64,000 nt of DNA from Hydrolagus affinis (Eukaryota). Below, piece by piece: positions 1-64,000 of the stretch; positions within the stretch are counted from its first letter, which is position 1, and each line of letters opens with the position of its first letter. The notes under the pieces are model-generated. The model had not been told where the DNA came from and ran no database searches. It saw nothing but the letters and a program-made list of their open reading frames with translations. The stretch is from the NCBI GenBank assembly GCA_012026655.1, contig JAAILG010000125.1, positions 62,001 through 126,000 on the forward strand, read 5' to 3'. The position numbers and the translations under genes are program-made.

Positions 1-135
1 GCCACTTAGTAAATCATATTGATTGCATTCACCTACAATATACACAGTCACTACACTTTACAGCATGCGCTGTGATGCATCCTTGAGATGTCCTGCTGAT
101 GTAAAACACACTATATCAAGTTAAGGATTTTTTTT
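1..135 (+). mobile_element. Decayed SINE/L2-type 3' tail fragment
   Basis: ccttgagatgtcctgctgatgtaaaacacactatatcaagttaaggatt matches the tail motif repeated throughout this window (aagcgctttgagacgtc...gtgaaaagcgctatatcaaatgcaaggattatt). Confidence 0.65.
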
Positions 136-324
136 ATTTGCGTTTTATGTATTGGATCTACATGGAGCTGTTGCTGACATTTAACACATTTCCCGCACTA
201 AGATAACATACTCTTTGTGGAAACAGACCAGTATTTGAAGAGAATTCAAACAGTTAAAGACAAAATGTTAAAGCTGGATTAAAGTTAACGGTTGATCACA
301 TATGCTATACTTATTTTTCCACCG

Positions 325-730
325 CCCCAAGCCAGTCAGGAACCTAGGTGTCTTGTTTGATCCTCAACTGTCTTTCCTCCCCACATCCAAGCCATCCTAA
401 CCCCCCTACCAATCTACCTGCTCCCTCCGCTCAGCAGGTTCCAGCCTACTTCATGTCGCCTAACACACCTGCCCCACCCATCGGCGGGTGAGCCTTCTGC
501 CCCTAACCTCTGAAATTCCATCCTGCCGTCCCTCCGCTTCATCCCCTCCCTAGCCTCATTCACGGTCCGCCTCAAGACAATCCTCTTCAATGGTGTCATC
601 GATCACCCGAAATCCCCTTCTTTCCCTCCACCCTCCCCAATTTCAATCCCAGCTCGGGTCTGAAACATTGTGCCTTGGGACATCCTCCTGACGTGAAAGG
701 CACCATACAAATGTAATTTTGTTGTTTTTT
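325..730 (+). mobile_element. L2-clade LINE 3' fragment (decayed ORF2 C-terminus plus 3' UTR)
   Basis: Reads VRNLGVLFDPQLSFLP from 335, then after disruptions NSILPSLRFIPSLASFTVRLKTILF, typical of the L2/CR1-group ORF2 end. It finishes with gccttgggacatcctcctgacgtgaaaggcaccatacaaatgtaattttgttg. Confidence 0.85.
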
Positions 731-1891
731 GAAAAATCTGGAAAAAGTGGCCAATGTATCTTGTGGGAAACAATGTATCCCCATTAGCACAAAAAATAAT
801 TTCTGGCTCTTAAAATATCCAAATCTTTCAAAGATTCTGAAAATATTTAAATCGGTGGATATTACTCTAAACTGAAAGCAACGTTTCAGGGCAAAGCGTA
901 ATTTCAGCTTTGCCTTGGCTGAGCTGCCACGATGGTTCTTGTTGGGACCAATGTACTGAGATCATTTGAAGTATTCTTGCCCTGGAAGAAGAGGGCTAGA
1001 AGGGAAACACTATCCATCAGGTTGGCTTGCCTGATTTGGGCCTCCTCAATATCACCCATGTACACATTATATATGGTGACAGGCCTAATCAGAGTGACTG
1101 AATTTAGTTTCTTGTCATGTGCTTGAGTAGTATATCTTGAATAGTGATCCTGTACTTAGCATTTAGTGAAGCTTTGGCCACTTTGCATTTGGCAAAATCA
1201 CCTGAAAAAATCCTTCTACTGAGCTACAACAGGATTATTTGGGGGACAAAGCAAGAGGAAACGTGGGAGTCTTTTATACTGGATGACAAGTTTCTATTCC
1301 AGGCATTTTGGAATAGGTTCTATTCCAGGTATTTTGATGAGCTGAAATTTTTTTTTACCAAAAGCACATAAAATTTATAAGCTTTGCAGCAGTTTCCTTG
1401 TCAATTTCAACAGAGTAAACAGCACCGTTTTAATATAATGTCTATAGCTGCTGCTGCATAATATCTACATGTCTAAAAGGTTCATTAGTAATCAAAAAGG
1501 AACTCAGGTGCAAGACTTATGTCACTGAAATATCAATATGAATAAAAATGTCTGTTTGCTTTCTAATTCTGATGTGTCCTCCTAACCATGCAAGTCTCAA
1601 TGTTTGGGTTTTGCAGCAGATACAAATCAACAGGTAGCTCAGGTGTCGGAATAAAATCGGACGCAAGCTCCTATAAGTGTACTTACTCAGTTTCTTCATT
1701 TCACATTTTCTTATTAGAGGACCTGCACATAGTTTCTAGATACTCCAGTTTATTTCTCATCAACACTGCAGTTTATTCCTGCAACAACACTAATAGGTTC
1801 TTTTAAAAACAAATGCACATATCCAGAGATCCCTATAGTGGTGTGGATCAAGAAGTGTCTTATTTCGCCCAAAAAGTATACAGGTTTACCA

Positions 1892-1978
1892 TACAGTGTA
1901 TCATGTGAAGCGTTTTGTGATGTCTTGAAGATGTGATAAGGTACTATACCAAATGCAAGGATTATTATCATTATTACT
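1892..1978 (+). mobile_element. SINE 3' tail fragment
   Basis: gtgaagcgttttgtgatgtcttgaagatgtgataaggtactataccaaatgcaaggattattatcattatt, the shared tail ending in an (ATT)n microsatellite. Confidence 0.8.
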
Positions 1979-2074
1979 TGAACTCATCCTTGCAAAATAC
2001 TCAACAATGATTTGTGAAATTACTGTTGAAAGGTGTGATCGCAAACAATGTTTGAGGTCAAGTACCCAATGGTG

Positions 2075-2460
2075 GTAATAATGCCTCAATACTTGCATTT
2101 GATACAGAATCTTTCAAGTCAGGAGAATGTCTCAAACATACGATTACTGTAAAATGTTAGTGACTGTAGTTTACAGGCGAATGCAGCATTTAGCTTGTGC
2201 TCAGCAATGTACTACAACCATCGACTAATTTTACCTGGGGTTTTGTTGGCCAGGATACAGGTAGAAAATCTTCTTGTTTTTGTAAAAAAATTAGTGCCAT
2301 GGGAACTTTAACTTCCCCTGGAACAGGCAAATAGGGCCTTGCTTTAATATTTCATCCAAACGATAGCAGACTCGGACAATGCAACGTAGCCCAGCACTGA
2401 TTGGAACATCAGCCTGGACTGTGGGTTAAAGTGGAGATGGGATGGGATATGGTAACCAGG
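2075..2460 (-). mobile_element. Deu-domain SINE (SacSINE1/AmnSINE1-related), near full length, decayed
   Basis: Plus strand shows tagtgccatgggaactttaac...gggccttgctttaatatttcatccaaacga...gacaatgca...cagcctggactgtg, the reverse complement of the Deu core as recalled. Similar blocks occur at about 10910, 26115 and 57735, and the tail is at the left end. Confidence 0.75.
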
Positions 2461-2599
2461 TTACAGATACTGTTCAGGTATACTATTCATTGCATCATAG
2501 TTGTCCACAATTCTTTTGAAAACTGGCTTCTGAATCAATATTGATAGTAAGATTGTTCCACTACTACATTAGGTTAAATAGTCAGACAATGATCTTACT

Positions 2600-2660
2600 G
2601 CTGGACGTCCTCCCGACGTGAAAGGCGCTTTATAAGTTTAAGTTGTTGTTGTTGTTGCTG
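2600..2660 (+). mobile_element. L2 3' terminus
   Basis: ggacgtcctcccgacgtgaaaggcgctttataagtttaagttgttgttgttgttg, an L2 tail with (TTG)n. Confidence 0.8.
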
Positions 2661-5059
2661 AGATCAGGAGAAAAGTCAAGTCTGATAGAATCTCCAATAA
2701 GGTCAGGTGGTAATGAAGCATCAGAATTCTAAAACAATTTGTGATTTAACTTAATTTGTTATCTTTATTCTTATATCAAAATTACATCTGCAATGCAGGG
2801 GATGTGGATTAAATGCATTGTGCTGTCAATTCATTCTATAAATCTGTCATAGGTATATACTAATCAATAAGCAACACTTATATTGTGCACGGATATCTGA
2901 CTGGGGATTAACATTAAGCGCATGATATGATGGGAATGTGCAGATATTAATCATCTATCCGCTCAATATCTAATTCATTTATACCCTTTCTATTTCCAAT
3001 GAAAGAACTGGGAATTGGGAGATAAACAGGGCTTGGTAAGTGCTACAGTGTGTGGACACCGAGCGGTTATGCATTACCTTTTGTGAACCTTTAATATATG
3101 GCAACAAATCATATGCATCATGTTACCAGCAGGTCACCCAGGGTGGGTATGGCACATATTAAATAGCTATTGAAATTCGCAATATTTCTCACTTGGTGAA
3201 ATTAAGCCATCTAAAGCCTGAAGTAAAATCAATATCATATTTTAAAACAGGGTACATATTGTTCTGAACATTTTCAAACTGTTGCACAACTTCAGAACGA
3301 GGGTCGAAAAGAAACTTCATGCTGCAAAATTCAATAAGCAAAATTGACCCTGTATATTAAAGAAACTAAACCTTCTTATATTGATTCCAACGGAGATGGC
3401 AAGTGGAGAGAGGGTATCCAGACAATGTGGATAAAACACTATCCACTGTAACAGACTCAGAATCATCTTGCCCTACCTTGGCTGTACGAAGACACCATCT
3501 GCTGCAGCGAGCTGGCAGACACAGAGAAGCAGTGACATCTGACACCATATCATAGAGGTGGGAAGTGTAAGTACTAATCATTAGATTACAATAAAAGTAA
3601 TTTTTTTCCCCTGACACAATTCCCTTGAGACCCAAGTGTTGATGAAATCAGACATACAATGAAAATAGTTGAATTAAGGTGATCTGTGAGCACCTATACA
3701 ATGCCATGCCTCGCTGGTTTCTTTGGCTATCTATTACTTAACATTGTTGAATACAATGATGCAATTTCGTCACATGAACTGGATGGTAGGTGAGTGACAG
3801 AGAGCAGATATTGCAGTCTATTGATTGCTGACCCTGTCCCACATATAATTACAATGCGTTATGTGTAGATCTCGAAACTACAGTTGATCTACATTGAACT
3901 GACATGCTGACAAAAATATATTGTCCACTTTATATACAATATGTTTTCAATGCCATTCTTCCATCGTTGTAGCTCAGCTCACATTTTCGTGGCTCACACA
4001 AATTAATTTTAGGGACATCAAGAAAAATGTATTATTACAGTTCTCCTGAATACAGCATCTACTCCGCACAAACCATTTAAAGTCTCTTTTTTTGTAATAG
4101 GTAAGCCTTTAACAGGAGCTCGTGAAACAGCATAGCAAGAAAAACAATGCTTGCTGCAATCCCTTTCCAGGATTTCGGATTAAAATGCTTGATCGGAAGC
4201 ACGGTAAGGTTTCGAAAACAAGCACCCAAATCAATGTGTGCCATTGACTATCTCAGAGAATGCCCTTAACATTTTCTACAAACTATTTTAAAAGGGGATT
4301 TAATGCAGCTAAAGCTTATTGATGAGAATATAGGCAAAGCTAATAGACCAAAGTGTAAAATGTATTGCTAAATTTCCTGGGCATGAAATTAGTCATAGAG
4401 CGTGCTGTATACATACAGGACTGTTGGAACTGAATAGCAGTTCTTCCTAATGTATCTCAATTTACTGCACATCCTTTTTTGGCTTATTTTTGCAGCTGAG
4501 CCTCTAACCATGAGGATAAGGCAATTGGAGCTCCAGGCTTCTCAACTTTGCCAGTATTGTCACTGAATTTGCTGATGGAAGGAATTCCCAGTGAGACATA
4601 ACTGAGCTAAGCTCTGTACAAACAGCCAACCAACAAAACAGTTGCTTCTTGGTGGGTTACATTCTAGTACAATCCAAAGGAAGGCTACAAAATCACAATC
4701 TATGGAGTATGTAATCCTCAATTTTACCTGGGGTTAGTTAGGAGATTGAGGGAGACCAGGTGATAGGAGGTCAGATTTGTGACCACTAATGGAATCAATG
4801 ACTGCATATTAGAAAGACGTTTGGTAAAAAGGATTGGTGCCTTAACGTTACCACCCCAATGGTAGCAGTAGGCTATTCAGCGCCATATCGTAACTTAGAT
4901 GTTTCATTATAAAAATACAAATTTTAACAATGATTTGAAGCTCCAACGGTGCAAAACGTCTTCCTCACAGTCTCTTGTCAAAGTTTATCTATAATTCCTC
5001 ACTAACATCAGTTCTGAGGTACCCAGACCAAGGCGCATTTACTACTTGAGGGTGTTCGC

Positions 5060-5165
5060 CTAGAAAATATACAGTCATTGCACTTTACAGTAAATCCTGT
5101 GAAGTGCTTTGAGATGCCCTCTCAAAACGAAAGGTTCATATCAAATGCAAGAGTAATTATTATGA
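5060..5165 (+). mobile_element. SINE 3' tail fragment
   Basis: cactttacagtaaatcctgtgaagtgctttgagatgcc...atatcaaatgcaagagtaattattat. Confidence 0.75.
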
Positions 5166-6109
5166 ATTATAAAGTGCTTTATTTAAAGTGCTGTAATAGT
5201 ACTTGAAGGATAAAGCACAGAATTAAATACAATTATAAATTCATTTCAGTCGTTTGTTGCGCAAATATCACAATTGACACTTTTTAATGTAATTTATGCC
5301 TTTGTACAGTAGCATGTAAACGGATTTGAGGTTCGTTACTTTGGAACAAGCTGAGAAATAGGCTCAGGAGGTGCATTTTTGTTAAAAAAAACTAAAAAAT
5401 ACATAGGGGGCCTGATTAAAATCTGTTGGAAATTCTATTCAACATCCCTTTAAAGCCAAAGATTAAATTTATTTGATTACGAGAATAAACCATGACATTG
5501 AAGTAAAAATTTTATATTTAGACCACCATCATCCCTATAGTGGAATGTGTTCCCAAGCATTTGATGGTACATACGATTGATTGTACATAGGATTGATTGT
5601 ACAGTGGTAGTGTCTGGAATGAAGTAAAGGATTACATGTGTCAAAGAAAGTCAATAGTGTCTGTCTATGCAGTCCACATTTTGCTGTAAATCTGAAATTA
5701 AACATGCAGAGCAAAAAAAAAGCTAGTTCAAGGGAAAAGCCCTCCACAGGATAACTACAAAAGGAAAGACAGTTCCAAAAAGATATCTGAATATTCAGAT
5801 TTAATCCTGGTTATAAAACAAAGGTTAATGACTAATTAACCAATAAGGTGCCAAACAAGTTTGCTCTGTGAATAAATCCCAATTTTGTCTATACTGCTTT
5901 TTTTGACATGATTCGTTCATTGATACAATGCTTTGGCATGAAATTGCGTGGTTAACTAGTAAATTTGAAAGTGAATGGCATAGGAGCTTGGCCGCTGAAG
6001 AGGTGGTCTTGGAAGCACTTTGATTCTTATCTCTGCCGAATTAACACTGTGGTGCAACTAGTTTATGGCTCACTTCCACTATGCCTTTCAATAGATCTTG
6101 AATGATACA

Positions 6110-6195
6110 AGGTCCTCAATGAACATTGTTAAAGTGCCTTGGGACATCCTCCTGACATGAAAGGCGCTTTAAAAAGGTAATTTTGTTATTGTTGT
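6110..6195 (+). mobile_element. L2 3' terminus
   Basis: aagtgccttgggacatcctcctgacatgaaaggcgctttaaaaaggtaattttgttattgttg, near-identical to 670-725. Confidence 0.85.
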
Positions 6196-7691
6196 AAAGG
6201 GAATTCAATAGTACCCATGAATAGAATTGCAACAAAAATTTGGAAATAATCATGGTCATATTTTGGACACAAAGAACAAAAGAAATGGGTAACCAAATCA
6301 AATATTACAATGGCAAATAGTACTTACAGCCACTCTGAATTCAGTACTCTGATCTCCTTATTTGTTATAAATGTGGAAAAGGACATCACAAAGAAAATGG
6401 TCCCAAACCTAATCTAAATGATAATCTCAAAGGCTGGTGTAGGTTGGGACTTTGCCACCCCCACTGAATGAAACCTGAGGGTACAACTCCCCACACTCGG
6501 TACCTGATGTCATGCCTGAAGCCCCATTTACACCAGAGTATATAGATCTGGTTTCACAGTCAAGCGCAAATACATTGACTTCATGTTCAACTGAAATTAA
6601 ACTGCGTGTTAGATTCACTGGTGAGAACATTCTGATTTAAATTCTTCTTCATCTCCTGCTGTTACGCTGGACGTGCGACTGCATGCATCAGACAGGTAAT
6701 TTCACACTGTCCGAACTGTATTTGATCTCTCAGAGTAAATGGGCTTTAAGCCTCCAACCTTGCAGACGGTACTCTGAGGGTTAACTGACAGGGAGCTCCA
6801 CCAGCTCAGGAAGATAAATCACAGTTGCTTGAAGTCAGCCGACAGCGATTTAAGCTGTTGCAATCATTGTAATCACCTAGGGGGTTCTTCTTTTATCTTA
6901 CTAAATGCAAAAGCATATCAGGAATAGGTAATATCAGCTAGCTGTCAAGAGTGTAGCTTTTTACATAAATAACAGCTGCATTATGTAAATTCTGTTGACA
7001 AAATGTAATAAAACAAAACATTTCAAATATGACCATTCCCTGATGCATTACTTCACCTCAACGTACTCACTTATAGTGTGCATATGAGATTATATTGTTT
7101 GCTTTCATCTGTCAGAAATCAATATTTCAAACAACCGATAAGAGAGGAAATTGAACTGGGAATAGACTGGAGTGCTGTAAAACTACAAAGCACAATTATC
7201 AAAAAGCACTTAAGGTATTTAATAGGATACAAGTATAAAAATGCTGAAATTAATGTCTGGAAAGTATAATGAGAACTTTTTCCACACTTTTTGATCACAA
7301 CCTACTATAACCCAGCAAAGCCCAATCTGTCAATACAATTCACGAAGATTATCACCCAGCAGACAGTTAGCAGCTGGTTCTCCTGAACTGTCAGTTGTGG
7401 TGGGATTCATTTCTCAATTTTTTTTTTTTCACAAACAAATACTGCTTTACAGGTGCAAGAATCTTTTTGGTATTTTAATACATTTGATAAAGCAGCTTTT
7501 AATGATCTTTTCCTTCAGATGTTTTCGACTCCAGAAATTGGAACCTAATAAACAGGGATGCGAGACCTGTGGTTTCTATTTGAGAAATGGTGGAATCATA
7601 TTACCACTGATACCCAATTGCACCTGCAAGAAACGCTCACATTACTACGCAGCTCGGTATAATGTACATGGGAATTAGTGTAACACAAAAT

Positions 7692-8050
7692 GGAGTCCCA
7701 TAGCGTAGTGGTTAGCATGCTTTCCTCACAAGCGAGAGGACTTGGATTCAATTCCCGGGCGAGGTGAAACCTTAGGCAAGTTTCCTTACTCCACTCGCCT
7801 CAGTTTACTTAGTGGTAGGTGGGAATCCTTGCTGGTCGATTGGCGGATCGCCTTCAGGGATAATAATGTCTCAAACAAAAACAAAAAATAAATTGGGTGA
7901 CTCAAACCACGACTGTTTGTGAGACACTGCTATGTGTAATTGGCTGCCACATTTCTCCCACAAAACATAGAGACAATCCACTTTACAATGAAGCGCTTCG
8001 AGGCGTCTCAATGACATGATATGCAAGGATTATTATTACTAGTAGTATTA
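7692..8050 (+). mobile_element. tRNA-Val-derived SINE, near full length
   Basis: The head ggagtcccatagcgtagtggttagcatgctttcctcacaagcgagaggacttggattcaattcccgggc resembles tRNA-Val(CAC), with a Pol III A box (7701-7711) and B box (about 7744-7755). A body follows, then the shared tail tgcaaggattattattact. Related heads occur at 17590-17687 (-) and 21285-21386. Confidence 0.88.
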
Positions 8051-8184
8051 AAATTTGAGTCAAGTTATGATCAGTTTGGTGCTGTGGAGTGTGCTAAGTC
8101 AAAACTAAGTCAAGAATTTAACGTAAAGCCTCTTGGAGCTGGAAAGAGAAAATTTGCATCCATTAGATTAAAAAAATTGGTCAT

Positions 8185-8350
8185 TTCAATGCATGACTGT
8201 TTGTGGGATACTGCTGTGCACAATTGGCTGCTGTGTTTTGCCCCAAAATTCTGTGAAGTAAATTCTATGAAGCGCTTTGAGACGTCTAGAAGCACTATAT
8301 CAAATGCAAAGATTATTATTAGTATTATTATTATTTTTATTATTATATTC
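8185..8350 (+). mobile_element. 5'-truncated copy of the same SINE
   Basis: catgactgtttgtgggatactgctgtgcacaattggctgc...aagcgctttgagacgtctagaagcactatatcaaatgcaaagattattatt, which aligns to 7908-8040. Confidence 0.85.
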
Positions 8351-9084
8351 AGTTAATTCAAACCCAGCTAGCTCTAAGTGATGGAATGAACACATTCAAG
8401 ATCACCGCAATCCCACAGTTTCCCAAACGCTAACACATTTCTACTAATATATCAAGGTGCAAATATCCTGCCTCAGTCAGTCCGACCATTTAGGAATAAA
8501 TATGAGGCAATTACCTATATCTACTGGACAATAAAGAGCTTTTATACATGTTAATTTACCAACAAGCATGAATGAAGTGATTCAATAGCATATTATGTAA
8601 AATAAAAAATCATAATTTTTTCTAAAATGCTTAACAACATGAAGTGTGTTACAAGACAGGAAAAGTAGTTTGATTTAAAATGCAATGGCGTGCATTGTGG
8701 GGCCTCTTTTACAATATTAATATCAGTTGTTTTTCACATGGCAGGGTGCAAGGCTAGGAACTTATCACTCAAATGCTTTGTGCACTGGAGGCATCGTCTA
8801 TGTGGACTAGAAACAATAAATGCATTGTGAAACATGCAACTAAGCTGCTACCCTCTGAACTTGGGACAACTAATTTTTAATGATTGTAAATTCAAATAGG
8901 ATGTCCTTTCTCTATTTGGAAAAGGTTGACACTTACAGTTGCCACACACAGAATGAGCTTTTGCCATAACAGCAGGCCGAAAACTCTCCAGTATTGTCCC
9001 TTACTTATAAGCTACAGAAGATCAAAGTAACCTATTTTTGATTTCACATCGACTACCTTCAGGTTACAGTTATTTCTTGCTCAT

Positions 9085-9170
9085 TTGTCTACAAAATAGT
9101 CACTACAGATCACAGTAAATCCTATGAAGCGCTCTGTGATGTCCTCCTAACCTGAGAGATGTTATGTCAC
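9085..9170 (+). mobile_element. Decayed SINE tail fragment
   Basis: tagtcactacagatcacagtaaatcctatgaagcgctctgtgatgtcctcc. Confidence 0.6.
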
Positions 9171-10694
9171 ACTTAATCCTATATATTTGCAGTGGCAAGT
9201 TAAGGTTAGAATTGTACATTTGGTGTAAAATATGTAGGTTTTTATATTGTTGTTTCACTACAAGGTCCTGACGATTCGCTTCAGATCTAATTATTAAAAG
9301 TCTCCTCTCTCTGCGGTCTGCAACGGGTCTGACTTGAAATGAGTTTGGATATTTCCAAAACTAACTGCATACAGATGCACTGAAGAAACGTGTCATTGAT
9401 TTGACATTACTGCATCTGAATCTGAATATATATCCGGCAGATTTGTGAAGTAATCGCATCTCTCTGAGAGATGAGGCACTAATACCCCACTTCAAATACA
9501 CTTTAATTGCACACAAGACAAAAATAGTGCAAAATCATCAGTGGTCTGATTTAGTTTGTTCTGCCCGATAATAATTGGTTTCAATGATAAGTTATGACTC
9601 ATCATTACATCAGTAGCAGCTTGTATATGTATTGACAGTCAGAATGCACAAACACTACACTACTATATTACCGACCATTAGTTTAATGGAGCTTGTTCTA
9701 TAGATTCTCAAAGGGCTGCCTTTTTTCTCTTCAGTTCCGCAACAGCAATGGTTTCAATCTTTGACAAAGTGATATTTTTCACAGTTCATTACAAGGTGTG
9801 TCCTGATGTCGCTGCTCAGCACCTGGCTCACGGGATATCGGGTTTACATGTCACAACAGCTGACAACCTAGTGGCAGTGTGGGTACATCTGGCAGTGCTA
9901 ACATTCATGCTGTTGCACATAAGGAGATCATTCAATGTGTCCCCTGCTGTCACTGCAGCAGTTTTTCATCACCTCAACCATTTGTTAAGGTTTTACTTAA
10001 TTTATTTAATGGAAGAAGCGTACAAGACGTAGCAAAGGAAAAGAGGAAAAAAGATATGATCTATTTGTGTTGTAGCTGCAGCTATTGAAACAAGCTCAAT
10101 TACTATTAAATTATATTTGCCTGCTGTCAAAACAATAGATTTGGGTTATAAATAAATGATTTTGCGAATGTACTGGGATGACAACCTTATGGCATTGATA
10201 GTTTCAGATGAAACCAGCTACCCACAGCTATCTCTTTAACTTACCCTGCAGCCCATACTAACCAGCAAGCAATCTAAATAATCTGTTTACCAGTTATTGT
10301 TTCTCCATACTGACAAACTCTTCATAGAAATGTGCATTTCATTTTCTTGCAGATAGAATCTTACCATCGATAATTTGTTTTTAAAAGTTAACATTTTACT
10401 GTTTTCATTGCCCCGCTTAATTTTTTTTAAAACAGGAAACAATTTTGACAAAACTTTGAATGTTGAATATTAGAAACAACGTGAAGGGTTCTAGAGAGGA
10501 TTAACTGGAAATTACAAGAGCAGCCAATCCACCAATTCTCACCTTCAGAAGAAGACAAGGCATGCCTCAAGGCATACACACAAACCATACAAGACGAAGG
10601 GATTGCTGGCTTCGGCCAGTTGGGAAGGGACATTCCATTGCAAAAGAACATGGCTACAGTAACATTAGGATCTATTAAACTTTATTCATCTAAA

Positions 10695-11515
10695 AATAAT
10701 CCTTGCATTTGATATAGTGCCTCATCGTGTTGGGAAGTCACAAAGTGCTTCTCAGAATACACTGTAAAGAGGATTGACTATTTTGTGAGCAAAATGCAGT
10801 AGCCAGTTACACATAGCAATGTATCGCAAACAGCCATGGAGTGAGTGATCAATTTTATTTGAGGGATTGTTGGCTTGCATATAAGGGGAAAATGCACTTC
10901 CTCTTTTGAATAGTGCCATGGGATCTTTAACGTCAGCACATCTCCAGCACCACATTGGGATGTTAGCTTAGACCAGGGGTCGGCAACCCATGGCCCGCAG
11001 GCCACATCCGGCCTGCAGAGAAATTCCACCCGGTCCACCATGAGCCTGCCACGCGAGTGGTGAGTGTAATAGCGAGCAGTGCGAGGGCTGAATGTTCGGT
11101 CGTCAACTGTCCGGGTGAGTTCACTAATCCTGAGGGAGCGGCCGCGAGCGAGCTGGAGGACGACAGATGGAAGGTAAGTCAGGCAGCGGCAGGGAGTCAC
11201 AGGGCTGGTCTCCTGGAGATTGGGGCCAGCGGTAGCCAGCGGTAGCCAGATGGGTCCCGGGGATCTGAGCTGCAAGAGCTAGAGACAGGGCCAGGGACCA
11301 GCCGGTAGCTGTAGGCCAGGCCGGGTGTCTTGGGGCCGAGGTCTCGGGGCCCGAGCGGAGACCATTACCAGGCTCAGGAGGAGCCGCCATTTTGGGCTTT
11401 CGGATTGTCCTGCCGAGTTCCTCCTCCATGGCATCACATCCGCCCGCCAAGTTCCGGCCCACAATAGGTGAAAGGTTGCCAATCACTGGCTTAGACTATG
11501 TGATTCCAAGTCCCT
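10695..11515 (-). mobile_element. Deu-domain SINE interrupted by a hAT MITE (SINE parts about 10695-10973 and 11489-11515)
   Basis: Tail aataatccttgcatttgatatagtgcc, then core gaatagtgccatgggatctttaacgtc. The segment gttagcttagac|tatgtgattccaagtcc resumes after the insert. Confidence 0.75.
10974..11488. mobile_element. Non-autonomous hAT (Charlie-like) DNA transposon / MITE, 515 bp
   Basis: Perfect 8-bp TSD GCTTAGAC (10966-10973 and 11489-11496). Imperfect 15-bp TIRs CAGGGGTCGGCAACC / CAGTGATTGGCAACC (revcomp). Subterminal GGCCC/CCGGCC motifs and a GC-rich interior with no transposase ORF. Confidence 0.92.
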
Positions 11516-13384
11516 TCAAATCCCTCTATTACTAACATTGGATTGGTTTCTGCAAGTTGCAGCACAGCGTGAAAACGTACTGCCCTGTACTAACATCAGA
11601 AGCAGGACTCTGGTTTAATGCAATGTATGAAATAACTTTAAGATGTGGACAAACAAATGTACAGTGACAGTCATTCATAATCACAGAGCACTTGGTACTT
11701 GATCTTTCAGTGTTTTTTGGGGGGAGACATTTAGTGTGAAAATCAGCATTTCCTCCCATCAGATGCGGAGCGGATGCAGGCTAAACAAATTGGAGATGGA
11801 ACTGTGAACAGAGCTATAATTAATTTGATCCTAAATATTATGTGGACCTCCTTTGTCTGCCCTGGTCCCAGATAATATGTACTTCAGGCCTGCCTCCACT
11901 GCCTCCTCTGCTTTCAACAATTCAGGAACTGCAAATGCTCAGGGCAGGAGAAATGGATTTGTTTTCCAATCATTTCATTCCAAATATGTTTGACCTGAAC
12001 TCTAAAAAAAAGGAGAAAATCCAGATCATAGCTTTCCATAACTGCACTATGGATGATACAACTGATGGATACACAGAATAATTCGGTTCCGACAATGACT
12101 CACAGTGATGCGTTCAAAACAGCTCTAACAGCTAAAAGTGGAAAGTGAACACAGCCTCGGAGCACAATACATCTTTAACACTTTGGAAAATGCACACATA
12201 GCATTTGTTACAACTGCGCAATAGATTTTTTTTTGTCAATTTGTCATGTTACTTATTAAAGTATAGAATCAAGAAGATGTGTAGAAATGAGAGAGCGCTT
12301 CAAATGCTAAATTATTTCTTATTTCAAAGCAATTTTGAAATGAAGTAAAGCAGTCATATTGCATGGGAAATTCAATTAACCATTTGTATCCGGGAAGATC
12401 TTATCAGCTGCCAGAAATACAAATGGCACTTGGCATTTCTTTCATACGCACCAAACATTACTTGATTAGCATTACTGATCATCAAAATCATAACATAAAA
12501 TAGAAGAAAAGGAAAGAGAATAGATGCAGTATTATATAAACTACTTTGCAATGGGAGTTTTGTTGCATAAATAATGCACAACTAGAAGGATTAACTCTTA
12601 AATGTGTTACAGTCTCATCAGAAAACAACACGGATATCTTTACATATGCTCCTTCCATACTTTTAGTAGAGAATCACGAAATACTAGTCAGTAGCTGTCA
12701 TCACAACTTATAATGAATGAATACATTTCAGAAAAAATAATTTCACACTCCCACTCGGTTGATGTAGATCTTGAATAATTATGCATATTTGCATACATCA
12801 AGAATAAATATAGTCTTATTACTGAGTCTGTGTAATAATCCACATAATTTGTAACTTTTGAGAAGTTATGATTGCACAATCTATTCAGATATTTGCTGGA
12901 AAATTGCACTGCAAGTATCTAGGCCATAGACAACACAACTCTAGTTAACTTAACATGTGAGATCCAACTGTGTTCAGTTAAAGATAACCACCTACTTGAC
13001 AATTAATTTCCTTACTGATGAAAATATTACAATTACTGTGTAAAGCATAACTTTTTTCTAAGATGCCAAAGGAGAAGGAACCAATCATTTACTAATGCTG
13101 TTTAACCCTGTGGTTTGGCATAATGAAGTTCAATCGTTTCTATAAACATTATGCCTTTCATTACATCAAACGACTTGCAGTTATTTAAAAAGTTGCAATT
13201 TATGTCAGCAATAAATAATATTTTATTTCTTTTGTGAGTTGATAGGTTGTTCGGTTTTTTTTCAAAAAAATCAAACCCAAGGTGTAAGAAATGATTCAAA
13301 GTAGAGCAACAATAATGTTACCAGTTCACAAATCAATAAGATATGAGAGATACAATGACAGCTAAAATCAGTCCTCACTGGAAT

Positions 13385-13530
13385 AAAAGACTAGGAAAGG
13401 GGAGATTTGATGCAAGTTGTTTTAAAATCATGAAGGGAGCAGATGTGTTGAAGTTATTGTTATTTATAGTAATAAACCGGAAGAAGGAAAACTAGGAGTC
13501 GGAAGTATAAAGAAACCTTGGGATAAATGT
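13385..13530 (+). mobile_element. Old CR1 LINE fragment
   Basis: aggggagatttgatgcaagttgttttaaaatcatgaaggga resembles the CR1 ORF2 motif RGDLIEVFKIMKG, with a frameshift. Confidence 0.55.
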
Positions 13531-14549
13531 GATTTATGCTGTAACTATGTCACACTTAAGAAATTATGCAAAGAAACTATGCCAAAGTTTAAATGCACCA
13601 TATACATTAACCTATACAGTATGAGATAGATGTGTGGGGTGGATGGGGGGGTGAATGCAAAGATGCACAAAAGGTTTGAAGACAACACAAATGTAAACGA
13701 GGTGGGGGAGTGGGGGAGCACTTAATGAAGGATCAGAGAAGAGAGGAAACCACAAACAAAGTTACATATACTGTAAACTGGTGAACGCTTTTTTGTTTCC
13801 TGCTCCCCTAAGGTAGAACATAATTTGCGCAAAACATATTGACTAATCCTGTCCTTAAAGGAGTGGAACATCAATATTTCCAAACATATTCCTACGTATT
13901 CAAAATCTGTTACCAGTGAAACAAACAATACTCACAGAAACACATAAAGGAGCATAACACTGTGAGCTATGAATAATCAACCACCAGTTAAAGCAAATTA
14001 AAATTGAATTTATTTAATTGGATAGCTTTCTAGTGCATAGCTGCATCCAGACTAATTTATCCTTTGAAAGCGAAACTAAATAGCCACATAAAGGCCCAAG
14101 AAGAGATTCACTTTAGACACTACACTGCTTGCTGTCTCTGTCAGGAAGCAAAAAGACTAATGGGGACTTGTACATCTGGGCAACATAAGAGCTGGCTGGG
14201 AGGCCCTAAATCTTCTTTCACGTCACTGCCTCCTGTATCTTAGGAGTGATGTTCTAACCCCGTGACGATGAATGCCTGTGGATCACGGAAGAGAGAACAA
14301 TTAAAATAATTTATTTTTACTTTTGTAGGACAAAGGCCAGATGGTTGATGCCATGGAGGTTAGCAGTTGCTCTTCTATTTTATGTATGATTTGTGATATC
14401 GGGCGAGATATCGGATCAGATGCAAGGATTATTCCAACACAATCGCACAAAAGAAAACACATATTTATAATCCCTAAAAGAACATGAAAAATTATTGGAT
14501 AGCAAGATTTAAAGTAAATAATTTTTTATAAAGCAAATGTTGCATTGTT

Positions 14550-14650
14550 ATGATAACAATCATTGCATTTTGATACAGTGCTTTTCACGTCTTCTAGACG
14601 TCTCAAAACACTTCACCGAATGTACTGTAAAGTGAATTGACTGTCGATTT
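14550..14650 (-). mobile_element. SINE 3' tail fragment
   Basis: ttgcattttgatacagtgcttttcacgtcttctagacgtctcaaaacacttcac is the reverse complement of the shared tail. Confidence 0.85.
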
Positions 14651-15695
14651 AATTCTACAGCATTCATTTTTTGTTGTAGATTGTTTATGTTCTTAAATTA
14701 CATGTAAATACTGAATTATTATTCCTAATTTATTCACAATATTAATTATTCCAAATTATTCCACTGGTATAGTTTTTGTTAAATCTGAAATCACCTAGTT
14801 ATATAAACTTCAGATGAACTTTAGGTAGACCATCATCATGAATTTGCTTTCTCAACTGCCGTTATGATAAATGTTTACTGTGTTCTTATTCTCAACAGCA
14901 TTCCATTAATAGTTTGGACAGAAAATAGATCAAAGCGTATGAATTACTGTGCTGCAACTAGGATGAACAAAGTTGCTTTTGCTATTAGCTCAGATTGGTA
15001 TGTCAGTCACTCCCAAAAAATATTGCAGACTGATAAAACTGCACAGTAAGGAATAAATTCAATAGTTTTCAGTGTCAATTCAAAACATATTTAAATGCAC
15101 AGAGTGCTAATTGGTTAGCTCTTACATTGATTTGTTTTGTTGATTAAGATATCTGCGGCAAGTGAAACTGGTGCATTCAGTATTATTTTTCCTTAATCAA
15201 TTGAAAGATTACCATTATCAATGACAGAACTGCAGACCTGTGGCAGATTTCATATGAAGAGCTGACAGCATTAATTGGACAAGGACACCAAAGTCTAGAG
15301 AAGCATAAATGTTCTGCCCCGGTTACTCTCTGTACTGAGCTGCTGAGGGATAACTCTAATTTGTGGTTACAGTATTTCCTTTTATGGAAACTAGAAGCTT
15401 GTTACACAATCTATTGTTCCTAATAGGATTTCTGCTGGTGGTGCAACGTACAGTACTTCTGATTACACAAAAGGTCACACTCCTTAATTAAGGAATCCTC
15501 CCATTAATACACCCCTCTATTAAATCAGAGCTGAAATTGTATTTTGCTGTTACATGGTCATAAATATTCTAAGTAAGGAGATTGAGTTAATCTATGCTAA
15601 TAATAAACTAGAGGCACAACAATTATAGATCTCAACATTGATTATGTGTGATCCATGATCAGGCTATTAATAATTTATGAGCATTAACCACTTAC

Positions 15696-15768
15696 CTGTT
15701 AGAATTTTGTTGTATTTGCAATATTCCTTTCCAAATGGTCTCCCTTTTCTCTCCACTCCTCCCGTTTC
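15696..15768 (-). other. Candidate 73-nt internal exon of an unidentified transcript
   Basis: Minus strand reads gtaactgtttttttttgctgattttag|GAAACGGG...CTAACAG|gtaagt. This gives a branch-like taac, a U tract, an AG acceptor, a purine-rich body and a perfect consensus donor. Two of three frames are open. Confidence 0.4.
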
Positions 15769-17139
15769 CTAAAATCAGCAAAAAAAAACAGTTACAAGAT
15801 CACGAGACTTTCCACATGAAATCAGACATTTTGATATCATCATTCAGGAAGCTGATCCTAGCATCCCATTACAGCATCCAGCTGTTTCTCAAATTAATCC
15901 AATGCCCTGGCCTGAAATCGTTCTTCCTGGTAATACACTCTAGATGGTGATTGAAAAGGGAAGAAACTTGATCATGTATTAATCTATTAACTAGTTATCC
16001 ACTTTTAAAAAAAAAACATAGACAGAACCATGCAGGAAGATTCAAGTGTACTCTACCAAAATGTATCCAAAACTATACAACAGTGAGTCAACAGAATGGT
16101 CATAGTGTCACAATTACATCTTTACACTGCTAATAATGAGTGACTGAATGGATCATCAATATACCTCTAATTTACAATAAATCAGACATCATCGCCCACC
16201 CCCCACCCACCAGCCCCCTCCCCACACACATACAAACAAAATAAGCTAAACTATACCACTAACAAATTAAAATTTGATTAAGATCAAGAGACCATTTAAA
16301 ATCCCAAGAGGCTCAAAGCAATGTGAAGGCAGAGTTAGCCGGTATGAACGACTCCTGTAGCCCTTTGGCAATTAGGAATCAAATTTGTGATTGAACATAA
16401 CTGGCTGTATGCGTATTCATGGAATACAAACGTTGGAGAATTGGGCAGCATAGTGAGCTAGCACACTGGCCTTTCACCTCGAGCACTTGTTTGTGAACCT
16501 ATCCCAGACAGATGGAAATTTATAAGTCAACAAAGACATGTTCACAAACTAACATTCGCCAGCATTCGACATGTCAACTTTGATAAATACATGGTCTTCT
16601 TAATTCTCCGTTTCTTCGTGACTCTTAAAGAGATCCTCAATCCAGAGGATCATCAGGAGAAAACTGACTGCCCTCATAAGGTGTGTTAAGTGTCTGAAAG
16701 AACATTCATCAAACAATGATGACATTTTAGGAATAGGCTAGAAGGATAGACTCAAGGTCTATTCCGAGCTCATTACATTTGTACCCACTTTCCATCTCCA
16801 TCCAAAAGAATATTTTAGAGTCAAACTACTTTCTAATCTGCTTCAAGGACCAGTTCAAGATGTTTGCCAAGATAAAGATGGCATCCAGTTAGCTCCCTGC
16901 TCTGATAGGCCATAAAATAAGAGTATACAGTTTTAAATCATTGTTGTACCGGAGAATGAATGTCTGAAATTGGTGCTATGTAATGGTTAGCGCTGGCAGT
17001 ACGTGGTCAGTAAGTATTCAGCTAAAAAACTTTTAATCAACAGAAAGTGGTCATCAATCTAACGTTCAATGGTTTCAAAGGGCAACATTCCACAATGATA
17101 TACTACTTGTATGTAGGATTGGCAAGATCCTCTAAGTGA

Positions 17140-17290
17140 TGTGAATACAACATTGCGCGATTGGCTGCCAGGTTTTGCCCACAAATTTACAGTCAAGTCA
17201 CTTTACAGTATATTCTGTGAAGCGGTTTGAGACATCTAGAAGATATGAAAAGAGCTGTATCAACTGTACGGATTATCATTACTAATAACC
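17140..17290 (+). mobile_element. 5'-truncated SINE
   Basis: gattggctgccaggttttgcccacaaatttacagtcaagtcactttacagtatattctgtgaagcggtttgagacatctagaagatatgaaaagagctgtatcaa. Confidence 0.85.
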
Positions 17291-17494
17291 TTGAGAAAGA
17301 AATGAAGCTATTGCCTTCAGTTCCAGTGTGGGATATTGCATGCACAGCAAGGATATTGCATGTGTTTGTGTGTAAATATAGTTGAGATATCTAAAAAGTA
17401 CATTTCCGTGGCCGTTTGATAGTAGTGTGACAAAGAGATTGTGGGGACATTATCTGTAAAAACACCAGTTACTCTGTAGTAGCAGCATTTTGCC

Positions 17495-17687
17495 AGCATG
17501 GTTACTTTGCCAATCCTTTGTGTCCCTCAAACAGTCGTGGATCGAAGTGACAAATTTACTGTTGTTTATTTTTCTTGTGGGATTTATTGGAGTAAGGAAG
17601 CTTGCTCAAGGTTTCATCCTGCCTGGATTCAAACCCAGGTCTCTCGTTTGTAAGGCAAGTGCTCTAACCATTGAGCTACAGGTCTCC
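17495..17687 (-). mobile_element. tRNA-Val-derived SINE, 5' half
   Basis: Revcomp ggagacctgtagctcaatggttagagcacttgccttacaaacgagagacctgggtttgaatccaggcaggatgaaaccttgagcaagcttccttactcc has A and B boxes and aligns to 7692-7792. Confidence 0.85.
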
Positions 17688-18518
17688 AATCACCAGGAAT
17701 GATCATGATTAATAAAGTAATGAGGATATTTTCAGTAGGAACGTAAGATCTCTCAAGTGACACCTTGAATTTGGTAATAGCATTAAAATAACATATGAAG
17801 CACCCTTAAATTAGTCTGGCATATCTTCCATCAGTCATACTGTAATTCAGCTTCTTAAGATAATATTAAACTGATTTTCTCTTGCATTGCAAACACAATT
17901 TATCCCTATAGTTATTTGGGACAGAAAACAAAGTGACTTTTCAATAGTGTCAAGTGAGCAAGAACAAATGATTTTCAATTAGTTTGGGTGAAAGATTAAA
18001 GTTGCTTTTTACTTACATCAGGTAATGGAATAAAATTATGTTTAAGTTATCCTAAGAGATAAATTAATGATCTTTCAGCAACATCAGGGGATGGAATATA
18101 GTGATTTTAAGCTACCCTGCATGATTGATTAAAATGATCGCTCTTTTCAATCTGATGAATGAATAAGATGATCTCCCTGACACCGGATAATAAAATAAAA
18201 AACACTTTTAGTAAGTCAAATAACTAATCTATCCCAATATAAATTTTAGTCAGCACCTTGTACGTCAGTCTTAAATTACATTAAGGAGGTTTACTAACAA
18301 GTTTTGGAAACACAGCAAATTGATCAAAAAAACTTTTGATTTTTTCTCACTGGTTAATGTTTAGTCAACTGACAATTTGCTGCTGCATTTCAATTGATGT
18401 CTTATTATAGATATGGCTAAATGAAACTATGCAAATTGTCTTGTTTTTTTTAAAAAATCAAGAATATTATTTTTATATGATTAATATTATTATTGCAAGG
18501 ATTATTATTATTTGAACA

Positions 18519-18605
18519 TAATAATCCTTGCATTTGATATAGTGCTTTTCATGTCTTCTAGATGTCTCAAAGCGCTTCACAAAATATACTGTAAAGTGAA
18601 TTGAA
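18519..18605 (-). mobile_element. SINE 3' tail, well preserved
   Basis: taataatccttgcatttgatatagtgcttttcatgtcttctagatgtctcaaagcgcttcacaaaatatactgtaaagtgaattga. Confidence 0.88.
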
Positions 18606-18997
18606 ATGCTGCATATTTCTGAAAGCCTTCGCTTATACTCATAACCGATCTATCAGCTTCTCAGGTCCCATGTCTGTTTCAGCTTCTTTAGAAAGTAAAT
18701 ACCTTGAAGCAAAATCTGGTACCAGATTGTTGGATAGTTGCTGAATGCACTTGTTAGCTGAAAGCCATGAAAAAGAATTTCAATGAAATGGACATACAGA
18801 CACTTCAGACACTAATTAACAAATCTGACACGCACTTTTGTTTCCAGACACTTTCCCTGAGATGTGTACATAGATTTGTATGCAAATGCAAATAAAAATA
18901 TGTATTATAATACACAAGAATAGACACATATCAGTATAAGTCAATGATTGTGATACTGACTCGCATCAGTTAAATTTGGTGATCTGTTAAAACTACA

Positions 18998-19891
18998 CAG
19001 GTACTCCGCCCCAACCGCGGCCTCGTCAATAGTGAAACTCACGCATCCACGGTTTGCTAAATGCAACAACCCTTGCAAATCACAGCTTATAACCGTTGCT
19101 TATCCATGGGTTTTAACACCAATACTAGCGTTTAGCGCTAGGACCCAGTTGCATCAACCAACCTCGATGTCGCTTCGCGCTAGCGTATAGTACTAGGACC
19201 CAGTTGCGATGTTGCGATCAACCAGCGACAACGCTTTTCTCTTGGGATTAAGGTAAATACAGTAACATGAATTTATTGCTTCTCTGCATTCTCTCTCTCT
19301 GTGTGTAAGTGGGCTATAGAGATCTCTCTTTCTCTCACCTTCTCTCTATTTCATCTTCTCTTCCCCCCACCCACCACTACCCCTCCCCATCCCCTCTTCT
19401 CTCTCTCACCTTCTCTTTATTTCATCTTCTCTTCCCCCCACCCCCACTCCCCCACTCTCTCTCTGTGTCTGTGTGTAGATCAGTCAGGCAGTCAGACAGC
19501 CCCCCAGCCTTCCGTGTCACCCACCACACCTTCTCCATTAATCTCTCTCTCTCTCTGTGTGTAGATCAGTCAGACAGTCCACCAGCCCTTCATACCACCC
19601 ACCCACCCCTCCCCCCACCCTCCGTCTCTCCCTCTTGCTCTCTCTCTGTATAGATCAGTCAGGCAGTCAGACAGATTGCTGCAGATCCTGGCAGCCAATG
19701 CGCCCAAATTTACTCCCCCTATCTCCATGTATATTATAACTGTATGTGTTTTTTGGGGGGTTGTTCTTACAACGCGAACTTACTTCCCCTATCCCCATGT
19801 TTCCCATAGGGTCCTGCATTTTCCAACCGCAATTTTACCAGCCACGGAGGTTTACAGGAACATATCCCCCACGGTTGGGGAGGGATACCTG
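18998..19891. mobile_element. Non-autonomous Tc1/mariner-superfamily (Tigger/pogo-like) element, 894 bp
   Basis: TIRs CAGGTACTCCGCCCCAACCGCGG / CAGGTATCCCTCCCCAACCGTGG (revcomp). The right flank is TA and the left flank is CA, possibly a mutated TA TSD. Subterminal regions are CpG-rich and there is no transposase ORF. Confidence 0.8.
19280..19680 (+). repeat. CT-rich low-complexity / degenerate tandem repeat inside the Tigger-like element
   Basis: Three units ending ctctct(g)tgt..tagatcagtcag(gcagtcag)acag at about 19476, 19561 and 19651, separated by C/T-rich tracts. Confidence 0.8.
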
Positions 19892-20529
19892 TATTGATAT
19901 AACTTGGTAGGGAGTGACAACAGATACAACACATTGAATTTGTACTTAAGAAAATGTAACCTTGGAAGCACAAAGGAGCACTAAACAAAAACAAGTGAAG
20001 AACCCCATTATAATATGTTTTGGGGTTTCGACCCCATCATTGCCTTACCCCCAAAAATCCTAAATATGATCATCAGCTTCAAAATGGCAGCTGACATGTA
20101 GGAAGCTAAAATGACCAACGTCAGGTCACTCTCTATATCATTTTGATGAACTGAGCTGCCTTCCATTCACAGTAAGTGCGGCATTGTTGACAGCAACTGA
20201 ACCCAGTAATGGCACTGGCTGGGATTTTGTGCACCCCAACTACTTTATTATAATATAGAACCAGCAAAAGCACAATACAGTTGCCCCCATCCACTCCACA
20301 TGTCATAAAACAACAGATAAATGGGAGTGAATTCAAAGCTGTGATCTCATCTCAGGCTTCAGACATGGTTTATAAACTAGTTGAGCTTTCAGCTTTGTTC
20401 TTGGCATTATGGTATCATCTGAACCCTACGCTTATAATGCGTTGCTTTGTAGTCATTATTCCCAGTCTATTTTAATAAAATAGTTATCAGCAATTACACG
20501 AACCATACAGCTCACAGATGTGTCAGTCA

Positions 20530-20630
20530 TAATAATCCTTAAAATAATAATCCTTACATTGGTTATTGGTCGGGAGGGCATCTCAAAGTGCTTCACGGCA
20601 TTTACAGTAAAGTGAAGTCACTATATTTGG
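20530..20630 (-). mobile_element. Decayed SINE tail fragment
   Basis: aataatccttacattgg...catctcaaagtgcttcacggcatttacagtaaagtgaagt. Confidence 0.7.
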
Positions 20631-21244
20631 TAAATGATACCTTGAAGAAGTTATAGGATAAAAAAAAGGGTTGCAGTGCATTTCAATGTATTTTATTCTA
20701 ATAGACTGTGCATCAACAGGATTTTTGCAGTGAATTCATTCTGATATACCCTACATTTTCCTCCTGAAATCAAGTGATGTTTACACATGCATACCCAATG
20801 AACACCAATAAAGAGTCCTTTAGACAGTCATTCCTCATTCTAAAATGCTGCACCAGTTAAATTTACTTAATCTTCAGTCACAACATCCATGTTAGTCTTC
20901 CCTTACTCTGATCAGATTCTCTCTGTAAATCACACAATTTCTCTTTAGTTCTATTCTACCGTTCATGCAGACATTATACACACGCGGCCAAATATTCATC
21001 TGTATATTTCATCGGTAGGCCAACACTGCACCGAACAGCTCTGAATCTGACAAGCAGTGAGGGATCTCCTTGAGCAGGCATGTCTTACATTGCTTGGGCT
21101 TTGCAATACACCTGTGACCAGTGCACACCCTGCATTGCAAGGTTTTTGACGTTCAACGCTCTCCTTGTGGCTCACAAATTGAACACTATTTTTGATGGAC
21201 ATTTCCTCCGTTTCTACACCCTTTCTTAACAATAACATCTCTAA

Positions 21245-21410
21245 CACTTTGGGATGTCCTCCAAACATGAACAGCACCATATAAGTCCTGTATCTTAGTG
21301 GTTTGAGCACTCACCTTGAATTACAAGTGATAGGACCTGGGCTGAATTCCCAGGCAGGGCGAAACATTGTGCAAGTTTCCTTACTCTAAATGCAAGGATT
21401 AATATTATTA
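21245..21410 (+). mobile_element. L2 tail followed by a head-plus-tail-only tRNA SINE (21285-21410)
   Basis: ttgggatgtcctccaaacatgaacagcaccatataa, then the SINE head ...gaaacattgtgcaagtttccttactc joined directly to taaatgcaaggattaatattatta. Confidence 0.75.
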
Positions 21411-22349
21411 AATTGTATTGTTACAAGCAAAATTGAGAACGTGCTGCACATATAGCCTCCTCATCATTTACAGAATCACAGTCCAGCCTCTTGTAAACTT
21501 ATGCTCCAGTAATCCACTTGTATCCCCAACAATCTCATTGTCATCTTAACTACCTCTGCACAATCTGACACCACTTGCAGAGCTTGGTGGATTTGCACAA
21601 GGAAAAAAACTTTCCTCTTCTGCAATCTGATTTTGATGGTTCCCTTTACCAAACATCTCCAAGCACAAGTTGCCAATCATCTATCTAGTTCCTATGTGAC
21701 CATAGAATTTTACTTTGCCATAATTGCCCTGCATACTCAACATTTGTTTCCTGCAACAACTTCGAGACGACTGCAGAGTTCAAACAGGCCATTGCCAACA
21801 CACTTATTGAGATAATTAATGCTTGTTAAGAACTGCCAGAAAGATTTCATTGGTCACAGCTGGGCAACCTAAGCTAATACTATTAAGAACTGGCTTCTGC
21901 TTGGTTTAAGGAAAGAAATTGATAGCAGTGACCAAAGTGAAAAATTAATAAAGTGCATTCTTTATTCCTGTATCAGGTGCATAGCTAAACAGAGCACAAT
22001 CTAAACATTTAGTAGAAATGAGTAAATAGAAACTTCTGCCAAACACCTTCTCCTTGGTGGCATGAGTTAGCATGGCAGCAGCACACGTTAATGCAAAGGT
22101 TAATGCAAAGGTGGGAATATAACAGATAAATGCAATGTACTGCATATAGGAAGTAAAACATGAGACAGATGTATTGCATTGGATGGATAGAACTTGGCAA
22201 GAGAAAATTGAAAGAAACTTAAGGATGTTAGTCAACTCATCACTAACAATATTACAATGACTTAGCTGCAAGACACATTTAAACGGGATGCTTGGGTTAC
22301 GTTGGCAAATCAAGTTTGGATCTTTATCAAGTTTTGCCTAGGCCTCGCT

Positions 22350-22398
22350 AACAGCAACAACAACATTACATCGGTATAGCATCTTTCATGTTAGGAAC
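22350..22398 (-). mobile_element. L2 3' terminus fragment
   Basis: aacagcaacaacaacattacatcggtatagcatctttcatgttagga. Confidence 0.6.
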
Positions 22399-22429
22399 TG
22401 TGTATAGTTCAAGTCTTCATTATATAATA

Positions 22430-22850
22430 GGGTTGCCAAGACCCAAGAGGTAGTGATGAGGTTGATTCGCAATATAAGAGGGATGACATATGAGGAACAA
22501 CTCGCTAAGCAAGGGCTTCTCAGCCTTGGATAGTGAGATCTCAGTGGAGGCTGCTAGAGAAACCAACTTAGAATTGAAGACAGTAGGACAAAAGGGCATT
22601 GAGAACAGAAAGCCACCAATATATATATTTTTTTAACCCAGAAGTTATCAACAGTTAGAATTAACTACCAAAAATAGCAGTATTGAATTATTATTCATTT
22701 AAGAAATAGTTTGATGCTGCAATAGGAAAATATAGATTTGGCATTCTGGAAGAAAGAGACCAAAACCTCTTGTAATCTTGTAGAAATGCACAGGCAAAAT
22801 GGATCTTTTTTCCATTCTACATTCTCTTATATTCTCGTGTTCTATGTTTT
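22430..22850 (+). mobile_element. Old CR1 LINE 3' fragment
   Basis: Reads RLIRNIRGMTYEEQLAKQGLLSL (compare CR1 ORF2 L.YEERL..LGLFSL). This is followed by aggacaaaagggcat (RTRGH-like) and a ttctatgtt-like end. Confidence 0.7.
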
Positions 22851-24216
22851 TTTTCTCTGTCAGAACCACTTGTTTTATTAGTTGCTAACTTGCAAGATAT
22901 GGTCTAAATTTATAGTCTGCATTGAACGCCAGCAAATCACAGAGTATCTCAATTGATTACTCTAAATTGTCTATCTCCTCTATGTTTTTTGGTATTTGAT
23001 TGGGTGAAATTTACTGATTGCCTTCATCTAATTTAAAAAATAAATCAATAGCAGCAAAGTGCTGATAGATAAATTGAGTCTAATGCGACATAACTGCACC
23101 AAATATACTTCAACAGCAAGTCTTCAATCAAATTTGTGGGAAATTTACTCTATATATCACCTAAAACCTTTGATGTTGATTAGTGCATACCATATACATA
23201 GCGATGCAATGACATTCTGCTTGGAGTATCATATCATATCATTTAGGCTTTTAAACTGTTAGCCTGAATACTGATTTTTTAAAAGTTTTGCAACTGTCCT
23301 ATGATCCACTGCAACAAGACTGATCACTGTGACAGAAAATGCAAGAAGGAAACATTTATTTGAGCGATGTGAGAGGAGGCGGAGTTCAGGATTTTTTTTT
23401 GAGTGGCCACTTTAATACTGTAATAATCTTTGCTGGTCCTGTGTGTTACTATAACTTGCATTCATATTCACACAGGGATAGCATAGCAGCAGTGGGATTG
23501 GATGCCAACCAAAGGAGAGACTGAAATGACTATGGGAGAAGGTGACTTCCTATATAAGACTGTAGCAACAACTAATGAAAATCCAGTCAGGCACAAAAAC
23601 TAGTGTAGAAGTATAGCATTTGTATAACTTGCTACATGTTTCTTTCAATAGTAATACTGTATTAGTAAGAACCAGGTAGTGTAATCAGATTTCAACAGCA
23701 GTTGTGATTGATCAGTAGCATTGTCAGTATAGTAAAATAATAGTTGCTTTAATCTGTATAATGTAATAGAACGAAGCTTAACCGAACAAATAATTAGCTT
23801 TACCAATAATGTCCTACACTTTTGAATAAAGGGAAGAATCTATATGGATTAACCGTTTTCTAGAGATTAGTTCTTTTTAAACTTGAACACATTTCAATAA
23901 TAGAGATCAACACTTAGTGAGCAGAATGCCGGCCCCCATCACACTCACTGGAAAACCTTTCCAAACTGGGAGGTGTAAGATATTCAACTCTTATAGCATA
24001 ATTATCTAAATAGAATGCATGGCTCAGAATGTTACCTTGGAGCATTTTCACTGCATTTATTTACCGTGTATAAAGATCAGATCCTTGCAAGCCAGCTGTT
24101 GGTTTTCAGTACATTAACTTTATTTTAGTGTTACCAATTCATATGTCAGACATCGGACATTCAAATTTATTTAACTAACATTCGGAATTGATGGAAACTA
24201 TCAGATCTATTGCAAA

Positions 24217-24587
24217 AGGTGATCTTATAGAAACCTATAAGATTATTAAGGAGCACGACAGAGTAGATAGTGGGAGATAGTTGGAGAAACTATAACCAGT
24301 GGTCACAGCCTTAAAATTAGGGGGTCAGCCCTTTCGCACTTAGTTGAGGAAAAACGTCTTCACTCAAAGGGTAGTGAATTTATGGAATTCTCTACCCCAA
24401 AGGGCTGTAGATGTTTAGTCTTTGAACATATTCAGGACTGAGATTGATAGATTTTTGTGGATACGGGGATTAAGGGATATGGGGATAAGGCGTGTAGGTG
24501 GAGAACATGAAGAACAGCCATGATCTTATTGAATGGTGGGGTAGGTTCGAGAGGCCGAATGGCCCACTCCTGCTCCTAATGTTCTTA
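24217..24587 (+). mobile_element. CR1 LINE 3' end
   Basis: GDLIETYKIIK...GHSLKIRG...FTQRVVNLWNSLPQRAVD...FRTEIDRFL, then the 3' UTR cagccatgatcttattgaatggtggggtaggttcgagaggccgaatggcccactcctgctcctaatgttctta. Confidence 0.92.
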
Positions 24588-25941
24588 AAATGTTTATACC
24601 AGGCCCAGGTATGTGTGCCCCGAATGTTTATGTGCCCTGAGGCACTTTTACATTCAAGGTATATGCAGAGGAAGACGGGACCATGGTTTAATGTTTCATC
24701 CAAAACAAGAGTTGTTATCAATCTCAGTCTACATTCCAAAATGAACTTCAATTTTGCATAATTTAAAAAAAAACATTTAAATATGTTATCAACCACAGCC
24801 ACTATAGGTATCCATTTAACTGCAATTTTCTCTGAAATATTTTTTTTAACCAAATTTTCTACCTAATGGTGTCTCTACACCTGTTTGTTGTAAATTTTAG
24901 TTTCATAAATGATTTGCATTTATATGTTGCCATTTAAGTTGAAAAAACATAAAAGTACTGACAAATAGCCTGATAAGAAGTTTGTGTGAGCAATTAACAC
25001 CAGATTTAGGGTGGTATACGGTATTCTAATCTACACATATGGCTTTCTGCTCCAGCTGGTACTATCCTATATATGAAACAAGTTGCTGTGACAAAATACA
25101 TTTCTCAGATCACTGCAAGCTCATCGAGCCTTCCAAAGTCAGTTCTATCATTGGACATATCTATTACGTTCAGAAAGAAGGATCCACTTCTAGTACCAAG
25201 CATGTCATAAAAGAATAAGGGGTGTGCCTCCAGGAGAGAATGCGCATTTCATTCCAGGCGCAGGAAATTTTTTAGGAGGTCAGGAGGTCTGCAAACATAG
25301 TCTCTCAGTCTGGTTTGGATACTCTTAAGCATGGGGAGATGGGTTTCAGTTGTTGAGGCAATAGTTTTCAGGTAAAACCATCTGAACAAAGCCAGGCGTG
25401 TTCTCCACTGCTGCCATTGGCGGGGATATCTTCACCCTTCTGGGATAAACCCTCCAACCGTTAAAATGAGTCACATCACATGACTTTCTTCTATTTCGTG
25501 ATTAAAGATAGCACAGGGAATCAGACAACAATGTCATGCGTGCGCATCATTCCACTCACAAATAACTGTGGTCCGTCCGATTACAGTTATGTTTTGAATA
25601 ACCAAGCAATTTCTCAAGATTTTCCATTTCACATACTGGTTTTTTTTGACAAGTGGATTTGTGCTGGCTTCCTGTTTCGTAACATATTCATGTGCACACT
25701 TCCATTGACAAGCGATGGGACTTAGAGCGCATGAGAATGTTGCAGCTCTACACAGAATGACCTTGGCACGCGCTCTCAGGTTCCCATTGTGATCCAGTGA
25801 AAAAATAAACCGATGTAGTGAACTTCTAAACCAAAACCTCCCCGTCAAAAACAGAATCATATTTTCACAGACCATTCACCTGACCGCAACTATTCGATGA
25901 GAAGAGTTATGAAGATATTAAGGGGGCTCTCACGCCCTTTT

Positions 25942-26235
25942 AATAAAATAATACTACTGTATTTTGTTGCATTTGATATGGCATCTTATCATGTTTAAAT
26001 TTCTGAAAGCGCTCCGCTGAGCTTTTAAGTAATGTGTAGTGACTGAGTATTTGCAGGTGAATGCGGCAGCTAATCTGAGCAGGACAAGAGGAGAAACTCA
26101 CTTCTCATTATGGATAGTGCCATGGAATGTTCAACAGGCAGATGAGACCTTGGTGTAACATCTGATCTGAAGGACAGTATATATGTCTGACATGTCATGT
26201 TCTCCCAGCAATACACTGCAGCATCATATGGCTAT
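25942..26235 (-). mobile_element. Deu-domain SINE, decayed
   Basis: Tail ttgcatttgatatggcatc and core gatagtgccatggaatgttcaacaggcagatgagaccttggtgtaacatctgatctgaaggacag. Confidence 0.7.
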
Positions 26236-27439
26236 CTGCAGTTTAAAAGCACATTGCACAGGCAGCACCGTGTGGAGTGATTACAAGAAAATCAACTGGA
26301 AATTCCACTCATAAGACCAGTGTGTCAAAAAAAATTGGAAAAATTCTTATATTAAGTCCGCAGTGCTTCAAGAAGAAACGGCTTTCGAATGAAGACGAAG
26401 CGGAATATTAGGCCCACAGAAAGGTTCAAGTGACACCATCATCAATTGCAAGAGCAAAATACAATCACTTATAATATTGTGATCTTATAGCCACATGTGA
26501 ATCTAGCAGGTTATCAAAATACATTTTTGTAACATCTCTGCAATTCAGAATTATTATTTTTCAAGTAAAGAATTCCAAAACACTGCAAGCAAATGCATAG
26601 AAATCATTGATCCAAATCTGCCATTGCAAAATGTAATCTAAATAGGACACATTTACAATGTTTTCTACTGTGCTGCTAACACAGATCTGAAGTTTCTCCT
26701 CTGTACAATTTCCTTCAAAGAGCAATGAAACCCACACAGTGCCTGGTGCTGCTTTCAGTGGGTAGGTGCATGCATTTTCAGGGGAATAAAAGATTGATAT
26801 TAATTATATTAATACTGGAGGGGTGAGCATCAACCTCACTTAGAATACAGCCGTGAGGATGATGAACTGGATTTGACGTGTATCTCCAGCACTCCGGGTC
26901 ATCGTTTAAAAAGGAAAGGGCTAACATGTAGTGCAGGTGCTACCTCGGCCAAAGGGAGAGTGTGCACAGACAAATGAGTCTTGTAGGCATTTTGTACATA
27001 CCGGAGATTGCTTATCGATCCATATCAGAATATTCAGCATTGCCCAAGGGAGAGAGCAGAGTATTTTCTGAGGGAGTTAATAACCTGACCGCTCTGCTGT
27101 CTTGTCCAATTCACTGAAGCCGGGGCCCTAATCAGACTAGGATTTCTTATTTTGAGGTAGCCCTGGCTGATCGGCTGGTGCTGCAGCGCAGGTCTGGAGC
27201 GGGGCAATAATTGAAATGGCTGTTGGATGAAGGCTAATCAAACTGTTTATTATCGGACAGAATCAATATGTATAGATTGTAACAACTGTCATTGTCCTTT
27301 TACAAAACATGAACAAATACCCTTATCTCAACAGCTACATTATTGAAAGCAAATCTACACCTTGCATTTCAAAATAACTTGCCTCAGCCTGTGTTCTGAA
27401 TCAGAGTAAGCAATGAATGTACAGGTATTTTGCTTTTCG

Positions 27440-27570
27440 ACCCACCTTCCCCTTCCCCTCCCTCCATCCTCCCCAATCCCGACCCCACTGACTGTCCAGT
27501 GTCTTGGGACGTACTCCCAATGTGAAAGGCGCTATATAAATCAAATTTTATCGTTGGTGTTGCTGTTTTA
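27440..27570 (+). mobile_element. L2 3' end
   Basis: A C-rich UTR followed by gtgtcttgggacgtactcccaatgtgaaaggcgctatataaatcaaattttatcgttggtgttgctg. Confidence 0.85.
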
Positions 27571-27619
27571 TCAAGCTCGGAAAAAGGATTGCCTCTATTT
27601 AATAATGCGCATAACATAA

Positions 27620-27785
27620 ATAAATAATCCTTGCTTTTGTTTTATAGCACCTTTCATATCCGGAGGAAGTCTCACAGGAATTACAGTAAGGTGTAGTGAC
27701 TGTGCATTTTGTAGGCAAACGTGGCAGCCAATTTGCACACGGCAATTTCCTATAAAAAGCCATAAATTGAATGACCACTCTCCCA
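27620..27785 (-). mobile_element. SINE 3' part
   Basis: ataatccttgc...atagcacctttcatatccggaggaagtctcacaggaattacagtaaggtgtagtgactgtg...gtggcagccaatttgcacacggcaat. Confidence 0.8.
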
Positions 27786-30104
27786 CCGCTGCACTGGCAT
27801 GAACTACTCACAAAGGGGTTGAAACTGCAGTATTCACACTTAAGATTCCTGCAAGTAACCTATGGGGCCCATATGGGCTTGCTACCTGGGAACCTGAATA
27901 AATGGTAGGTCTTGTTTGCCTCTTCAATGAAAGTGGAAATCAACTGATGGACACCAACCCCCTTCCACACCCCTGGCCCCATAAAAAAGGGAAATACCAC
28001 CATTGTTAAAGCTAATCCCCCCCACCCCGCCCCGATAGAATGAGGACACTCTTAAGCATAGTGATGGGTTTCCCCATGTGTCAGACACCAGGGTGATCCA
28101 AAAAAAAGAGGGAAAACAAGAAACCCCTCAACTTTTCCAAGCAGCAAAACTTAAAAACTTGTGTTGATTACTTATTCTTAGAATAAATACTCCAGAAGTC
28201 GATGTTTTAACAAAACTCGGGTACAATTTACAATTAGTGGAAGCAGCTAAGAATTGTGAGGATTTCTACACGTTTGGCTTGAACATTTATAACCATCGGG
28301 GTTTTTGCAGACTTGAAATTTATGAAAATAAATCATTTATAATTCTCCTCAGAAGTTGCTGCAATTACTCAAATGACTCAGAAGACAAACAGAACTAATC
28401 CAGAGAGGTATGTAATACTTCCTATTGTTAAGTTTGGTAAATTGATCCCTGTGTGGTGTGAGAATAGTTAAAAATTAATACATGCTATGCAGTTAATAAT
28501 GCTATTATCTCAGCTGGGCCTTTGAAGGAACCTGCAATTCCCCCAGTGAATCCCACAGCTCTGTCAGTTATTGTATAATACAGACAATCAAATGTATCAG
28601 TTTATTCTCTGGTGAACTCATTATCCAGGGTGCTTTACTGAATTTGTACCCTTTGGGGTTTGTTTTTACTCTTCCTTTGAGAATGTGGCCTAATAGTTCT
28701 TAAAAGTCCATCTTATAATTTGTATAAATCATCTGTGGGGCTGCAGTTTGATATGCCCAATATGCAATTATAAAGCAGTTATACAATACTGCTAGTTTGT
28801 GAACTTGCTAGTTTCGTGCACCACAACAAACGCAAAAGGTTCAGTTGTTTAGAGATCATTATTTTTTTGAAAAAAGGTGAGTGCACTGTATATTCTTGTC
28901 CAGTTTAATTTCAAATGATTAACTCCTGGATCTTAATTAAAATTCATTCACATAAATCTTCTCACCCACCTCAACCACAGGCTGGTCAGACTGGGTAGTA
29001 TTTTTCGTGTTTACATTTGCCCAATTTCAAAGATTAAAAATGGCCAGTAACAGAATTTGCAGGTAAGATTTGGAGTGCTTCTCTTCTATGCAGAAAGATG
29101 AGTTGCATAAATAAGAATGGAAAACCTGCGCTTTTTTTTCACAGCGAAGCATCTCTCTTCCTTTGTTATAAAGGTGATGGTGCCTTCCTCTCTCCTAGCC
29201 ACTCTGCCTTTGAGTCATTACCTTTCCCCCCCACCACCACCTATCCCCTCTCGCGTCCCCTCTTCCTCCCCCACTCTCCCTTCCTCCCCACGGGTGAGCG
29301 CAAGGGGATTGCAGGCAATCAACCTGAACCTCACACCCTCACATACCGTCACACATCTCAATACCTCAGGGAAACCGGCTGATCAGCGATTGTGGGGTGG
29401 GGGGGTAGGGGGGGAGGAAGAGGAGAGGGAAATAAATATTTTTTGTTGTTTTACCAACCAATGCAAGATAGCCACCAGTGAGAATGAAGCACGCTTAACA
29501 AGCAATATGCAACATAACTGATAGAAGTATAAACATAAGTGGCTGAATTAAAATGTAGCTGCACTCTAGGAATTCCTCCTTTGGCACTTGAAGGCTTTCC
29601 TTGATGACCTGGCTGGTTGAAAGTCTTTCCCTTGAATGTGCATGAGAACACTTTGCTGACAGGTTACCATCTGCTCCCCAAGGCGCAGCATTACTGATGC
29701 ATGTATTCATCTCCTAAGAGGATTTCAATGAGTAAAGCTTCAGCTATAAATATTCTTTTGTTGGAATTATAAAATCTTAGTCGGTGCCCTAAATACAGTA
29801 AGTGAATTACTCTGACATCAGACTGTGTTTCTGATATTAAACAAACAGATTTGCTGATAAGCTGTACACGTTTATATGGATTTACAATTTGTGGTTCTCT
29901 GCAGGTGGTACTTCTAATTACTTTATATGACAGTGATATTGTTTTACAATAATCACGATAAACATGGTTAAAAGATCCCTGGCCGTCTGAGAGACGTCTG
30001 AATGTTTACAATCCTCTCTTGTGTTTGAAGGCATATTAGGTCACGGTTTCAACAGAATAAATACTAGGGCTGTTCATTTCACACTTACTAATATAATTTA
30101 GAAT

Positions 30105-30300
30105 AATAATCATCATCCTTGTATGTTGCAGTAGCACCTTTCATATCAGGATATCTCACAAGATTAATTGTAACATATAGTGACTATTCCATAAATAATA
30201 ATAATAATACTTACATTTGATATAGCGCTTTTCACGTCTTCTAGACATCTCAAATAATCCATCCTACAAATAATCACAAAGTGAATGACTAATTTTATCT
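30105..30300 (-). mobile_element. Two adjacent SINE tail fragments
   Basis: aataataatcatcatccttgtatg...agcacctttcatatcagga, and aataataatacttacatttgatatagcgcttttcacgtcttctagacatctcaaa. Confidence 0.8.
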
Positions 30301-33300
30301 GGGGTAATTAATTAAATACTTCAATGAATGAGTTTTGATCACAAATCATTTTTGATTTGAAATTAATGACTCCACACTTGCTTTGAAACAGTACATTTTA
30401 AGGACATGAATGTAAAAGACCTTGTTTGCAACTGTTAATTAATTTTCTAGTAGAGTCAAGTTACAACATGGTGGTTGGATCCTTAAGATCTCAAATCTAG
30501 AATAAAGTCTATAAAGGGTTTGCAGACCAGTTCCCAAGTAGCAAAAATGGCCAGCTTCTGTCACTTCCTGTATATTGTGCAAAGCAGGAAATAATATCAG
30601 CAACAAAATTAAAACCTTAATTCACAATGAGGAGAAGATTATACTGAACAAAATTAATTTTAACTTGTGATTTTTTGTATATATAAATAAAAGCACGTTT
30701 AGTATTTTCAAATAGTTGTCCAGTAGGACAGTTTCATTATATTAATGCCACATAATCAGTTTGATTTATATTAAACATAAAATGACACGGAAAAATAACT
30801 TTACAGCGTTCTATTCCACTGATCACGTTGCACATCAGACCATAGTTCACTGATTGCATTTTCACAATATGAAGATAGTTAAATTAAATAACGTGTTAGT
30901 TAACACTTTAAAATCTCAAAAGTATGCCTTATGTCATGGACCTATTTTGACTGCAGCTGAATACACTGTATTTTATAATTTAGGGACACAAAAGTACAAA
31001 TATTTCAAACTGCGTAAAAATACATTGTCGAGCCATAAAGGATAGGCAGCCATTAGTCCTTTCAGGGTTAATATTGATGCAGATATTACTACAATCCATT
31101 GTGCCATTTATTTGAAATATTATGACCAAGAGTAGTTGCAGCAGTGAATCAACCCAATTGATAGAGCAGTTAGCCTGGAGTCAAGGCTGACTTTACACTG
31201 CAGAGTGAGCATGAAATATTATGGAGATTGTTCTTTAAAGTGATCGCTTTATCATCATTTGTCTAGGGTCGAGGCTATTTTATTCTGGCTCACTTCCCTC
31301 TCGGGTTTGCAGCTGTCATAACTCAATCCACTAAATAATACTGTTTAAGGCCACCTCTGCACCTACTATTGAACTTGTCAATGAAAACGAAGCAAGTTGC
31401 GTTTATGTGTTTTGACATGTGCTAAAACTGCACGGATATAAATATCAGATTATATGTGTAAAGTATGTTTTTCCAAATGTAATTATGACCTTGTTGAATA
31501 TGATAGATATGGAATGCCCGGAGCTCCCTGTGGTTAAGACATTGATTTCTATCATCTCCGATCGCAGCAGACAAGGATATGACAAGCTCCATCACTCAGC
31601 GGTTTCTGCAAACATTTGCACTGTTGTCTGTGACATCAAGTTGTCAAATATGTTTACACACTTGAGAAAAATACATTGTAAACAAATGTCATAATGGGTT
31701 GCAAGCAAAAGCTGATGTGAAGCAGGTTCAAGCAGACGATGCATAAAAATGTGTCAAACCTAGGCTCATTGTTAGGTGATGAAAATGTAACTCGGAAGAG
31801 ATGGAGACAAAAGCAGTTAATACAAGGCAAATATACAGTAAAATGTCACCACCCTTTCAAAGGAAAGGGAAAACAGAAAGAATGTCATAAAGGGGTGGGT
31901 GTTGTAGAAAGCCAGTACAGTTTTCACCTGTGTTCTGTTAATGGGGAGGCCATCAAATAACATATGTGCGTTATAATAGATCAATGTACATTGGAGAACA
32001 TGCTAAATGAAGTCTAGGGAAGCGGTATTCTTTCACTGCTTCCAATGTTGGTGAGCCAACATATTTACCTTTCCCTGGTAATATGAGTTGAAAAGCTCAT
32101 CTGTCTCTCCCTCTCTCTCCCTACTGGCTCTTTATGAAATGAGTTTAGATAGTTAACCCACGCCCTTAATGAACATATCGCCCCCCCCACCCCCCACCCC
32201 CACTCCCCAAAAATGACAAAATTCAGCAGACATTATTTGTGAGACGATAGGACAAACATTTGTGGGAAGGAATTCTCTTCTTAGGTTGGGTTTGAGACAT
32301 GATGTTGAGAGCTGAATAGATGGAGCTTTACTTTGCACCCGTCATATTATACCTGATATGAGATTGATGTACTGTAAACAGGATCGTAACATACACCAAG
32401 TACATCATATTTATTCTATCTGTGCTTTGGTCCTTTCTCTCTTTCTACCTTGTCTGTCCAAGTATTGTTATTTTATGTATTTTCCTACTGACTTACAAAG
32501 CGCTCCAATGCTCTATCAGTCTTTTTGATACTTTATTCATTTTAACCATAATATCCCAAAACTCCTAACTCAATTTCATCCTTTCTGCTTAAGATGCTCC
32601 CAATCCAAATCAATCCCATTGGCCTCATGGATTTCAAGTACTGTATAAAGCTGCTCTTCATTTATAAATAATTTCTCATTGAAATAATTCCAGTCCTTGT
32701 TGACACAATCTTGCAAAACAAAATGGACATTGAATTTAATTGGACTAGATTGAGCTACAAATTGAAAATAAATCATTCCATCCTTCTAAACCCATTTTTA
32801 ACAAATATTAACTAATTCAATGTGTTTACATATGAGAAATATCGGAACAATTCCTGCACTTAACAGATGAGATTTGAATTGACTGTATTATTCATACAGC
32901 AAGCTGGTGGGCGAGGTGTGCAATCATCAGCAAAAGAGACATCAATGGGCCTATGGTGTAAGATTGGTGTAGAGAGGCTAATTTTTATTACCAAGGGCAA
33001 GGCAATTCATTGACTCTCAGTGATACATGATGAAGACTTGGAAAAATACTCTATATCCAAGTATATCATTGTATCTTTGACTACATTATTACTGCATATC
33101 GTGGCACCTTGGGTCTCAGTGCTTAATTATGAAAAACCTTTTGACAAAGGGCATCTGATAATTGCAATATCTTGGCCAAGCAAGTGATACAAAAGATTTA
33201 TAAGCTGGTATTCAAAGAATAATTTGTGGCATCTGTGGCTTTTGGAGGTGATGATTCTAACTCAGCTTCTTTAATAACCTTTCTGTTCTTCAATGCAGCA

Positions 33301-33801
33301 ATATCTGTCAAATGATTGTAAATCATGGGTACATTTGCAATGCCGTATCTTATGCTTATTAACAAAATGCGGCATGGACAGTAATGGCTGTACTTTTTAT
33401 TCCCCCCACCCCCAACATTGTTCTATTGATATTTTAGTATAAATACAACTGAACTCTGACTGCCAGAGTGGAACACTTTCATAACTTGAAATGCTTGTTT
33501 CTGTAACTGTCCAATTACACTTACTTACAATTGTATATTATAAAAATTGAATATAGATTTAAGTAAAGGATACATCATTTTAATCTGTTTTATTGTTAAA
33601 CCTAAGACCGCTATTCAATGTTAGTCATGGTTCATTGCCTATAAATTATACAATTTTATAGTTTGTACATACTTTGTGTATATAAACAATGTGAAATTAA
33701 TTTGTTTTTCCAGCTAAATGGACTAAACACTAATTTTCTCTTTCCACCAGTTTTGTTCTTAAAATGTCTCCAGGCTCCAACTTAAAAATAACATAGTTTG
33801 T

Positions 33802-33823
33802 TATATATATTTATATATATATA
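33802..33823. repeat. Interrupted (TA)n microsatellite
   Basis: tatatatatttatatatatata. Confidence 0.8.
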
Positions 33824-33857
33824 GCCTTGAATGTTTCTTCTTTTTAAGAAATGATCA

Positions 33858-34050
33858 TTATAATCCTTGCATTTGATATAGCCCTTTAACATGTTGTCGA
33901 GATGTCTTAAAGTGCTTCATGGGACTCACTGTGAAGCATAGTGACTGTGTGCTGGTAAACACCACCGCCAATTTCTTCACAGCAATGTCTCACTAACAGG
34001 CATGAAGTGAATGACCTTTTTTAATCCGGGGAATTGTTGGCCAGGATAAC
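33858..34050 (-). mobile_element. SINE 3' half (DeuSINE-type)
   Basis: taatccttgcatttgatatagccc...aagtgcttcatgggactcactgtgaagcatagtgactgtg...ggggaattgttggccaggata, which aligns to 10695-10880. Confidence 0.8.
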
Positions 34051-34814
34051 AAATTACGACTAGAATTTAGTGCTTATTTAATCATTTAAAATCTGCAGAC
34101 ATCTAAAATATGTTGTTTTTGAAAAAAAAAGGCTGAATGTTTTACGACACTTTTGTATACCACTTGAAATGCAAAAATGTGAGACTAGTTTCTTTGCACG
34201 AATCAAGCACATTTAGGATTTTGGAGTGAAGGTAATTTATATCTAATCCCTAATGTTTCTGTTATATTATTCACGTGATTTTGTGCATCACTTAACTGTG
34301 CGTGCTCTGTTTATCACATCAATTCACTGACTGTGGAACTAACAATGCCACAATGTGAATTCATTAAATTATCCATTGCATTATGAATACTATACGTTTC
34401 CAGAGCATCAGCAGCACTCACAGTGTAGTTAAACAAATTGCTCTCATTTACAAGGGGGAAAGGATACAGGCATAGAGGAGGTACAAATTGCTTCCCCCCA
34501 AACAAAAGTTGGCAGACCTTAGTGTTGCCATTGTTTATTTCACTAAATAAATGATCTGTGAGTTATGTGATGTGGTAAGGAGCAACTGGAATTGCAAATA
34601 CATATGGATTTTTAAGAGCACAAAAAGACCACACAAGCCTGAAATGAACCATCTCTCTCTCTCTGCCAATGAAGGTGAATTCTGCAGTCCCAATAGGATT
34701 GGGAAGAATATCTCTGGTTGGTGTTGTGAATACTTTGCACTGAACCACCAAGGGAGTAACAGCTTCCTATTTTTACCAACTCTTTAAGTCAACAGACCTT
34801 ACAAATGCACTACG

Positions 34815-34890
34815 CTCGCCAGTGAATCCCTGTGAAGCACTTTGAGGCATTTCAAATTTGTAGGCATTACTTCAAAAGCAAGGATTAATT
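34815..34890 (+). mobile_element. SINE tail fragment
   Basis: cagtgaatccctgtgaagcactttgaggcatttc...tcaaaagcaaggattaatt. Confidence 0.65.
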
Positions 34891-37400
34891 CTGATTGAAT
34901 CATAAAGACAATAATTCATGAAGAGAATGACTAACTTGCTCTATCAAAGTCGATTGAAATGTTAATCAGAATCTTGAACAAATTCTTACAAGAATTGAGT
35001 TGAAACTTGAATATGCTGTAATTCAATGGGATGATGATTTGGAAGCATTCAATAGATTGTAGGGAGGCAAAAACACAAAATAATTGGCGATACTGATCTA
35101 AAGGGATCAGTGCTTGGTAATATTACTTGAATAGTTAGATCTACCAAAAGCATTTAGTGGCTAACAAATTATTATTTACTTGCAATGAAGAAGTTACATT
35201 TGAAAGCTGTATTGAGCTTCATTCCACAAATAGTTTAACCCACAATCTCTCAACAGGACTATCAATAGACCTGGGAACCTCTAATGACCTTGTGCACTTA
35301 AAAACTATAATTTTTTCATGGCTCTGGTTTGAGTCTTTGATCAGGATACCCAAAGTGAAAGCAAATACTGACCCTAGCAATCTCACCATATTGGAGTAGC
35401 CAGTCTATGAAGGGCAGTCCTATTCAAACCATTCATTAAAAACAGAACTGGTTATCTCAGTAAGATAGATTCATTTTATGTTCTGCAGATTAATGGACAA
35501 AGGTGATGTTTCTGTAAATCAAAAGGCGCTCACTAGAAAAACACCTACAATTTCATGTTTTCGTTTTGTCGATTGTGACAGCTTCAATGTCGCTGGCTGT
35601 GTTAAAATGCAAATGCCTCATTCTGAAGGCTGCCATTGGGCTCAAAAGGATTTACTTGTTCATTATCACGAAATGATATGAACATAGGAAAAACATGACA
35701 CACAGACAAATCTAAGCATGCCAATATGTTCACAAGAAAAAGTCCGATCTGATAGCTAACACTGTCAGCTCTCCCAGGATTTAATAACCTTTAAAGTTTT
35801 CTGCGCAAAGTGTTCAGCTGAATAAAATGTGATTAATGATGTGAGGCAGAAAAGTGGCCATTTGAAAATATCTATTGATAGAATGGTCAGTAGTTTAGCT
35901 GACCCTTGGGTCAAAAAGGTTTCAGTTAAGACTAGGAATGCTGATTCGTGGAATTTCAGTCTTTTATTAAAAAAAAGTATATAAATGAGTCTTGGAGGGA
36001 GAGGAGGACCATAATCATACTGTAACCTCTGTTTCTTTGAAAGATAATTTCTACAGAAGCCACAAGCTCCCTGGACATTTATGTAATTATGTACACTTTA
36101 TGAATGTATGAAGCTTATGATTCTGTTAAACAATTGGTTAAATCAGTGACTACATGTATCTTTTACATACATTTCATAATAAATAATAAAGATATTAATG
36201 ATAAAGCGAAAGGTTAACAAAGGGTCACGGAGGCTTTCCTATCAAGTTACTTATTCAGTGAAATGAGAAATTGATCACATTAGTGTGTTAAAAAGAACCT
36301 GATTCATTACAATCAGTTCTCTATTGGCAGCAACGATGGTGGGCAAAGTTAGGGTATTAGTTATGCTCGATTTAGCAAAGGTCATGAGTGTTCAAGCCAT
36401 TTCACAACTTGGAATCACCTTTTTGACCTCTCAGTGAACACCAAACAAATGCTCAAAAACTGAACAAAATACTATTTAACATACATTTTTGACTAATACA
36501 AAAGTTCGAAAGGATTTGGTCAGCAAGTAAACAAGGAGAAAATAATGCCTAATTCACGTGGCTTTAGGCCACAAACTCCACTTTTCCTCATGACTATTCA
36601 TTTCTTCTTGCAAGGCTGAAATATGGCATTTACAATACCAGGGTCTCAGCTGAATTGGTTTAATTCTGTGAAAATAATTCAAGCTCACTGGAATGGCCTG
36701 ATTGCATTTAGTGAACATTTGGCTGAATGGGATGAGAAGATAAATGGTGAAATGCACATCACTTGATTCTGAAACTCACTGATTTCCAATACACGGATAT
36801 TTATTCTTGTGTATGCATCAGCATTCTGAGATTATTGCAGTTCTCAGTCTAACTTGTTGTTTTCCTTTATAGATTACTGAAGCCTGGGATCATACTACTT
36901 ATTAATAGTTTGGTTTAACAGGGACACCCATCCACTCACCACTCTTTCTTTACCTGTTAAAGTCTAATAAACCTATGAAAATCTGGAAATCATTATCCTA
37001 TTCCACAAACATCCAAGGAGATCACACTTGGTAAGACTGATACTCACTAGTTAGTCATTTGACGAGTGCAGGCCCTCAATAGCAGCTACCTGCGAGCTTC
37101 CCGATGAACAGCAAAATATAAAATGTGTGAGAGCATTTCCAGCATCTTCCTGCCCATGGCTCAGACACTAATCGCTGCCTATTGAGCAATAGTTGCACCA
37201 GTTTAAGATGCGGTACATCTTTACACATTTTATGCTTTGATGAAGTACATCTACTTGCCTTTCTACATATCAATCACATGGTGGGTCCAAGGCCTATATA
37301 TATGAGCAAATGTTCACAAACCCAGACTGCAGGTAATGCCTTCCAATACCTGTCATTCCAAATTATTCGATAGCCATCTGCCTTCAGCATTGTGGGATAC

Positions 37401-37497
37401 AATGATAATGATATGATATAATAATATATTGATATTGATAATGATAATGTTATATACATATAGTATATATTATAATGAAAATGATATAATGATAAGT
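37401..37497. repeat. AT-rich degenerate (ATGATA/ATA)n simple repeat
   Basis: aatgataatgatatgatata...gatattgataatgataatgttatatac...atgatataatgataag. Confidence 0.75.
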
Positions 37498-39223
37498 AGG
37501 TAGAACACATCACAACGTAGTGTGCATGTGTCAGTCACTTGGATGTTCCAGAGGTTCAAGTCCAATGTCACATGCCAATCTTGCTCAAGACTGACTGCTT
37601 AATACAGGTCGTAATGTGGTTCTGGCAAATAGATGTGCCCACCATGTAGAAATTTAGTCATCTTGAAATGAACAGTTTGTACTGCGTTATTGCAACACTA
37701 TATGTCCGTCATTCAAAACTAATGTCCACTCGTCATCACTTTTCTATGCTCTCCGCTTGTGAACCCAACGTGACATTTTTGGAGCTAAATCAATTTTACA
37801 AGGGGTGCGGGGGGGGAAGATAACATTTTTTAAAAAAAAGTGAAATGAAAGCTTGGGGTAGAATTATCATCACCGTTAGACTACCTCTGAACTGAATTGA
37901 AAGTCTGCAGATCAGTAACTATAGGGTTAATGGTCATACTAGCATTTATGCCTTAGGTTGGGTCCCTGTCTGCTAGGAAAGGAAAGAGGGTAATGAAAGT
38001 TGAAAGCTATGACATAAATGCAACTCTGAACTTGGTAGATGCCCATTTTCCCTTCTCTCAAACCGCATGAACACATATATGTTTGGCTGATTGAACTTCG
38101 AGGAACTAATGAAGTTGCAGAAGCCAGGTCCTGTTTTAGTTGTAGTCAGTTCTTGTTAACCCTTTCCGTTGTGATTTTCACTCAATTTCACACATCATTG
38201 TGACCCTAAAATGAGATTTTCTTCCTAACTCAGCTGAATACAGCTCTTTGTTTCTTACCTCTATAATGTAACTCCAGTGATATCTCTGTTAAGCAATTAT
38301 AACAAATCTAACCCGAGATATCCATACTACTTTCCATGTATGCCTATTTAATTTTGTTCCCTACACTTACAAATTCATCCTTTACCTCAATTTTATTTTC
38401 TGACCTATTGAAGTTTGCAATCACGTTTGTGTCTAATCCTAGGTGGCAGGTATGACGTATGTTTTAGACCTGGCAGCAAAATCTATCAGGTTAAAATTCG
38501 CTTGATATTGAATAGATCATGATTTCAAATGACATTACAAAGATGTATCAGACATTTGCCATCAGTCTAATTTATAGTCCTAGCACAGAAATAAAATATA
38601 ATGGCAATGGTCCATTCACTAAAGATGTACAATATTAACTGTTGAAAGTTACAAAGCTGTTTATTTATATTAGTCTCCTTCATTCCGAAGTACTTTTGAT
38701 TCATTAATTTTTGTTGTGATATAAAAATGCCCTACTGAAGACTGTAATCACATTTGTATCTACTGCTATGTGGCAGGAATGATGCACGTCTTAGACCTAC
38801 TGGATACCTAGATATAAAATTTACCCACTTACCTAGATACAGTATAATTGTTTAAGTACAGGAATAACTGTTTAACATTAAATGTGAACATCTTTGAAAA
38901 CAATTATATTTTTGATACCTTTTACATTTCTAGAGCAATGCAGTAGGTAAAACATTTGCTACCAATTCTGATGTTAATTTTAAGAAAATATGTAGCAACG
39001 ATTAGAAATCTAACCTGAAGATTTTTCCTATATAAATATATATAGAAAATAAATCTCCAATGTTCATCAGCCTTAAACATGGTTAACGTATTTTTCCCCA
39101 ATAAGGTTTTAAATCTCATAAACAGTAGAATATATTGGTTACTTGATAGTGAAAAAACCTCTCGGTATAATACAGCCATACAACTTAAAATTTGTTTGCT
39201 GGGCATATCAGGCCCGATACTTG

Positions 39224-39500
39224 TCAACAACAACAATTTTCATTAATAAAGCACCTTTCATATCAGGAGGATGTTGCAAACAAACACAGAGGTAAGTGGG
39301 CACACAAATTGGGTGGTGGGGGGTGGGTGGGATGGGAGTAAGGTTAGCTAAGGAAGTGGTGGGCGGAGGCAGGGTCAGGAGGAAAAGAACAGTTGATAAG
39401 ATAGATCTTGAGGGAGTTTTTGAAGCCATCAAGGGAGGGAGGGCAAGAGAGTGTAGGTGAAGCAGAGGGAACTCCAGGATATGGCAGAACCAAGGTGGGC
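39224..39500 (-). mobile_element. L2 3' end
   Basis: The minus strand encodes PPSLDGFKNSLKIYLIN (L2 ORF2 end). The tail is caacaacaacaattttcattaataaagcacctttcatatcaggaggatgt. Confidence 0.85.
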
Positions 39501-41399
39501 CGATATTTGGAAATAAAACTCAATGACATAGGTATTGCTATGTTTTCCAGAGCTCATTTTATTCAGTAACACAAGACAACAACAACAAAATTACATTTAT
39601 GGACAAATCCAGCAAAGGCTTTAAAATTTCCACTGATTAAAATTCTAGTAAAACATGCATCCTGACAATTGCAGCGTTCATGTTTTCTGTGTTTATCTAT
39701 TAGAGCATGAAAGCTGAAGAAGATTAGCACAGCTGTGTTTGTGATCTGTTTGGTTCTAACACAGACCTGGCAAATTCTATTCTTCTGTCACTGAATATTT
39801 CCTTTGTCATTGGAACAAAAGCATGATGATCAGTGTTTAAAATTTTTGAAAGAAGATGCTGACTTGCAATTAGAGAACTTAAATCAGCAGTTTCAAAGTA
39901 ATATTTGTGATGTTTTAACTTGGGCATAAACATATCTTTACAAACTGCATTTCAATTTGACTGTATTATAGCTGGATTTCTGTTGATTCTTCAGATAGAT
40001 TCATCTTTTTTGCCCAGTAAGGTTTTCAATTATTTAAAATCAATTCCAAAGAACAATTATTCGTCCATCTGCTTTTAAATGGAAAGGTTGACATTTCACA
40101 TTTAATTGGCAACAATGCTATAAGCAACATTCAGTTTTCCTCTTCCTTTTATATAAAATGACAATAGATGTGCGTTGGTATACACTCGCATTATATGAAG
40201 AGGCATTGTGTTAACCCCTCCACTGGCCCATTATGGAAAAAAAGCTCTAATTATAGTATTCGGCTCTCGCACTGTTTGGAGGGCGACTTTTATTCATTAA
40301 TTTGATCGTTTTAAACCTTTGACTAAAATCATGCATTTCCCATTCACAACAAACGCTAAGTTTCTCTGCCATTATGAAAGTTACTTGGTCTTGTCGGAAG
40401 AAAGTAACAGCTGTGCAAACCACTGCATAACCTGAGAAGCATTATTTTGTATAAATAAATGAAGAGGCTGTTAACCGTGCATAGCAGTGGAATCAACTTT
40501 GAATAATGGAGTTTTCTGTCACAACATCCAAATTGCAAACTATTTCTTGAACAGTAATCTCTAATTAGCACCAACTGTTCAATGGCAACGTTTCATTAAT
40601 AACTCTATTGTACCCAGAGCTATAAGTGTGCTACATTCTGTCAGGCACACAGAGTGCGAAGTTGAAATAGCAATGGATTTGATGACAAAGATGCTTCCAA
40701 ATGATTTGACAATGGGGTTGACAAACAATACATTTGCTCCCTGGTTTCTTCTATTTTTATGGCAGAAAATTGGACCTTGGGTGTTTCATTTGATTATATT
40801 ATAACTTTGTAATATAATAGTGTTCTGGTTACAGAAACCATAAGCCACAATGTACAGTAAACCATTGCTGTAATACTACCTTGGCTATTCTCACTGTCAC
40901 ATCATTTTGGAATAAGCAATTTCACTATCGGTTAAACATGATGCAAAGGGAACACAAACAATCATATTATAATAAAATTGTTACACATCTATTTCTTCTT
41001 GGAATATTCAGCAACATTTTGCAGCAACATGCATTGAATTAAAGTGACGGGTCAAATGCAGAAACACTAATTCACTGTGCACTTGAATATGAGTATTGGA
41101 TGATAATTTAATCTATGCAGCATTGTAATTATTAATGTCTGGTAAGAATTACGAGAGGTTACTGTGGGTGTTGCAATACTTCCCAGATTAGGACGCAGCT
41201 ATGCCCAGTGAATCATAGGATACCAATATTTCCACTGCAGTCAAATAATGTAAGCAATAGATCATCTGCTCTCCAACCAACTGCAGTACGGTACTTGTGT
41301 ACTTGAGTCAGGCAATCATGTAATTACATCAGCCACAGTGTCAGTTCTTACCCAGCTCAACATAGATGGGAGCTTCACCTGCTTTCCTGTGATCATTCC

Positions 41400-41555
41400 A
41401 TCTAGCCTTACTGTGCCAAACCCCTAAAATCCCCAATACTGTTGTGGATTGAAATAGACTGGAACAGAAATTGCAGAACCACAAAGGTTTCAAGCGCTCT
41501 GGGACATCCTCCCAATGTGAAAGGCACCATACAAATTTAAAATGTATTGTGTTGG
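41400..41555 (+). mobile_element. L2 3' end
   Basis: aagcgctctgggacatcctcccaatgtgaaaggcaccatacaaatttaaaatgtattgtgttg. Confidence 0.8.
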
Positions 41556-41700
41556 CCCAAATTCAAGTTGAATCATTGATGCAAAATGCTCAATGCAGGC
41601 ACACACATCTAATTTAACATGCTAGGAAAAGTGGTTGCGGCCAGGATACTGGACTTCTTTATAGTGCAGCTTGATTCTGTGATGCTGTTAGTCTATTGCA

Positions 41701-41870
41701 TAACAATAACAACAAAATTACATTTGTATAGCTCCTTTCACGTAGGGTGGACATCCCAAGGCGCTGGGTAATTAGTGTTTCAGACCCGAGCTAGAGTCGG
41801 GATCGGATACATGGAGGGAAAGGAGGGTATTTGGGGTGACTGATGGGAGAATATTGATAAGATAAATTGA
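41701..41870 (-). mobile_element. L2 3' end
   Basis: aacaataacaacaaaatttacatttgtatagctcctttcacgtagggtggacatcccaaggcgc...tttcagacccgagct...ggagggaaaggagggtatttggggtgactgatg, which is the revcomp of the family at 595-725. Confidence 0.88.
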
Positions 41871-42872
41871 AGTGAACAATGCCAACTTCATAAGCCCCAA
41901 AATGTTTGAAATTCCATTATCTAAAACATCTTTATATCCATTCACCAATTCTCTTTAGGAATTTAAAAACGTTTATGATGATTCTCTTTCCCAGCTTGAT
42001 CTGCTTTATCCAATGGTGACTCATGTTTGTCCCTGTAAAGCATTTCAACATGAGGTGTTTATAATATAATAGTATAATATTAATAAGTGTTTCTGTGGAA
42101 AGAGCTATCTATGTAAGTATATAGTATATATAATATAAGTTGTTGCTATTTACACTTCACTGAAACCCAATACTGTACCATCCTTATGGTCTTTATTTTA
42201 ACCCTTTTCAATGCAGCTTCATGTGTGCCTGTGAAGAGGAAGAGCGAATGACAAATGAGTCACACTGTCATGCATAATGTGCCCTTGTATGATTTCCAAC
42301 TAAAAACAATCTGGGTGTTTGCCAGTGAGGCAGAACAGCATGCTGTCAGAGTGGCAAACATCTGTGCGCTGCAAATCACAGCACCTTCCCCCTGCCCCAC
42401 CACCACCCCGTATCCACCACTGTATGATGTGATGCAACCATGCTAATTCAAGATGATTATGTGCTTACTGATTCAGTGAACATTTTTTAAAAAAAATTAT
42501 GAACATGAATGTAATTCACCCAACTAATTTAAAGGTAATCGTCTTCGATCAGGCTGGCAGATGCAATTATGAACGATTTTAGGAGATTAGCAAGAAGCAG
42601 AATTAAAAATATCAATGAATGTCTCCTGACAGCCGATTTTTATTGTAAATATTTCATCCATCTCTGACAACATGAACATATTTCAACTGCATTTATCTAC
42701 AAAAATCACCTCCTGTGTAGTTTGACCTGCAAAATTACAGATCACAAGGTTCAGATGAAGAAGGCCCTTCGGCTCAAAAAAGTAGTATAAATATACAGTA
42801 GTAGTTCTTCATTATTGCACTCCAATAAGCCATAACCTTTGGATCGCTCATGGTCAATTGGTCTTTTTTTTT

Positions 42873-42896
42873 ACACACACACACACATACACACAC
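42873..42896. repeat. (CA)n microsatellite
   Basis: acacacacacacacatacacacac. Confidence 0.9.
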
Positions 42897-44149
42897 TAAA
42901 TACAATACTAACCTCCCAGTCAGCATAAAATGCAAGTTAAAAAATACAATGTTAACGAGGCAATTTTTGTGGTAGTGCACACCACCTTTCCAGTTAAAAG
43001 TAACCCCTTTGATCAAGAAATTCTTGATGCATTTCTGACATAAACATTGCAACTCACAATCTACTTGCAGGCTGTGCTTCCCTCTTAAATTGGCTGCGTT
43101 GTTGCCACAGGTCATTACACAGAAACATTCAAACACTATCTCAGAAGCGGAATCAAGATCTGCACAGGAGTTGATGCCTCAAAAATGTATAACAAACTGC
43201 AAAAAACAATGAACAATTGGGATATCCAGTAGGTTAGTCATTTGTACTATTTTACAAGCAAAACAGACGCCAGCAAAAGGAGACAGTCTATTTGGAGGTA
43301 CAAGTAAAAGTCCTAGGTGTTCTGTCAAATGTTCCCTAATGGAAAGCTTCTCTTTTTTTTGCCCAGGTTACCAGATGGAGTACTGTTAGGTACAGGCCAC
43401 TACATCTTAAAGGAAGAGAAATGGAAGCATCTTCTGTTGACCAATCAAGGGTAATAGCAGCTAAAACGTCTGATTTAGATTACCTTCACCTCAGTGTCTG
43501 AGCCAAAGCGGAAGCCTGACATCACTAGAGATGTAATGGGAGGGAAAATATAATGTAGATGAGCCTGAGATTTGTTCAATTTGCAGGGCCTGATATAAAA
43601 TTTATCCCAGATGTGTCACCTGAATATGCTTTTGTGGCTGCATAAAATGTTGTCGACAGTAGTCTCAGCGGAGCTCTAGATGTGAACACACACACACGTA
43701 AAAGAAACTGACCATAGTTTTGGCCTAAATTAATAATTGAGTGAAGGGAATTTTACTTTGCATCTTGTCATGCTATACTCAACCCGGAAACACAAAATGC
43801 TCCAAATAAATAAACAGCTGACGATAAAAGGATTCCACTGCAATATGAAGACTCTATTTTACAACTCGTGATCAAGTAATTCATTGTGCTAAAATCCACA
43901 AGTGGGATAGACTCACATTTTTACAGCATTTATTATTCATGTAATGAGCCATTAGCTGTCCAAGTATCCAGAAGACTGACATTCAGACAGTGATGCTGTA
44001 ATATTTACACTGAACAGCTGTGTCTGGTGATCTGAATACAGCGGGGAGCATCATTGGTATTAGAGCTAATGTAAATCACACAGAGATGGTGATCAGATAG
44101 TAGGTATAGGCAGAGCCAGAGGCACAGCTAAACAGTAGCTTGTTTGAAT

Positions 44150-44430
44150 ATAATAATCCATGCATTTGATATATCTTCTTATCATGTTCTGGGAATGTGA
44201 AATCAACTTGTGGAAAAATGAACAAGTTAGAACTGGGCTAGTTGGAAAAGGGAGGTCAATATTTTATAAGAAGCAAAAGAGAGCTGGTGAAGAGGGCAAG
44301 GCCAATAAGTGGGTTAAGACTGGGGTTAAGTGGGTTGTGAAGTTGCCAGCGAAGATAGTAAGGTTAGGGCTCAATGGTAAGTAAAAGTGGGGCCATTCAG
44401 GAAAGGAGGTCAGGATTATATCTTCATCAG
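44150..44430 (-). mobile_element. Decayed L2-like/SINE-tail fragment
   Basis: ataataatccatgcatttgatatatcttcttatcatgttctggga, followed by a purine-rich stretch typical of an antisense L2. Confidence 0.5.
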
Positions 44431-45119
44431 GTACAGTGGACTTGAGAACCGCAAGTGTAAGATATAGCAATTGTTCTCATCAATTATCACACATTTTAGA
44501 TTGTATTGCATTGAGCACATCAGATGAGATTGTATTATTGCTTTCAGGAACATGTGCCAATAGAAAAATTATTTGTCTATGAGGCGAACAGTTTTAAAAT
44601 GCACATTACTATGGTCAATATATTGTGCTTTTTTATTCACGAACTTTCATGAAGAGAATTATTCATCAAACATCATCCCTGCAATTGCTTTGTGACAACT
44701 GACCTCTACCTGACCTTTATTTGCCGCTAATAGCTACGTTGCAGAATGTCTAATGTTTCCACCAAATGACCCAAACATTAACAATAAGCAAAAGGTTCAC
44801 ATTTGACATTTCCCTTTAAAAGGGATGGACTGTCAGCAGGTTTGTTAAAAATGTTGTCTGATATCCTCATGCCTGAAAGCATTGCCAAATGCTAATAAGT
44901 TATTAGAATTACAGTAGCCTTTCTATACCAAAGAAATGAAGAGCTGGCATATATTTATTCCAAAAATGCTGAATGTATCTGCATTTACCACATGAAGGAC
45001 TTTAGTCACCAAGCAGTTTAGATTAAAATAGTGGTGAAGGGTATCATTTTGATAATATACTTTGGAACACTTTGATGTTAGTCTGACTCAATTGATAAAT
45101 TGTGTCCTTAATGCAAATA

Positions 45120-45290
45120 GTAATATTAATCCTTCTATTTGATATAGCACTTTTCATGTCTTCTAGACATCTCAAAGTGCTTCACAGAATATACTGCAAA
45201 GTGAATTGACTGTATATTTGTGGGCGAAACATGACAGCCAATTGCGCACAGCAGTGTCCCACAAACAGTCATGGATTCGAGTGACCACAA
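45120..45290 (-). mobile_element. 5'-truncated SINE, well preserved
   Basis: atccttctatttgatatagcacttttcatgtcttctagacatctcaaagtgcttcacagaatatactgcaaagtgaattgactg...cagccaattgcgcacagcagtgtcccacaaacagtcatgg. Confidence 0.9.
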
Positions 45291-48175
45291 TGACCTCAGC
45301 ATCTGCAGGCTCACATCGAGCTAGTGTTCCCGCTCTGAATCATCACCAAATATCTAATCACGCAGCTGCTTATGTACGATTTTGAGGGAGGACGGGGTCA
45401 AGCTCAACTCGTAATCTTTCTTGAGCCGAAGAGCCTGCCCACAAACACTTTTCAGGCTCGCAAACAAAGAATAGGCACGTGGACAAAATCCTGCATAGTG
45501 CTTGTAGAACATAGTCCAGGATCACTCACCACTCTCAGGCAGGGAGGAAAGGGAGATAAGGGAAGTATGAGCAGGTGCGAGATATCACTGGGAAAAATCC
45601 ATGCAGTAGGATTCTAACCCATCAGACAATTGTCAGAACTCGCCAGGGAAAAGATCTTTGATCCATTATTTGGTCATTCAAAAAAAAACTCTGATCAGTT
45701 GGGTAACCAGTAGTAGAAGAGTGCTTTATCTTTCGGAATACTGCCGTCCTTTATATACTGAAAAAGCTTTTCACTTTAATACTACAATAACATCAAAACG
45801 GTTCAGTATCTGATATTTGAATTGCCTGGCTGGCACGCAACAAAGCTGCCACAGCTTTTTACTTCAAGCATTTATAATGCTTATGAGGCACATTCACTTA
45901 TTTTTGATCTTTTGATTGTGGCTTCTGTCTTCGGCATCGGAAGGCAAAGCAACGGGGGAAAAAAATCAATTTGTACATATTTTATGTGTATTAATGCGCT
46001 ATTGATTATCTGAAGCTTTTTTAATGCACTCATTACGCAGACGGATTAAAGGAATACTTAACCTGCCATTGTATTACAGTATATAAATGTAAGTGGTGCA
46101 ATAAAGCAGACACATGTGAAACTTGAGCAGAATTATACTTGCTTAGTTACTTCTAACCTTTTCATATTTGAGAAAAGTACTGTAAGGAAAGAAAATTGGC
46201 ATGGAATTCATTGTCAGTCTTTAGGTATAAATAGAAATATTTTAAAACAATGAGCCAAAAATGTGGGGCAAAAAAACACCCTAGTGCCTGTTCATTTAAG
46301 ACTATCACATCACATTACATCATTCCCACCTTTGTGCACTGCTTTTTATTGTAAAGGCATATCTAAAGGTTTTCCAGATCAAGGAATCTGGACAGTACCT
46401 GGGAGAAAATCCAAATGCAATAATTGCATTTTTTTTTAAAACAATCTACAAATATACTGTAATGACATTCCATTCACAGGCACTGAATTTAAAAGTTACA
46501 GCACCCATTTACCATTTACCCAGTTCTGCAGTGCTCTATGAAGGATCTCTTATGTCAGACTAGAACCAGCATTGAGTGCAGCACTGCTAACCCACCATGT
46601 TATCATGATCTCACAGTTTTCCTGAGTTTTTCATCTTTGGAAATCCCAAGAATTAATATTCCAATTTAAAAACAAAATCTTTCCAATTCTTTGCAGCTTG
46701 ATTTATGCATTACAGTACTGGGGTTTCCTTAAATGTCAAAGCGCATACACTACAGAGATATTTCCCTGACCATGCTGGTAATCGAAATAGTTTTATCCAA
46801 TATACAGCACTTTGACTGATCCCTGAGTGACTGACTATTCACTTGTTACATATTTTCAAAACCTTTCGATGAAAGATGGTTCTAACTGTATGTTGCCACC
46901 AGTTAAATCAGTTTAACCGATTCATGGGGTAGAGCAGAACTAAGGCAGAATCAACACATTTGATTGAAAAAAAGGAAATAAAAAGATTTAGTGAAACATA
47001 GCTCTCTAACTCTGTATAATAAAATACAAACGTGTGATGCCTTTGGTCCATGATTATGGCGTGATTTTCTAACCTTGCAGGAATTCATTAAAATTCCTTT
47101 CAGATGTTTAGTTCGGTAGGTATTTAGTCTAGTTTTATCAAATCGCGGCTGTTTATAATTACACAGAAACAACCTGCTATTGACAGCTTTGCTTTCCCAT
47201 AATATCTATGCATATGTTTTCTGGTCTATTGCTGCAATTTCCAAGGAGACTTCATCAGGGTCTTTTCAAATTTCAATCCATTTTCTGTTCTCTTACACCA
47301 TCATTCATTCCAGTTGATCGCCCATTTTATAATGCTAATTGTGGGTGTATGGTTTTAAGTTTCTCTACTGTCAGGTGGTCAGTGGATCTATGGGATATTT
47401 TTAATCGAATGTGACAGCTGATGGAACTGATCTCATTGAAAGGACATGTGATATGGGCAATGAATGAATGTAGTGACCCTCAATGAACATATTAATGGAC
47501 ACCATTATTCAAACTCCCGAGTGTCATTATATAAAAAGGACAAAACTAAATTCTGAATCGGTTTTAAGTCATTCTGTTTGCAATCACTTTAGCACAAATA
47601 TCACAAGCAGGAAAACAACGAGTGGGCACTGCCTTACATTTAAGAAAAGGAAAGTCCAACAAAGGTTGACTCAGCTTTGCACATATGTTGCAAACATTGC
47701 GTGTGAAAGTTGGTTACTGTACAATAAAAATATTTGATCATCCATCTGCCTATCTCGCGGTTTAGGAAATAAAACTGGTTATGTCTAAGAACAGATAATT
47801 ATTTGGAATAGTATATCTTTAACCAATATTTTAGGACAGAAGCATGCATCCAATATCCCATGGGTATTGTTAGTTTCACTATCTGAGCAATGATATTTAA
47901 TATTTAGCAATGATGAAAACAAAAGTATGAACACAAACATACAAACATTACAGGCAACCAACCTGCCTCAAGCAGATTATAACAGCTTTATAACAAATGG
48001 CAAATGATGTAAGCACAGGCCACAAGAGCCATGGAGACTGTTGAACCAGGGGTTCATCAACATGGTAAAATCAAAGTTATTGATATGCATCAAAGTAGTT
48101 TTGTTTCAGAAACAAAACCAGAAGTCGCTGGGAACACTCAACAAATCAGAGAGCATCTATGGAGAAAGGAAAAGT

Positions 48176-48212
48176 GAGTCAATGTTTCAGGTCCACGACC
48201 ATTCATCAGAAC
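48176..48212 (-). ncRNA. Minimal hammerhead-ribozyme-like core (minus arm)
   Basis: Minus strand reads gtt-CTGATGA-A-tGGTC-gtg-GACCt-GAAAC-ATT-gac. It has the core boxes, stem II and a 3-bp stem I (GUU/GAC). Confidence 0.5.
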
Positions 48213-48215
48213 ATG

Positions 48216-48249
48216 CTGATGAAAGGTCGTGGACCCGAAACATTGACTC
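48216..48249 (+). ncRNA. Minimal hammerhead-ribozyme-like core (plus arm), probably decayed
   Basis: CTGATGA-A-aGGTC-gtg-GACCc-GAAAC-ATT contains the CUGANGA and GAAA core boxes flanking a 4-bp stem II. Stem I pairing is absent. Confidence 0.5.
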
Positions 48250-48619
48250 ACTTTTCCTTTCTCCATAGATGCTGTCTGACCTGTTGAATGTTCACAGTGA
48301 TTTCTGTTTTTCTTTCAGATTTTCAGCATCTGCAGTATTTTGCTTTTGGGGTTTTGTTTCTGGTTTCAGTTGCTAATATTCACAGAACAAATTGAATATT
48401 GCACTGGCTTTGATGTCCTAGCTGTTCAATTATTGTAGTAGCTCTTAAGAATAATTCATATGTTTAACTCAACAAATAAAGGTAATACAGTAGTGCCTAT
48501 TTATCACATGCTGGTTAATTAATAATTATATTTTTGACGGGTGTACCAATCTAACCCCACTTCTGACCTACTATTGAGTTATTATGCCAGTAAACTCATG
48601 AAATTGTTTCCTTCAAATA

Positions 48620-48735
48620 GTAATAAATAATAATTCCTACATTTGATATGGGAAACATCAAATGCAGGGGAAACATCTCAAAACACTTGACTTGAAGAAT
48701 CTGATTTTACTGAAAAATATAGTGACTGTATATTT
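48620..48735 (-). mobile_element. Decayed SINE tail
   Basis: aataataattcctacatttgatatg...catctcaaaacactt...atagtgactgta. Confidence 0.6.
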
Positions 48736-51700
48736 TTTAAGCAAATTTCACCCACACCAATTAAGGTATAATATATACAGAAATTCAGAACGAACAAAGT
48801 TTAGCAAAACAGTTTTTAAAAAATTTAAACCGTTTGTAATACAGATCAATATATTATTATGGCTGAGAAAAAAAAATTAACACAATAATTAAACATGTAG
48901 CCTCGGAGTTTAAAGAATTTCTGTGAGTTGTTCCAGTTATGTCTTTGTTAACAAATATGCTGTGCCTGGTATGTGCTTTCCAACTCAGTTTCTGAGAGTG
49001 CATATCAGGATATGTCGTGAAGGCTATCCCTTAATTCATCTTGTCTCAGTTGCCCATTTTTCTGCAGCCAATTAATTTGAGCTGACGCAAAGGCCAATTC
49101 AGTTTAAAGTACACTGTGTAAATGATACCAAGTCCACATAGGTCTGACAGAGTTTCACTTTGTATTCTGTCTGGGTAAGTGGGTTATCCAAAATGAAAGT
49201 AATTTATCTAGCTCACAGATCTCTTATGCTGCTTTTGATACCTGAACACACATAAAGCCCAAGTTGCAAAGTTAACTATTTAGTTTGAAGCTTGCTCATC
49301 ACAAGCCAATGGTTTGTGGCAGACTCTCCTCTTGAGGGGAGAGCAAATCTGTTTATAATACATGTCACTTGGACTTCTAGTAGCCAACAGCAAGTGACCA
49401 TTTCCACTGGCTTCGCTGTGTCTTGTTGTGAACCAATGTCTCATTGTGAAGTGTTCACATTGACATATTGTACCACATGTGTATATTATATATACTGTAT
49501 TAGTGTTCTACCGCTTGTATGTGAAAGATCAATGAGTTGGTAGCACTGTGGCCGATGAGTTAAGCTGTTCTCTCTCTCGCAAATGAATTCATTTTAGCAA
49601 CATGTTATCCATCCAAATATTCTGGTAATTTTGAAGAGCATTAGTCATCTGGGGTTAAAATGGTTTGCAGAGTGCACATTATTTAGTAACAATTCCCATG
49701 TGTGTTGCATTAAGGCTACAATGAGGTGCATGTGTTAAGGATGGATTTTAACACATCAGGAACCTTTTAGTCACCAAACAAGGTAAGATAAATTCTGGTG
49801 TAGATTTGTGCATACTATTAATTATACTGGTTAGATTATTAGCAGAAATTCAAACTAATTTCTAAATTGGTGTTCGCTCGCTAATTGTGCTGCAGACAAT
49901 CTTGGATAAAGGAGGAACCAAGACTGAATGAAAAGGGAATGAGAGCTTTTACAACAGTTCTCAGCCCTTCCTTATCATTGTGCCCAATGCAACATTTGGG
50001 TTTTGTTTTGCCCCAGACTGTGGAATTTCCAACAATGCCCATAGAATAAAGAGCCCTACATACCTCATAGCACCCAAACAAAATCACTGTAACCCCTTCT
50101 CTCTTCAATTTCTCTCTTATAACTGAGATTCTTTTCCTGAATGAGGCTATTTGCATTTTGCTAGAGACCAATATGCCTTTTGTCTTCCTTTTTCGACCTT
50201 TAGTACTTTTTTCTTTAAATTATTTCACATTCACAAATACCTTGACATTCTGAAGTTTTGTTCACCTAGCTGCTCTTAGCTGAAATAGATTCAATTTGAA
50301 TATAGAGCAGATTACTGTTTTCAAGCAAGTTCTCTGAAGATTTTTTTTAAAAAAAGAAATGCATTGGACAGTGAAACAAAACACATTCTCTTAACAATTA
50401 CTTCTATTTTACCATTTTTTCATTTATAAACTTTTAATTTTGTGTGCCGAACAGGCAAGGTTAAAAGTGCGTTTGTATCAATACAATATACAATTGATAT
50501 TTGCCCTCAGCATTTTCCAGCAGTGTGAATTTATGTCACACAAAATATAATATGGGTTAATGTGGTACCACAATAAACTCACTCTGGCATAGATCTGATT
50601 TGATCCAAGATGGCAGTCGACTTTCTTTCCCAATCTCTTTTCAATGCATGCACAACTTACATTTATACAGCAACTTCCCTGTGAAAAAAACTTATGGGAA
50701 GGAATCACAACATAAGAAATGAAATGATTGTGGTTAAATAGGCCAATGCAGCACCAAAGAGCACGAATCTTTGCCTGAGGTTTGGGCATGGGGCCGATAT
50801 GAGACCCAAACTTTGGGAGTATATTTTCTCTGCTGTCACTGAAAGCTCTATCAATCTAATAATTACAGGCAGCATACCTGTCTGTTCCGATCAATGTGCT
50901 AGCTTTCCAAGGCTTTAAAACAAACTTGCATTATGGAGTACAGCATTTGCTATTAAGGACTGTATTGCTTTTCAAAGAGTTGGAAACAGTTTTGTGGCTT
51001 AGTAGCAGGAAAGCAATGAAAGACCACAGAGCCACACTGCCCAAACCACCAAAACTTCAAACTGCAGAAAGCCCAAGATATGTCTAACAGCACTGAACAC
51101 TAAAGTGGGTAATAGAGACAAATAGACGCATGATTTTTTTTTTAGTGGGGGGAAATACTTTATAAGGGAAGAAAAAGAGAAACTCAATTGGTTGTGATCC
51201 CATTAATCGTTCAAGAATTTTGATTAAGTACTCTGAAGCAAGGAAAAAAAGATGCCAGGCAGTCTTAAATAATTTAAGATCATAAGAGTGGTAGGACATG
51301 ATAAATAATTAATAAGTGAGAATCCGAAAAGTCTCTGCTGTGTCTCAGCTTTGAAAATACAGGAAATATATTGGTCACAATGGTTAATATCTACATATCT
51401 CCAACGAAACAACATTAGATCAATATTTTTTTCAATCCCTCATGAAGAAGTAACCACAACTAAGAAACGTCATTACCCATTACCATTTATCAAAGCTTTA
51501 ATAAGAATGGCATGGCTTGATCTTCAAGAGTAAGCTGGTGGTGAACAATAGGTTTGTCCTTTGAGTCCATGTATTATCTTTGACCTAATAGCAGGAAGTA
51601 ATTACATAGCTCAAAGCAAAAAATCACCCGTGGTGTTTTGTTGATGCTTTGTATTGATTAATGCACTCAGTTTTTTGGCTGGAGGAAAAAAAATCTGAGG

Positions 51701-52584
51701 AAATTTAGAATCTTCTAAAATTAACTAATGTTACACTTCTCCATGTAAAATGTGATCGACATAATGGGAGAACTTGAACAAAATATGAGGAGAGATATAT
51801 ACAGTAATTTGTTGCTTTTTTAAGCTCATATAAAGATTGTAACAGCTTGAAATGCAACACCAATAAACTCCCCCCAGATCCCATCTCACTGACCAAGCAC
51901 CAAGGGGCAAACATATGTAAAACAGTATTGAAGAACAAATTATTGAAACAAATTATTGAATCAACTGTGCCTGGCAAAGACCCATCAACAAAATCCTTTA
52001 CAGTATCAGCTATCTGTTCTTTTTCAAAACACGTTATTAACCAACATCATAATAAAGGACCATCATTTTCTAAAACCCGGAAAAGGACTGACTCCATCCA
52101 CCCCCTCCTCGAATTTGATTACATAACATCTGAATATCAACTATATTCTCTGGTAAATGTATTCTCCCAAGGGAGGCAGATGCTGCTTGCCTGCGCCTCC
52201 AAGCTATCGTAAGAAGTTGCATTGCTACTAACATGAGGAAAAGAATCATTTTGCAAGGCCATGCCAGTCCCACATCTGCAAACACACATCCCAAGATACA
52301 GAGATCTGGGTTCACGTTTATTCTTGCTCTGGGGCCCTTAATATTGTGACATCCAATCGAGATGTCCAATTTTCATGCGTATATCAGTCATGAACCTCAA
52401 ACCTCAACCCTCATTCTGATCTCCATTTTCTCCTGGTATCAACTGATTTTTTTTTAAAAATCAGCAGAAGATTCTCTGTATTATCACTCTAGCAGATAGA
52501 ACATATTAAATTTCATTCTTGTCATAAAGCATTGGCAAGTTATTACCAGAAAGCTAATTTTGAATGACAATTTGCAGTTATACA

Positions 52585-52835
52585 ACTTGCTTTTGCTCTA
52601 CAAGGAAGTCTCAAAGTACTCTACAAAGTGACCAGGAGACTGTTGATCTGTATCTGTATATACGAAACTGTGCTCACATTATACCTGAGGAAACTAACAC
52701 CCAGGCTCAGTGGGAGGCAGCCTGAGCTGGGAGAACGGCAGGAGGTGGCCGTAAACTCAGTCAAATAAACAAATTTTCGGACAAGCTTTGAAAGGCAAGA
52801 GGGAGTATTTGACACAGAGGGATTTGGGAAGAGAG
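52585..52835 (-). mobile_element. Decayed L2 3' end
   Basis: The minus strand ctctcttcccaaatccctctg (SLPKSL) precedes tcccttgcctttcaaa-like sequence. A tail remnant gtctcaaagtactctaca is present. Confidence 0.55.
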
Positions 52836-53074
52836 ATTTTTTTTCACACCAAAATCTGTATGTTTACTATTTATTGCTATCTGTTAAAACACAGCCTTTC
52901 TCAGTGTCCTGTTTCACTGACATAACCTGAGTGAAAAATATTACAATATTGACCTATGAGCATTGCCATTGGTTTCCTCAGCTGTGACAAGTGCAGTTTC
53001 ATATCAGATACTAGTCGACAGTCTCCTGGTCCTTCTCCAAAATGTATTCATCTGTAACAGTGCACCTTAAAGAA

Positions 53075-53210
53075 CTGTTCTGACAAAGGGTCATAGAACG
53101 GAAATTTTAACTCATTTTCCCCTCTCCATAAATGCTGCCTGACCTGCTGCATGTTCCCAGCGATTTCTGTGTTTATACTAGATTTGCAGCATCTGTAATA
53201 CTTTGCCTTT
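53075..53210 (+). mobile_element. Second, single-arm, more decayed Penelope-type terminus
   Basis: gttctgacaaagggtcatagaacggaaattttaactcattttcccctctccataaatgctgcctgacctgctgcatgttcccagcgatttctgt...gatttgcagcatctgtaatactttgcc, which aligns to 48216-48347. Confidence 0.75.
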
Positions 53211-56200
53211 TTTTTCCAACTAAGAAAACTTCTGACTTCAACTTTATATAGTAATAAAAAAAATCAATTAACCAGTTAGTGCGTTCATTTAAAACAAGTT
53301 GTGCAACTTTACAGTGAAGCAAAAATCAGGAGCACAATTTGTTTCTCATCAAGATTCTAAAAAAAATCTGTGTAATGTTAGTGGTGTTTTGTGTATGTTT
53401 TCCTTTATCCTTCCTTGAGCTGTTAGCAAGACCCTTTTGGCTGTTCATTAAGGATCAGCTGGTAGCACCTTGAACTGAATGTCCAGTGCATCTCCAGTTG
53501 AGTCTTGTGAATCCAGGCCATGTGTTGTAATGTTGCACATATCACCTAATTTCAATGACTCCTTCACAGTACACAGATCAAAAAGGAAAATCTGTCTAGT
53601 GAAGAACAAATGGTTTGCCAGCTGCACTATTTGAATGGAGAAATAAAACTACCAGGGAGTTTGTGCACTGAAGTGCGACACATTTTATACTGAACATTAT
53701 ATGCTCTAAAGATTGCTAACACAGTCACACTCCTTTATTCTGCTGGCATCAGAAAGTTGAATTAACAACCCAAACGTTTCAGAGCAATTTTACTGTGGCG
53801 GCGATATAAACTCAAAGTAACAATTATTCAAGAAGTATTCAGTTCTTTTATTAGAAGCTTGCGCCCTCAAATTCCCAGTGCTAGCCACAAAGATCCATTT
53901 AAAATTCTTCTCACACAAACACAAAACATGACAGCTGCACTTCTAACAAACTATTTCTTACAGCTCTCAATAACTCTGCGAAAATTAGTTCTGGGCTTTA
54001 CCCTGCACCCACAGATAATTAAGGAATCTAATCCCGTTAATAGTGATATGCACTGCTGTTCTGTTTCAACTTGTTCCAGGTACCATCAAGAATAATCATG
54101 ATCTACTCCATCAACACTGCAGCGCTGAGGGGGAATTGCATGGGAGGATAACCCAGAAAGCAAACCCCCAACAGTAATAATTGTGCACTTGTAAAAAAAA
54201 CACACGATTGGGAAAAATAGTAATTTGCTTCAAGACATACCCTGCAGAGCCACTTGTTAGATTACAGTGAGGAGGAATTGTTTCGAAAACTTTCACTTTC
54301 TCTGTTGTGTTCCTTTAATGGCACTGTCATTCTTGTGAGTCGGTGAGACATTCTCTGTTCCTGTTTCTTTGTTATGCAATTGATGTGCTCTAGTGATAGG
54401 AACAAATAGGGAAAGCGAGATTACAATATTAGTTACTGTAAACATTTCCATTTGAAATAAATGCACTTGTTTAATTATCTTTTCCCTGTACTTTGACATA
54501 TTAATCTGTGGCTCCCATCCATAAATTCGACCGTCTCCATCTTTGTTTTCTTTTAAATATATAACTACATTATCAGTCTGGACAAGAGACTAATTTAGCA
54601 CAGAATTGACTGGTTTAGTGTACAGAACACAGTCTGTAATTCCAAACTTTGTTTTGACAAATCTTTAACTTCCCTTCATTTCGCCAACCACAGTACAGAG
54701 TTCTTATTTTCTTTATGTGCGGAAATGTCTTGGTTAAGCTACTAGCCAGGATTTAAGCCTGACTCATTCACAGAGGCAGAGTTTCAGGCAGCATATTCAG
54801 TTGGGGCATTTATGCATGGGCGGTCACTTGTCAGTAAGTTGTTTCTCCGAGTAAAACTAAATTCACAAAAAGTGCAAGAGCTGCGTAATTAAAATTTTGT
54901 TTGCACTGCAAATTTAATCAGTTTCACAAAGAGCAGCCGATTTCTGCAGTTCACTCCGTCACAGGGAAAGAAAAGGGAAAAATCTCAAACTGAATATCAA
55001 TGCTTGAATCCATGAAGAACAATCTCAAGAGGCAAGTTACATGTATGAAAAATAAATCGCACACAACTTGTAAGGTTTAAGCTACCTTTTCACTCGCAAG
55101 TAAGGTAGGTTTTTCACCTCCAACCTACTGCCTCGCACAGAATTTTGACTGCAGTAGCGTTGGGCTGTTTCCATATTGGTTTGATCCCACAACCTGACCG
55201 AAAATAGAACAACACTTATTCCCGCTGAATCCATCTCCTGAACATGAGTGGGGTTTGCAACTTAGTATGAAGTAAAGCTTTTAACCTGATTAGGATGTTA
55301 AATGTACTGTTTCAGACATGAATTGTTCACAGAAACTGCTCACTTGTTGTCAAAACAGCTCTTCGTGGATGCAGTCTAAAACAATGACAAGATAAAAGCT
55401 GAAGCAAATGAATATGCCTTTCAAGTACTGAATTGCAATGTCATTCAGATACTGCTCCATCCTCTTGCAGAGTCTAGAACAAACACGTATATTAAAGACT
55501 ACCATAGCAATGACCTAACCGCTGATGATTTGCAACCTAAATACACAGCACATTGTTTTCAGTGAAGGCACTATAAACAGAAGTCTTTAAAACAAGAAAT
55601 AATTAAACTATGTTTAATACAACTCAATATTCCACAATGGTGCCAGCTCTCTGAATGCTTATCTAATATTTAAAAGTACTTTTCTACTTCTACTTGTTTT
55701 GTCTATTCTTTTTCCAGATTTTCTGTTCAAGTGAGTAGTTTTATCTAAAAGGTCAATTCATTCAGCATAGTACCAAATAGAATTGAATATAATTATCCCA
55801 ATCTTTACTGTGTAGAATTCATGCTTGGATTCATTCAAAAAATAGGCTGAGGTATAATTAACTCAGAGCTCAACCAAATCTATTGAGTCTGCTTCAGGTA
55901 TCATACAGTTCTACTTACAATGGGACATTTTTATTTTAGAACATTGTACATATTAACCTAAGTCAGCATCCAATTACTCAGAATAAGTGAATTCTCTGTT
56001 TCAGGAATGCAATCGGAAAATGTTGTCATGCAATTTGAAGCAAAAGGCCTTTTTCATTAAGTTAACCCTCATGAAAGAGAAAACCTGTAGCTGATTTTAA
56101 ATACATTACCTTTATGCACAGGTGATGGCAATTCTATTACGGACACATTTCTTTCAGTAAACACACTGCAAGATTTAAATACAAGGGAAGGGATATGAAT

Positions 56201-56538
56201 TTTAAACCTGCCAGACTGTTAGAAAGAAATTTATGAATGTTCCCTCTACAGATATCATTATCAAGACCATCCTTCTTTACAATTAGGTTAAATTTGCTGG
56301 AGTATTGAATTCCAGATCTGTGCAACCTTCTCATACAGACAAAAAAAATGAGACTTTTGTACTTCAGTTCTGATGAAAGTATTCAACGCAGAAAAATTCC
56401 TTTCATAAAATGATGTATTTGGATCATCACTTAAGGCTAATATGGCAACTGGGTGTAATTAAACATGTTTAAGTCATTTAGTGATTAACCCAGATTCAAA
56501 AGAACAATCGTATAGGCTAAGTCAATAATATTTAGATA

Positions 56539-57276
56539 CAGTAGAAGCCCGTTTATCCATGACTCGATGAACCGGCACTTCCATATAACCAGCATGCCCA
56601 AAAAAAGTTCCCATTCAATAAACTGGAATTTATCCGGAACAATAGTGGTGGAGCATTTGTAAATGCATAAATAATAACATAATAGCAGAATATTGTATTG
56701 GTACTTATTGTTAAAACTACTCTCATGTGCTTCTCACATTTGCTGGTAGATGCTGCGCTTGAAGCCATGATGCTGCGGTTGAGATTTATAGTCCAGCGAT
56801 TCTTTTTAAAATGGAGGACGCTAAGCGGGTGAAAAAAACAGAGCACGACTTTAAAGCCATACTAGCGGCAAGCCAATAATGCTAGCTGATAACCCACATT
56901 GTCATGCAGGTGCAGTATTTTGGTTTGCCGTTAGTAGTCTAGACCTATCGGCTTGCCACTAGTAAAGTCGCGCGACTTTAAAATCGCGCTGCTGTTTTTT
57001 TCACCCGTTTGGCGTCCTCCATTTAAAAAAGAATCGCTGGACTGTAAACCTCAATCAGTAAAGGTGAGAAGCGCAAGATAGTTTTAACAATAAAGTACCA
57101 ATACAATATTCTGTTATTATCTGTTATTATTTAGTCTGGTGTGTATGGCGTGTGTTAAAAGAACTTTAATTTTTTTGTAGTGGGTTTTCGGCCGCAGGCC
57201 GCCCGAATATCCGGCAGGCGCTTTAACTGGCATTGGCCAGGTCCCACGGGTGCCGGATAAAAATGGGCTTTTACTG
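56539..57276. mobile_element. Non-autonomous Tigger/pogo-like DNA transposon, 738 bp, with a long internal palindrome
   Basis: TA TSD on both sides (56537-56538 and 57277-57278). TIRs CAGTAGAAGCCCGTTTATCC / CAGTAAAAGCCCATTTTTATCC (revcomp). Internal inverted arms at about 56668-56874 and 56950-57133. Confidence 0.88.
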
Positions 57277-57489
57277 TACATTGCCAGACACGTGATGACA
57301 TCTATGACTTCTCAGCATTTGAAGTTCAAAAAGAATATGATTGTTCAACACAAGGATTGGGTTGAGAAGTACATCTACTGGGAGTCTTTGTTCACATTTT
57401 GGTTGGATGGCAATAGTTGCTTGATGAGAGATGAACGTAAGATAAAAGTTCTATTTTCCTGTTCTCCTGAGGGGAGACTTACAACAATT

Positions 57490-57897
57490 ATGATGATAAT
57501 AATAATAATCTTGGATTTGATATAGCGCCTTATCACATCGGAAGGATGTCTCAAAATGCTTCACGCGTATGACTGTGAAATGAATTAACTGTGTACTAAT
57601 AGGCAAACATGGCAGCACAATTGTGCACAGCAATCAATATTCCACAAACAATTATGACTGACCGAATGAATGACAATTTTTTAGTATTGGGGATTGTTGT
57701 CAAGTCACCAGAAGAAACTCCCTTCTCTCTTTGAATAGTGCCATGGGATCTTTAACATCCACCTGAACATGCAGACAGGACCTCAGGTCTAGGTCTCATA
57801 TGAACAACGGCACCCCCGTTGTGTCCGCTTGCACAAAATGAGTTCAAGTCCAGAAGTGGGATCAGATGAGAGTATTACCACTGAGCCAAGCTGACAC
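57490..57897 (-). mobile_element. Deu-domain SINE, near full length
   Basis: Tail ataatcttggatttgatatagcgcc, core tttgaatagtgccatgggatctttaacatccacctgaacatgcagacaggacctc, and head end accactgagccaagctgacac. Confidence 0.85.
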
Positions 57898-58059
57898 ACA
57901 ATTGACACCAAATAGAGTGAGAGGTTCTAAAGAAGTGAGATTGGGTAGAGTCAGCTCACAAAATATCACTGTACCCAACTAGGCCTCAAAAATAAAATGC
58001 AAATCTAATTTAACTGATATTCAATTCTCTGATTTATTCCAAACATCTATGATTTCAGT

Positions 58060-58352
58060 GTTTATTGTAAGAGGCTAACTCTGCCTCAACTGGACAGGAT
58101 TCCATCGCCCACCTCCTTGTTTCCATACCCCAGACACGAGGCCAAAATTCCCCTCATGGTCAAGATCTCATCACTGTTCTCATAAAATGTAAGTGATTCA
58201 CTTTGCGACTGTTTGTGGAACTTTGCCCTTGCAAATTACCTGCAGTATTTTCCTACAAAATACACATCCACCAGGGCTTTACAGTTGAACCCGTTAAACA
58301 TCTTCTGACATCTTGTGCTGTATCAAATGCAAGAATTATTATTATTATTATA
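58060..58352 (+). mobile_element. Decayed SINE 3' half
   Basis: gattcactttgcgactgtttgtggaac...gctgtatcaaatgcaagaattattattattat. Confidence 0.65.
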
Positions 58353-61300
58353 GATCGTTTAGAGGTTTTATAATAACATGTTTGAATAACATGCCAACTG
58401 GCCTACAACAGATCAAATTAAGGATACTATATACACCATTAATTTTGAAGAATAGCATTGAGAATTTACTGACCTCGATGGGTGGCCTATTTGAATGAAG
58501 GATCTTTTCATTTACCACATTAGGTATCATCTTCCCATTTGTAGGAATCATTTCAGTATTAACACAATGTGTCACTATTGTTTTTTTTCAATCGAAATGC
58601 AGATTCTGGGAACTTCACTTACTTCTAGGAAAAAGGGCAGAGTTCTCATATTCCAGAATTTGACATTTACTTTCAGATATTATTAATTGTCTGTTTGTTT
58701 GCTGTGACAAAGACCAGGAAATGGGTTCAATGTGTTGCCCTTACATTGACATACCAGACTCGATAAACCTTCACTGCATTTTGTGCATGAAAGATTCTTC
58801 CTGTAACAGAAATTCCACTTGAAAGAAAGATACGCTGTTACTTTTGCTGATCTGCAAACAAAAAAATCTTGTACCAATTGAAAACGCTTCTTAAAACACA
58901 AAACAAATTCAATGTCCCGCAACTGCTTAAAACCTAGTAGTCATCAAAGAGACAGCAACAGTCGGAAAATCTTATTCAATGACATTTGAGCAGATTCAAA
59001 ATCAAAGGGAGCTTGCAATAATGTCGTTTGTTGGTGACGTGACATTATTCCATTGCCAACTGCCTCTGCACGCACAACATTTAATTCTAAACATAAAATA
59101 CCGAAGGAAGGTGTGGTAAAAGCATCTGTTCAGTCCACAATTTTACCCCTTGAAGCAACATACCCGATTCTGAGCAGTCATCGGAGTCTGCTCCCAGAAG
59201 TTAACCCGACTTAAAATTCACCAAAGCAACAACAATGCCTCTTTATCCCCTTTACTCAGTATGTTTAATCAAAAAGAGTCTTTGTTACTGTCGGATTGAC
59301 GGCATAATGATGAAGGAAACGGAAAAGCTTTAGCATGTCAATGTTTCGGAACACCTGATCGTAAGTTAAGAGGATAAAAAGTTTTGAGTTCGCTTTAGGA
59401 TGTGAGGAATTTGTTTGGTTTCATTCATATGTTGGGTTAGTTTTTGCTGGAAATAGACAATTAAAAAGTTCACTCATGTCAGACACTGTTTTTGACAACC
59501 ATAGAGAGATGTGCAGGTGCAAAGTAAAAGGCATGTCATGATCATTTTCACCAGTGGCAATTATCATGTCACATTCTTAATTTTTCACCCTTTTCCTTAC
59601 ATTATGAACACTGTAGAAAATGTGCTTGATAGGCTTTCTCAATAAGCAATGGAGCCAAAGCAAATCCACTGTTAAATCAGAAGCTATCTAATGTGGGAGA
59701 CCAGTGTTCAACAAATGCATTAGCCTGTAAGCCCAGCATAAACAGGAACTGTTTGTGGACACATAGACTGCTTGGAAAACTTGATCAATAGGACAGACGT
59801 TTTTTTCCCTTCTTCATTGCAATCTTTCGCCCCCAATTCTCCCACTTAGGCATCCATGTGCCAGGCCACAAGTCAGAGTCCTTGGCCATTCCTTTTCCCT
59901 CTCACTCTTGTAGCAATCAAGAGCTAGGAGACAATATGCAAAGCTGCTTAAACCACTTGAGCTGTGGGTGAAAGTTTGCATTATTTTAGGAAATAATATC
60001 TTGGGATATAGTTTGGGACATGACATGTGCGTGTGATTGCCAGGATGGTGGAAGCAGACTAGATGGACCTATGTTCTGAAGAATCATTCATCTCCAAGAG
60101 AAGACTACAATAACACTGAAGAGCAGTTATCCTTTTACGTCACGTTGGCAAAAATAATCTTGCAAGCAATTTGTTCAACTAAGATCCGCGGTACCTAATA
60201 ATACTCCCTGGGTATTGTCTTTAATAGGTCACTCTTTGTTTGAAATAAATCAGACAAAGAATCATTTGAAAATAACACTGTACTGTTGTATTTTCCAATG
60301 TGGCAGTGATTTTAAAGATTCCTACAGGAAATGGGATGTGGAATTTACAAATCCATTCCTTTTTCTAAACACACATCGGAGGTGTGAAGTGAACAGATGG
60401 CTCTCAGAACACAGTGCTGTGGAGCACAAACTGAGCGGAGGTGTGAACATGTGATAACTGTAACAATTGGATTTATAAGGTGTGAAAATGTATTCCTTGG
60501 TGCATATTAACTATGCATTCAAAGTAACAACGTCCAGGGCATTCAATGGCATTTGAGTTTACAGGGGTTAAATAATTCCTGCTAGCCTCCCCCCAATGGC
60601 TCAGCATGTGTCAAGAGTGAAAATGAACCGTAAAGTCCAAGTTCACTCCCCAGGCTGTTGGGTTGTTTGCAAGCTTCAGCTGGAGGAAAGGGAAAAGTTG
60701 CTACAAATGGTCTCAATGCACCTAGGCAGGGAGGGAGAGGGGAAGAGGAGCAGTGCTGGAGAAGTGTTCTTATGTGGTCGGGATTGGACTCGGCTGTGGT
60801 GCCCTCTGTGGCTGAATGGCTTGTAGACAATCAGTATTTAGACCCTTGGCCATTGGAAATATTTTTTTTATAAGAACTACATTTAATTTCCATTTTCCTA
60901 ATTACCCCTTTTTACTAACAGTTTTGCACTTGATACAACCTTGAATCCAAGATTCCTGGCAGAGTTCACAGACAAAGCTATTGGGCATACGCAGCTAAAC
61001 CCACTCACAGAGGCTCCAAAGTGCGTGCGAGCAATTGGAACCACCACATAACTTTCAGGGCACTATTGGGGAAGAGGAGCCAGGATTACTTTGGACCTCA
61101 AGCATTCATACTGCAAAATGAAGTGCTGCTGAAATCAACTGCCACAATAAAATTTCAGCAGCACAGCAAAGCTCCAGTGGGATTTGCATCTAATCTATCT
61201 GTGTTGATCTACTGGATATATACTATGCTTTAATACCAATTAATGCTGAATGTCTGCATCTCCTCAGAGCTGATCTGAGACTGTCCAATGTTATTATATG

Positions 61301-62279
61301 TTCCTTCAATGGCTAGTTTCCCCATTATAGCTCGCTGGAGAAGAGTCAGTTTAAAGTAGACATGAAATGGGTGAAAGAACCTTGCTGATCCAATGCAACA
61401 TGGAAGCACTCCCCCAAATATAAAATTTAATTTTCCCTAGCAGAGCTATAACTGTAATAATACGGTTCCTAATAAACTTAAAATCCATGTCCTGCTCCTT
61501 AAACCTTGACTACGGGAAAGAACACAAGGCACAGGAGACCTAAGAATTCACCAGTCTCCATTACGACCAGGTTCCTTTTGAAAATCTGATGAATAATTTT
61601 ACATCCATGGAAGTCTGCTACAGCTGTTGACAATTTGAACTACCACTGCATTTCATCATTTCTGTGTATGAAACCAAAATAGTTCTGTAAAGATTAACTC
61701 ATGAGTGTAATCTCAATTCCTCAACAATGTAGCCCATGATATAAATTTACTCAATGCGCTACATTGACTGTCAAGCCTTTCAAAGTACTGTATAGTAAAT
61801 CTACATTGGCTGGCAGTTTAAATGCACCATTTATTACTATTTGCAAAAGACATTCCTCAAAAAAAAAACACTGTTTGGCCAAATCAATGACAGGGAAACA
61901 ATGCACAGACTCAGACGTAATCAAAAATGTAATGGCTGGCAAATTACTATTAGAGTTTGTAAATTGTTTCTTAGTCATAGATTTGGCAGGGGTGTTTATT
62001 TTTCCAACGAAGCCGTTAAAAAATTGGAAAAAATTGCAATAAAGATGATAGTATACGTAGATTTCCACTTATACAAAGTCAAACTTAAAGGTTTAGTTAG
62101 TTGATCACAGTCACTATGATTAGCCCCCAGTGTTTCATACTGGGGAGGAAGGTGGATGCTCAACAATCCACTCCATGTTATGAGTGCAGACTTGTGGGTT
62201 TGGGACCTCAACCTGACACTTCAATCAGTTTATGTTGCATGACAGGAAGCGATGAAGGAAAAGTAAAAGAGGATAGAAT

Positions 62280-62515
62280 ATGAATACCTCGGTTATTACA
62301 CCCCTAAACTCTGGAACTCCCTTCTGCTGACCTTTCCCCCATTCTGCAACCTTTCTCTTGTGGTCTTCAAAACCAGTCTTAAAACCTACGTCTTCAACCC
62401 TGCCTATGGTCACCTCCCTTTCTCTCTTTTGCTCAGCATCCAACCTGATCAGTGTGAACCAAGATGTCATTCTATGTGAAAGGCACTATTTAAATGTAAG
62501 TTGTTGTTTTTGTTG
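62280..62515 (+). mobile_element. L2 3' end
   Basis: Reads TPKLWNSLL...FKTSLKTYVFN, with the tail tatgtgaaaggcactatttaaatgtaagttgttgtttttgttg. Confidence 0.85.
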
Positions 62516-64000
62516 CCTTGCCAAAGTGAACTGAAAACTATCATTGCTCTCAGTCATAATCCAGGTTGTCTTTTCAGTCCCATATCCATTAGAAGGCAGT
62601 AACTTGCAACAAACCAATGCTTTGTATGATGCAATTAATGCTGTGAAAATAATGCCATGTTCATCCACATATTTCTACACTTCAATGTTAATCATTTTCA
62701 AATTACAGAAATTAATACTCTACGTGGGTTTACTTAATGAAGGATAAAATAGTTAACAAACCAGCAGGAGGTTCTGGGGATATAGTTTTCTTCCGACTGA
62801 CAATGAAAGTACTTATTGATTGTTAAAGGTCCAGAAATTAAATATTCCAACACCAGGCAAGATTGCTGAAGGAACAGAAAAATACTGATTTAACTGAAGG
62901 AATGAGCCTGGAAATCTATATGGCAGGAATTAAATGCCATAATCAAATTGTTTGTGCAACCATTTAGCATCTCATTTTCTAACACTGCAAGTGACCACCT
63001 GAGACAAGGCATCATTTTTCAAGTCTGCAAGTAACAAACCACAGCCATAAGTAACAAAGGATTAAGAGAATATTGATAGCTCATGACAACCTGTTTCCTG
63101 AGAAATGTGACTTGGTCAAGTCCTTTCAATCATTAAAACATATGAGTGCTTGTCAATTTAATCTGCTCTGTTCTGCTTATTCATTAAGTAAAGTATCTTT
63201 TATTTTACTATTGCAAATGCTTATGTTCTTTTTCCAGTCAACCAAATCAATGATAGCTACATAAATGAAATATATAACAGCAACATTTGTATTTATTCAG
63301 ATGTTATAGTTTCAAACAATAAATCAGCAGTCAGGCCTGCCTAGTTATAAAATTAATATCTCTCCCCTTCCCCCTCTACTACAAGTTTCTTTTACTTATA
63401 TGCACAGTGGTGTCAAAATTACTAACTGATGGGATGCCTAAAGTGGCTAATAATTACCAACTGTCAATCAACGGGCAAATGCATTCTGCACCATTATATT
63501 CATTTTTATTCAGCTTGGCAGTACTTAAAAGATATTGATCTACATTCAGTGTTATCACTGACTATGTACATATCAACATCCAGACATAACCAAGGTCATG
63601 GAGAAAACACAAAATATTCAATATAAAGGAAACAGGGAGCCTAAAAATGAGCTTATAACACATCACATTTGAAATCCTCAGTTTTGTGCAATTTGAATCA
63701 ACAGTTAGTTATTCGTGCTGTCTAGAAATGCAATGTGTGACATTGTGCCATTTGTGCAATATGATTTTTGACTTGTTTTTAAACAAATTACAATATCAAA
63801 ATGGATAAGTGCACATGAAACAATAACACTGGTTAATGTCATTGAACTCAGGGTTATTTAACTTTAAATTACCTTCACATTTTGTTTTAAAATATGTATA
63901 TTTCTGTCTAGCGGGTGTGCAGCTGCACTTTCAGAGCATAAGAAGAATAACAAATTTACAACTTTGTTATGGATTTTGCTACACAAAGCATAAACCTGCT

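Follow-up and report, generated by a model that had tools for sequence, protein, structure and literature searches.

Endonuclease-bearing (EN+) Penelope-like elements (PLEs) leave insertions of a peculiar shape. As far as the available text of PMC8557442, PMC3846280, PMC8969392 and PMC2377424 describes them, these insertions contain an inverted 5'-truncated copy, have a tail of 30-40 bp at one end and are flanked by duplications of 8-10 bp. Minimal hammerhead ribozymes have been found in the pseudo-LTRs (pLTRs) of PLEs (PMC4209133, PMC6765202, PMC6155905, parts available to us), and for S. mansoni the accessible part of PMC4209133 reports dual hammerhead motifs 100-700 bp apart on opposite strands. 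In the in vitro system made with the anole Poseidon element PAc, both strands were cut and extended, and two reverse transcriptase (RT) start sites bounded the tail; insertion did not need hammerhead cleavage, there were no reads ending at the cut site, and the uncleaved RNA was the main substrate (PMC11167929, as given in its available sections). Related to PLE pLTRs are the animal non-LTR retrozymes, which are non-coding and carry hammerheads and have been described as derivatives of PLEs (available portions of bioRxiv 10.64898/2026.07.22.740005; see also PMC7229834).

The locus described here lies in a window of 64,000 nucleotides from Hydrolagus affinis (contig JAAILG010000125.1, positions 62,001 to 126,000). 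Its central feature is a mirror-image element whose parts are listed in the table; family positions are numbered from the hammerhead nucleotide C3. The palindrome is genuine, a footprint of a type already known for PLEs, and it is near certain that the element is a PLE pLTR pair. We think it likely that it represents a single decayed insertion of two head-to-head 5'-truncated pLTRs of an EN+ PLE, made in what was likely one event, with both nicked strands of the target priming reverse transcription. As far as their available parts go, Pen2a_Av (PMC3846280), the scheme in Fig. 2 of PMC8557442 and the D. virilis Penelope (PMC2377424) are alike in having a head-to-head inverted copy at the 5' end, a tail at one end only, a target-site duplication (TSD) of about 10 bp, a hammerhead in the pLTR and a parent with RT and, at its C terminus, a GIY-YIG domain. 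Unlike the insertions described in these available parts, here both copies consist of the pLTR alone, so that a palindrome of 243 bp makes up the entire insertion; stubs of this kind are frequent in the family, accounting for 42 of the 91 loci sampled. The anatomy of the insertion has thus already been described, and what the stubs add is a useful clue, which we infer, to priming on two strands.

Table. Features of the palindromic element, in window coordinates
Feature	Positions	Strand	Remarks
Whole element	48108-48350		Two head-to-head 5'-truncated pLTRs, 243 bp, mirror-image
TSD, left copy (10 bp)	48098..48107	none	Letter-for-letter identical to 48351-48360
Inverted tail-less pLTR arm	48108..48212	-	Family positions -3 to about +101
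Degenerate hammerhead core, left arm	48181..48209	-	C3 is 48209; cleavage predicted between 48181 and 48180
Junction filler (3 nt)	48213..48215	none	Together with 48210-48212 makes the 6-nt loop
Direct pLTR arm with tail	48216..48350	+	Family positions 0 to +131, then 3 G
Degenerate hammerhead core, right arm	48216..48244	+	C3 is 48216; cleavage predicted between 48244 and 48245
"Tail", extension of about 30 nt, right arm only	48320..48347	+	Two peaks of arm 3' ends
TSD, right copy (10 bp)	48351..48360	none	Exact match to the left copy

An earlier sequence-only reading had reported an inverted repeat with arms of about 97 bp around a 6-nt loop, and 86 of these 97 positions do pair. Its palindrome stood but its extent (48113..48310) did not, the element being longer and asymmetric, with a right arm that exceeds the left by about 30 nt, and it had overlooked the exact 10-bp duplication around it. 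As an inverted repeat, 48106-48209 is 88% complementary to 48216-48319 across a gap of 6 nt. The left arm has 12 differences from the family majority (88.8% identity), the right arm 11 (91.7% identity). The three nucleotides assigned to junction filler could alternatively be a remnant of the parent sequence upstream of the core, a stretch too short to decide between the two. The RNA hairpin has a folding energy of -155.3 kcal/mol (z = -18.35), which none of 200 shuffled sequences equalled. A scan of 46000-50500 with Rfam (E<=10) returned no hammerhead; all seven matches were to miRNA-precursor models, below their gathering scores, and six of them fall on the hairpin.

The same reading had seen CTGATGA-A at the centre of both arms, followed by stem II, GAAA and ACAU, in the layout of a minimal hammerhead, and both the motif and the layout are there, the latter in the family majority. 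This majority has CUGANGA, an extra nucleotide after A9, the pair G10.1-C11.1, GAAA, a palindromic C15.2-G16.2, a stem I of 4 bp, a stem II of 5 bp and U at N17, and thereby agrees, covariation apart, with the features listed for the minimal hammerhead by Cervera and De la Pena 2014 (PMC4209133, available part). According to the same part of that paper, stem II has 7-8 bp in S. mansoni, compared with the 5 bp and N17 = U found here. No compensatory pair in stem II could be recognized by eye among the 100 variant cores listed of 158, all from one genome; apart from a single sister type, which has a mismatch, those listed were point mutants. Folding of the whole majority arm gave stem II a probability of 0.95 and stem I one of 0.5-0.8, as against 0.19 and 0.05 in a 65-nt piece.

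In the window copy both cores are damaged. The positions that the sequence-only reading had left as "n" correspond to G10.1 and C11.1. Both arms have lost this pair (A.C and U.U) as well as the palindromic 15.2-16.2, and in this the window cores differ from the minimal hammerhead of PMC4209133, as its available part defines it. Relative to the family majority, the left core has G10.1 changed to U, C11.1 to U and G16.2 to A, with the 5' strand of stem I reduced to 3 nt, whereas in the right core G10.1 has become A, G16.2 has become A and the 5' strand of stem I is missing. The change of G16.2 to A, common to both cores, is CpG decay and accounts for the ACAU seen earlier. We agree with the earlier suggestion that the copy may be inactive, and predict that it likely is. 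Since the cores lie on opposite strands and only 6 nt apart, a single transcript contains one core and its antisense and cannot form the tandem dimer. The sequestration of the ribozyme in the hairpin, which had been suggested as well, is reproduced by computed folds of the full hairpin, in which stems I and II have a pair probability of 0.00 on both strands; in the right arm folded alone these probabilities are already 0.00.

The time of the insertion can be bracketed with contigs from four public runs. In the contig of run X13 (organism D) position 48098 is joined directly to 48352, with a single copy of the TSD, thus the site is empty. In the contigs of runs X2 and X7 (organisms A and B, whose flanks are 1-2% different) the left flank continues into the element; run X12 had no listed piece spanning a flank at the junctions. 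Together, the filled and the empty sites point to a single insertion that took place after the separation from a relative with flanks about 6% different.

It was worth considering that the window copy has been co-opted as a hairpin RNA signal, either as a substrate for editing or small-RNA production or as a switch built on the sequestered ribozyme. A strong hairpin is predicted on both strands, and the insertion is retained in organisms A and B, yet the emptiness of the site in organism D, the ordinary level of decay and its mostly independent course in the two arms speak against co-option. Moreover, in the 63 full cores of the sample mismatches were no rarer at catalytic positions (8.3%) than at stem and loop positions (6.5%), as expected for neutral decay, and only 6 of the 63 matched the whole descriptor. 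None of the 148 open reading frames of at least 68 amino acids in a Pfam search for host genes gave a match, a search that short exons would escape. We regard co-option as very improbable, and the locus as an ordinary dead repeat copy, probably without function, which decayed after it had inserted.

The family to which the element belongs is large. A single 30-nt word of the arm has 1141 exact matches in the genome, and a search with the whole element returned 4846 first-look candidates, 40 of which were scored. At the 6.3% non-CpG divergence of the family copies the word matches suggest, as a rough estimate, about 8000 arms. Our sample derives from the first 100 listed places of the arm word, which gave 94 loci and, after removal of three duplicates, 91; in 49 of these the arm is solitary and in 42 an inverted arm lies upstream, head to head. 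Because a palindrome with its two arms is sampled twice, palindromes can be estimated at about a third of the insertions. Duplications scoring at least 9 were found in 40 of the 91 loci (25 of the 42 palindromic and 15 of the 49 solo loci) and in none of 91 shifted controls, whereas 51 of the sampled loci had no duplication at this threshold. The duplications of the family are 9-19 bp long; the 10 bp of the copy described here agree with the about 8-15 bp by which PLE duplications are recognized.

The pLTR occurs in the window once more, again with a tail, at 53077-53212 on the plus strand; this copy is older, starts at -3, is 82% identical to the family majority, and the bases just before it resemble the stub of an inverted arm. 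Five loci (L075, L088, L105, L110 and L119) are bigger inverted insertions, some with internal inversions, whose arms take in 100-400 bp of the 3' region of the parent, so that there is a graded series from stubs to long copies. Two pairs of loci of 3-4 kb (L039/L040 and L119/L120) are 100% identical, inverted and tens of kb apart on the same contig; they are either recent inverted duplications or assembly artefacts. A sister subfamily (L179, L181, L182, L184, L186 and L197) differs in the loop region of stem II and has better preserved 5' ends.

The Penelope origin proposed by the sequence-only reading is supported by the linkage of the arm to endonuclease loci and by its position at the 3' end of two copies with RT and endonuclease. 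Eleven of the 49 solo arms run on upstream into common sequence, and the sequence shared upstream of solos encodes a GIY-YIG endonuclease (Pfam GIY-YIG: 23.0 bits on L129 and 22.2 on L123, cut-off 22.6). Of 30 loci found with an endonuclease query, 25 (one being the query's own) have the arm downstream, on the same strand and at a distance of about 0.7-1.05 kb; in one more it was at 1.5 kb, and in four none was downstream. The match of RVT_1 to L140 (E = 0.006, 16.7 bits) was under the cut-off of 29.6, but in L151 and L152 tblastn with intact relatives covered the region from RT through the endonuclease, with the arm at the 3' end. These two are decayed near-full-length copies, 76-79% alike and with many breaks. 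In six of 30 loci picked by the 5' part of the ORF a related arm stands in front of the ORF body and runs straight into it, and in L190 it is inverted; the six loci belong to the sister subfamily. A pLTR thus occurs at both ends of the ORF, as a partial tandem, the 3' copy downstream of the endonuclease and the 5' copy in the sister subfamily. In L123 and L129 a CX4CxxC motif precedes the GIY-YIG domain. A CX2-5CxxC motif within the RT-endonuclease linker defines the Neptune and Nematis clades in the available part of PMC8557442, and judged by this sequence motif the parent is an endonuclease-bearing (RT + GIY-YIG) PLE of the Neptune/Nematis type. The seven proteins most closely related to it all bear names and come from sharks and rays, with identities of 50-59%, which makes a cartilaginous fish the likely host. 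One ray protein (P0005), annotated "divergent protein kinase domain 1C isoform X2", has a 53% match to the PLE endonuclease region and is probably a gene model that absorbed PLE sequence.

The ends of the arms tell how the palindromes were built. The 3' ends form two peaks, at +95..+109 and +125..+133, the latter including the tail. Of the 42 pairs in the unbiased sample, 30 consisted of a tailed and a tail-less arm, one had two tails, one had none, and ten had an end that could not be classified. Exactly one arm was tailed, therefore, in 30 of 32 classifiable pairs, as compared with the 48% predicted if ends were chosen independently with the frequencies seen in solos (p = 4e-8). In a larger set of pairs the proportion was 65 of 76 (one duplicate included), none with two tails. 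Solo arms have both kinds of 3' end (28 short and 19 long among 49). It was the tailed arm that reached further 5' in 13 pairs and the tail-less one in 12, with five ties.

The two arms of an insertion resemble each other in their variants. In 75 distinct pairs drawn from all loci, a set enriched for palindromes and not suitable for frequencies, 58 non-CpG variants were common to both arms of one insertion, compared with 11.7 +/- 3.1 in 2000 shuffles; without five recurrent sites the numbers were 26 and 5.6. All 32 centre spacers of at least 5 nt in this set were unique, and several repeat pieces of the arm, which looks like templated filler of end-joining, a repair pathway that we infer from these pieces. 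No non-CpG fixed difference was found between tailed and tail-less arms. The unique spacers, the shared variants and the lack of an arm-specific fixed difference together imply that each palindrome was built at its own site from one source. Later gene conversion between the arms could have contributed to the shared variants; the direction of CpG decay agreed in 39 of 67 cases (p = 0.22), which neither shows nor excludes it.

These observations also speak against multiplication of the palindrome as a unit, with palindromic masters as the source of a non-autonomous MITE-like or retrozyme-like element. A few short junctions do recur, and the 40 loci with the highest scores against the whole element match on both strands without exception and are similar in their outer ends, but those loci were picked by their similarity to the palindrome. 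In the sample drawn with the arm word solos are in the majority, the arm lengths of the palindromes vary widely, and none of the 91 loci contains a head-to-tail tandem array of arms. Retrozymes, in the available text on them, are head-to-tail tandem repeats, unlike the dispersed solos and head-to-head pairs seen here, which grade into ORF-bearing copies. The duplications of 9-19 bp and the asymmetric ends do not fit spread as a unit either. DNA-transposon MITEs are unlike copies with variable duplications and asymmetric ends. Spread as a palindromic unit is already largely refuted, and we give it hardly any probability; "MITE-like", as the sequence-only reading had called the element, was not a fitting term for retro-type insertion products that were made anew at each site, with no amplification of a unit.

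A more serious competitor shares the parent and the construction at each insertion with the reading that we prefer. It assumes that a single cDNA, begun at the tail site, folds back from its 3' end and serves as its own template, breaks and deletions at the centre later varying the middle; in a variant of it, suggested for rotifer PLEs, the template on which self-priming takes place is antisense. Self-priming of this kind is put forward in the available part of PMC3846280. Fold-back explains the shared variants and the tail on one arm. Short self-complementary words occur in the core region, and stem II (+14..+22) is where many of the junctions lie. The difficulty with fold-back is that a template yields no copy longer than itself unless a deletion follows, and in 12 of 30 pairs it is the tail-less arm that extends further 5', by more than 10 nt, in L088 and L110 by about 100 nt. 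That tail-less solos are common (28 of 49) indicates in addition that the inner end serves independently as a site of priming. It is because either arm can be the longer one and tail-less solos are common that priming on two strands is favoured, and we consider fold-back unlikely. It must be noted that central deletions after the insertion could also vary the centres and blur which arm came first.

Priming on two strands, likely as we find it, is read from old copies, with a non-CpG divergence of 6.3%, and its steps would be as follows. The protein of the element would nick both strands of the target about 10 bp apart. One strand would then prime at the tail start site (about +130) and its partner at the inner site (about +100), with one pLTR RNA probably serving as template for both, and both cDNAs would extend to the 5' end of the RNA, probably a transcription start 3-6 nt upstream of the core. 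Finally, end-joining by the host would fuse the cDNAs at the centre, using microhomology or short filler. L1 elements offer a parallel in twin priming, in which both target strands prime cDNA and a 5' inversion is joined by microhomology. In L1 the inverted part derives from a different, upstream piece of the RNA, whereas here both primings would copy the same stretch of about 100 nt, with a palindrome as the product.

What determines the 5' ends of the arms is a separate question. In 33 of the 49 solos the arm starts between -7 and +1 from C3; the word at this pile-up is presumably initiator-like, and a TTAAAAG word lies 29 nt upstream. From the ends of the copies and these two words, transcription probably starts 3-6 nt upstream of the hammerhead core. 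A hand tally of the 100 matches listed of 698 showed no excess of an extra G derived from a cap. In these 100, base -4 was A in 59, T in 23, G in 10 and C in 8, and before an A at -4 base -5 was C in 30, G in 11, A in 10 and T in 8. An origin of the arm 5' end as a splice acceptor (pyrimidine tract plus CAG) was considered and rejected, as many copies retain the AG. All arms of the family, in the window at 48253-48271 (+), contain a pyrimidine tract plus AG and then an ATG 53 nt after C3; this may be the start codon of the parent, or the site may be a splice acceptor.

Ribozyme cleavage was likewise rejected as the cause of the arm 5' ends, there being no excess of ends at the predicted cut. 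Fifty-nine matches lacked the U before the cut, and of the 30 inspected by hand about 8 were true junctions, which corresponds to 1-2% of the arms. In the 91-locus sample two arms ended at the cut, compared with 38 over the 28 positions before it, a background inflated by the ungapped walk. The absence of a pile-up at the cut site is in line with the available account of PAc in PMC11167929, in which uncleaved RNA is the main substrate; the hammerheads would ride along because they are located in the first 30 nt of the pLTR RNA.

It is instructive to compare the family with PAc as described in the available sections of PMC11167929. The two start sites of PAc and its lack of ends at the cut site match the two 3' ends of the family and its lack of 5' ends at the cut. 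The inverted product is not reported for PAc in those sections, and PAc belongs to the Penelope/Poseidon clade, whereas the parent here has the CX4CxxC linker of Neptune/Nematis. It is possible, though we would stop a little short of calling it probable, that the stubs are a genome-scale record of a dimeric RT-endonuclease that, with a single RNA as template, uses its two start sites for priming on both strands, as the tail on exactly one arm and the greater length of either arm suggest, and runs off at a transcription start just 5' of the hammerhead. If so, short palindromes would arise by default, and in their thousands, from promoter-proximal pLTR RNA, with no need for ribozyme cleavage. 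The family statistics bear on a point named as open in the available part of PMC8557442, i.e. the origin of the tandem and inverted structures of PLEs and of the tail, and they predict for the in vitro system of PMC11167929 that the start sites are used as a pair, on opposite strands, and that synthesis runs off at the 5' end of the RNA. In a literature search that covered sources other than subscription journals and Repbase we found no paper that puts forward this default origin, and no account of miniature palindromes in cartilaginous fish or of twin priming by PLEs. In practice, palindromes of this type will be mistaken for MITEs or miRNA precursors.

The window contains other repeats as well. 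An unrelated fold-back element of about 465 bp with long inverted arms (56668-57133), whose 63-nt core is 92% complementary and which is 69% complementary overall (blastn), does have the look of a DNA-transposon MITE. Another repeat, short, dispersed and very abundant, present in both orientations and ending in runs of AAT, AAC or TTG (e.g. 670-734, 18518-18604, 45123-45209 and 57502-57588), is probably the 3' end of a SINE or LINE. At 19327-19677 there is a pyrimidine-rich block of low complexity, in which a unit of about 70 nt occurs three times.
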